The translations under genes were made by a program, and so were the position numbers. A stretch of DNA of 64,000 nucleotides from assembly GCA_038496445.1 (NCBI GenBank), contig JALMLS010000373.1, forward strand, positions 62,001 through 126,000, read 5' to 3'. Of this stretch, positions 1 to 64,000 are shown in pieces (position 1 is the stretch's first letter; every line of letters starts with the position of its first letter). Source of the DNA: Trichosphaerium sp. ATCC 40318 (Eukaryota; Protista; Tubulinea). The notes under the pieces are model-generated. The model saw only the letters and a program-made list of their open reading frames with translations. It was not told the origin of the DNA and searched no databases.

Positions 1-293
1 AGGTTGAGAAGATGCTTTTGCGAATGGATAGATTGCGTACTAGCACTTTAGACATGTTACAGCGACTTTTTTGGATCTGGCAGTTGAAGCCAACAACTTT
101 TTTTGGTCCTCTGATTTCTTGCGCCTATAATTCACGCCTTCGGAGTTATTGGCGATTTACTTATCCTCATTGAGTCTACTGAAGTATTATTAAACTGTGC
201 ACTACCGTTAGGGCCATATTTGACATTTATAAAATAGCTTTAGCCTATACAAACGAAAAAAAGAAACTGTAAAGGTATTCGAACGCTATTATC

Positions 294-1838
294 ATGTACG
301 CAGGTACTAATTAGAGCATTTTTATACTCCTGTATTGACCTATGTTAAAAAAGGAACAATAGCTCTGGACAATCTACCAGCTGACATGCTGGGAGAAATT
401 CTAGTGCATCTAACGTATCCACGGATCGCCCCGTTGGTCAGGTTAGTAGTGATTCAATACTAAACTAATGAAATTCTAACACATTGTAGTACAAGGGCAG
501 TATGTAAGCAATTCAAAGGCCTCGTAGACGCTAACTTTAAAATTATACGAGTACGCCTTCAATTATCATCTACTGGCACTTGTAATACTAAATACGTTAA
601 ATAGGAGTGTTTATACGTATTTCCAGCAACTTACCTTCGTATGACACCTGCACCGACAGTAAATATAAAATCAATGGCGACACTATCAGACGGCAGGGTA
701 AATTGATAAACAGCTAATTTTATTAACAATTAATTATCGAACGTATTTTTTTTTGTACTTTTCGTCTACTGCCCCTCTTAAATCATCACAAACCTTTACT
801 CTACACGCAAAGTTCACAAGAAGACAAGTGTAGCCGTTTTACCCTTCTCGGTTTTTTGTTTTTTGCCTTTTTTGATGCAGGCACGATTGTGGCTTGTATT
901 AATACGCTTATGACATGGACACAATCGCGGCAATACCATTGAGACCTTTAAAACACCAAGATAAAGCCCTGTATCTCCACAAAAAAAAAATCGCTTCAAA
1001 ACAGTTCCTTCTTTAATTGTTTTTTGTACGTCGCTTACTGGCTTTCTAGATCGTGTGTACAGACGGTAAGAACCTTTGTACTCTGAATTCTGCAGGCGAT
1101 AACGAAACAGTTTTTAAACGCATCGCGCATTTGTCTCCTACGGATACTTCGTACATACAAAGCTTGGTAATAGATAACAACGATAATGTCTATATACTAC
1201 AAAGCAAGCAAATCAAAAAAGTCAACTTGGTGTCTAAAACGGTCGAAGTTCTTAGCAAGGATTTGGAATTTTTCATGTTTAGTAGTTTCGCTTTAGATCA
1301 TCGCGGAAACTTCATATTATGTGAGGGTAAGCATATACAGACGTTATCAAAGGCAGGAGACTTGAAGAGTATAGGTCATGCTAGTACTACATGGCGTAAA
1401 GTTCTTGATGGACCTATTGAAGAAGCTACTTTTTGGCGTCCTGTTTTCGTTGCTGTTCATCCAAAAAATACTGATATTTATATTATCGATTCTCTTTCTT
1501 ACTTGGAGATTAACTCTTCTGATGTTTGTGATTATATACGTGTTGTATCTAATGGATATGTTAGAACTATTTATAAGCATAATGAGATTATACATGGTAT
1601 TGCATTTGGTGATAAAGGAGACTTTTACTTTGGTACACAAACTGGTATTTACAAAGTATACTTGGGAGGTAAAACGAAGGGTACTCATATTGTTAAGCTT
1701 AGAACAAGGCCTAAGATGCGTGGTGTACATACAATGTGTCATAGAGGTGGTAGTCTTGTTATTGCAAAGCAAATTTTTACTACTGATCTTGAGAAGAGAG
1801 AAGGTTTGTATAGTCTTCGTCTGACACAAGAGGTTTGA
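294..1838 (+). CDS. F-box protein with C-terminal NHL/beta-propeller repeats (spliced)
   Basis: Splicing ATG294 gives MYAGTIALDNLPADMLGEILVHL...AVCKQFKGLVD (F-box pattern). The last exon (ORF 1053-1838) has NHL-like blades: SLVIDNNDNVYI, FALDHRGNFILCE, DGPIEEATFWRPVFVAVHP, GIAFGDKGDFYFG. Confidence 0.7.
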
Positions 1839-2301
1839 TATTTTTTTTTCGATTTCGATTTTCAAAAAACACATGATCTCTCACTGCACACCACAAACTC
1901 CTTACCTCTGTTTTTTTGTAACTGTAAATTAAACATAAAAATTCACTCCTTATCCACTACTATGGTGACTCATTTTCTTTTGTGGTAACTGGCCTTGTTT
2001 TTTGGAATTGTTTCGACTTTTTTTTTTTCTTGAAGCTGACTGAACTCCAGTTAAACAAAGACACTACAGACAACTGCTAAAGTGTTTTTTGCTCATGTAT
2101 TTCTTGTAATTTTTTTTTGAATATTGGCGCGTTTAGAGTGATAAGTAGATTCTATTTTAGGTACCACGTGAGGATGTTTGAAGGGTTAATTTTTCCTTCG
2201 TTTTTTTTTAATGAAAAACCTTTTGACCGAACTTGACGTTTATAACGGTTCCCGCCCAACGGAAGACAGTTAATTGAGTATATCTCCTTGGTAGCTTTTA
2301 T

Positions 2302-5300
2302 ATGAAGGGCCGCGTGCCTTTAGGCGACCGTACAAATATGCGTAATGTAACGGTAGACGAACTCATGTCTCCTGAGGCGTATACCAAGACCAGCATGATT
2401 GGCAAGGTACATGCATCGTTGTAGTTATCGCCTTTGTCTAAAACAACTCAAAAGGGTGCTTTTGCTTGCGTTTATAGGTTAAAACACACTACTAAAACAA
2501 CCACATACGCTGGTAAGGCCATTCTTAAAAAAAGCCTCGTAAAAGCGTCTATGAAACTAAAGGTACCATAAGACACGATTTATATGCGCGGTCTAACCTT
2601 TTATGTGACAGCTAAAGCGCGAAATTCAAATCAACAAATTGTTGAAAACTCACTCACATCCAAATATTGTTAGCTTTGTTGAGGCTGTAGAGACAAACAA
2701 AGCACACTGGATCATTCTAGAGTATTGTAAGACAAAGGTAAAAGAAAGGAGAGGAGTATTTTGATTTTTTTTGGTTTTTCAAAAATTTGCTTCCGCCGTT
2801 TTTCCTTTAATGCTTGTTTTCGCATGGCATTGAATACAATATAATATTGCCCAAGATAATATGAATGCGCAAAGCAAATACTTTCGTCGTGCAACTTTCT
2901 TTGCAAGTTTTTTTTCGCTTTCCTTCAAATCAATCACTTTTCACAAAAGACTGATTTTCGGGTTATACTCACAGGAATCAAAACGTATCGCTTATTTTTA
3001 TGCAATGCCTTCTTTGTTATGTTTTTAAAAATCATACCTTTTTGTCACTGCAGTTTTGTCACGTGACAATAATACGGTGACCTGCGAAACGGCTTTTTTT
3101 TTTTGGGTTTTTTTTGCTTTTTTTGTTCTTGTTGACGCTTTGTAGACACTGCATCACTTGCTTGTTGACCGTGGCCGCTTGAGTGAGGAAGTAGCGAGGC
3201 GGTATTTAACTCAATTATTACGTACGAATGTCTTACTTAGTGTCGTGTTGGTGCTCACATACGTTTCCTTGTAGACGCCATTCGACATTGTCACAAGCAT
3301 AAAATAATTCATCGTGACATAAAGTTGCGTAATGTATTGCTTGATGGTGTAGACCTTAAACTTTGTGATTTTGGACTTGGTATGTATTGACCTATGCAGG
3401 TTTATACTTCAAGTTCTTATTGATTTAATTTAGCTACATTTTTTGACAAGGACGTTCCTCACCAAAAGTCTCTTTGTGGTGTACGTTACCCTTTTTTTTT
3501 TTTTTGTATCTTAAACCTTCTTTAACCTTCAAGTTCTAGACACCTAATTATATTGCACCTGAGATATTGAATGGTATGAAACATGACTTTCCGATGGATG
3601 TATGGAGTATAGGTATGTCATTCACCTTGATAGTGGTATCCAACCATTGTGTCGTTAAATTTTTTTGAAATATTTATTGTGCCTTTTTTATCTTCGCTCA
3701 AACTCATTGGTTGTCAGGTGTCATATTTTATTGGTTATTGGTTGGTAAAGCCCCATTTGCTAGTAAGACTGTTAAAGAAACATACAAAAAAATAAAAGCA
3801 AACGCATGGTCCCTCCCAGAGGATTTAAAGATAACTAAAGCAACAAGAGATCTTGTTGAAGGACTTTTAAATCCAGATCCAGAAAAGAGGTTCGTACAGT
3901 GGATAGACTAATTCTTTTACTTATTTTTAAATCCTATTATATTATACCTTATTCACCTTACTAATGAGTATTATCAAAAGGCTCACACCCTCAGCAGCAC
4001 TTAGTCATGAATTTTTTACAACAAAATTTGCTAAACCCAAAAAGCGAAAATTGGATGCTCTCATAATTGATGACTCTCCTCGTGCAAAAAGAGGTATGTT
4101 TTCATAATATTTTTAATGTACCCTCGTGTTTGGGGCGTTTTAATATGGACGTGCTTATAATAATGTATCTTTTAGTGAGGTTGAGCTGTAAAGCAGTAAA
4201 AGATTCGGCTGTTAAGGAAGCTATTAGTGTTTTTATGAAAGATCATAATGTGACGGCATCACAGCCACTTAAACTTGATCGTAGCTTTACTAAGGATGAA
4301 AAAGAAACGAATGCTAAGGATGTTGTACGTATTAATAACGACTTGAAGTCATATAACGGCATCTCACGTGCCAAGAACATGCGGGTTTTTTTTACTTTTT
4401 TCTTTTGTTTTTCGTCTTAGTGATGTTGTGTTTGCTGAAGGAAGTAATAGGTTTGTATTGCCAAATGGATAGATTTTTCTAGAGGATTTGGGTTTGGTTA
4501 TCAACTTACAAATGGTGCTTTGGGTATTTTATTTAATGATGGGTCTGTTATGATTGAATTTAATGGGTATGCAGCTTTCTCATTCTTTGTCTTTGTTTTT
4601 TCTTTTCAAAAAGCCGTACTTTCTTAGCTCTATGCATCCGTGTATTGAGCATGCTGATCTATTAATAACACAAAAATGTGTATAGTTATACCATTTCTAC
4701 GCCGTACAAAATGAGAAGCAGTGAAAACTTTTTTTCTTCTTTTTTTTTCATTGAACGTTGTTGTTTCTTCTAACCGTCTGTTCTACTTAGACAAACAAGT
4801 TATGCTGAAACACCTGATGATAAACGGATAGAACTCTCTAAATCTGATGATGGAAAGTTAGAATCATGTGATGAAGTCTCAGATAACAAATTATCTTCGT
4901 TTCGTTATTTTAAGAAGTCACTTGTTGGTTTGAAACTTAGAAGTGTCGGTTTGGATCTAAAAGAGGCTGAAAAAAAGGAACAGTCTCCTATATTATCATT
5001 TTGGAAGCATACCAATAAGGGTGTTTTCTTTGTTTTAAGTAATGGCAATGTACAGGTACACCATCAAAGGCCGAACAAAAGCTCTTTTTTATTAGTATTT
5101 TTTTCTCGTTTTTTTTTTTCTTTAAGTTTTTCGCCTTCTGCTTGCTCATCACATGACTTTTTTAGGTCAATTTTAGACATGACCACACAAAGTGTATTAT
5201 ACAACCTCCATCTACAATATTGTATATTGATAAAACTGGTAAGTGTGATGACATTAAGCTCGATTTTCTTACTAAATTGTTTTATGATAGGCGATAAACA

Positions 5301-5400
5301 ATCTTTCAAATTTACCAACGTTGAATCATGTTCACGTGGTTTGTACACTAGAGTAAAGTTTATTGGTGATGCCTTGTCCCATTATTTTCCTTCAGTATGA
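2302..5400 (+). CDS. PLK: Polo-like serine/threonine kinase
   Basis: Spliced motifs [56 protein letters not shown]. The C-terminal polo box reads [28 protein letters not shown] (~4463-4545). Confidence 0.92.
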
Positions 5401-5694
5401 GTAGATGTATGAGGATTGAAAAAAAGCGTATGGGACATGCAAAAGGAAGAACTAAAAAACAAACTGACAATAAAACAAACAACTTGTAAAATTATAAACA
5501 CATTGTCTTATTACTACCCTTCTTTCCCCTTTTGCTTTTTTTTTTTGAACACAGTACTCCGCGAATAGTAACCAGTAAACTAATTGCGAATTACAGCTAC
5601 CGACCGTTTTCTGTTGTAAATAATGACAGTTTTTGGTTCAATAAAACAATGATGTTAAACAGTCATGCACCTGGAACTCTTAAAAAACTTTGCT

Positions 5695-5767
5695 TAGGTG
5701 AGAAGGGAATCGAACCCTTTACCTGCTGCGTGTCAGTCAGCTGTCATACCTCCTAGACCACACACCC
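5695..5767 (-). tRNA. tRNA-Val, anticodon GAC (imperfect stems; possibly a pseudogene)
   Basis: Reverse complement is GGGTGTG TG GTCTAGGAGGTATGAC A GCTGA CTGACAC GCAGC AGGTA AAGGG TTCGATT CCCTT CTCACCT A. This is a 73-nt cloverleaf with A/B boxes, followed by a T6 Pol III terminator. Mismatches at 6:67 and 31:39. Confidence 0.85.
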
Positions 5768-5905
5768 CTAGCACAGTCTGACATAGGTAAAATGTCTCAC
5801 AACATAATTAGTTTATTGATTATGGAGTTTTAAATTTAAGAGTAGGGTGTTAGTGTTTACTTTCCAGTACCCTCCTACACCCTCTGGAGAAACGTGAACG
5901 TTGTC

Positions 5906-6483
5906 TTAGCAAACAAAGTTTACAAAAACGAGTTTGATGTCTATACTTCCTGATACGTTATCTTTCTGATTAGAGCGAGATTTTAGTTTGAGAGTAGTTG
6001 CTTTAGCTTCTGGAAACTTCTCCTTCAGCCTACTATCTATATTCAATGCAACCTTGGCTGGTTTTGCCTTCGCATATAGTTTCGCGAGATCAAGCTTCGC
6101 TTCGCCCATAAACGCGTCGTCGGCTTTATTCCTAATTATCGATGTATTAGTCATCGGTAAAACAAGCCGAACTTGGCTGTACGTACCAGACTTGTATTAC
6201 GAGCGTTGTTTCAGTACGACAAGTTCCTGATTCGCCTATTTCGTCCCATGTTGGGTTTAGACCTTCTGCTGGTTTAGATTCCCATGCTCCGTCCGTAAGC
6301 GGTGAGTCTACGTAAGCTTTTTTTACGGCTTTGTATTTAATAAACGGTGTTGCTTCGTCACTTCCTGTTAGGTTCTTTCCTGATAGTACTTGAACGTGGA
6401 AGAATGGTGCTGAGGGTAGTAGAGTAAGTTTACAAAGAATATTCGCTTGGGCTACTCTCTTGCGTACTTTCTGTTCTTGCCAT
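5906..6483 (-). CDS. Small C2-domain protein
   Basis: Spliced: FHVQVLSGKNL...LNPTWDE...LVIQVWNKADDAFMGEAKLDL...VSGSIDIKL, the typical C2 pattern. Confidence 0.8.
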
Positions 6484-7131
6484 GGTTTATAGTAATTATG
6501 ATTTACTTTAAACTAGAATAGTATTTGAAAAAAGCACAGAATTGGTGCTTAATATTACACTATTAAGTTCGAATTAAACCGAAAACCGTATACCATTTTG
6601 AACTCCTCAAAGTTGAAAGGGCTTTTTGCATACGAAAAGAATTTTTGAAACGTAATATGACGAGTTAAATATCGCGAAGTTTCCTCCTCACTTAATACAA
6701 CCAAGCACAAGCGTTAAGTCAACCTTGAAATTGACAACTTTGATAATTGCTCCTCTGGTGACTTTACCTCAAATTAAAACCGAGAACTAATGTGGCGAAC
6801 TCTTTGTAAACGGCGTTTATATCATGCAGCAGGAGCATTTCAAGTGCTTCCACACAGCAAGGGTGGCTAAACTAGTTTTATTAACTAAGCTTATTTTTCA
6901 CAATACACCTAGCTGCTAGCAACCTTGGAGGTTGTTCAAACACTAACTTTAATTCGGGTTATTTCTAGATAGTTTGCTCAGCAGCGTAGGGTCACGTGCA
7001 ACTGTAAGAACAGCTATTAGGGCCAACTATTCAACGAAAGTTTTTAGTACCTAAAATCTGTTGGTGCCAAACTCCAGTTTCACCGAAATTTTAAAGCCCG
7101 TAACAAAACTCGGTACAGAGTGCACCAAAGC

Positions 7132-8464
7132 ATGAATATTTTGCTTTACGCGGTTACGATAAGTTTAATATCGCTTTGTCATGCTTCCGTTGCCCAAGAA
7201 GATGCTCTACAAGATATGATTAATACCTTAAGGTTAGTTTCTCTCAAAAACACCTTTTCTGTTCTTACGTAACGATTTTGTACAGTAATTTACCTTCTCA
7301 ATGGAAAGAAAACGACACTATGAATGCATGTAGCTGGGAAGGCATTACCTGTATTCAAGGGAACATAACGACGCTGTAATGACATTTTGTACTCCTTTAT
7401 CTGACATTTCGTTAGCAATTTAACAAATAAGAACATATCGGGGTCTCTATCGGATTCCATTGCAAACGTAACCTCCCTGAAAGAACTGTACGTAACTCGG
7501 AGCGTTTTTTTTGTTTTCAATCTCTAAAAACCTCGTTAGAATATTCTCTGGTAATCTACTGCACGGTGATATCCCTAAAACGCTACTGAAGCTTCAATTG
7601 CGTATTCTGTACTAAAATTCTATTACACCTTCTCGAAACCACTCAAAACCAATAGAGAACTCGATAATAACAACCTAAGTGGCGATTTACCACCTTTAAA
7701 CACACTTGAGACACTACAAACACTGTAAGTCTAAATACAAAAAGTAAGCTGACCATTTTCTTCAGAAATGTCGTTGGCAACGCCAACCTTACCGGCTGCG
7801 CTATTCTTCCGCTTTCGATACCATCTTGGTTAGTTTAGACGCTCGCTTTTTTCTATTTTTTGTAAACCTGATTTGACATTTTACTGACGTTAAAAAAAAC
7901 GTGTTTTTGAACGCTAACGCACGTGTATGTAGTAAATTATCAGGAACAAAAATTTGGTGTGGTCCAGCCACTACTTGTCCGCCACCTCCTGCTTCTTGTA
8001 CAGGTACAATACGCGTATGTTATAACGTATACTTACGTACATAGGATGTTTGATACCTCCTACAGCTCCTTTCACTACAAATCCTCCAACTCGCCCTACA
8101 GCACCACCACCAACCGTTGTTCCGTCGTGTACGTTTTTTTTGAAACAAAACCCTTTTGGACGTCCGTTTTGGTTGTTTGTAATGTTTTCTTTATAGCTGC
8201 CGTGGAAACGCCCACAGGCGGTGATGGAGGTATTGCTTTATATGTAACAATAGGTGTAATAGCTACTTTAATTGTTATTGCAATCACTGGCTTGTTGCTC
8301 ATGAGATATCGGCCTTGGCAGAAACGTTCTGATGAACAGAAACATCTTCGGTGGGATGAAACAAAACGTGCAGAACCAGGTACTTAACTACCTACCTTTT
8401 GAGAAAGACGCCAGTGTTACACAGTGTATTCACTAACCCGTTTCTAGAATATGGCGGATGGTGA
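7132..8464 (+). CDS. Single-pass membrane LRR protein (signal peptide, LRRNT, plant-type LRRs, Pro/Thr stalk, TM, short tail)
   Basis: Signal MNILLYAVTISLISLCHA; cap CSWEGITC; repeats ISGSLSDSIANVTSL, GNLLHGDIP, NNNLSGDLP; TM IALYVTIGVIATLIVIAITGLLLM followed by RYRPWQKR. Confidence 0.8.
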
Positions 8465-9352
8465 TGAATTAACAAATGGACAACTGCAATTTGTTGTTTT
8501 TTTCTTGAATTTGTTTGTTGGGTTCTACCTCCCTTCCTCTGTTTTATTTTCTTGTAATTATTTAACCACAAATAAAACAATATCAGGTTGAGATCATTGT
8601 AGTTGAAAAGAGAAACGAAAAAAGGTACACAAGCAAGTAAGCACAGCTTTGGTGCTGGAGAAAATATGGTTTTCTGGTATCAATTTAACCGTCAATGCCC
8701 ATCTCCTACACTCCAACTCTAGCCCCAGGGACTCCCTAGATGAGTGTTTCAGCATTTCATGTGTAAATATTGTTGAACTTCACGTTGAAGATCAAGTAAT
8801 GGCAACCCACTCATTTTCATTGTGTGCCTACTAAGAGGATGAACAAAATACACAGTGAAGGCATTAAGAAGAAAAACAAATGTTGTCATTGGAAAAAAAC
8901 CGCGCAGGAGTTGACCTTGATTAATAAAGATCAAGTCGAATCGTATTGCCAAGGTACGTTTATCGACAAAAAAAAGAAGTTCACAATGTTAGTGTAACAC
9001 AATTAGTGCCTTGAGGACTTAATAGGAGCTAACCTGCCTTGTTTAGCCTCGATTTCAGTGTACAACAGTTATTCCCATTAGCTGGTAACACCACAGTCCC
9101 AAATTAAACGAACATGTTTTGTCAATCAAATAATTGTTGGCTGTGGTTGACCTTTTTACCGTATCGCAGACTGCAACAAACACAACAAAATACATTGATT
9201 ATATTAGCAATTAACTGAGTTTAGACAATTGAGTTGTAAGTTTACAAAGAAACCTCAAATTTAGAGAAACAAAAACCGGAAGTGCCATCCTTCACTGAAA
9301 ACAAGTCTGGAAAGCGCGTAGCAGTTTCATAAAGTAAAACAAACATAACAAC

Positions 9353-11361
9353 ATGGCAGAACGACAAAGCAGATCAAAATATCAAGTAGATTACACGAGA
9401 AGTCCAACCGAAAAAGGCGTTGAAACGCCAAAATCGCCTAAAACGACACTAAACGCATCGAAACCAACTGGAGATACTAATTTATTGGATTTGGTGTTCG
9501 CTTGTGACTGTACTTCGTCTATGGGTCAATACCTTGATTCAGCTAAGCGAAACATTACTAAAATCATCGAAGACATAACAGCAAGCGAAAAGGCTGATGT
9601 TTTATTCAGTTTGGTTCAATACAGAGACCATCCACCACAGGATACATCATTTGTAACGAGAACAAGTAAATGGACGAACTCAGTGCGTGAGATGAAGAAA
9701 TACGTTAATGCGATGTATCCACAAGGTGGTGGCGACGGTCCAGGTACCTACTTGCAAACCTACTGTTTTTTGACGTTAATTAACCTTCGCCCTTAGAAGC
9801 TGTTACTGCCGCACTTGATGAAGTAAACAAGCTGTGCTACCGAAAAGGCTCAGGTACGTTTTTGGGTTTTTTTCAAATAAAAACGCACGTGACAAATAGC
9901 TAATTTTTTTCCTAAAGCACGTGTTTGCGTACTTATTGCAGATGCTCCTCCTCATGGTATCGAACCTCCTACTAGCCACGATGGATTTCCAGATGGTACG
10001 TCACATTGCATAAGCAAAAACAGAAACAAAAGAAATCAACAGTTGTTTGCTTACAAGCTATTAATAGGACCACCTTCCGGATTGGATGCATTAGATATCG
10101 TAAGAAAAATGGCTGATAATAGTATAGTTATATATGCAGTTGGTGTAGAGCCTAATCTAGGTCACTATACATACGCACGTGACTTTATGAGTGCTATAGC
10201 AAAAATGACAGATGGTACGTGAAACTTCTTATACATAACTTGTTTGGCTTTAGCCAACCTACTTCGTCTCGTAAGTCCACGCTATAAGCCTGTAATGCGA
10301 TTATAAATATGCTTGTGGCGTAGTAAGCGCCTAAAAGGCACTTGCACTTGTGGACAAGGCGCATGTTGTTTACTTTTACGGATTTTTTGATATTTTTTTC
10401 AAAGAAAAAATGTCAAGTATAATCTCACGTGTTTTAGTCTTATTTCTCCTTTCTAACCGTTTTTTTAACAGGAAAATTTCTACCTCTTACAAGCGCAAGT
10501 CTTCTTCCTGGAGTAATAATAGGTGGTTCAGCTGAAGAGATTGCACTTAATAAAATAGAAGATACAGCAGAAGAAAAAATTGAACAAATAATGGCTAAGA
10601 ATAAAGGCATATCACAAGAAGAATGCTTAAAGAAACTAACAATAGAACTTCAAAAAAGTGGTGTACAAACAAAACAGCTTCATTTGGATGATATATACGG
10701 ATCATATGATAACACGAACGTAAACCGTATTTGTGAAGCAAAAAAACTTACACGTATTCACACCAACCTTAAAAAAGGATTAAACGCACATGTTGCAGAT
10801 GAAGTAAGCAAGCACACATCCCACAGAGGGTATCTTCGGGCTGATGGACCGTCCGCACCCTCTTCTACATATGGTGGACGTTATGGAAGCAGTGGATACG
10901 GAAGCGCCTCTCCTAGCTATAGTGGATACGGAAGCGCCTCTCCTAGCTATAGTGGATACGGAAGCGCCTCTCCTAGCTATGGCGGATACGGAGGCGCCTC
11001 ACCGGGCTATGGACCTTCACCTTCTTCTGCTCCTCCATCAAGTTATGGAAGCAGTGGATACGGAAGCTCCTCTTCTAGCTATGGTGGAGGTAGTGGATAC
11101 GGAAGCGCATCATCTGGATATGGCGGAGTCCCTTCATCTTCATATGGAGGTACTGCACATGGTTTTGGTGGAAGTTCAATGGGTGGAGGATATGGATTTG
11201 GGTCTGGTTCTAGTAATGCATCTATTCCAAGAAATCAGTCTTCTGCAGCACCTAATAGTTCCCTAGCTCCTCAAATGAGTTCTGTTACAAGTGCTACAAT
11301 TAGCAGTGATCAAGTATCACGTGTTTTTAATCGTTGTAATAGAAAACACGGTCATTATTGA
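9353..11361 (+). CDS. von Willebrand factor A domain protein with Gly/Ser/Tyr low-complexity tail
   Basis: DLVFACDCTSSMG (MIDAS), QYRDHPP, GGGDGPEAV, LIADAPPHG; C-terminal SGYGSASPSY repeats. Confidence 0.88.
10891..11010 (+). repeat. Coding 30-bp tandem repeat (3 perfect copies + 1 degenerate)
   Basis: AGTGGATACGGAAGCGCCTCTCCTAGCTAT at 10891, 10921 and 10951; variant at 10981. Confidence 0.95.
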
Positions 11362-11765
11362 GCGACGTCTAGAGTGACAAAACCAATGTACAAAAAAAGT
11401 AGTGATTATTGTATTCTGTATAAATAAAACGCTGTACCTTTTTAAAACTTGTAAATATTTTGAACCTAACAGAGAAGGTACATCTTACCTCGATCAATAC
11501 TAAAGAAACCCTCCAACACTCACTACAAGTACCTGTACTTCAGAGAAATAAATCTAGAACATCACGTATTGATACCTTAGGTATTTTTTGACATAAGCTA
11601 TTTGGGGATAATCCGCGAATAAAAATAGTGCTACTCTTCAAAGCTACTTGGGTATAACAAACAAGACATACAACATTAAATTTTCTTTATTTCATTTGGT
11701 TTTTTTTTTCTTTTAGAAATAGGATTACTTCCTACCCTCCTTGCTACATACAGCTATTTTATTAT

Positions 11766-14700
11766 TTATGATAATGTCGTTGCATTGTCACTACAGAAAA
11801 TAAAAAAGTGAGTAAACGACAGAAAGTAGGAGACACAAACAAGAAAAAAAACTTGATTGGAATATTGTAAGAAAAAAGTTGTGGTTTGGCGCGTACCTGT
11901 AAACAACAATTTGGTAGTCGGATAATACATTAGGTTCAAATGTACATGGTACAATATAATATTCACCAGCACCCAAAGAAACTTCGCCAGTAACTTCAAA
12001 AAAAATTTAGCAACAGAAAGAAAAAAAAAGAACAAAAAAAAAAAGAGAAACAAGCATACCAGATGTTGCCCTAGCCAAAGGTGTTTGTCCAACACATTTT
12101 CCAAGATCACTACCTTCTATACAAACAAATAAGGTAACCAATTAAAAAAAAATAATAACAGGCACGTGGTAGGAGAGAAAAGTGAAGAAAAAGAATCGTT
12201 AAAATAAAGAAGAAAAAAATGGCGTACGCTTTTCGTAAACAAAGGCACCAATTGGTGGCGCTTTTTGTGCTTCAGCAGAAGTGAACAAGCAAACAGTAAA
12301 GCTCGTTTGACCTGACAGACTGAGCGAATGTTTTGGATTATTTTTAAAGGTTGGATGGTTACGGCAGCCACCGGCTGTTTCTTTCGTCCATGCTCCTGAA
12401 ACACGAGAAGTTTCCCAATCTTGGCTTATTTCTGTCATTTTAACACCTAAAGAGTATCACGTGAGTAAAACCAAACGTAAAAATTAAATAAAAGCTACAG
12501 AGCGCCACAAACAAGTTGCAGCACACATGCAACAATCAAAAATAAATTGAAAGGCTCTAAAAAAAATTTACCATCTCCAGCAGCACCAATTGTAAAGGTG
12601 TTCGATTTGCCAGCATGATAAGCAGTAGCGATAACATTGTAGCTTCCAGCAGGAAGCTTAACACTAGCAGCGACTATATAACCAATGAGTAAAAAGTTTT
12701 TAGTAAACAATAGGTACCAGGAGAGGTATTGGTATACTGAGGTTGATGGACAACTTTACCGAGTTTCAAAGCTCGTCGTTTACTTGGTTCTCCTTCGACA
12801 ATGTATATACCAGCATGTAGAGGTGTACCGGCTTGTTCAAGAAGTACAGAAACCTGTAAAAGCATAAGAATACCTAGTTTTTAACGAAAAAAACCAAAAT
12901 GATCAGCCAAAGCTGGTTTGCGGTGTTTTCGGGGCCATTACGTACATTAGTTTGTTTGGATACATCTAAAATATACTGTGGGGCATCACGCCATCCACCA
13001 AAGTTAGGACAACCACTAGCTGAAGGACCACTCCATTCACCCTAAACACAAAAATCCTGTCAATATTTCATACAAACAACAAGCCCATTCCAATACAGTA
13101 CCTTAATCAAGTCTCCTTCATTTGGAGCTGCGCTCTCTAGTACTTCCAATGATACTTTTTCATGAGCGTACACACTAAAGATTAGTTAGTAAGCCAATTG
13201 GAAATAACTGAAAGACGTATAACTTAAAGAAAACTACAAAAAATGTAAACTTGTTTTCTGTTTACACATTTTGCTTGGTTATTGTAATGAGCACAAATAT
13301 ACAACATACCTCAAGAAAAATGATGATTCGAGTCCTTTTTCGAACATGCAAGGAACAACAACGATGCTAGAAGCATCACCAGTATCAAACTCAGCAGAGT
13401 CTAGCAATATCATTTAGCAAAAAAAAAACTTAAACGCTGTGAAGATTAAAAAATACTACTACATACTCTCGCGTCCAGGCACAAACATTGGTGAACTGAG
13501 GAGGTTCTTTTGGAGAGCAGTCATTGTTGGAACATTTTCCTCTAAATACAAACATCAGTCGATGCCACACAAACGAGACAAAGCAAACAACAACTCGAGA
13601 TAAGAAAAAAAACGGACCAGGGTCTTTTTTGAACACAAGGAATCCACAAGGTTTGTATGTTGGTTGTTGTCCGAGTTTCATACGAAGATCAGGTTGTTGC
13701 AAACTCAAGAAAACTTTTTGGTTTGGCTTAGAGAATGTGACCTTGAATTGTGGGTTCTAAGAGTCTGAGTAAGAATCTAACCCAGAAAATACAATCGTAC
13801 CTTATTCCAGGTAGGGTTGTTGATGCAACCACCTGCTGCAGGTCCCTTCCATTCTCCAGAAACATCAGCACGATGCCAAGCTTCACCAACAGTATCAGTC
13901 ATTAGCCTGTTATAAACAGTTAACAATCTATCAAAAAAAAGAAAAGTTATTTCAAAACGCACCTGACAGTGTACAATCTATTGAACTCTTTGCAAAAGTC
14001 CTTCCATTCCATGAAGAAAGTACCTAAATATTTAATTGTAAGTAATCAAAAGCCTTAAAAAGAAAACGAACCATCATCAGCATCAACATAGTTAAAGTGT
14101 TTCTAAAGAAAAAATACATTAGCAATTACCCTGTAGTTAGAGAAAAAACATACGCCAATCTCTGGGTGTTTTTGCCATTCCTTAGAACCGTCACTCCATC
14201 GTCCTTTCCATTCAAAACGACCCCATCTAAAGCCTTGTTAATACAAGCAAAACAAGAAAAATTAAGCACTTACGGATTACGAACACGGACAAGCTTCTTG
14301 CCTTGGAACTCTTCAACAAGCAAGATACCATAAGCGTGGTTCTACAAATAAGATTAACACCCTCCTTCACAAAATGTTAAACCGCTGTTAGAACATACCT
14401 GAAGGATACCAGAAGATGAAGCATCTTCAGCCTTATCAGTACCACCCTTACGAACAGAAGAGCAACCCATCAAAAAGCTTTGGTTCATATTATCAATGAG
14501 TTTATTCCACATTTCAGTGGATGCTTTAATGTCATGTCTAAAAAAAAGTATCAGCTATAATTCTTGTATCCTTTAATACGTACCCTGTCTCTGAAGCTTC
14601 TCCAGTAACATCTACTAGACCTTCTGTAGGGATACCAGACTCAATAGCTTCAAAACTACCGTGCAATTTTGCGTAAGCTTTCTCAATAAGAGGCACCCAC

Positions 14701-16826
14701 ATTTCGTTCACTAATAGGTTATTAACAAAGGATTATCCATCTTTAACGAAAACTATCATACAATCTTTGCATCTAGCGAATACTGGTTTGCCTTGAGCAT
14801 TACAAGGGATACGATCATCAATTGTGATAACACGCCACTTGTGCTCTTTGTAGAAGCGAAGCTGGTAGCTAAACAGGAAGGTCACTATGAGAGAACCAAG
14901 AAATCATAAAAAACCATGAACAAAAAAAAAATTACGCACAATCCTTGTTCAGGGTATCTACCAACAAACAAATTTTGAATCTGTTCATTACCACTAACAG
15001 CAAAAACTAAGAGGTACAAGGTGAGATTAACAATACATTATAAACTTATTTCAAAGACATACCTGACATAGCAGACAAGAACCAACAATCACCAAGAGCA
15101 CCTTGGCAAACATCACCTTCATCAATACCATCAACAAAAAGTTCAAAATCTGCCGAAATTTCAGAAGGACGAAGCCACTGAGTAATCTTGGAAGCACCTG
15201 AAATATAACGTTAATAAAAACACAAAAGAGAGCTCTAAATCTGGCTCATAGTAAAAACGAAACGCGTACGAGATGGTTTCGATGGGAATACATCTTTTGC
15301 CCTTTAAATAACAGTTAAGGCTAAGAAACAAGAAAATAAAGCGTACTCAGTGCCAAAATCAGGATCTACCCATTTGCCACTACCTACTTCACTCTTGATA
15401 GCTTTAGCAATCTTTTCTGCCTATTTTTAACGTTAGTACAGAAGGATGAGATGCAATTTCGTGTCACCTCTTTGCGAACTTCTACAAACTGTTTGCCTGT
15501 ATCCATCTTTATAGTACGACGTGTATTCTTCTTCATGGCATCCTTGTGGGCAGCAAAATATGCTTTTCGCTCCTTTTCTCTTTCCTTACGCGTTTCTATG
15601 GAATATAAGCCACCAATGCGCATCTGTATAGCTAATACCTTTCTCAATGGCCTCTCTGTCGTTCTTGAGTTCCACCATAAGTGCAACAAGACCTTCAAAG
15701 GTCAATCCATCGTTACCATCAGAATGTCTCTTCATGAAAGTTTTTACCTATTATTACGCGTTTAGGCATCTCTAACAATACAATAATCGACTCATACGTA
15801 CCTCAGGTACTGACACTTTAATATCCATAGCTCTGAGAACATCTTGAAGCTCAGCAGGATCTTAACAAATCATCAGAAAACTGGGTAAACAAAGATTGTT
15901 GCGTGTAAGAAAAGAAAAGTATATCTCTACGCTGTACCTAGCAATTGGGAGTTATCTTGATCATTTTTAGTGAACTGGTGTTCCAACTCGTTGACGTGAA
16001 GCATAAGTGACATAAACTCATCAAACGTAAAGCCACCACTGTCATCTAAACGCGCCAGTGTTAAAAAACATGTTTACTTTTCATTAAACCCATACCATCA
16101 TCGAAAAATTCTACCAAACTGCTAATAACAGCAGGGGGATAACTATTGAGGCATTATTAGCAAATAAAGCGCGTTTTTTGAAAATAGTACCGTTGATCGA
16201 ATGACTTCATGATAGCAGATAGTTCACGCCTACACAAGTAAGAAAAAGGAAAGTAACAACACTAAAGCACTTTTTTAGTATCGGCGCTTTTTTGGTATTA
16301 GTGACAAAAGGCCTGTTAAATACTCACTTGTCTATTGTTCCGGAGTTGTCTGCGTCATGAGCAAGGAAAGCTCTACGCATTTGCAAAAAGAACATCATTA
16401 GTTCTCCAAACTCCTTTTCCTTCAAAGCGCCACCATCACCATGCTTGTTCATTAGGTATTCTCTGTTTGCTTTTTCGAGCTTCACACCTTTTTTACATTA
16501 AACAGTGGTTGCATGCAACTAATACGTTACCCCATGTCTTTGCGGCTTTTCCAAGCTCTTTGACGGTTATAGTACCGCTGTTGTCGCTATCGAACTTTTT
16601 GAATAACTTCGCGATTAATGCATCTATGGTGTATTAGAATGATTTTTAACGCGTATGTACCCTTATCAGTCGAATCTTTAATTTCGGCGAGTTTTTTATT
16701 ACGTCTTGCTCTCTTTCTTTGTTCATGCGCCTCACGCTCAGCTTTAGCTAAGATACAAGTTAGTTAGGTGCCATTACTCTTTTCAACACGACATTTGGAC
16801 AAAAAACCATCTAACGTACGGTCCAT
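11766..16826 (-). CDS. Calpain-family cysteine protease: N-terminal EF-hands, CysPc, three domain-III (C2L/CBSW) modules
   Basis: Catalytic motifs QGALGDCWFLSAM, HAYGIL, VRNP/WGRFEWKGRWSD; also WVPLIEKAYAKLHGSFEAI. Three GxW...AGGC/SGC...PQ/PK modules. EF loops DSDNSGTITVKE and DADNSGTIDKRE. Confidence 0.92.
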
Positions 16827-17156
16827 GTTCTATGTGTTAACTAGAGTACTCGGTAAACACTAACACGAAATAGTTTGACGGTCAATAGTGATGTCGTTAT
16901 AACTTCCTTAAATACGCAAAACCGTCCTACTCCTTATATAGCGTCAACTTTACTAGTAGGGCCGTTGTTTACTAGATCTTTTCTTTCGCTGGTGATTGCG
17001 AGCGTTAAAACAACACGGTTTTAATTATTTCAAATATTACCACTCTGAGGTATTACTAAGATAAAATGCGAACAGACTACAGCCTCAGAATTGAAACTAA
17101 AAAACCAATCTGTCAAAAAAATCCAGTACGCTTTATTTACTCTACAAATACCAGAA

Positions 17157-18561
17157 CTATGAAGTTGTAGTATGCTCGCGCATCTTCTTGCGAAGGATAA
17201 CATCTACAAGCCCTAAAAAAGGCATTAGTGCGATAATACGATTTGATTTGGAAGTTTTTCTTAAAACCGCGTAAAAAAACGACTAACCTGGTAAAAACAC
17301 TCTGACAGCAGTTGCTACTGCTGTTTTAGCATGTGTGTGTACTTCTCCGGCACCAGTAACTAACCCATGAATCGATAGAGCTGCGCATTTCTAGAAATTA
17401 CTTGTGTTTAGTTATGTGCTTTTATACCTTTCAAGAAACGACAAGAGTAAATATACCTCAGCGCTCATTGCTTTTTTCATGTTGGAAGGTGTTTCTGATT
17501 TTTTTCCGTCCGCGCCAAGCCTTGTCCTGTTGAGATCCGTCCTTACCTACAAGACATTTGTGAAACTGAAAGAATTTTTTTTTGGCAATTATGTTGACGT
17601 ACAGTAGCAGGACAAACCAGAGTAATACCAACAGAATCAGATACTTCATGTCTAAGAGACTCAAAGTATCCATGAAGTGCGAATTTTGAAGCAGCATATC
17701 CCGATCTTGGTTGAAACTATGGTTAGCAAAAAGTTTTTGTTTTTCAGATCCAAATAATTCGAAATAGTACCTTGCTGGTAATCCGACTTTACCTACATGG
17801 AGTAAATAATACATCCTCTTGAGGTTATGATAAAAGAGCGTTGTGTGATAACATACCCATGAAAGAGGACATTACTAGAATCTTTCCTTTTGATGAAATC
17901 AAATGTTTTAGAGCATGATGTGTCACGTGTATTGTCCCAAAAAAGTTAACATTCATGAGACGATGGTAAATATCCATGCTTGTGATATCGCTTACATTGG
18001 CGTGCATGCTATTAAAAGTGAGATTCGAACAAGAAGACAAAACAGTTTCCTAACCTCATACCAGCACATAGTGCCAAACAATCAATTCTTCCAAATTTTT
18101 CTATGGCTGTTTCTACGAGGTTTCTAAGACAGTCAAATAACGTTATGGTTGTTTCAGGTGCTTCTATTCACACTTACATGCACTGAGATTCATCTACTAC
18201 GTCAACACCAACAGCTATGGCACTACTACCTAGAGCTTCGCATTCTTCAACAACACTCTTTAGTAACTCTGTACGCCGCGCTGATATTACGATTCTAAGC
18301 GTGTTGGAACGTTTTTGGGCTTATTTGACATACTTTGTGCTGTATTTCGCAAATTCAAGAGCTAAAGCTTTCCCAATACCACTCGACGCGCCAGTAATGA
18401 CTACAACCTTGCCTAAGCTGTGTTTGGTTCTGATCATTGGAAATGTTGACTGTCGTTCCCATACCCTTCAAATCCCAGTACTTTGGTCTGCTACATATTA
18501 TGTAGATAATATAGATAAGTACAACAGGTACTATGTAAGTAGTTACGAGATAAAATAGCAT
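17157..18561 (-). CDS. Membrane-anchored short-chain dehydrogenase/reductase (DHRS7/11beta-HSD-like)
   Basis: N-terminal hydrophobic anchor, GKVVVITGASSGIG, MNVNFFG, catalytic YAASKFALHGYFESL. Confidence 0.9.
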
Positions 18562-18697
18562 CTCCTTCAATGTGATGCTTGCACGCGTTACTAGGTACTC
18601 GTTGTTGACACTATTCAGATCACTTAACTAAATAAGCCAGTTCTTGGTTATTCGACCGTACATGACAGCTTGAATATTCGCGAGGCATACACTGAAT

Positions 18698-21542
18698 ATG
18701 ACAAGTACAAAATGGCTGCGATTTGTAGGGTTTTGGATGCTGGTGTTATTAATGCCACTGATACACGCAGATGATACTCCTGAGGAAGTAGAAGTCCGTA
18801 AGGAATCGCGTGAGAGCTATTTTATGTACATTATACTGGGTTTGCTCATGTTGACTTACATATTCGGTACACAACCGCCTTTAGCTATTTTTTACGCTAA
18901 AACATCACTAAGGGTATATTTTGGATCATATTGGCTTTAAATACCTTCATGAGTCTGCGATTGCTGTTATCTTGGGCGTTATCACAGGCGCATTCATACA
19001 CTTTAGAAGTAGAATGACTGGGGCAACGTATGTCTTTTTTTTTACTGAAAGTTACCACGCTGACACCATCTTAACGTTATTATGTAGCTATACGCCGCTG
19101 GAGCACGCAGGAGGCCTAAATCAGTTTGTTCTGTTCAACCAAGAGTTTTTCTTTCTAGTACTCTTGCCACCTATTATATTCAAAGCTGGTTACTCAATGA
19201 AGCGTGTACGATTTTTCGAAAAAAGCCTGGTAAGTTATTACCTTCTTACCCGATTTAGAATTATTTTTTCTACAACTTTATAAGCATCGTTTTATTCGCT
19301 TTTGTTGGTACTTTTATATCAACATTTGCTATTGGTGGTGCCATGTTTCAATTATCAAAGGCTGGTGCAACTGTATACCAGTACAATTTCCTAGATTGCA
19401 TGATATTTGGTGCGTGTCAAAATGTCTTGACATTTTTCTTCTTTTGTTTTGCGTTAGCAAAAAAACAACTTTCCAGTCGTTTGCTTCCACTTTTCTTTGA
19501 GCTTCTTAACTTAAATACTCATATCTAAACCATGATTATAAATGTCACGAGTTGCGATATCAGAGTAAAATGTGTGAACACGTGAATAATTAGGGAGTAA
19601 AAAAGAAGAGGAATTTTTTTTTTAAGCTGAGTTGGGCAGTTTGATACTCATATAATTTTTAAGGTGCTCTTATTTCTGCGACCGATCCAGTTACTGTACT
19701 ATCTGTATTCGAAGAAGTTCGTGTGTCAGAGCATTTAGAGTATAACGTATTAGGTGAGAGTGTACTTAATGATGGTGTTGCTATTGTGTTATATCAGTGC
19801 GGTTTTTCTCGTTGGTTATTTCTTTCGCTAATAAGCTTGTTCCTGTTAGAGCAATTTCTCAGTTTAATGTCCACGCATTTTCCTATAAAAGACTTGGTGC
19901 CTCTTTTGGTCAGTTCATCTTGATATTCGCGGGTTCAGCCACAATTGGATCAGCTGTTGCACTTTTAGCTGCTTTGGTAAAACAAATAATCTTCATATTA
20001 TTGATTTGTTGTCTGATCATTCTTCTTAGTTGTTTAAACACGCAAAATTATATCAACACCACACAACAGAAAGCGCACTTATAGTTGCCTACGCTTATTG
20101 CAGTTACCTCATAGCTGAGGTACGTGAAGTTTCTTTTTTGCAAATGGGCACGTGTTGTTTAATTTAACCTTTTTCAAAAGGGTCTTGAATTCTCTGGTAT
20201 TGTAGCAATTTTATTCTGTGGTATTGCAATGGAATACGCTATTGAGAATCTATCGCCGTAAGAAAACTTTAAACACGTGATAGCAATGCTAAGTTTTAAA
20301 AAAGGAAATCTGTTGAAGCAACAAATAGTTTGTTTTCTATTTTGTCCAACATTGCTGAACGGTTAGTGTTTGTATTTTTGGGCCTAGCACTATTTAGTTA
20401 CACAGAACACTATGACTGGAAGTAAGTAATATAGTGATACAACACGTGAACAACCATAAAAACGCTTGAAAACGCCGTCTTTCTTATTCTTAATCTTTTG
20501 TTGTTTAGGTTTATACTCTTGAGTATTGTTGTTATTTTTGTAGCTAGAGCTATAAATATATTTCCAATAGCATTCTTGAGTAATCAATTCCGTCAAAAGA
20601 AACAAGCTATAAAGTTTAAGGAACAAATTATGATATGGTTCAGCGGTACGTCCAATATCTTCGTTTTTCCTGTTTTTTTCTTTAGTTTCTTTTTTATGGC
20701 AAGCGTCTCGACTTACAGCGTTTTTTTCTTTTGTTAGGTCTTCGTGGTGCTATTGCATTTGCTCTTGCTTTAAATATACCTGGAGAAAACGAAAAGAGAT
20801 TATTCACTAGTACACTTATGGTTGTTTTCTTTACAGTTGCTGTACTTGGAGGTTTGACTCTAAATATGATACGATGGTTGAAGATAGATAACAAAGGTAC
20901 GCCTCGCCAGTGCCTCCAAGTACCCGCCTTATAATTTGGTTGTACTTTCTTAAATCAAATCGTGATTTGATACGAGTGGGATACCAGTTATTCCTGACAC
21001 TGAGTTTGTTTAATGGTTTTTTTTGTTTATTGTTTTTTTCTTCTCTAGGACCTGTTGAAGTTGCGAGGATAAGAGATTCTCCACAAGAAGCTGATGATGA
21101 TGAATTAAAGTTTCCACAGTGGATGCGTAGACTCAATGCAAGGTTAGATACAAGTTTTCTGTGGACTTTAGGAGTTTATTAAAACAAAATTAGAATGAGA
21201 GTCATCTTTGTTCATGAGAGATTCCGTAATGTTCAGGAAGAAGATAGTGATGATGGTGATAATAATATTGAAATGGATTCATTCCTACAAATTAAAAAGG
21301 TTGGAACAGATGCTGAGGATGATATAGACTTGGATGACTTGATTATTGATGACGAAGATGATGATAACAAGGAAGAAAGTATGTTGTTTTTTGCCCATGT
21401 TTGAACCTGCTTGGTTTGTATGGATTTTTGGCTTGATTGTTAAGATTTTGTATTAGGTATAATTCCACGTAACAATGATGACTTTGAAGTACGCATTAGT
21501 GAGGAAGGAACTAGAAGTGATGCATCTGAAACATCACAATAA
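18698..21542 (+). CDS. Na+/H+ exchanger, CPA1 family (NHE8/NHX-like)
   Basis: [68 protein letters not shown]; acidic tail. Confidence 0.93.
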
Positions 21543-21907
21543 TTTAATACAAAAAAAAACCATCAAAATGTACAAAATTATAATAAAGATTCTGCTTTAT
21601 ACCAAGTCTCTAGTAACTTTAGAGACATTCATTATCTCTGTACACATCATATGTATGAATCTAAAAAAAGAGCTGTGGCAATGTGTTACTAAACCAGTTT
21701 TAAACGGGTGCGTGACACTATATCAAAAAAATGTGATGTGCATGTTAAGTGAATCATAAACCTTATCACTACCTGTATTTACCTCCACCGTTCATGGTTC
21801 CAATAAACAAGTTAACTCTTTTACTAGACTTGTTTGCTATCCTTACACTAATGCTGACCTTTGCACGTGGTTGAGAAAACTGTCTTTATTAATAACAGAA
21901 AGGCTTT

Positions 21908-22931
21908 CTATTTTTTCAATGGTAACTTTACACCAACACTCTCAAGGTAGGCAACAATCTTTTTATGCTGTTCTGGGTAGTTATCTCTTATCCAATCAAG
22001 GTCCATTGCACTTATATTCTCAGAAGACACTTCCTTACCAGCGATTCTTGCTTCAACTGCTTTCCAAACCTACAAGGTTCTATGTTAATAGTGACATAGC
22101 TTTCAGTCACGCGTACTAATTCAGGGACTGGGCGATCTAAAGCACCACCCAGATTCATTTCAGCAGGTACTATAATCCACTTGTACAAGAACTTCCCTTG
22201 TTTATCGACCTGAAACAACATTTTAGAAATGTCGGCGAAAAATAGCAAAAAAACTCAAAGTCGGCATAAAATTGTGTCGTTTGGAAATAATCACGTGTCA
22301 ACCATTTAACACATTGTAAAGATTACATGGAGCAGTTTTGAGTTTATCTCAGTGCGTAGTAGTAGAGTACTTTGAGAAAACACTTCAAAAAAAAAAAAGC
22401 AACAAAGAAATGAACGTACAACAAAGAGAGCAGGTTGTGCCATTTCATAGCCTTTGAATTGCGTGAGGTTAACCCCAAGTTCTACGTTATTGTTTAGTGA
22501 GTTTAATTGCTTACTTGATAACTCATTACCTTTGGCAAGTTCATTCGAAGGGCGCCAAAAACGTCGAAATTCAAACCAAGTTTACTTTTTAACTTTGTTG
22601 CAGCCTCTTGATCTTGGGCTGTTACAGCGAACAATTCACCTCCTAGGGACCAACATAAGACTTCTTTTAACGCAATGATAGCTATAAAGTACCTTTAGCC
22701 TTAAGCTGAGGATAGAAATTCTTGTTCAAGTCGCCCAAGTACCTAGAAGTTGAGTAAGAAAACTAAGAACAAACGCCTAAAACATACACTCTACAGAATG
22801 GGCACCTAAGTGAGAGTAAGTATACGTTGCTTGAGAAGGTTTGAGTACCAATCGCCTCTGTAGAATACAATAGCTGTTAAATCGCGTGAAGCGATTTGTT
22901 CTTTATACCAGTTAACTGTTGCGGATGTCAT
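21908..22931 (-). CDS. Peroxiredoxin-like AhpC/TSA family (thioredoxin fold) protein
   Basis: Spliced VFYRGDW/CPFC (CxxC), then MAQPALF and VDKQGKFLYKW. An apparent 1-nt deletion near 22551 breaks FG(D)PSNELAK. Confidence 0.8.
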
Positions 22932-23530
22932 TTGTTGCTTTTATGTTTGTCTGTTTGAAATAATAAAATCTAAGCATGAATAAAATTGATAAAATACTGG
23001 TTTTTACGAGGTTTGTCCGCGTTTGTCCGCCGTAGATATCAATCTATCAAGTGTTTTTACTGTGCGTAAAAGCAAATGAGGCTATAAAAGTGTAAAAGGC
23101 GGAGGCATTTAGCGTCAAAAGTTGACAGTTTTCCACGTGATGACGAAATAATATGACGCAATAAAATTCTGTTCCAGGAACTGTTTGTTTGTGATTTATC
23201 CTTTTTCAGCGTTTTAATACAAGAGTATTACTTGAACTTTGGGCTGGAGAGTCTTTTGAAGAGATAGCTGCTTTTATTGTACGTTGTTGATGAAGAGACG
23301 TTAGTATACCATATAAGGGCCCGCATAGGGTCACGAGCTTGTAAATAAAATTCATGACCAAGCATACCCTGTACCATTGTTTATCCGTTTTTTAAGTCAG
23401 TATGCAAAGCTCAACTTACGATGAAAAGAACAGAAAACAACGTGATGTGGTAGCAATACATTTTTTTTATTATTTGTTTTTTTGTTCCTTTGTGGAGTGT
23501 TACAAATTGGGTTTTATTGTTGGTGATTAA

Positions 23531-26500
23531 TCAAAACGCAATACCTAACAAATTGTATAAGATAGATGGACTGTTGAGTATAATAAATAACGCGGTACCT
23601 GTTTTCATGAGTAGATTAGACATGAAAATATTACTCAAAACTTCACTCAAGTCTTGGTCTGATGCAACTTCTGTTATGAATGGATGCTTAGAAAAAGTTA
23701 ATATTTCCGTTCACCATATTTTAACATAATGAGGAAATCCAAAGCCGGTAATAACGTACTTGAAGTAACTCAGTTGCAGTTGGTCTTTTAAGTGGATCTT
23801 GTTCAAAGCATTTATACAAAAATCCTTTAAGCCGGGAAGAAGCTTTCTTAGGTATTGCATGATGAAGACCTGCTGTACATGCCTTGTAAAGACAATGTAT
23901 ACTTGAAAAAGCATGTGGTGGTCCATGTAATATCATCTAATTTTAAAAAAAACCATCAGGGTACTGCGATCAAGAAAAAGAAAATCAACTTAAGCAACTT
24001 TAATTTAAGTCACTAAAGATGTTTCGAATGAAGTCGTTCTTTTACCTCTAGAATGGAAACTGCAAAACTCCATATATCTACAGCATAATCATGTGGTTCT
24101 AGTTTAACCATTTCTGGTGGCATCCAGAAAGGAGAGCCTAAACAGTCTACACGTTTTCCTGTTGAAAAATCTGCACAAAATCCGAAGTCTACAAGTTTAA
24201 CATGACCGTCCAAAGATAACATAATATTTGATGATTTCAAGTCACGGTGTGCATAATTAAGACTATGGAGGTATTCCAATGCTCCTAGAATTTCTTTTGC
24301 CATAAATCTAAGAAAGAACAAGGATAAGTATTTTTTGTAAAAAAATGACAGAAAAGAAAAAAAAACAGCTTGGCGAGACACTGTAGGTGAAGATCAATCT
24401 TCAGTAACACAAAAATTGTTCATCTGATAGTTAGTTATACTCAACAGTTCTTTGGAGGTATTTTTCGTTTATGACGATAAGGTGAAGGAAGAAAAATAAA
24501 GCAAAGATCGTACCCAACATGACCTTCATTAAAGTTATGATACTTTGCAGCATGAGACAGTGTTCCTCCCTGTTTTATTCAAAATAAGCGTGTCGCAGAA
24601 TAAAGCATAGGTGTAAAAATGGTTACCTCTATAAACTCCATAACAATCCATAATTCTCGCTTTTCTTTAACATCCCAAGCACCAACAAATTTTACAATAT
24701 TAGGATGATCAAGTTTAGATAATACAGCCATCTCTGAAATATTTCTTTGTTTCTCTTCATCTGTCACGTGTGGTGCACGTTTTATAGCCAGACGCTTTTT
24801 ATTTGATATTTCTGAACCAGCAAACACGCGACCAAACCCACTAGGAACAACAGAGTAAGTACAAGAGAAAGAACTTAAGTGGGAGTAAAAACTTAAGATG
24901 ACAAAAAAAAAAGAGAAGTTTGTACCCTTCTCCGCTCTTCTCTGCCATTTTATAGATGTTCTTCATCTTCTTCTGAGGTGTCTTTATAAGCGCCTTACCA
25001 CTATCAAATAGGCTATTAAGGTGATACTTTTTCCTATCCTTAGAAATAGGTTGTTCTCCTGGACTCAAGTATTTTTTCTTGTGTAAAGCATTGACAACTT
25101 TAAGAAGAACAGAAAAGTTTTCTTCGTTTGTAAAGTCTTCATCTTGTAGCTTAGCTTTTGCAAGCTTCTTTTGTATATCACTAGATAAATCCTTTGTTGT
25201 TGTTATTACTTCTGCCTGTCTTGATATATTATCCTTCTTTTGCTTCTTTGAACTCTTTGCTTCTTGTTTTATTAACTTCGTTTCTGCTTTTCCTTTAACA
25301 AGTGGTGGAACAGCACGTCTAACTGGTGCACTTGTTGATTTATTCAGAGCTGGTTTTTTTGTTAATATTTTTGAAGAGTTAGGAGGTTCTTCATCAGACA
25401 AGGATGCGAAAACTTCCGTAAACTGAAAAAAAGTTAAAACAATTAGGAGAAGTTCAAAAAAAAAGCAACAAAACACGCTCTTGTGCTTACCTCTGTTTGA
25501 TCACTATGTAACATGAGATCTGGTACGTTAATTTCTTCATTGGCTTTCTTGTACTCTTGATACCCTCTTGATTTTGTGAATCTAAAAGACGATCAATAAG
25601 CGCTTCATATTGTTATAAATTATCCTAAACATAAAACAACTATCAAACTTCATGCAACAGTGCTCAAATTATCACGTGATTATGTACTTTGGATAAAAAT
25701 CATTCTTGAGCTGATTTAAAACATCTTTTTGGGCGGCATCAAACAAGAACGGATTTGCAAATGACTTCTCAATCATGGACTCAATTCCTAACAGAAAAAA
25801 AATTAAAACAAGAAATTGTAAGTATCTATTTATGGTAACCACATAAATTAATCCCACGTTGTCACGTGCCTTTTTTTAATTCTTTCCTAATATTGACAAC
25901 TGTTTTAGCTTTTTTAGATAACATAAGATTATAAATCTTTTGTGCTAGAGCAAGCTTTGAATCATCATTGCTTTGTTTGTATATTTCAACGTAAAGATAA
26001 AAAGCCAAATAGTGTTGCTTTCCTCTTCGGTTTAAGAAACATTTAAAAAAGTAAAGGAACAATGAGTTTCCAAGACAGCTAGTAAAAGGATCTTTACTCT
26101 TATCTTCGTCTTGTCGGGCACGATGGTCTTTGATGTACATAGCCTAAAATAAAAAAAGCACGTGTTAAAATTACTTCTATAAAATATCACTGTAGGCGAC
26201 ATCGCACCACACCACACGCACCATGTCAGTGTCTGGATCTAACAAAATGTCTATTTTACCTTCTCCATCGGTATTTGAAAATACTGCCCTCTTTTCAGCC
26301 GGAATTGGACCAACATGCGGTCTGCTAGGCCTACAATAAAGTTACACAAACAAATAAAAAAAAAAAGGATAAAAACACTAAACGGCGTAAAAAATGACGT
26401 ACACATCAGAAACATTCTTTAAAGGCATAGGTGGTTCAAGAGGAATATCATTACTCTTATCTCGTCCATCTACAGCTACAAAAAAACCCCATCATTACCA

Positions 26501-27324
26501 AATTTATGAAATAACAAAAAAAAAACGTGCTGCAGCAATTACAAAAAATAGAAGTTTGTTTGGCTTGTAAAGCGTCGTACGTTCTTTGGTTTGTGTATCC
26601 AGTGTCTGTGAACCAGCAGGGGATGTACTAGATGCCATACGCGCCCGTAACAGTGCCTTTTGCTTCGCATCTTCAATTCTAGACGCGTCTATCGTGCTAC
26701 TTGCTGATTTTGATAGAGAAGGTCCTGTAGGATTTTTTCTTCCTACGGTTTTATCAGGTGCGCTCTGTGTTATCTTTTTTTTGTCTTTTCTAGAAGCAGA
26801 AGAGCTTCTTTTTAATTGTCTTTTTGAAGCAGCGTAAAATCGCTTCTTTTTTGATACTGCATGTGGTACAGACGAAGAGCGCCTAAGTCTAGCCCCGTGC
26901 TTCGTTGACATGCCGTTGAAACCGAAAAAGAAAAAAAAACTTCAAAAAAAAAAAAACAGTGCACTGTGTAGCAAAGTAACAGTTTCTCTTTGGTCCTATT
27001 ATAATAACGTTGTGTTAAAAAACGTACCGAGGTGTACACAAATCTCGTTAATGCTGTGATCAACAAGGCTTTTTTCTCCTTCGACATGACGTAGTTTTGT
27101 TAGTAGTTTCTTTTGCCTACATAGTTTGTTGATATTAACGGCAATCAATTGCAAACTTTTAGTTTCTTTCTTACCTCTCTTCTAGATTGTTTCTTTCGGA
27201 AGATAATATAGCAAGCGCTCTTGTGAGCTAGTTGAAGTAGGTTAAAACTGTATAATTATAATAATACGTTTTGTTTAGTTGCAATAAGCGTATAACGTAC
27301 CCCTTCTGGTTCAAGCGCGTCCAT
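23531..27324 (-). CDS. RGS-domain-containing STE20-like protein kinase
   Basis: RGS: [24 protein letters not shown]...AQKIYNLML...VNI...[21 protein letters not shown]. Kinase: [47 protein letters not shown]. Confidence 0.85.
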
Positions 27325-27520
27325 TTGGCCTATTACAAGCTTATACGCGTTTAGAGGCTTGTTGCAACTAAAAGTTGCCTAATTAGTAAATTAAGTCGCA
27401 TGTATTAAAATGATCTCTAAAACAAGTCTAGCAAGCACCAACTAGAACACAAATCAAATAGAATTGCAACGTGCACGTTTTACGCGTTTATAATTTTTAT
27501 TTTGGCTTTACGTCCTCGGA

Positions 27521-30500
27521 TTAGTGCCCTTCCTGGGTAGTACTATTTGTGTTAAGTAGTACAAGTGGTGTCGCAGGTAATCAACAGCAGATTCAGATAA
27601 GTTTTTACAGTGGAGAAGGACCAGTACTTTCAAGTGTTTTAGGGCTGATATGTCGAATAAAGCTTCATCTAGAACAAAGCATCAGCTACAAAACCACACT
27701 CAGGCAAAAATAAAAAACACGTACCGGTTAAGCCACAATCTGATACATTAAGGTGTACAAGATTTCTATTGAACAACGTCATTTTGGTTATAGTTTCATT
27801 TGTAATTGGTAGAGAAGCTACAGATAATGTCTTTATACCCTTTAGGTGAGGTAGTATCGATAGTAAAAGCTAACAAAGTTGGTTAGTAACCAGTCCATGT
27901 GAAAACCAACAGCGAATATTGAAAAAAAAATAACCCAAAGCTTACGCTCTCTGACTTTATCCCTCTACAGTCTTCAATATTTAGAGACTCGAGTGTATCG
28001 CATTGTGATAATACAAGATCGAAAACTGATTCACTGGTTGCGTTCTAATCACGTGTTTAGACACGTGCGTAGCAAATTAATCAAAGTGTACGTACTGTAA
28101 AAGAAAGGTCTATTTTTGAAATGCAACTAAAGTTCTTTGCAATATGACTTAGTCCAGCTCCCTTGATTCCTTTGCATCCTTTGAGATCAAGTGTTTTCAA
28201 CGTAGTTCCTGATTGCATAGATAAAGCCGATAAACCGGCATCTGACACGCCCATACAAGCACGCAGTGACAAGTGCTCAACTTTATGCAATTGAGCTATT
28301 AATTTCATATGACTGACGTTACTGACACTAAGTCCTTTTGCAGTTAAATGTGTTAAACCAGGAGCTATGGCCGCTAGTGCGGTAAATCCGATATCTGTTA
28401 TACGTTTACTGTCAGTGTGAAGCTGTACTAGATGCTCGAACTTGGATATTAGATTAAAATACCTAGTAACAAACATAAGCAAGAAAAGAATTAATTCAAA
28501 AATAGCCTGTACTTGTCATCAAGCAAAAAGCAACCCCGTAAGTCTAGTATAGTCAAACTACTTTTCAGTGACACACAACATTCTAGAAATACGCTATTTG
28601 ATGCTCTTGTACCAGTGAAAGTCAATATTTCAAGATTTGTGCACTTTTTAAGTTCACGAAAGCATTTATCTTGAGGGGCGTGTATTTCTAGCTCAATCAA
28701 ATTTTCACTACAGTTTCTCAACACATCCACAATTTCACCATCACGATTGCATCCCATTGTCTTTAAGGAGGTGAGTTTACCCAAGTGAGAAGCAAACTGT
28801 TCAATCGTGGATTGTTGAACACTTGAGCAACCACTTAGATCCAGGCTTTGAAGGCTGAAAGAAAGAAAAAATTAGGAAAACAAACATTCGTAAAAAAAAA
28901 AAAGATGTCAACACATGACAAAGTACATGTATTGTTTCTTACCTTGTAAGGCTTTCAATATTCTTATATATTATTTGTCCTTGAAGATCAGAGCAACCAG
29001 AAACATCTAATCCATTCAAAGTGCTTACATGTTTCATTACTTCCGTAAATACGCGATTGACCATTAAATTGCTTAGTTTTAGTGTTGATAGTTTTTGGCA
29101 CTTTGAGCGTAATAATGTTGTTAGTCTTGCTGATTTTGGAAGTAAATCAAGTATAACAGGCAATGAATCATGAAGGAGCTGCATTTCAAGTTTTTCACCA
29201 CCGTATGTACACTCTAGAGCATAGACTTCACAGTACCGTTGTGTGGCGTTCATACGCTCTAACTTTACTTTGAGTTGACTCTTGATAAGCTTTTTGGAGC
29301 CTAGAGAAAATGACTTAGAAAAAAAAAAGAAAAAAAAGAGAAAGAGAGAAAAGAACGTGCGTACCCATTGTGTGTTTGCCTATCCTCTCAATCTTTTCGT
29401 GAACAGCTTCTGAATACTTTAAACTTGCTTTAGCATATAACATGAGTGTAGTAAAATGTACAGCTTCAGTTTTTGCATCTATAAAAGAGAAAGAAATAGT
29501 GAGATGCTAGAACTTTCTTTTGTTTTTGTTTACCTTTTTTCTTTGCAACAGATGTTGTAGCGTATATAGCTTGACACAAAAGCATAGCACCCTTTAAATA
29601 CTTTGTGATTCTTTCTACGTCGCATAAAGGGTTGACTGCTATTTAAAACATTAACAATTAATAAAACTGCAACAGCAACAAGAATGTACCTTTAGTATAC
29701 AACATTTGAGCTTTTTTCAAAACAACGTCAACATATTCCAATTTTTTTCTTATAGCTTGCTTGTATGCTTGTTCAGCACGTCTGAATAGACTAACCATCT
29801 GAGTAAAATGATGAGTTATACTCATTACGTAATGATAAATAATACATCGATTCTACAAAACATGTGTACCTCACGGCATTCTGAGCTTGTCATTGCTCTT
29901 AGCAAATAAACATCACCAAGCTTTCGTGCACATTCATGAAACTCTTTGTTAATCGAGAATGATGTTTCTAACTTCTCACAAGCGAGTTTAAGAGTTTCAT
30001 TGTACGTCTTTACATCTAGTTTAATGACCTTTGACAATTTTTTGAGGGCACTAAAATGGGAGAATTAGGTTGACTTTTTTAACAAAGAAAAAGTGTCTTT
30101 TGTCGTACCGTCCCCAATGATAAAACGCCAGAAAGTTATGGGATAGCGATGCACAGGCTAAATGGTATTAGTATATGCAAACCAAGCATACAAATAGTAG
30201 TAGAGAGTACCGGTAGCAAACTTTTTTATGGCGAGTTTAAGTAACCTTGTTTTCGTTTTAAGTTCTCTTTTACCAGCCATTAACATTAGAGAAACACCTT
30301 CAGCTTCATCCAGAACGTTCGTAAATCGTACTTTAGGTTCTACAGTAGCGATATCACAATAAACAAATCCAAAAGAAGCAGGGTCAGAGTCAATTTCTTG
30401 CTGTGCTTCTTCAGATAATTTTATACCAAGCATGCTCTGAAGTCTTCTGAAAAGAAGCTGTATATCTATTGCACGGAGGAAAATCTTATTGTCATTTCTC

Positions 30501-33157
30501 TCCCTGGTACTAAAACATTCGTGAAACTTAGATTCCATCTTGTCTTTTATCATTGTCCACCATGAATCAGATTTTTTGTTCTTTTGTGTAATATTTCTAA
30601 AGTTGCTCGTAATTATTTCTTTTACCTGTAAAAAAACCACTCAGTCAAACTTGCCACGTGCAAGGAGAAATATAAAAACAACGGAAAAAGCCTGAAAAAA
30701 CATTGAAATGGTGATTATACTAGTTCCTGTCTCCTTTAAACTAAATCATGCGCTGACATTGTCAAAACAAAATTTAGGGACATTTTGAATGCATGTTTAA
30801 CTTACAAGGAACACATAATAAAAGGCTGTCTGCTTTTTTGATAACATATAAACAAGTGGTTGTTGAAAATGTGGTACGTACTTGTTCTTTTGATAGGTAA
30901 TTTCTCAATGCCATATCTTCTCTTAGTTCTTTACGTATAACATTTTTAATAGTTCTCGCAGTCATTTCTGTCATAAGTATTGTCTGTAACGATCGTTTGA
31001 TGACATGTTGGCGTAGTATACCAATCAACCTTATATTTATACCTTCGCGGTGTATACGCTCTATCAATGCAATATCATTAAAGACTTTATACAATCTAAC
31101 ATTCGACCCAAATCTTTTCATTTGTTCATCAAGTGTTCTTGCGAACTTAGGAACAGTTTTTCTCCACAGCCTTGTTAAAAAGATATAGCATTAGTACGGC
31201 TAACCACTGTAATTTTTTTAATATGTACTGTTTAGTGGCATCAAATACATCTTGTTCATGCTTAGTTTTATCGTTATCTGAAGAATCCCATTTTGTATAA
31301 GCATCAGAACACAAAGAAACCTGTTTTAATTAGGTACGGTACCACTCTAGGACATGTGTAGTACCTTATTATTAAGTACGAGTTCTGGTCTTAGCATTTT
31401 GTAGAAAACTGCACGACGTGCACTTGGTGTAATACGTCTATGTGAAGGTAAACATGTAATATTTTTTGATACTTTTTTTTAGAGCGCTTACTGTCCTTGC
31501 TTTCGTATTGGTGCTTCACATGGGAATACACGTGCCAAGTCTATACAATATATACGCCCATCTAGTCCTTTATGGACTTCTTGATCTCCAGGACCATAAA
31601 TGTTAACACCATTTATCTTATGGGAACAAAGGTTAAGCCTACTACCAACAACACGCATAGTATGATTAATTTCTTCATTCTTTGCATGAACAGTTTCACC
31701 TCCGTCTGCACTAATGTAATTTTAAGTTCTAGATATCAAGGATCGCATCAGAAAAGCATATTTACCTGCCATACTCAAGAGTTGTAGGATTTATTGGAAG
31801 CAATGATTGTGCAATTAGGCGAAAGCCTTTGTAATCAATGAGCACCTTTTTATAGAGCGTAAACCATTGGAATATTGAATATAAAAGTATGTACCATAAG
31901 TGGGAAATGGAGGTCAGGTATACGTAATGATGAAAAGTGCATCAAACCTTTCATTTCATGTGAACCGACTAAGCAAGCAAGTAAGAAAAAAATAAGAATT
32001 ATCACAATTTTTAGAACCTTTCATTGCATTTTCGTCATTTCTAGTTCGACCACCGTACATCCACAATGGTTTTTTAGTTAATTCTACATCCATTGCGAAC
32101 TATTAAAATATGTCAGACTAAAAAATCCGTGATACCATGTGGTACATACCTTGAACAGAATGTTTCTATAAATATACTTTGTGCCACCTAAATTTGATTA
32201 GTCTGTTTTGTTTTGTAAACGACTGACCTGCTAGTCCTCCTATTTTAATTGGTTCTATAGTTTTCTCCGCTTGATAAAGTTCTGATATTATTATCTTCGC
32301 AGATATTGTAGCTAAAATACGTTAACACTACAACAAGCTAACAAAGAGAAAATTTGTAAACTTAAAAAAAATGTACCAACATAAAGAAAGTCGTTTGCTA
32401 AATGTCTCAACTTGGAGAATTTACTATCCGTATCTGGCTTGTCTAATAGATACTGATACTCCTTATTCCAGTTTTTGTGTTCCATATCTATACTATCTTG
32501 CACTGAAAAACACAAATTAACTTCAAAGTACAAGTTGTTTTCTAAAACCAATGCACACTTTCAGCTCTTGACAGACTAAAATCATCTTCTAGTGGGCTGT
32601 ACGACGGATATGTAAGCTTGTCGTTAGGCTAAATACATTAGAGTGAGTATTGTGATGCCGTAAACGCCTGTTTGAAGACATGTGGTCAAAGAGTCTTGCT
32701 GTCAATTGTTTTGGAGTTAACGTACATCAGAGTTCGTCAAGCGATCGCTGTAACCATCGGTAGATACGACAGGCGTTGTATATATGCTGCTGTTGTCGTC
32801 GTCTGAACTTTCGTCGAGGTACTACCCGAAAAATTTGTATGTACGCTTTCTTTCGTACGTACTGTTGAGTATTTACCTCTAGACTTTGTATTTCGTGCTA
32901 TAAACCCCAAATCCTCTAAAACGCTGTTGTTATATCTGACATTTACGCCTATGTATTATACCTTGCCCTACAATGCGCGCAGCGCTACTAGTGAGTATTT
33001 TGCGATCATTCCTTTCGATCAATCCCGTGTACCCATCAATAGTTCCACTGGGCGAAGACAGCGGTTTAGATGGATCAGTTAGTATAGTTTGCATCACAGA
33101 AGGAAATAATGGCGCTTGCTGATCAACAACAATATCTTCTTGGTCGTTGATCGCCAT
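27521..33157 (-). CDS. Clu-domain protein with helical/TPR-like middle and C-terminal cysteine-containing LRRs
   Basis: WNKEYQ, GGLAGGTKY..ILFKFA, HEMKGL, IDYKGFRLIAQSLLP, EVHKGLDGRIYCIDLARVFP, IHREGINIRLIG (Clu family). LRRs include LKTLDLKGCKGI and LSLRACMGVSDAGL. Confidence 0.82.
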
Positions 33158-33714
33158 TGTGGCGCTTGTAGTTTAAAATAAAACGAATAACGGCTTAAAT
33201 ACGGTAATTTTTTTGGACTAGACGCAACGCATAAAAATGATATTCAAGCCATAAAATTGAGCGGTGGGACAAGGGTTTATACCATCTCAAGTGCCGATTT
33301 ACGAAATGTCTCGTCACGGGTGAACAGTTCCTTGTAATTCGAAAAACACGTGTAATTTAATTTAAAGCTGCACAATTGCATTAACCAGGGACAACATCCA
33401 CAATCACAAGAAGCGAAAATACAGTTGATAGCACGCACATTGATTGTATAACAATCTTTTAGCTGCTGGTGTGGTAACCACTTAAGTTACACGTGCCTTC
33501 CACAAAATGTGCATTGTTTCAGGTACCTTGAACCTCTACACATGACCACCACGTTTTGGCAAACCAGGCTACTAATACTCGCTAGGGCAGTCTTGGATAC
33601 ATTTACCTTCCCAACAGTAGTATCAGATTCTGATCAGACGTTCTCTAAAAAGTCAAATCCAATCTCGGTAATTTGTTACTTGAATACAAGCAACGCATAA
33701 ATTGAAGCTTAGAA

Positions 33715-36700
33715 ATGCTTAGTAACCTCCCGTTAGAACTTAAATTTAACATCGCATTGCTAATAACGGATATACAAACGTTGGGCAGGCTAGAGTGCGT
33801 ATCATACGAGTTTTCTATAATAGTAGATACAACGTGGAGTATTGTAGCGCGAAAACGTGTTGGTCCATCCAACAAAGGTACGATGAACTTAATATTCTGT
33901 TAAGTGAAACAGTCAAACGTTTTGACTTGTTTTGTAAAATTTAAGGTTCAAAGTGGACAAAACAAGGTCTAAAACAAGCATTGAAACAAGTAGATGAACA
34001 CAAAAAGAGTGGTGTTAAGCCGCTTTTAAAATGGGTAGCTGAGACAGGATACACGTGCGGTTTATTTTTGTTATTTTGAAAAAAATAGTGGTGAGTCATC
34101 ATTTGTTTTACTCAAAGACGTGTAGAGAGGCTGTCAAAGCTATCTTGGAGAAGCGATCACTAACCAAAGATGCTGCTGAAGCTGCTGCAACTAATGACGG
34201 AACTTCTGGCATCAGCCCTGTGATCAGAGGTAACACTTTCCCCAGACGTGTTTGTTGATATCCGGGTTTGTTTCTCATTCGTTTTTTCGAATAGCTGCAT
34301 TTGGTGGTTGTCTGGATGCTATTCAATACTTTGTTGAAGAGCTTGGTGTTAACGTCGATTTACTCTCCGGTTCGTACACCGTATTTGGCGCAATCCCTGG
34401 CGTTCCGTGTTCTGGCTCTCAAGCTGTACGTTTGTTGATTTATACTTTTGTGTCTACACCGTGCTCACCACAGTAGATGTCCAGTCAGCATATCACTCCT
34501 CTTATCGCTGCCGAGCGCCATATTCACGTTATGGTACTCTACTCTTATTCCAAAGAAGAAGAAACTTCAACTCACATAATCATAGGAATATCTTCTTTCA
34601 AAGGGCGCTTATGTTGATGCCGTTGAGTCTTGTGGGTACACTCCTTTGATGTTAGCATCACAGGGAGAGCGTATTGAGATAGTTAATATGTTAGTCGAGC
34701 ATGGAGCAAACTTAAACCATGTTAACAAAGGTACACCTAAACAGCTAAAGTTTACTTCATTCTTATTCTCTGTACAAGTTCAAGGAAACTCTACTTGCCT
34801 GCATAAGGCAATCAAGCATAAAAAGGAAGCCAGTATCAGAGCTTTATTAAAGCATGGTGCTAGCACGTCATTGGTTAATAAACGCAATGAGACACCATTG
34901 GCGTATGCTATTTTAAGAAAAGCAACTAATATTGTGGAGATATTGCTGGAGTAAGTTATTGTTGGTACAATAGATATCTTGTTAACAATAATTCTTTAGG
35001 TCTGGATGTGATACAACAAATGTACCTCGTAAATACTTTAACTCAATTATAGCAATGGCCCTGTTTGCTGGTACGTGTACTTTATACAAATTAAAAAACC
35101 TAAAGTTGTTAATTTTTTTGGCTTGGCTATTTCACTTTTATGAGAGTCTTACCACACTTAGGAAATGCAACAATATTTGAAACGGTTATTAAACATGTTC
35201 CTCTAACTGATGATGAAATAATTAAGACCGTACACATTGCAGTTGCTCTGAACAAAGTCAATCAACTTGAATCGCTTCCACAATTTAAAAAGTTCTTTTG
35301 TCACACTTTCGATGGTGTTACACCATTTGAGCGTTCCCTAATAAGACAGGCTGACGATATGATGTTATTGGAGAATACCCATGAAAAGTCTCCGTTAGCA
35401 TTCGAACTAGGTATTTCTTTGTTTTATCAAGCAATAGTTTTTTATTGTATTTTTGTATTATTGTGGTATTTGACCGTCTTGTATTTAGCCTGCTTGTTTG
35501 GTAACGGAATAGAGAGTGACACATCCTTTGGTATTGATGAAAAGGCTACTATTAAACAAATGAGAGATCTTTCGAAGAAATGGTGCAAAGCACACTACAA
35601 AGGTAATTGTATTTTTGGATTGTAATGACAGGTTTCTTTAAAGACAAGCTGTAAGCTTTATTTAGTTAACATGTGAACTAGTAAGCATTCCAGAAGTATA
35701 CACAGGATTAGAACGAGTCGATGAAAAGTTGCTTTCCATATTGTACGTGGTACTGCACAAGGACCCATTTCTGTTCTTCTGATGATGCTACTAAATCTCA
35801 ATGTAATTTAATTACCCAGGAGAGCCATGAACAAGAATATGAACATAGCCTCTATGTGGAAAGGTCCAAACCATTGCGGTAAAAGGCATTTTGTAAAACA
35901 TATGGGTAAGTACAAATGATTTCTTTTACCTGTAAACTAATACAACTTTTTGTTTAGGTGAAGAATATGGTCGCAAGATAGTTGAACTTGACATGAGATT
36001 AATAGTTCCTATTATCAAGAACGACCATGTAGAAGGGGTATGTGGGTGTTTAGGAATAAGATATTGGCATAAAGACCTTTATAATTGTTGATGTAGCTGA
36101 TGAGAGCGTCAAGAAGTATTTATAACTTGTGGGCAATATGGAAGGCATCTGACAAAAAACCAAGTACAAAAGTTGTGTAGATCAAACTATTTCCGACAGG
36201 TTTTCTGAAAACCTACTTTAGCTTCCAATTGTTATGATTTTTCTAACTGCTTTTGAAGCTATCTTCTACATTTATCATATCGATGAATTACTTGATCAAA
36301 TCGATGTAATCCTTCATGTAAGATCACTTACCTTTTTGATATACCATACACGTGGACTTCTGTACTAAGGCTAAGAAAATAATAGAAGCTTTCAAAAGAC
36401 AGAAAAAACACTTTAGGAGGCACCACTAGGAGTTGTATTGGTCTAAGTATTGCCAATACAATAGGTATTAGTTTTACAAGTTATTGTTCTATTTAATCAC
36501 CGTTTTAGATCAATTTCAAGCAGTACACTCCCAAAATGCTTGGGTACGAATAGTTCACTATCTTTTTTGTTAGGCATTAATACCTATTCTTTTTAGGTTA
36601 TCGTTGCTTCTAATCACCCTGAAGTAACTTCACACTGTAGCCTTAAAAGAAGGTTTTGGGGGTACAACTTTAGCACATACAAATAAAAATAATATCATGT

Positions 36701-37102
36701 AGTACTGGTGTGATAGGCACTGACGTGACTTTTGATAAGCATATTGTTGAAGAACAAAAAGCTGAATTTGTTTCTAACCTTTTCGATGCTATTAACATTA
36801 AATGTACTCATTCTATGATTATTTACACCAAACTAAATCGCTCTATTAGGTGAACACGAAGCCCTGTTGTTAATCTTAGAGACAGAGTTCAGGGTGTAAG
36901 TGAGGTTGTTGATATAAGTTTGTGTAACTAAGTTTTTAGGTGTGAGCTCAAACGTGCTGTCCGTAAGGCTGGTATATTGTCTAAACTGGAAAACAAAGAT
37001 TTGGTAACTACAGAGATAATGAAGCGAGTGATACACTATGTAACAACCCAAAATAATTGCAACGAAATCTACAAATACTACAATTCTGATAGCTTCGCAT
37101 AA
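33715..37102 (+). CDS. F-box + ankyrin-repeat protein with uncharacterised C-terminal region
   Basis: MLSNLPLELKFNIALLI...LGRLECVS (F-box). Ankyrin repeats AAFGGCLDAIQYFVEELGVNVD, GYTPLMLASQGERIEIVNMLVEHGANLN, GNSTCLHKA, ETPLAYA. The 3' end is approximate. Confidence 0.78.
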
Positions 37103-37844
37103 CACAAAAACACCTTTCTGTCCTTTTGTTGTACACTAATAAAGCTCATCCTCCAGTATCTTACTGGCTTGGAGGCTAAAGAAGTATTGCATGTATTTAC
37201 CTCTTTAATTGGTTACTATAATTTCTTCAACATTAAGCATTTCTGATTTCGCCCTATTTTCTTAGCTGTGGTTAACCACTTGCAAATTTCTGCAACTGTC
37301 TGAGCCAAAACCAGACCAAAAACTCATCTATATATAATGTTCCTAAACTGCGTACATAAAAATACAAGACAAGGACGTTCTGTTTTTCTGTGAAGCAAAA
37401 ACTCGAGAGGCGAGTTCACTACTTGGTAATTACTCATGAAGCGAAGTTCTCCATCAAGAGTTTTTACAGCTTGAAGGCTGGCACTGTACGAATACCGTGA
37501 CTTAATGAGTTCAACAAGTTTAGAAGTTTTTTAGACTTTAAACCGGCCTGTGTTACATCTATTTCTAGAGTGCATATGGGCCAAAGAGGTTGAGTTTTTG
37601 CTGCAGCATAATTTTTTTTTTTTTTTTGTTGTTCGACTATGGTGACCGTACGGACAGTATCGGTGACAAAGTCGTAATTTTTTTTAATACACCGCTAAGC
37701 AGTGCCCACAATGAACGTCTTCAAATTGTGGGGGGACGTCTCCCTTAGTTGCAATAGTTAAGTCAGACGCTTTTTATACGCGCTTCAGAAACAAGTTTTT
37801 TTATTGTGGTGTGCACGGAAACCCCACAAACACTCGTTTTAGTA

Positions 37845-39580
37845 ATGTCTCGCTACATACATCTTAAATTGTCGCAAAATCACTACCGTGCAGGGCTGTG
37901 CAATCAAAACTTTCGCAATGGTCAATTTTCGTTGCTAAAGTAGCAAAGGTAAGGTTTTTATGGTAAACAAACTATTTGTAGAGGAACAAGTGGTGAAATT
38001 ATACTTTTGCAAGTCCAATACTAGCTTCAACACTATATTAACAATAGCAACTTCCAAGTCATCTAACCCTCTCGAAACTCCTTTTTTCCTTTACAATGTT
38101 GCTTTCTTACGATAAATCTTCGATCTTGCGATTGACTCAGACTACAGAGTCAATCCGTAGATGAGTAAGCTAGAGCATACCCTGCTTTCCCTACACCCTT
38201 GAGATTACAGGTATCAGTTCCAGTCCAACGCCTTGTACTCAGACTTGCATGTTAAGCTTCTTATTGAGCGAGTGATTTCGCTAGTATCTTGCTATTGGCG
38301 CTGGTGATACGCTAGATGATTTTATTGTAGTATTACAACACTCTGAAGGCTTTAAATGGCTTGTTAAAAACTACAAACGTGAAGCGCAAGATTTGTACTG
38401 CGAGTACACCAATCTAGATACTCCAAGCGCAAATAAATACCTTGAAGTGGTACGAAATGTTAACATGTCTCTCAGAGATTTCTACAAAAGTTACTTTTTT
38501 TTTGTGTTTTTTTGACCTTGTTTTAAGCTCAGCGAAGCCCTTATGTGTTGCGATTACCTAGACTTCAAATTTGAAATTGCGAACAAGCCTGCAAGTGTTT
38601 TACAAATAGTACAAGGGGATGCTTGTAACAATCTGTTAGTTTGGGAATACGGATTTACTTTTGAAATCAAGTTAAAGTATGAACAAAACAAAGTTTTGAA
38701 CAAAGCATACAACGGCAGTTACGTTTCACTAAAATGTCATTTTAACACTAACTGTCATCAATAGTATACAGCGATGGCACAGGGAGCTGTATAGTCCACA
38801 TTAAGGGATACAATGTAGAACTTAACTCTGCTTTTACAGATTTGGCATATGTCAGTCCAGAAGCAGCTTTTGCTGTAGCTCGAGCTATATTGTGCTACGG
38901 AATATCAAAGCAATTCATTCAACTAAAACCTATTGTTATTGAACAGCTCTCTCCATACTGGGCTGAAGTTTCTATTGGTGATATCATTGAAGAGCTCGAT
39001 GTTACACCAAAACAAGTAGCAAATATCATTCAAGAGTTAGCAATTTGTCTAATGCATTATTCAACATATCGTAAGTTTGAGTGCTTTATAAACACTATTG
39101 GGAGTTGGAGAAAAGATGTGGTACTAGAAATGAAATGTTCTTTCTTTGACAGGCTAGCACAAGTAAACAATGGAATTAGCTCCAAATCACTTATCAAACA
39201 CATCAACTACTATCGCCTTGTTGTAACAGGTATACCAATACCTACTCTTTGGAACATTGTAAAGAATGTGCCCCAGTCAGTTACCCACAATTCAACGTGT
39301 TTTAAGCGCTATAAAGTAAGTGACTTTTTACTTCCATGTTTCTTACTTTATTCTTGCTAGGTATGGTATTCTGGGTGGACACAGATATGTCACTAACAAT
39401 ACACTTATAGCTTATGAAGATACAACTATTGAGAAAGAAAAGGAACATGATATGGACCTTCAAAAATCCCAGATAGACGAACCGCCTATTAAAAATGAGA
39501 AAAAGGCGTTTACAGTTGTTCATGCTGGCTGGCGAGTAAAATGGCGTCAAAAGAAACACAATTATGACATTAGATTATAA
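37845..39580 (+). CDS. Hypothetical protein (spliced)
   Basis: Consecutive ORFs (38543, 38842, 39320) bounded by GT-AG introns; no recognisable domain. Confidence 0.5.
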
Positions 39581-39681
39581 ACTACCAGATCTCTAACTAC
39601 AAAGACAACAACAAGTAACAAAAAAATGTGACAACAACTAAACACGTGGGTTTGAATATAAAAAAAATTTTGTTTTACTTT

Positions 39682-42600
39682 TTATTCATCTTTTTTAATT
39701 TTATCAGCTATCTTCCTTGTAATAGCTTCAATATCAGCAAGCTCTTCAGCATCAAAATCACCGTCAGCATCAGCATCTTTAATATCTTCAACAACACTCT
39801 TCCTCTCTGCCTCAATAACATCTTCATCGCCTTCAAACCTCTCCTCATTGAAGTAAATAGAACGAGCTTCTTCCTCTGTTAACTCTCCACTATCAATCTT
39901 AGATGAAAGAACACTCTTCTTGGCTTCATCCAAATTCTTTTCTCTCATAGCCTTCTTATCTATATTGTACTGCCTCTGTACTGCCTTTCTTGTTACCTTA
40001 CCACCACTCATCTTAACACGATAAACAGCAGCTTGCTTAGGAGATAGGTTCTTCAACATGTAATCATCTTCGAAATCTTCAGGTGATTTACCTTGAACAT
40101 ACCCATCAATGAGTTCTTCATCCTTCTGATCAACATATCTATTATAAGCTTCAACCTCAGCCATAGTCTTTGCATCTTCTTCTTCTGTTGCAACAGAAGG
40201 TAGCTCTGAATAATGTCTACCCTCTTGATCAATATTAAGCATCTCAAAGGCCTTTGTATCCTCAAGAAGCTCCAAAGCATTTGAGTTTTCAATATCAACA
40301 GGAGGTTCAGGCTCTCCTCTATCTTCTTCATCGAGAATACCTTCCTTAACAGCTTCATCTTCCAATTCTTTGTATGACTTATCATAAACATCAATTTCCA
40401 TCAATCTCTCGTAATCCAAGGTGTCTTGAGACTTAACAGCCTCTCCCTTCTCTTCAAGCTCTTCCATCTCCATATCTGCAAGTTCTCTATCACTTAATTC
40501 AAGAGCAGAGTTTTCTCCTCCTCCAAGCTCTTTATTAATGAAGTCAATTTCACCAGCTGAAGATACACGATCCCTCAATTCTTGATGTTCAGCTTCTCTT
40601 AGTTCCTTCAATCTAGCATCTTCTACACGTTGAGCGTATTGTTGATCCTTATTATAACGCTATAGAGGTAAAGAGTAAGTCAAAAGTGAAGGAGATGTAT
40701 ATACAAACTGAGGAAAAAATAGGAATTAAATTGTTTTTGTTTCAAAAAAAAAAAAAGACGTACAGCAACAAGCCATGGGTTTTCTTTCTTTTCTGCTTCA
40801 GTTAATTGGATAAATGGGTTATTAATACGGAATTGTGATCCCTTATAAGAGAATAGACCCAAGTGACGAGCATGTCGGATTTTTGTTGCGACACGTTTTT
40901 GATTACTACGAGATAAACCTGGCGAAAGAAAAAAAAAGTCAGTCAAACAGTCAAGGCGATGGGGACGTTGAGCTTTGAGGATTTTTACATAAATGTTGTA
41001 AAGCGTACCTGTTATTTGGCGAGGTAGAATACGACCTGTTTTATTCATAAACCGCGCCAATAGAGCAACATTCTATTTTGAAAAAATATTAACAACAAAA
41101 AGGCGGAACAAAAAAATGAAAAAAAAATTTTAAATCGTACCATAGCATCAAGTGTATAAGAATGTCTCCATCCAGACTTGAATAAATCTTTACGCTCTAC
41201 TGTTGGTCTGTGTTTCATAAACTCTTCATATTGTAATGACCTACACAGAAATGGTTAAAATATTTTAACAAAAATGAATTCAAAAAAAAAAAACTTACTC
41301 ATCATCATAGTATTGGACTTCATCTGGAGCTATCCAAGTATGAAATTTACGCTCACCAACGGTTAGCTTATGGTCAAACTCCATAAGTTCTAATGGATCA
41401 AAAGGACGATCAGGTATCTCACGATCATCTTGATAATCTGCAAGTAAATCTGCTTCTTCTGCTTTTACATCAACAGCAGTACCGAGAGAAATTGTTTGAT
41501 CGTTATCTTCCATATTATCTTCATCAGCACCTTCTACATAGCTATCCATTTCTTCCATCTATGCACTAACATTAGTACTCACAAATAAAAATAAAAACTC
41601 TCACTAAAGCAGCAAACGCATTAAAACATTCGCTTGAAAAAAATTTCATCTCACAAAAAAATTGGGACCACAGAGCAGGTACTACACAACAAACGATAAC
41701 CACATCACTTGGTAATGTTTTCACTATGTATATGCACACATATACAGTACTCACAGTTTAAAACAAGAAGATGAAATTAAAAAAAGAAAATAAACGTACA
41801 AGCCAGCGATACGCTTTATCGACTATTTTAGGATTTCTGATAGACCAATCGGATGCAAAGTATGCTGAACGTTCTTGTACTTTCTCAATCCTTGCTGCAA
41901 GGTCATCCTACACAACAGGTAAGACATCAAAACAACGAAAGGCGAATAAGAAAAGGAAAACAAAGCGTACAAAACTCGTTGGATTAGTTTCCATGTTTTT
42001 CACAACATAGGTACGTAGGCGCTCCATAGCACCGATGGCATGGGCGTCTCTGAGTCTGTCACCTTCCTTACGCACAATGGTACCTATTGAGACGTGTCAG
42101 GCCGAGAAAAGAACCACGACAAAACGGCAAGGCTGACAAGTGAAAATACAACGAAGTATTGCCTACACCGCGTTTTAGACCTACGTACCTCCTTTTATCC
42201 CGCCGAGCAATTTATTCCAAAGACTAGCAATTGATTTATCCATCTTCCTCTCTTCGTCAGTACGCTCGTCTAGTGGGAACATCTATTGGAAAGTAAGCAC
42301 GAGTGTAAGGATGATAGAAGGGTAAAACTACTGTAAGTTCAACAATACATCACAGTGGAGCGTATCTTGGTACTGCGATAACACCACACTGTCGTTTTTG
42401 ACGTATTTAGCGAAATTGAAGTAATACGCGTAGTGTAGTTCAAATTTGACTTGCCTTCCTCAATCGCTTGCTTTTTCGCAGCTTTTGCATGTTTTTTGGT
42501 GAGTGCTCTATAATGTCTTCCTTCGGTGGCGCGTATTTATCTTCAAAGTCTTGTAGGTCCTCCATTAGCTTCATTGGTTTTGGCGCAGGATGAAGCGGCT

Positions 42601-42832
42601 TGACGATTGGGCCTTCAATATCTTCTGGCTTTGATCGTACGGGCTTGAACAAAGGTGTATATTCGTTTATAGGCTCTCTGTACTGTTTTCGTGCTGAGCT
42701 GCTCATACTACCCTCAGGTATCTCTGGGTCACTGTAAGTGCGCAAAGAGATGCGAATAGCTTTTATCTTCTTGGCACTTCTATTGTTTTGGCCTGAGCGC
42801 CCTAGCACTGCGAGGCGCTTACTGATTAACAT
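39682..42832 (-). CDS. Mitochondrial ribosomal protein bS18m with long N-terminal and acidic C-terminal extensions
   Basis: Arg-rich, acid-free presequence MLISKRLAVLGR...LRTY/S; S18 core LLARFMNKTGRILPRQITGLSRSNQKRVATKIRHARHLGLF. Confidence 0.8.
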
Positions 42833-42966
42833 TTCGCTTGTAAAGCGCTGTTGCTAGGGTTTGTAGGTGTCGCGTCCAAAAAGAATTTGAGGGAAAATAT
42901 TGCACGAAATAAGTCAACTCATGTCAAAATTTCGTTAAAACAAGCGAGCTTACAGAGTGGTTTGAC

Positions 42967-44249
42967 ATGACACAGGAGCCCTCTAACGAAGAAATTCGCA
43001 AGGCCAGTTGGGAGGGCACAGTTCCTATTACTTTTTATCTTACACCTGGTGAATGCGCAACAGCGGTTAAACCACGACCAATTTTCGTACGTTCGCATAA
43101 CGCTTGCCGTTTAGTTGATAAATTATTAATTGAGACGGTTGAAGCTACTGTAGACTGATCATTTGTTCTTAAACGCTTACTTTAACGTTGTAGTTAAACG
43201 TACCACGTAACTGTTATTTACCACAAGTCACACAAGTGCTTGAAGACACTTTTTTACCTTACACACCGAAAATTGGCGATAAGCAAATGTGGTTCGAAGC
43301 AACGCACCAATCTAACAAAGTGCCTCTTAAATGGTATTTTTATTATCCCTACAAATCCCTTATTTAACGTTATACATGCAGGCACTTCCCTGTTGGCGTA
43401 TTATACGACCTATACGCAAACGCGCAGTTACCTTGGGAGCTCAAAGTACATTTTCAGGTAAGAATTCGCATATTTGTGCGACCATTTGTTTGTTGTTACT
43501 GTCTACGTTTGAAATAATGCCCCACAACGCTTGTTTTTCTTTTCTATTTTTTTGGTTTTTTTTGACATCTCAGTAGGGTTTTCCAGCGGATAAATTACTA
43601 CGTTATGAAGGAGAGAAGGCGTTAGAAGCATTTTTTAGACAAGCAATGAAACAAGCAAATTATTTGAAATATCGTGACGTTAAGCGTATAATGAGCCTTG
43701 ACATGACTGAATCTAATGCCTTATGGGAAAGTTTCCATAAGAGTACGTTAAAATGAGAATTCTTCAGTTTTGGGCTTTTTTTATTTCAATCTCGTTATAA
43801 GTGTTTTATCTTATAATCTATAGATCAATACAGAGAGTTTTGGCGAATAAACGAGCGATTTATGGACTCTGGGCTTAATATGAGAAATGTTCCTGTTCGC
43901 GTAGTGCGTCAAAACCAACCGATTTTACAAAACCCTGCATCACCTCTAAGCGAAGATGGTACGTCTAGTGTCTTGTAAACTGTTGTAATATTTGTTTTTA
44001 TTATATTCTCTTGTTTCGAAACCAAAACTCGTCTAAACACTTCTAGGTACTGATCGTACTCTTGGTGAGGTTCTAAACATACTTCTACCAACACAATTTA
44101 CGATATCAGACGGAAGTGTTACTTGCTCTTGTAAAGTGATTATACAAGGTATAGAAGCTGATTTATCAACGCCAATATCATGGCTAGTGAATACATTATG
44201 CCATCCGGATAATTTTCTTTATGTTGTTGTTTTAGAACAGGAGAATTAA
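42967..44249 (+). CDS. ATG5: Autophagy protein 5
   Basis: WEGTVPI, PRNCYL, MWFE, PLKWHFPVGVLYD, PWELKVHF, MKQANYLK, IIQGI, HPDNFLYVVV. Confidence 0.93.
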
Positions 44250-44879
44250 ACAAACAAGATTGACTTCAATCAATTAAAAAAAAACTTGGAAAAAAAAAAG
44301 GAATAAAAAAAAAACATGTACATTTTACAACTTAGTTACACGTGTAGTTTGATCACTAATTTTGACTAAAATTTGTTACACATGCTTTGATAGGATGGGG
44401 TTGAGGCTCTCAGAGATTGAAAGTACACTCTATTATTAATACCACATGGTGTAAACAACGTGTGTAGTTTTCTTGGAGAGGAACTTACACATTTTGTTGA
44501 TGTAGCACAGCCCATGTTTGTAGAAGGTCTGTTGCATCTTATAAACCAGTATGCCAAAGGGTATTACACTCTCGATGGAACCCTACACGACATATCACGG
44601 AATAAATGGAAGTTTGCGGTTTAAACCCTTGTTAAGAATAATAACGATTAGGGTTTGGCTGCTTTTCTACGCACTGCTTTGTTGTTTTTCAATATGAATG
44701 AAGGTTCACACAATTTGTCACATGTGTACAATCGCATCACAATAAGTTAGATCAGAAACACTGTAGTTTGGAGTCTGGTGGCTGACAATTAGCCAACGCC
44801 ATCCAATTTTGCCATGGTCATAACCAAAGCTGTTAAGCTGATAACTGGTTTTAAGAGCTCTATGTACAACTGCATTTAT

Positions 44880-46012
44880 TTTAAAGCAAATAACACTTCA
44901 TGTTTTTTTATACCATTAACCCAACTACTTTTTGACTTAAGTTGGCCGTTCTCGTACCATTCTTTTTGTCACCATGTTTTTGAGAATCAAGCCACATACG
45001 TTGATACCTAAGTTGTCCATTCTCATACCATGCTTTGTCCTCACCATTTAGTTTATCATCAATTAGATTGGACAACGTTGTCAATATAAGGGAGACGCGC
45101 TTGGGAGGAAAGACGCTCAGTCTTTGGTGGCTCTAGCGTAGCCACACGAGCGGATTTATTCTACATTTAAGAACACTCGTGTGAATTGCAAATGTGTTTG
45201 AAGGAAAAATAAAGAAAAAATTTTTACAAGAAAAAGAAAAGGATTTTAGGGAGGGTGAGGGGATGTTTTGATTGCTACTCGCCATTGTTGTTGTTGTTGC
45301 CTATTGTGTCCTTCGATATTGACAGTCTTGTTCAGTCCAACCAAACGCTTGAAATGTTCCACATCTTCATTCACAAGCATAGCTTGATAGCCAAGTTGGC
45401 CATTTTCGTACCATTCTGTTGTCCTCACCATGTTGTTTATCATCAACCCAATTGATCAAATGCAGTAGTTGAATACATTGAAATTTAAGTTCTCCACTCT
45501 CATACCATTCTTTGGTTCACCATGTTCTTTACCACTAACCCACATGGCTTGGTACTTTAGTTGTCCATTTTCATACCAGTCTTTATCCTCACCATGTCGT
45601 TTACCTGCAACCCACAATGTTTGGTTTTCAATGTATCCATCTTTCGACCAGTTTGTACTTGTACCATTTTTATCACAACCCACATAACTTCTCCATTTTC
45701 ATAATAGGTTTTTGTTTCACCATGTCGTTTACCATCAATTAACATGTGTAGAAGCTTAAGTTGCCCATTGTTGAACCATTCTTTACATTCACCATTTTGT
45801 TTATCATCAACCCATTTGTCAATGCACTTTAGCTGTCCATCCTCATACCATTCCTTAGATATACCATTAATCTTACCATCAACATGTGGATATTGTGACT
45901 TGTCCGTTTTCATAAAATGAAGTGCAAAGTCCATTTGCATTTGCGTGCAGGTGTACTTTCCCACTTTTATACCATTGTATCCATTTACCTTTTTGTTGTA
46001 GTTGTTCATCAT
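44880..46012 (-). pseudogene. Decayed MORN-variant (YwqK-type) repeat gene
   Basis: WYEDGQLK/WYENGQL repeats spread over several frames with stops, and interrupted by non-MORN sequence at about 45066-45375. Confidence 0.7.
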
Positions 46013-46101
46013 ACTGTGAAGCTCTTACAAGTAACTGTGCCACTTAAACAACTTTCAGCGAATTGCTAGTTTCAGTTTAGCAACCTAGAAACATTACCAG
46101 C

Positions 46102-47051
46102 ATGGCTAACAACCATAAGGCAAACAAACCAGTAATAGTGGGTATCGCTGGACCTAGTAGAGCAGGAAAATCTTCGATTTGTAAAAAACTTGCCGGAAAA
46201 TACCCACGTTCTATTCATTTATGCCAAGATAAGTTCTTTTCGGTGAGAAGAACAACATTTCGTTAAGTTTAAACTAAAATCGTTTAGTTTAAGTCTATGA
46301 AGCGGGACAAAGTCACAAACGAACTAAATTGGGTAAGTATAAGCGATTTTGAGCGATGCGGGCGGTTAAACTGTAAATCAAAGCGCTTGACTTGTGTTTC
46401 TCTAAAACGAGCTTAAGGAGGTACCAGAGTCGTTAGATTTTGATGCAATGGCAAGAACGATTAGACGGTTTACAAAACGCAAGGAATTCGACTATATTTT
46501 TGTTGAGGGCTTTTTACTCTTTGCAGGAGATAAGAAAGTAACAAAGTTATTCGACATTAAGATTTATATATCTATTTCAAGAGAGGCACGTGATTTTCTG
46601 TTGAGAATTTTTTTGGTCTTGTCAAATGTGCCAAGACGTCAGTTTGTATCATGCACTGTTGTCTCATTTTTTATACTAATCCAATGGGTCGTTGTGTACA
46701 CCTTGAAGGATACTGAATAGATATACGTTCAATAGAGCTCTTTTAGTCTTAGTGTTTTTTTTAATTCCGGTTTTTTCTTAGGTTTGTCGGAAACGAAGGA
46801 CTGAGACCAAGCCTGTACCTGAGGGATATTTTGAAAAAGTATTATGGCCTTTTTATGTAAAGTATAATAGACCTATACTTGATAAGCCTATCCTTATTCT
46901 TGACGGTGAAGATAATCAAGCCAAAATACAAAACCAAGTTTTACAAATAATACAAAACCAACACATAGATAAGGAGAGAATTGCTAGAAGTAAGAGTATC
47001 CTAGCATCAAGGCTCAAAATTGGCCCAACAGACATGGATAGAGAGGTGTAG
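46102..47051 (+). CDS. Nicotinamide riboside kinase / uridine kinase-like P-loop kinase
   Basis: IVGIAGPSRAGKS, LCQDKFF, NWEVPESLDFD, IFVEGFLLF, CRKRR, GYFEKVLWPFY. Confidence 0.85.
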
Positions 47052-47146
47052 GCCTCTTTTTGTATAAAAACAAGTATATCTATTAACATCCACTTTTGTT
47101 TTGCAATGAACTGTAAATTTTATTCTTGTTATTAGAAAGATTGTAG

Positions 47147-49115
47147 CTAGAGGAATTGTAGTTTGTTGTGTAACCAAATTGCCTTTGATATTTTAATCAA
47201 CTTGTCTGGTGATATATCGTCTTTCGAGAAATTGTGAAAAAACTGAGAGCAATGACCTTGAAATGACATGAAATCTAAACAAAAAACCATTTAGCACAAA
47301 AACGGAAAGATCCAAACACTATTTGTCATCTTTTTCTTAGTTGATTTTACGATTCATTGGTGATATGGGTACCTTTTTTTGTATCAAATAAAGCCAAAAA
47401 TACTGCGTAACCAAACTCCATTCCTTAACAACAAAGTTAACAAGTTTCTATTAAAGTTGTTGAAACCAAAAAGTGTCAAACTGGTATTACCTTCCAAACA
47501 AATGACATCCCATATCCTGTATGTAAATGATACATGGGTAAACGTTCTATAAATAAATAAAACAAAGACTCCATAACAATACTGATACACTTCAGGAGCA
47601 GTACGCTAAGCATAATTGAAGTGAGAAGCAAACACCAAAACAAATATAACATACTTGGATTTTCTTGGCCAAAGATGGGTAATAATATTGTACTGCCTTT
47701 TCACATTTAACCTGTGATTCATCAGTGAGTATTTCTAAATGTAATAAGTATAAATAATTGTCTTAGATATAATGTATGCGTGTACTTTTGTCTTTACTTG
47801 ATCCAAAGTATCTACTATATTTATCTGAACTCATGATTGCTGCGTATGTCCAAAACGCGTGCTTAGGTTAGATAGTATGTTAGATACTGTTTCAAGTTTA
47901 AATACAATGTAATAGGGTACCTCTTCATCCATTGTTAATAGCAGAAACATTGGTATAAACGTCTGTACTACAAAAAACAATTACATCACACCTTGTTACA
48001 TTTCCGTGTACTTTGCCTGAGGGTAGTATCTTTGAATGATGTGAATGCTTTCATTATGTTCATTGTTTGATGTTGTATCCTTGAGTGGAGTTTTAGTTGT
48101 TGTCACTTTCACAATTGGTACATTTTCCCTTCACTCGTATCCAATGTATGTCTGGTAGGGCCAAAAAAACTAAATTCCCTCTTTACACATTTTGTATAAT
48201 CAAAGATCTTTCGTTGTCTGTTATCAACATCATTTAAGTACTCCTATGTTCAAGTAAGCAATTGCAGTAAAGTGTAGTGTTTACCTTGTATGTTTTTGTT
48301 GAAGACGCTTTCAGTGATTGTCCTCCAAATAGAATAAAGTATGCCTTTCCTCTCATATTTTTAGGGATCCCTTCAAAACACATGGTTTGTAACTATAAAA
48401 AAATAAATCACGTGTTTGTTGCAAACGTCAAAACAAAATCCGTTTTGGATTGATGGATCACATACACTCGCCATTTTACGTTTCCTCTCCTTTACAGGCA
48501 TACGTTGTATATCATCGTATTCATTGAGTATTATTTCAAGTTTCTTGGAGATGTTGTAGTCTCGGTTTTGACAAGAAGGAGTGTTTATACTTGATGAGTT
48601 GTTAACAGCAATTTTACAATGCAATAAAGAGTAAGAAGAACTTACAATGAAATAAAATATTTCATTTTGGCTTTAGGAAACCATTGAGAGTATTCTGATG
48701 TATTTGTGTCCAGCTCAGGTGGTCTGTACCATAACGTGGATGCGTATTTCCCTTTTGTTGCCTAAAGTCAACATGTCAATAATAATGACACTGTCAAAGG
48801 GTTATGACAAAAAACTACTTTGTCAATGATTCATTTTTTGAATCGATGAGGCTTTTAAAGTGTGGCGAAGGTGTTAAAACCGCGTGAGAATAATGTATGT
48901 GTGGCTTAGCCTTGTCAGGGCGGGTTTTTTGTTGGATAACGTACAAGTGTTTTTTCAAATAAAACGTTCCATAAGAAATCCGCCTCAGAAGCATTGCGTA
49001 GTGTTTTACATGCGCAACATGTCGCTAAATTATCATTGGAGTCTAAATACTCAAGTACACAGAGAATGAGCTCCACAGGGATATCCAGAAGGTGTAAATG
49101 ACTTGTTGATGTCAT
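47147..49115 (-). CDS. F-box + TBC (Rab-GAP) domain protein, copy A
   Basis: F-box LLDIPVELILCVLEYL...CKTLR. TBC: GIPKNMRGKAY, CVKREF, NIMKAF...RQIQTFIPMFLLL.MDEEHAFW, RIWDVICLEG. Confidence 0.82.
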
Positions 49116-49437
49116 TTAGACGTTTTTTGTTTGTGATAGCTGGCAGAAGCTGCTTCGGTTTTCGCCTGATAGTACTTTTGTTTCACGGAAACGTGGTGAC
49201 CCTTGTGAGAAGTTGACCGTCACTTTTCGTAACATTGTCAGAATTTGCCATGTGAAGGCGAGTACCTATCAATACTCAGAACTCATACAAATATTGGGGT
49301 ATAAGCTTGACTTGCGCCTCCGAAAATGTACGAAATGCAATGAGAAACTTCCACAATTCTTATCATGCTTATGGAGACTGGGTCTACAACAACAAAGTAA
49401 CAACATGTTTAACAGCTTTTAATCTTCGCTACAGCCT

Positions 49438-50618
49438 TTACAGTAACAACATTGAAATCATAGCCAATGCAATTGTAAGGAGCAATCCTACGTTAACTCT
49501 AAATCCTGGAGAAGCAGCTCTATCGGCTGTAATATCACTACATCCTGATTCACCAGCGTCCCAGAATTTCGAAGCTGTTTCATCTCTACGACTTTGACCC
49601 TCTGGTGTGAGAGTAACTTTAATCTTGAATCCAGTTCCTCTAAAATCGTCACTGGAAACAGTGACCTAAGGAGGAAATCAGACCTTGGGAAAAAACTGAC
49701 TAAAACTCCAATAACGTTACCGTTTCACTTCCTGATCCAGCGTTTACTAAGACTTCTGTATGCGATATATAGTCAAACGATGTAGTGAATAGAGAAACAC
49801 CTAGAACGATAGAGTTAATGGGCTTCAGCCAAAAGGAAAAGTACGAAAAGAACGAGAATATAGAGTGTCAACTTACGCATGTCTTGCGTCAGCGTGCTAG
49901 TGTAGTCAACTTTTACAGAGACGGAAGAGCCTGATACTGTATTTATAGCATCGTTAATGCATACTTGGTTGACCAGAGCTGATCCTTGCGGAGGTGCTAT
50001 TGTAGGTGGACTTGCTGTTGGAGCTGGAGGTGGTGGAGGTGGGGATGTTCCTGTACCCGAATCCGTGCAAGATGTTGATATCTCAAAGTCTCCAAAGTAA
50101 AGGTACATCGTTTGAGTAGGCCCCCACGATCTTGATCCTAATAAATTAATGAGCAAGTGTACAAAATTATTGTTCTTTTGAAAAGAAATCACACGTGCCT
50201 CCATAGAACGTGTTGAAGAATATCCCTTTGTGAACAATATCATCAGTTCTTCTCCATTGTAAGTCTTCTTGATCCATCTTAAGAGCTCCATCAACCCAAA
50301 CACGTGCACGTCCATTTGAACTTGAACCAGTATTCAAAGTAATCTCTTGTTGGTATAAATGGTACTGATTATCAGCAGGAAACTGCCATCTTCCACGACC
50401 AAGAGATTTGCCAAAATCAGGGTTACAAATATTTTTTGGGTCATCGCATACTCTACAAACACATGTCACAAAGAGAGGTTGCGAGTAGCGAGCAAGAGTG
50501 AGTTTCGGGTGCGCGTTAACTGTCTTTTTTGAACAAAAATTGAAAACATCATTACGCACGTGCTAGATGGTTGTGGCATGTATCCGTATATCTCTCCGTC
50601 GCCATCTGTTCTCCACAT
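49438..50618 (-). pseudogene. 5'-truncated inverted copy of the PL14 lyase gene
   Basis: Starts at the internal MWRTDGDGEIYGY, lacks the signal peptide and GGKLPG exons, and is otherwise open to the same stop codon. Confidence 0.85.
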
Positions 50619-50673
50619 TTAAACTCAGTGTGATTACGAAAAACTGTGCTAAATTCCATAATTTCAAAACGAT

Positions 50674-52510
50674 ACGAATGTCAACACGTTGTTGCTCGCA
50701 GTACTTGTACTGTGTTGCATCCATGGCGCGTTATGTACCACACTGTGGACAGGAACATTCGCCAATGATTGGATGGATAATTGGGGTGTTAAACATGGTG
50801 GTATTGAACCAAAGAGTGGTACTCCAGGTGGAGGTGAAGTAGTTGAAGGAGATAAGCTTAGAGTTAAATACGCACCTGTACGTATTCAATCAATATTTAC
50901 CAACTTTTGTTTCTCCGTTTCGGTTTTGATGTTTTTTTCCTCTTTTGCTTAGTATCTCGCTAGGGTGAAGCGGGCCAAAGCGGTGTATGGATGTTAGCTG
51001 TCCCTATAGATGACTTGTCTTCCTACAGAACATTATGTCTCAGGTACACATCGCGTAGAAAAAGTTTCCCCGCTCCATTTGATTTCATTAACTTGCGTCA
51101 CGTTTTTTAACGACTTTTTTTCACCGTTAGTTTTATTTTGTTCTTACTTTTAATTGACATTCTTCTATTATAGCTACAAACTCAAGGTACCAACTGGTTA
51201 CGAGTTTTGTAGGGGCGGTAAATTGCCCGGATTGTATGGAACAACAGGAGATACAAGTTTGAACTCGTTGTGCTCCGGTGGTGATCAACCAGGCCCTTGC
51301 TACTCAGCTAGGTACATGTGGAGAACAGATGGCGACGGAGAGATATACGGATACATGCCACAACCATCTAGCACGTGCGTAATGAATTTTAATTTAGTTT
51401 CAAAAAAGACTAATATTGCGCACCCGAAACTCACACTTGCTCGCTACTTGCAACCTCTCTTTCTGACATGTGTTTGTAGAGTCTGTGATGACCAAAAAAA
51501 TATCTGTAACCCTGATTTTGGTAAATCTCTTGGTCGTGGAAGATGGCAGTTTCCTGCTGATAATCAGTACCATTTATACCAACAAGAGATTACTTTGAAT
51601 ACTGGTTCAAGTTCAAATGGACGTGCACGTGTTTGGGTTGATGGAGCTCTTAAGATGGATCAAGAAGACTTACAATGGAGAAGAACTGATGATATTGTTC
51701 ACAAAGGGATATTCTTCAACACGTTCTATGGAGGCACGTGTCCAATTTCTTTTCAAAAGAACAATCATATTGTATACTTGCTACATTACATTACTTAATC
51801 ATTAAATAGGATCAAGGTCGTGGGGACCTACTCAAACGATGTACCTTTACTTTGGAGACTTTGAGATATCAACATCTTGCACGGATTCGGGTACAGGAAC
51901 ATCGCCACCTCCACCTCCACCAGCTCCAACAGCAAGTCCACCTACAATAGCACCTCCGCAAGGATCAGCTCTGGTCAACCAAGTATGCATTAACGATGCT
52001 ATAAATACAGTATCAGGCTCTTCCGTCTCTGTAAAAGTTGACTACACTAGCACGCTGACGCAAGACATGCGTAAGTTGACACTCTATATACTCGTTCTTT
52101 TCGTACTTTTCCTTTTGGCTGAAGCCCCATTAACTCTATCGTTCTAGGTGTTTCTCTATTCACTACATCGTTTGACTATATATCGCATACAGAAGTCTTA
52201 GTAAACGCTGGATCAGGAAGTGAAACGGTAACGTTTTTGGAGTTTTAGTCAGTTTTTTCCCAAGGTCTGATTTCCTCCTTAGGTCACTGTTTCCAGTGAC
52301 GATTTTAGAGGAACTGGATTCAAGATTAAAGTTACTCTCACACCGGAGGGTCAAAGTCGTAGAGATGAAACAGCTTCGAAATTCTGGGACGCTGGTGAAT
52401 CAGGATGTAGTGATATTACAGCGGATAGAGCTGCTTCTCCAGGATTTAGAGTTAACGTAGGATTGCTCCTCACAATTGCATTGGCTATGATTTCAATGTT
52501 GCTACTGTAA
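50674..52510 (+). CDS. Polysaccharide lyase family 14 (alginate/glucuronan lyase-like), secreted, probably GPI-anchored
   Basis: Signal LLLAVLVLCCIHGALC; PL14 motifs GGKLPGLYG, CSGG, SARYMWR..GDGEIYGY, GKSLGRG, GIFFNTFYGG..SW; Pro-rich linker; extra beta-rich domain; hydrophobic C-terminus GLLLTIALAMISMLLL. No in-frame ATG was found (ACG at 50674). Confidence 0.85.
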
Positions 52511-52864
52511 AGGCTGCAGTGAAGATTAAAAGCTGTTAAACTTCTTGTTACTTTGTTGTTGTAGACTCAGTCTCCATAAGCATGATAAGAATTGTGGAAG
52601 TTTTCCTGATAAATTCTCAAGCTATTTTCAACATCATTGCATTTCGTACATTATTTTCGGAGACGCAAGTCAAGCTTATACCCCAATTTTTGTATGAGTT
52701 CTGAGTATTGATAGGTACTCGCCTTCACATGGCAAATTCTGACAATATTACGAAAAGTGACGGTCAACTTCTCACAAGGTCACCACGTTTCCATGAAACA
52801 AAAGTACTATCAAGATAAAACCGAAGCAACTTCTGACAATCTGTTACAAAAAGCAAACACCTAA

Positions 52865-54852
52865 ATGACATCAACAAGTCATTTACACCTTCTGGATATC
52901 CCTGTGGAGCTCATTCTCTGTGTACTTGAGTATTTAGACTCCAACGATAATTTAGCGACATGTTGCGCATGTAAAACACTGCGCAATGCTTCTGAGGCGG
53001 ATTTCTTATGGAACGTTTTATTTGAAAAAACACTTGTACGTTATCCAACAAAAAACCCGCCCTGACAAGGCTAAGCCACACATACATTATTCTCACGCGG
53101 TTTTAACACCTTCGCCACACTTTAAAAGCCTCATCGATTCCATCAAAAAATGAATCATTGACAAAGTAGTTTTTTGTCATAACCCTTTGACAGTGTCATT
53201 ATTATTGACATGTTGACTTTAGGCAACAAAAGGGAAGTACGCATCCACATTATGGTACAGGCCACCTGAGCTGGATACAAATACATCAGAATACTCTCAA
53301 TGGTTTCCTAAAGCAAAAATGAAGTATTTTATTTCATTGTACGTTCTTTTTTGATTGCATTGTCAAATTGCTGTTAACAACTCATCAAGTATAAACACTC
53401 CTTCTTGTCAAAACCGAGACTACAACATCTCCAAGAAACTTGAAATAATACTCAATGAATACGATGATATACAACGTATGCCTGTAAAGGAGAGGAAACG
53501 TAAAATGGCGAGTGTATGTGATCCATCAATCCAAAACGGATTTTGTTTTGATGTTTGCAACAAACACGTGATTTATTTTTTTATAGTTACAAACCATGTG
53601 TTTTGAAGGGATCCCTAAAAATATGAGAGGAAAGGCATACTTTATTCTATTTGGAGGACAATCACTGAAAGCGTCTTCAACAAAAACATACAAGGTAAAC
53701 ACTACACTTTACTGCAATTGCTTAGTTGAACATAGGAGTACTTAAATGATGTTCATAACGACCACCAAAAGATCATCAATTTTATAAAATGTGTAAAGAG
53801 TGAATTTAGTTTTTTTGGCCCTACCAGACATACATTGGATACAAGTGAAGGAAAAATGTACCTATTGTGAAAGTGACAACAACTAAAACTCACTAAAGGA
53901 TACAACATCAAACACTGAATATAATGAAAGCATATACATGCTACAGAGATACTACCCTTTGGACAAGTGCGCAATTAGCCGAACTTAATAAGGATTGACA
54001 TAAGTTGCAATGTCTAGTGCAGACGTATATACCAATGTTCCTGCTATTAACAATGGATGAAGAGGTACCCTTGACACTCCTATTCATGAAGTTGAATATC
54101 TAATGCTACTTGTTTTCCTAGCATGCGTTTTGGACATATGCTGCAATCATGAGTTCAGATAAATATAGCAGATACTTTGGATCAAGTGAAGAAAGAAGTT
54201 TGTGCCCCATATTGTATAGAAGACGCTTATTAAATACTTATTACATTTAGAAATACTCACTGATGAATCAAATCACAAATGTGAAAAGGCAGTACAATAT
54301 TATTATCCGTCTTTGGCCAAGAAAATCCAAGTATGTTTTATTTGTTTTGTTGTTTGCTTCTCACTACAAAAATACTTAGCGTACTGCCCCTGATGTGTAT
54401 CAGTATTGTTATGGAATCCTTGTGTTATTTATTTATAGAACATTCACTCATGTATCATTTACATACAGGATATGGGATGTCATTTGTTTGGAAGGTAATA
54501 CCAGTTTGACACTTTTTGGTTTCAACAACTTTAATAGAAAACTTGTTAACTTTTGTTGTTAAGGAATGGAGTTTGGTTATGCAGTATTTTTGGCTTTATT
54601 TGATACAAAAAAAGGTATCCACAATACCGATAAATGGTAAAAATCAACTAAGAAAAAGACGACAGTCGATTAAGGAATTGTGTTTGGTTCTTTCCTCCTT
54701 TGTACTAAACGCTTTGCTATTTAGATTTCATGTCATTTCAAGGTCATTGCTCTCAGTTTTTTCACAATTTCTCAAAAGACGATATAACACCAGACAAGTT
54801 GATTAAAATATCAAAGGCTATTTGGTTACACAACAAACTACAATTCCTCTAA
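52865..54852 (+). CDS. F-box + TBC (Rab-GAP) domain protein, copy B
   Basis: Inverted paralog of 47147-49115 with the same exon structure; catalytic region reads CVKSEF and WTMQTYI. Confidence 0.82.
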
Positions 54853-55044
54853 AAACGCTTTACTCTAATAAATTCAAATGAAAGGTCTGGAAAAGTCGAT
54901 AATGATTGATTGTAAATCTACTCTGTATTTCAAAATATAACCTGATTGATTGTAAGTCTGCTCTGTTTTACTTCAAAATATTGATGAAGGGGAATGTGAG
55001 TTTCAAGCAAATAGAAGGCTACAGCAAGAGGAAGCAATACATTT

Positions 55045-56507
55045 TTATTCACTTTGTTTTACAAAAGTCTTTACAACAATTCCTTTCTTTGCAATGCAAT
55101 GCTCTATTAATTGTCCAGTCCGACTCCATCTCCAGTAAGATCCTTCTAATTTACCATTTTTATGTGTAGAACGTTCTTGTAGCTGTCCATTATCATACCA
55201 CATTCGAGAGAGTCCTTCTAACTTATTATTCTTCTTTATAACCTCCGTTTTAGCTGTTCCATTTTGATAGAATTGTCTTACTATTCCACTGTGCTTGTCA
55301 TCCATTTCGCTCTCTTCCTTTATTTGACCATTGTCATACCATTGTTTACTTTTACCCTCTTTTCTTCCGTTAACATAGTGACAATGTATACGTATTTGCC
55401 CTGAGATGAACCAGCTTTTAAACTCTCCATTTGTTTTACCTTCTTTTTGATGTGACTCAACATTAAGCTGTCCATTCTTGAAATATGTCCTTAACAGCTT
55501 CTCCTTCTTTCCATTAACAAAGCTACAATTAACCCTCACTTGACCGTTATCAAACCATTCTGTGTGGAGACCTCTTTTAAGTCCATTCTTGTACTGACTT
55601 TGTTGGCGAAGACTACCATTTTTATGCCACTCAAGAGATGATCCATCAAGTTTTCCATCCTTATAAAAAGCCTTATATTTCTTTCTTCCATTTGAATACC
55701 ATTTCATTATTTCACCTTGTTTGATATCGCTCTTTGATGCATATTGTATAGCCAGCACACCATTCTCAAAGTAATCTTTTGTGACACCATGTCTCTTCCC
55801 TTCTCGGAATTCAATTTCACACTTTATTCGTCCATTAGTGTGCCATGACTTATAGACACCGTCTCTTAACCCATCAACAAAACTACTCGTAAAATTCTGT
55901 TGACCACTAGGGTACCACCGAGATATTGCACCGTTAGCAATACCGCGTTCGAACTGCTGCTTTACGCATTTTTTTCCGTTAGTGTACCACGCCAACCAGG
56001 CGCCTGTACGTTTTAATTCATGATCGTAATGGCTCATCGTGGCTGCTGTTCGCGAAAGGGTATGCCACTTTGTAAAAGTGTCTCTATCGTACGCAGCAAT
56101 CTTTTGTTGGAGTTCTGGAGGTAGGCGAAGAAGCGGAGGCGTTACTACGTTGTTGGCTAGGTAAAAAATCAGTTTTAGCGTTAAATTACATTTTAACGTC
56201 ATTAACACGACGCTTCAAGCGTAGTACCGAAGAAATCAAAGTCTTTAAGCGCTGTATCGATGATATTAATTTGTAGTTCCGAGTCTGCGCTCTTAGCGCT
56301 TTTTACTTGCTCAAGCATATCAAAACGAGCTTCGCTGAGTGTTTCCCGAAGATTTTCGGCTTCTACTTGAGCATTTGCAACGATTTCTACAGCACGGTCT
56401 TTTGCATCTTGTATTATACGCTCTGCTTCTTTCCTAGCGATATTCAATATTTCTTCACACTCACTCTCGAGCTTAGCACTAAGTGACGCTATGCTGCCTT
56501 TCCACAT
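55045..56507 (-). CDS. Coiled-coil + F-box-like + MORN-variant (YwqK-type) repeat protein
   Basis: One intron (~56158-56228) joins a coiled-coil exon (EAERIIQDAKDRAVEIVANAQVEAE) to LLRLPPELQQKIAAY and about 12-13 W(Y/H/F)xNGQ-type repeats. Confidence 0.82.
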
Positions 56508-56785
56508 TGTACGAGAGCTGGCGTTGGTGCTTTGGGACCTTAATCAACACTTATTCGTATTGCTTCACAGAAGTTCTCAACTTTTGACTACTTAGTTGAA
56601 TGGTTCAGTTGTAGCTTGACTGAAGTAAATAACAACATTCAACAGGTGGAAGTTACAGCACAGTCAAGGTTTAGCAGCACGAAAAACTCATCTGCTATTC
56701 TATTCACTATGCAATATTGGAAGCAGGCTTCACACGTTTGCAACTCCGACTGAAATTGACTTCAAAACTACAAAATGAAATTAGC

Positions 56786-57151
56786 ATGACAGAAGGGTTT
56801 CCCGTTGTACGTTTATGTTTAATTCAAGTTTTTACAACCTTATACGCGTAGAAATATGTAGAGAAGCTCATAAAAGCAAAGTTATCCAATTTGAAAGGTA
56901 CTTTTCTTGTAAACCGCCAATATTTAAATTGACAACTCACTCTAGTAAATGGAGATGCCACAACGCTAACGGCGGCACATTTTACTTTTTTTGTACAAGG
57001 TACAACTCAAAACGGTCGTAAATAGACTCTAATGATAGCCATAGAGTTCATAAATAGAGCAGCGTTAATAGCAAAGGAAGCAGGGCATGATACAGTTGAA
57101 GTACAACACGTTGAAAAAATGTTAGCGCAATTCTTGTTAGACTTTGCGTGA
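56786..57151 (+). CDS. CENPX: Centromere protein X / MHF2 histone-fold protein
   Basis: Spliced MTEGFPVKYVEKLIKAKLSNLKVNGDATTLTAAHL..FVQEFINRAA...VEVQHVEKMLAQFLLDFA, ending in the CENP-X-type Q.LLDF. It needs one extra T in a poly-T run near 56986. Confidence 0.75.
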
Positions 57152-57317
57152 CATATCAATAAAACACCCTTGCCAAGCTTTTGTTGTTTTTTTTTTGTTT
57201 GTTCACTTGACTGACGAAGAAAATGTCGTAAACCTTTTCTACTCGCTTAAATATCTACTACGCAAGGTCTACAACATCACTTGGACGAGATACCGAACAG
57301 AAGAGCTGTCTTAAATC

Positions 57318-60300
57318 ATGAGACTACTCATTCTGTTCGCTATTTTAGCATTATCACGTGTACATGCGAAGGTGATAGATATTCAACCGTGGAAGGACTC
57401 TGGAGCGTATCAAAAGTGTCTTAGTACGTCTAGGTTGTTACTAATCTTTTTACCCTTATTTATTACCTCTAAAGAGATGTATCTAACACTTAATTATAGA
57501 AGTAGACCAGAGTTGGCTTTCAGTTGTTAACACGAGTGGTATTTACACTGACGGTAAAAAATTCAAGGCCCAATGTATGGGATATTCACCTACACCTATC
57601 GGTACGTTCAATAATACCTTTTATTTGTAAAATACGTCTATCCCTAAATGTCAAAGAGGGTTTTCGTTTTTTGACTTTTTTTTTGCTGTTCTCGGCTCTG
57701 CTTGTTATGTCGCTGACGTCCTCGCTTAGGTTATTCGTTTGAGGTTAATCCACATGGTGATTACTATACTTCTAATTGGAAGAACCTGTGGGAGAGGGAT
57801 TTGTTGTTAATGCACAAGGCAGGCTTGAATCTTGTGCGTCTGTGGAACTGGAACCTTCAGGTATGTCTTTGGGAACCATCAGTGTTCGGATTTTTAGGAA
57901 CTGGGGAAACCCTCCCTTTCTGACTTATTTGTGACTTAGAGTGATCACACTGAGTTTCTAGACAAGTGTAAGGAGTATGGCATGCGTGTACGCCCTTTAT
58001 TAGCGCTATAGTTCGCCGTTAAGCTGATAACAAGCGCTTAGGTTCTTGTTCCTTTTATTATGAATATAAAGATCTATCCGGACTTGAAGGATATGCCTAC
58101 ACGTCGTTTGGCTTTAGAAAACTTTAGAGCTTTCCTTGAGCGACAAAGTAAGTATTTGTCTTTTGTTGTCAACTCTTTTTCAAAGAAGGTTTTACCTTGG
58201 CTTTGAAAAGGTTATGAGTCTTGTCACAAAAAAAGACGTGAACTCTTTGTGTGCCACAAATCTTTGTTTTCTTTTTTATTTTGAAATGTCATGCGCATTT
58301 CGTGGATAGCACTACAATTAGCATTATTGACACTGCGACGCTGTTTTTAAACCTGTTTATGACACGTGACGTTTTACATAAAATAAACAAGATTTTTTTT
58401 GTGTTTTACAACTAATCTCTGTTTAGATCACCCTGCAGTGTTCGGCTATCTTATTGGAAATGAGCTTAATAAAGTACCTTCATTTAAATTAGTAAAAATG
58501 AATCTAATCACGCAATACTTTAGGAGTTCCAGACACAGCTTCCTGAGCTTTTTTCGCTTGTTAACCAAATGGTGTTTATAAGTAACCAGTAAGTCTTTTC
58601 TTGTTTAAGGGTTTGCGTGTTTTATATTCTGATAATCTCCTTTTAGGTATCATTTGGATACCTACTTCCCTGGAGAAGAAATGGTCAACGGCAAACCTAG
58701 AAAAATCCATCCTATTACAATCCCGCTCGCTGATGACGGTTCTTTTCATTCTTTATTACAAGACTACAATGAGATTTTAAATATATCTTACTGGTCATTG
58801 CAAACATATCGTAATCCATTCGATGATGGTCATACTGGAATGGGTGATGTACGTATACATGGACATACTAGTGATATTAAAGATAGATAAATAATCTCAC
58901 GTGTAGGTTTTTAACAAATTCTCAGAACTTACACAAAGCAGAAGAACGCATCTTATGATTACAGAATTTGGTGCTGACTCTAACTCACACCATCCTGAAC
59001 GTCCAAAGTCTCAAGCTGAAATGATAAAAAAGCAATGGGAAACAGTTAGGGATGGAGCTTTCTCTCTTGGCGGTTGTATTATGGTAGAACAGTCTCAACA
59101 AAACCCAAAAAAATTATTTACTCATTTTGCTAGGAATTTAATGACGAGTGGTGTAAAGGAACTTTCTCTGATACACGAAATCCTGGCCCTTGTCCGAGTT
59201 ACCAATATAAATCTCAGAGTCCCTGTTCTCATAATGTATCATATCAATTGATATATGAAGAGTATATGGGTCTTGTAGAGCTTTGGGAAGGTACGTTGTT
59301 TTGTGTAGGTTTTTTTTGTAAATGTTCTTGATTGATGTGTCTGTAGGTCCTTCAAAAGCTGGTAACAAGTTGATCAGATTGGACCATGAGTACTGTATAA
59401 AGCCTAAAGAAGCGTATTTCGCTATTGGAGAGTCATGGAATGGCAGTTTTGCTAAAACGTCACCGTGTATTGGCTCTAAGTTTCACACTCAGTTCAACGG
59501 AGAAGATTATTGTTGTTCTTTTGATAACTCATTTAAGGTTAGAAAAAAGTCGTGGCAATTCTCCCGCTGACTTTCATGTGTAGTTGACTATTATCGCTGG
59601 TGGTATTATTGGTGTTCTTGCTACTGCTGCGCCTTTTGCATTTGTTATAATGAAATCTTGTTTAAAAGACTGTGCTTGTGTAAAGAAAATGTCAAAGGCA
59701 AAGAAGAAAAAAAATGGAACAGAAAAGAGATCGAGCTCTTTATCGAATGTTGCCGGAGATACAAACCGACGCGTAACGAAGGTAAGATTCTATTGAACTA
59801 GTAAAAAAATCCAGCATGTTTCGTGACTAACTTATAGGAGGAGCTGAGTCGAGCTTTTTCGATGTTTCGCCCTAGATCCACAAAGTTGTTGAGGTAAGAA
59901 TATTATTATTTGTAGGAATTTTTTGAGAATGTAATGTTTGGTGCTCTGTAGGGAGAGATTACTTCGATCTATAACTGATATGCTTGATGCCCAAATAGTT
60001 AAAGATTATGATATTGCATTACGCGTTGTTTATCAGCGTTACATGGAAGGTTATTATATCTGGAAGGGCAAGAAAGACTTTGAGACAGCTGTAGACACCA
60101 AAAAGATTTTGGACGAACTTGCTCTCTACGTATTTACTTGCCAAACCGCTGGTAAGAATTAAGAAAGTAATTGATATGTTTGCATACTAAATATTGTACA
60201 GGAACCATTAATCATTCTCCAGAGAAAGTTATGGAGGTAAATGTTTACGAAGTTTTCTCAGAACATTCAGCACTATTTAGCATTTGCGCTCTTTTTGATA

Positions 60301-63300
60301 GCGTTGTGTCCACCAACATTCTTTTTGTAGGTATACGACTTTCTTAAAGAGCACTTGCTTGATCCGCAACATGATCCAAATATCCAACGCGACGTTACTT
60401 TCACAGTACCTGCCAAGGGAAAACAAACTGAAGAGTATATCCGACAAATATTTGAGTATTACTATTACGTATTCAAGTACTGCAAGCTCACATTCGATGA
60501 CATTAACTACGACGGCATGAGGTAAATCAAATACTTGAGAAGCTCCATATTTATTTACAAGAAAAACCACTCACTGATACGTTTAGACGAAAGAACTTCA
60601 CCATCAGACTGTGGAACTATAAGCCATTTTTGAACTTGCGGTTTTTTGACAAGAAACCAGCGGCACTTGGTACTCATGACTTTTGGGGCAAAGAGCACGA
60701 GTTTGGTAAAGTAAGTTTCGGTTATTAGTTTATTATTTCTTATCATTTTAACACTACAACAGGGTGTCCACGACTTTTTAGCTTGGAAAAAAGTGAACAA
60801 TCCTAAAACATTGACGAAGTGGTTTCCTGAGCGTGGAGGTTTATTTACTCTTGTATATAATTACAATTGGTATATTAGACTTAATTATGTTATGGCTATC
60901 ATTGTTTGGGCACTCATTGATAAAGTACGATACAGGAAAACGAAAACCAAGAAAAAAATGAGAAAAAATTATTAAATTTTGTAATCAAAACCTTCTTTAA
61001 CCTCTTTTTAGGGTGCTTGTCCGAATGCTGTTGTTACTCTTGGTGCTAAAGGTGATGTCGCTTTTGGACTACTGATATGGCTTTTAAATTTCTGGGTTGT
61101 TGGTCTTCAGCATACAAAGATTTCTCATTTCTTTTCTGGAGTGTTTTGGTTTGGTATGACATTCGTGATATTCTACTTAAAACGTACGACAATGCCCTGC
61201 GGAAACAAATAATATTTAACTGTGTATTTAAGCTATAAAGGCTATAACGATTGATATCGGAGTATTTGCGGTGTCCTTGGACTTGATAATTTTCGCTTAT
61301 TTGCTTCTGAGGTAACTCTTTTAGTTCATTGACTTCCTTTTCTTATTACTTTATACAGAGCATTAAAGATAGTTGTCCAAGAGATTTATCTTAATTTCTT
61401 TGTATCTGTACCTTTTGATATTGCCGGTCGTTTATCAAGACAAGGATGGAGAGGGGTCTTGTACGATGACAGATCTCGAAAAACTGAAAAACTAACATGA
61501 ATTTTGTTTTAGGCCAAAGAGAGTCTTACACAAGATCCTTACTTTCCTCTTCAACCTCGTTTTTTGGGTTTCTGTGATAGCACTGAACATTGTACTATTC
61601 ACTGTGTACGTATATCACACTGAAAAGAATAAGAATTCGTATGAGATCTTAACATGCTATTATAGTTTTGAACCAACTCTTGTTCGAATTGACTTTGATC
61701 AATGCATTTGTACTGAAGAACCCAGCGAATTGAATATGCCTTACTACCACAAGAACTGTGCACTTATACAGACAAGTTGTTATTCTGGTGTTATCATAAC
61801 ATGGATCGCCACAATCCTCGTTTTCGGTGTCATCAATAACATATGCTACCAGGTTCGCTTTTCTACCTTTTCTCTTACTTCAAATCGTGCCCCTCAGAGT
61901 AACCTTTTATAGGCTGGTCTCTTAGTTTATGGTATCATATTCGGTACAATTAGACGTGTCGGAAACGTAAAGACTTGGAGTGATGTCACAGACTTTCAAA
62001 AACCGATTACGGAAAAGAACTTCAAAGCAATTTCTTATGTATTCAAAGACAGAACTGGTAAGTTCGAAGCTTGTTATTCGTTTTCATGTACACTTACGCA
62101 TGTTTTCTTTTTTAGCTCTCATAGGAGACGTATGGGAAAAGATTATAGAAGCTATGGGTGAAGAAGATATCCTAAGTGAAGAGGAAGAAACCAACTACAA
62201 AAAACGGTTGATGTCTATTCCTCCAAAGTAAGTTGTATGTTTTCTTTGTCGCCTACTAACTATTTTTGAACAGTAATAAAGAAGCTAAAAGAAGGTTGAT
62301 ACAGTTCCTATGGTCTCTTGAATCAATGACACATTGGCATAACCGCAGTCGCGAAGTTTATGTAAGTCAGAAAATGTGATAAGAGGTACTTACCTATTTT
62401 TCCTTTTTAGGACTCTTATTATACTCAACGTCATCGTGTTCGTACTATGCCTTCATGGACTGTTATGGTTCCAGTGTACAGTGAGACTATTATATACTCC
62501 ATAGAAGAGCTTCTAAGACCACCAGAGGTAAAGGTATCAACAGGAGAATCCATTTATTCAAGGAACAAGAAAATGTACAGTTACAGCAAAGTAATTTCGT
62601 TCCTCACACTTTTTAGCGTTGTTAAGGAAACAAGACAAAAAATATCAAAGCTTGAGTACCTTGCAGGAACATTTACTGAAGATTGGGAGGTATTCGTTCA
62701 ACGTAAGATCAAGCCGTTGACAGGAATATTGAATCCACAAAAAGCTTTGAAGATGCTGATCAGGGTACAACAAAAAATCTGTTTTGTGAAGCTTGTTCTT
62801 ACGCTGTTTAGTATGAATTACGAGATCCAGAAGTCATCAAACGTGTTCGTCTTTGGTGTAGTCTTCGTGGTCAAACACTTTGCAAAACAGTCAGAGGTCT
62901 TCATTATTACAGAGATGCAATAAGATTCCTTCTTTCACTTGAAGAACCAGATTTAAGCGAAAACGAGCTTGATGCGCTTGTTGATAGAAAGTTCCAGATT
63001 CTTATCACCCACCAACGTTTCAGTGATGCTGTACAAGGTAAAAACAATAATTGGCTTGAAGTACGTACCCATAATTTTGTCCAAGAGAGGATTCTTATTT
63101 TTTTCTTTTTCTGAACGAAATAAATTAGGCAATGGAGTTATTGAAAGAAGTGTACCCACATTTCGACCTTGCATTCAATATTGAGAATGCACGTACTGGT
63201 GAATTCAAGTCTTGTTGTTTTACTAGAGATACGTTTAAATGGATGTCTAAGCTAGAAAACGAAAATGGAAACCGTAGAAGAGGGAACAATGTTCCCGCAG

Positions 63301-64000
63301 AAAAGAGCTTGAAATTGAGATATGCCGTAAGGAGTTTTGTTCCGTTTTTTTTTTGCCTTGCTAATGGTTTTTGTTAGCAAGGTGATTACGTTGTTGTCAA
63401 GCGTCCTGGACCTTTGAAGCTTGGTGAAGGTAAAGCAGAGAATCAAATACATGCACTACCGTTCGCGTTACACCAAGTGATACAAGTCAACGGTACGTTG
63501 TTGGAAAAAGTAAACAAAAACAACTTAAGCTGACTTTGAACGAAAGATATGAACCAAGATAACTCTTTTGAGGATGCTATTAAAGTACCAACACTTTTAT
63601 ACAAATGGATGACACCTACAGGTATGATTATCAAACATTTAACTAAAAGTTGGAGCCACGTGTTCTTACACATAAAAAGGTCAACTAAACGAGGAAATTG
63701 CAAAGTATGATCACAACAAAGTTATCCCAAAATATCGCGTTGTAGGATTCCCAGAGCACTGCTTCACCAGGTAGGACATAATTAACCTTTTATTTCGAGT
63801 ATTATTCTAATAGAATTATGTTAGGGATCTCAGTAAAGTTGGAGAGTTTATGGGATCAGCTGAATGGACTTTTGTCACAATCACACAAAGAACGTTATCT
63901 TATCCTTTGGCAACAAGACTTCATTACGGCCATCCTGATTTCTTTGACGGATACTGGGTCAGAACACGTGGAGGTCCATCAAAAGCGTCACTTAAGGTAC
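57318..64000 (+). CDS. Fusion protein: secreted clan GH-A glycoside hydrolase - TM - FKS/callose-type 1,3-beta-glucan synthase (GT48); 3' end lies beyond the window
   Basis: GH: GYSPTPIG, WERDL.LM..AGLNLVRLW, HPAVFGYLIGNELN, ITEFGAD, EFNDEW. GT48: EAKRRL..F..SL, MPSWTVMVPVYSE, VRLWCSLRGQTL..TVRG, LGEGKAENQ, DMNQDN.FED.IK, GFPEH.FT, QRTL, RLHYGHPDF, TRGG.SKAS. Confidence 0.9.

What the first reader, a model, noticed from the sequence alone, without database searches (positions are those of the whole stretch)
57318..64000. Beta-1,3-glucan synthase (GT48) carrying its own extracellular glycoside hydrolase/transglycosylase domain
Seen: one spliced reading frame runs from a signal peptide (MRLLILFAILALSRVHA) through a TIM-barrel GH domain with both clan GH-A glutamates intact (GNE, Glu at 58462; TEFG, Glu at 58964). 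It continues through one TM helix (59584-59652) with a basic cytosolic flank, an FKS1-domain-1-like region, a TM block and the GT48 catalytic motifs. The GH-to-synthase junction is bridged by two short phase-0 GT-AG introns (59538-59583, 59782-59837), with no stop and no room for a promoter. Established: fungal Fks1 and plant callose synthases start with a cytosolic N-terminus and no GH domain. Fungi remodel the extruded glucan with separate GH72 (Gas/Gel) enzymes, while alpha-glucan synthase Ags1 has an analogous built-in extracellular GH13 domain. From memory a GH17-GT48 fusion exists in Euglena; this needs checking, but the GH here looks GH2-TIM/GH158/GH72-like rather than GH17. Inference: a one-polypeptide synthesise, export and cut/transglycosylate machine for beta-1,3-glucan (cyst wall, cell coat or storage glucan) in a non-fungal, non-plant protist.
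Basis: partly seen in the sequence, partly recalled or inferred. Interest (0 to 1): 0.9.

Follow-up and report, generated by a model that had tools for sequence, protein, structure and literature searches.

The report
Glucan synthase with built-in glucanase domain
This is one real, expressed protist gene that joins an outward-facing beta-1,3-glucan-cutting or -transferring enzyme domain to a beta-1,3-glucan synthase; the same fusion already sits unremarked in public sequences of kinetoplastids, diplonemids and unnamed environmental protists.

Summary
A 34-exon model (57318 to the window end, 1468 aa, no stop) encodes signal peptide, clan GH-A TIM barrel (GNE Glu at 58462, TEFG Glu at 58964), one TM helix, a cytosolic region, a TM block and GT48.

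RNA contigs splice both junction introns exactly as predicted. All 28 exonic differences between those contigs and the window are synonymous.

The fusion is not unique. The same colinear protein occurs as uninterrupted ORFs in metagenome contigs, in Bodo saltans (CUI14841.1), two prokinetoplastids and two diplonemids. The window protein groups with an AT-rich metagenomic lineage outside that euglenozoan clade.

A family profile matches three beta-1,3-glucan-active families about equally: GH158 (73 bits), GH72 Gas2 (72) and GH157 (71). GH2 scores 53 or less. Pfam calls several members Glyco_hydro_72.

Best reading: a synthase with a tethered exoplasmic beta-1,3-glucan remodeler. Whether it hydrolyses or transfers is untested.

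I found no paper describing this GH-GT48 combination. One 2026 paper cites a GH16-GT48 fusion in oomycetes. I rate it a new variant of a known kind, of moderate to high interest. The scan had not noted it before in this genome.

The parts
57268..57317 (+). 5' untranslated leader. The upstream gene's stop lies only about 170 nt before the ATG.
   Evidence: The RNA contig of X1 begins at 57268 with adapter sequence beyond it; sequence read.
57318..57368 (+). Signal peptide (aa 1-17, MRLLILFAILALSRVHA)
   Evidence: Hydrophobic core with a V-H-A end. Homologs P0008, P0010 and P0016 also begin with signal peptides.
57318..59537 (+). Exons 1-11: exoplasmic clan GH-A TIM-barrel domain (aa about 44-414) plus a Cys-rich tail (to aa 444)
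   Evidence: An HMM built from 22 homologs scores the window model at 289.6 bits over aa 44-414. Five of the ten GH introns are confirmed by RNA joints.
58462..58464 (+). Glu177 of the NHPA...GNELN motif, the predicted acid/base
   Evidence: Invariant G-N-E column in alignment A1. It aligns with the Gas2 GNE motif; from memory this is E176, consistent with the E176Q mutant entries 5fih and 2w61.
58964..58966 (+). Glu289 of the TEFG motif, the predicted nucleophile
   Evidence: Invariant E column in A1. It aligns with the SEFG motif of Gas2.
59143..59157 (+). DEWCK, the window's version of the family signature (E)WxDEWWKG
   Evidence: D and the first W are invariant in A1, and the motif is present in all fused homologs.
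59538..59583 (+). Junction intron 11 (46 nt, phase 0, GT-AG). It contains the TGA that would end a GH-only product if the intron were retained.
   Evidence: Spliced out in an X1 contig with at least 151 nt on each side.
59584..59781 (+). Exon 12: single TM helix (59584-59652) and basic cytosolic flank
   Evidence: Hydropathy 2.17 and net charge +9 in the next 30 aa. In 12 of the 13 other proteins scanned a TM helix sits at the same place after the DEWWK motif and is followed at once by basic residues; the scan found none in P0021.
59782..59837 (+). Junction intron 12 (56 nt, phase 0, GT-AG)
   Evidence: Spliced out in an X1 contig.
59838..60924 (+). Exons 13-18: conserved cytosolic region between the TM helix and the TM block (contains YMEGYYIW)
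   Evidence: Aligns colinearly with P0008, P0006 and P0017 across the junction. The motif is shared. Pfam finds no FKS1_dom1 here.
60850..62057 (+). TM block, about six hydrophobic segments (aa about 745-985)
   Evidence: Hydropathy scan. Introns confirmed by RNA joints, including the corrected 61184-61232.
62116..63999 (+). First half of the GT48 catalytic domain; the gene continues beyond the window
   Evidence: Pfam PF02364: exon 29 scores 53.2 bits and exon 34 scores 63.1 bits, both above the 37.2 cut-off. The ORF 62411-62764 scores 33.1 bits.

Best explanation
Shown: one multi-exon gene encodes a single membrane protein.
- A cleavable signal peptide precedes a retaining clan GH-A (beta/alpha)8 glycosidase domain on the exoplasmic side (outside the cell, or inside a vesicle or granule).
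- A single TM helix with a basic cytosolic flank follows.
- The chain then continues into a Fks/callose-synthase-type GT48 beta-1,3-glucan synthase: a cytosolic accessory region, a TM block and the cytosolic catalytic domain.
- The rest of the protein lies beyond the window.

Inferred:
- The GT48 part polymerises UDP-glucose into beta-1,3-glucan and threads it through its TM channel.
- The tethered GH domain has its nearest solved relatives in GH158, GH72 and GH157, all of which act on beta-1,3-glucan.
- It meets the emerging chain and either cuts it (release or length control) or transfers it onto another glucan (elongation, branching, cross-linking).
- Glu177 would act as acid/base and Glu289 as nucleophile.

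The polymer may be a cyst or cell-coat glucan, or a paramylon-like storage glucan made inside a membrane-bound granule.
For: One gene:
- The 34-exon frame has no stop.
- RNA contigs splice exons 9-10-11-12 in one contig and exons 12-13 in another.
- The RNA contigs differ from the window at 28 exonic sites, all synonymous, including sites in exon 12.
- The fusion is colinear with uninterrupted ORFs elsewhere. L001 7414-11976 is open for 1520 codons from GNE through GT48. P0008 is a 2566-aa single ORF. A single BLAST alignment of the window with P0017 spans GH, TM helix and GT48.

GT48: window exons pass the Pfam PF02364 cut-off. The homolog P0021 matches solved Fks1 at E 4e-43.

GH:
- The family HMM scores the window at 290 bits.
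- The GNE and E(F)G glutamates are invariant.
- The AF2 model of the Bodo homolog has pLDDT 85.
- VIA-align gives Z 28.8 to GH157 laminarinase and 27.9 to Gas2.
- The profile against PDB gives GH158 73.3, Gas2 72.1 and GH157 71.0 bits, against 53 or less for GH2.

Topology: signal peptide plus TM helix plus a positive-inside flank, a pattern conserved across fused homologs.

Context: Bodo, Diplonema and Euglena are reported to store paramylon (PMC10161547). Synthase-remodeler coupling has been shown for Bgs3-Ghs2 (PMC13612389).
Against: - No enzymology exists for any member, and hydrolase versus transferase cannot be told from sequence.
- The structure model is of the Bodo homolog (about 33% identical), not of the window protein.
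- The spliced window GH domain could not be submitted to Pfam, dbCAN or folding, because it has no reference.
- The RNA evidence comes from overlapping assembled contigs, not one full-length read. No contig was laid on 58444-58841.
- A GH-only isoform made by retention of intron 11 cannot be excluded.
- The C-terminal half of the synthase is outside the window.
- The organism, the polymer and the cellular location are unknown.
Confidence: 0.75

Rival explanations
1. There are two adjacent genes: a membrane-anchored GH and a separate GT48 synthase starting at the Met in exon 13. On this view the continuous frame is an artefact of gene modelling or of read-through transcription.
For: If intron 11 is retained, a TGA at 59568-59570 ends a GH-only product. 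If intron 12 is retained, a stop at 59794-59796 gives a type I GH with a short tail. A free-standing protein of that second type exists in Leptophrys vorax (P0016). Exon 13 contains an ATG. The genome is compact, with about 170 nt between the upstream stop and the ATG.
Against: - Both introns are spliced in RNA contigs.
- The differences from the RNA contigs are all synonymous across the junction exon.
- In intron-poor relatives the same junction lies inside a single uninterrupted ORF.
- Ten or more database proteins share the colinear order.
Confidence: 0.02
2. The fusion is real, but the GH domain is a degradative hydrolase. It would mobilise a stored beta-1,3-glucan, or release and terminate chains, rather than act as a Gas/Gel-type transglycosylase that builds a wall.
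For: Two of the three equally close solved families, GH158 and GH157, are crystallised with laminari-oligosaccharides (PDB titles); from memory, untested here, both are endo-beta-1,3-glucanases rather than transferases. The euglenozoan relatives belong to lineages reported to store paramylon (PMC10161547). The GH72+ Cys-rich CBM43 module and the GPI anchor are absent.
Against: The Pfam hits are to Glyco_hydro_72, the transferase family, and Gas2 is as close as the hydrolases. Tethering a pure hydrolase to the synthase outlet would seem wasteful unless it controls chain length.
Confidence: 0.3
3. The GH domain is a non-catalytic glucan-binding or chaperone module that holds or guides the nascent chain.
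For: The window has DEWCK where nearly all relatives have DEWWK. Many GH-like domains have become lectins.
Against: Both catalytic glutamates, the NHPA motif and the conserved Tyr before the nucleophile are invariant over 22 very divergent sequences, and all are present in the window.
Confidence: 0.05

Closest known systems
Uncharacterised GH72-like + GT48 proteins in public databases, e.g. Bodo saltans CUI14841.1 / UniProt A0A0S4KKB3 ('glucan synthase-like protein, putative', 2557 aa); also Papus ankaliazontas, Apiculatamorpha spiralis, Rhynchopus euleeides and Hemistasia transcripts
   Same: The order of parts is identical: signal peptide, GH with GNE, (T/S)E(F/Y)G and DEWWK motifs, one TM helix, cytosolic region, TM block, GT48. 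Pfam finds PF03198 plus PF02364.
   Different: They are only about 30-36% identical to the window protein. In the tree the window groups with an AT-rich metagenomic lineage (SH-aLRT 96) outside the euglenozoan clade (SH-aLRT 99). The window gene has at least 33 introns, whereas the ones held as DNA (P0008, P0006) are single ORFs or nearly so. None has been studied experimentally, as far as I could find.
Fungal Fks1/Bgs and plant callose synthases (GT48)
   Same: The catalytic family is the same (PF02364 above cut-off; homolog against solved Fks1, E 4e-43). A cytosolic region and a TM block precede the catalytic domain.
   Different: By established knowledge, those enzymes start with a cytosolic N-terminus and have no signal peptide, no ectodomain and no extra TM helix. 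Pfam FKS1_dom1 is not detected here.
GH72 Gas/Gel/Phr beta-1,3-glucanosyltransferases
   Same: Both are clan GH-A barrels with glutamates at the same positions. The Pfam GH72 model passes its cut-off in four homologs. VIA-align gives Z 27.9. Both face the exoplasmic side.
   Different: Gas/Gel/Phr enzymes are GPI-anchored free proteins, often with a CBM43 module. Here the domain is TM-tethered to the synthase and has a DEWWKG signature. It is no closer to GH72 than to GH158 or GH157.
GH158 and GH157 bacterial beta-1,3-glucan-binding enzymes (PDB 9oro/6pal; 9fz9/9g4n)
   Same: They give the best profile scores (73.3 and 71.0 bits) and the best structural Z (28.8). Both were crystallised with laminari-oligosaccharides.
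   Different: They are soluble bacterial enzymes, only 16-19% identical over the aligned structure, and not linked to a synthase. That they are endo-hydrolases is from memory, not tested here.
Ags1/Mok1 alpha-1,3-glucan synthase of fungi
   Same: The logic is the same: an extracellular GH domain, a TM helix, an intracellular synthase domain and a multipass region, all in one polypeptide (PMC13612389; PMC2150588 abstract).
   Different: The families are unrelated (GH13 plus GT5) and the polymer is different (alpha-glucan).
Bgs3-Ghs2 module of S. pombe, and the oomycete GT48-GH16 fusion cited with it
   Same: Both couple a GT48 synthase to a beta-glucan remodeler, as a two-protein complex or as a fusion (PMC13612389).
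   Different: The partner there is GH16, which has a beta-jelly-roll fold. No GH16 signal was found in the window family. That paper states the fused form is restricted to oomycetes, which the present family contradicts for a different GH.

Membership tests
GT48 (Fks/callose synthase; Pfam PF02364 Glucan_synthase) | Sequence matches the family model above the curated cut-off | tested here: met
   Window exon 29 scores 53.2 bits and exon 34 scores 63.1 bits against a cut-off of 37.2. Homologs P0006, P0008 and P0021 score 274-346 bits.
GT48 (Fks/callose synthase; Pfam PF02364 Glucan_synthase) | Cytosolic catalytic domain flanked by two multi-helix TM blocks | tested here: inconclusive
   The N-terminal TM block is present, with about six hydrophobic segments. 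The C-terminal block lies beyond the window; it is present in full-length homologs such as P0008.
GT48 (Fks/callose synthase; Pfam PF02364 Glucan_synthase) | Makes beta-1,3-glucan from UDP-glucose | not testable with these tools
   Needs an enzyme assay or genetics.
Fks1-type N-terminal accessory domain (Pfam PF14288 FKS1_dom1) | Match to the FKS1_dom1 model | tested here: not met
   No hit at E up to 0.1-10, either in window exons 14, 16 and 18 or in P0008, P0021, P0040 and P0006. The region is conserved only within the fused family.
Clan GH-A retaining glycosidase | (beta/alpha)8 barrel with an Asn-Glu acid/base after strand 4 and a Glu nucleophile after strand 7 | tested here: met
   The GNE and TEFG glutamates are invariant in A1 and present in the window. 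The AF2 model of the homolog is a TIM barrel with pLDDT 85. Z is 27-29 to GH157, GH72 and GH2 barrels.
GH72 (Pfam PF03198 Glyco_hydro_72; Gas/Gel/Phr) | Match to the family model above the cut-off of 25.9 bits | tested here: inconclusive
   Met in P0016 (54.4), P0010 (44.3), P0008 (39.9) and P0021 (32.9). Not met in the L001 piece (20.7) or P0040 (14.1). Single window exons give nothing. The spliced window domain could not be submitted.
GH72 (Pfam PF03198 Glyco_hydro_72; Gas/Gel/Phr) | Closer to GH72 than to any other GH family | tested here: not met
   Profile against PDB: GH158 73.3, Gas2 72.1, GH157 71.0 bits. VIA-align: GH157 Z 28.8, Gas2 Z 27.9.
GH72 (Pfam PF03198 Glyco_hydro_72; Gas/Gel/Phr) | GPI anchor, with or without a C-terminal Cys-rich CBM43 module | tested here: not met
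   The domain is followed by a TM helix and about 1000 or more further residues. No CBM43/X8 hit in Pfam scans of homologs.
GH72 (Pfam PF03198 Glyco_hydro_72; Gas/Gel/Phr) | Beta-1,3-glucanosyl transfer rather than hydrolysis | not testable with these tools
   Needs an assay on laminari-oligosaccharides.
Oomycete GT48-GH16 fusion (as cited in PMC13612389) | GH16 domain in the same polypeptide as GT48 | tested here: not met
   No GH16 family appears in any Pfam scan of the window pieces or homologs. The fold is a TIM barrel, not a jelly roll.

The most novel reading that the evidence does not exclude
The GH(72/157/158-like)-GT48 fusion is an old, vertically inherited architecture. It would be shared by Euglenozoa and at least two further protist lineages, including the window's organism. 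It would be the form in which these organisms make their beta-1,3-glucan (paramylon-like storage granules or cyst walls). On this reading, chain synthesis and chain transfer or length control are done by one self-contained machine. This would be a beta-glucan counterpart of Ags1, and would contradict the published view that GT48-GH fusions are confined to oomycetes.
Probability: 0.4. Interest if true: 0.75.

Novelty: new variant of a known kind. Interest (0 to 1): 0.6.

Why it matters
How a cell couples making a wall or storage glucan to remodelling it is a live question.
- A 2026 study showed that fission yeast needs a dedicated Bgs3-Ghs2 (GT48 plus GH16) complex. It stated that fused versions exist only in oomycetes (PMC13612389).
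- This gene family is a natural covalent version built with a different, Gas-like or laminarinase-like domain. It occurs in several protist lineages.
- It therefore offers a one-protein system for testing whether a tethered GH sets chain length, branching or crystallinity of beta-1,3-glucan.
- It gives a candidate for the paramylon-type synthase of kinetoplastids and diplonemids.
- It defines a eukaryotic and bacterial GH group that sits between GH72, GH157 and GH158 and may merit its own CAZy family.

The architecture can be seen in public domain annotations, so this is an unstudied family rather than a new principle.

Tried and rejected
- **Representatives search.** The single search used the 118-aa ORF 62411-62764, which reads through an in-frame intron. 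It gave only 6 weak hits. One of them, P0006, opened the way to the family.
- **Pfam on single GH exons.** This gave nothing significant because the exons are too short.
- **The spliced window protein.** It has no reference, so I did not type it into Pfam, PDB, atlas or folding tools. I analysed it locally instead with BLAST and HMMER and modelled the Bodo homolog.
- **FKS1_dom1.** Not detected.
No signal for either.
- **Literature.** Ten full-text searches found no description of a GH72/157/158-like plus GT48 protein. Judelson 2017 and O'Neill 2015 are not held, and I did not try to fetch Tanaka 2017. Morris 2009 does not mention glucan in its main text.
- **Organism identity.** Rfam and tRNA scans, the scan notes and an atlas search of a neighbouring gene did not settle it.
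- **Structured RNA in intron 5.** This 279-nt intron carries its own low-depth RNA contig. Folding gave z -0.33 and there was no Rfam hit, so I dropped the idea.
- **Intron 62528-62626.** This 99-nt in-frame intron is modelled from homolog spacing only. Its joint was not among those listed.
Full report
**What is in the sequence**

Reading 56800-64000 and its three forward frames, I assembled a 34-exon gene on the + strand, from the ATG at 57318 to the window end.
- All introns are GT-AG and 46-279 nt long.
- The model gives 1468 codons with no stop, after one correction from RNA.
  - The signal peptide reads MRLLILFAILALSRVHA.
  - The GNE Glu codon is at 58462-58464.
  - The TEFG Glu codon is at 58964-58966.
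  - The TM helix is at 59584-59652, followed by a very basic flank (net +9 in 30 residues).
  - The two junction introns are phase 0, at 59538-59583 and 59782-59837.

**Transcript evidence**

One RNA run of the same organism (coded X1) holds 29% of the sampled words of the stretch. Its contigs were laid on 57250-63200.
- They show the joints 57423/57500, 57601/57730, 57860/57940, 59083/59134, 59290/59347, 59537/59584 and 59781/59838, plus eight listed joints in the synthase part.
- One 653-nt contig joins exons 9, 10, 11 and 12. A second contig joins exons 12 and 13.
- The contigs moved the end of exon 19 from 61153 to 61183.
- They differ from the window at 31 listed places. All 28 that fall in my exons are synonymous, and the other 3 lie in intron 5. 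That validates the frame, including in the junction exon, and shows purifying selection.

Caveats:
- These are assembled contigs, not single molecules.
- Nothing was laid on 58444-58841.
- The 99-nt in-frame intron at 62528-62626 rests on homolog spacing alone.

**Independent proof from relatives**

My one exhaustive search was poorly chosen and gave six weak hits. One of them, P0006, is a 1480-aa ORF from an ENA metagenome contig.
- In that contig (L001) a frame is open for 1520 codons, from before the GNE motif through the nucleophile, a TM helix, the cytosolic region, the TM block and half of GT48.
- Searches seeded with the P0006 and P0008 GH regions gave full-length proteins of 2488-3476 aa, plus one of 1857 aa. 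All carry Pfam PF03198 plus PF02364.
- P0008 is a single 7.7-kb ORF in a JGI contig.
- The named sources are Bodo saltans CUI14841.1 / A0A0S4KKB3, Papus ankaliazontas, Apiculatamorpha spiralis, Rhynchopus euleeides and a Hemistasia transcript.
- A further metagenomic group (P0028/P0040) also carries the fusion.
- The window protein aligns colinearly with them across the junction. One alignment with P0017 covers window aa 189-1245.
- In 12 of the 13 other proteins scanned (the scan found no TM helix in P0021) one TM helix lies roughly 100-195 residues after the DEWWK motif and is followed at once by basic residues.
- A free-standing form exists in the vampyrellid Leptophrys vorax (P0016): signal peptide, GH, Ser-rich linker, TM helix and a short basic tail. 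This suggests how the fusion could have arisen.

**Which families**

GT48 is secure. Window exons 29 and 34 alone pass the Pfam cut-off, and the Bodo homolog matches solved Fks1 at E 4e-43. FKS1_dom1 is not detected anywhere in the family.

For the GH part:
- An HMM built from 22 homologs scores the window at 289.6 bits over aa 44-414.
- The invariant columns include NHPA, GNE, a Tyr, the nucleophile E-x-G, and D and W of DEWWKG. The window reads DEWCKG.
- Pfam calls P0016, P0010, P0008 and P0021 Glyco_hydro_72, but not the L001 piece or P0040.
- P0008 alone hits yeast Gas2 best (E 1e-5), with the GNE and E-F-G motifs aligned.
- The family profile is equidistant from three families: GH158 at 73.3 bits, Gas2 at 72.1 and GH157 at 71.0. 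GH2 glucuronidases score 53 or less.
- An AlphaFold2 model of the Bodo ectodomain (pLDDT 85, pTM 0.86) gives Z 28.8 to GH157, 27.9 to Gas2 and 27.9 to GH2 barrels.
- AlphaFold DB neighbours are mostly unnamed 'GH2 catalytic domain' proteins.

I therefore file the domain as a clan GH-A family lying between GH72, GH157 and GH158. It is not proven to be GH72. All three neighbour families were crystallised with laminari-oligosaccharides (PDB titles). The fused partner makes beta-1,3-glucan, so that polymer is the likely substrate.

**Phylogenetic position**

A quick maximum-likelihood tree of 16 rows gives the following.
- The diplonemid, prokinetoplastid and bodonid-like sequences form one clade (SH-aLRT 99).
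- The window groups with the L001/P0017 lineage (SH-aLRT 96), outside that clade.
- P0040 sits on a long branch of uncertain place.

The tree has no proper outgroup, and I could not add fungal, plant or stramenopile GT48s.

The window's organism stays unidentified. It is intron-rich, 37% GC and compact. A neighbouring gene has giant-virus-like MORN_2 relatives.

**Mechanism**

Shown: the order of parts, intact catalytic residues, expression and purifying selection.

Inferred from the signal peptide and the positive-inside flank: the GH domain is exoplasmic and the region after the TM helix is cytosolic. This matches the cytosolic N-terminal region of Fks1 (established knowledge).

Inferred function: the tethered domain acts on the chain leaving the synthase, either by transfer or by hydrolysis.

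Bodo, Diplonema and Euglena are reported to store paramylon (PMC10161547). In the euglenozoan relatives the protein may therefore be the storage-glucan synthase, with the GH domain inside the granule membrane. For the window's organism, wall versus storage is open.

**Novelty**

- Ten full-text searches found no description of this combination.
- The nearest statement is in PMC13612389. It says that some oomycetes fuse GT48 to GH16 and that such fusions are restricted to oomycetes. It names Ags1 as the alpha-glucan analogue.
- The cited sources could not be checked. Morris 2009 has no mention of glucan in its main text, and Judelson 2017 is not held.
- Because the architecture is visible in public domain annotations of Bodo saltans and in EukProt, it is not categorically new.
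- It is an unstudied variant of the synthase-with-built-in-remodeler theme, and the window adds a divergent, intron-rich member from outside Euglenozoa.
- I put about a one-in-three chance on a description existing in papers I could not read.

Noticed in passing
window 55045-56208 (-): A single-exon 387-aa ORF made of MORN_2-type repeats. Its nearest ESM-atlas clusters are Nucleocytoviricota MORN_2/F-box proteins (score 0.92). It may be a gene family shared with, or acquired from, giant viruses.
   Followed up: partly
window about 56900-57150 (+): A short histone-fold gene ending ...VEKMLAQFLLDFA. From memory it resembles CENP-X/MHF2. Its stop lies only about 170 nt upstream of the synthase ATG, which shows how compact the genome is.
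   Followed up: no
window 58148-58426 (intron 5 of the gene): This is by far the longest intron (279 nt). A separate low-depth RNA contig (201 nt, 58170-58363) with small indels lies inside it. Folding gives z -0.33 and Rfam gives nothing, so it is probably unspliced precursor or a divergent allele rather than an intronic RNA gene.
   Followed up: yes
window 50167-50559 (-) and 51154-51798 (+): Inverted paralogous ORFs share a block reading ...NICNPDFGKSLGRGRWQFPADNQYHLYQQ.... They lie inside the quasi-palindrome already noted by the scan. From memory they resemble PL14-type polysaccharide lyases.
   Followed up: no
L003 8585-11333: Next to the kinetoplastid-like fused synthase gene lie a double cyclopropane-fatty-acyl/methyltransferase gene and a 1248-aa CotH-domain gene.
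   Followed up: no
L004 3-284 (P0001): A JGI metagenome fragment is 55% identical to the window over 42 aligned residues around the MPSWTV motif (62% over the 37 matched by phmmer). It diverges right after ...RPE, where the window has its modelled intron at 62528. That would fit a relative with an intron at the same position.
   Followed up: partly
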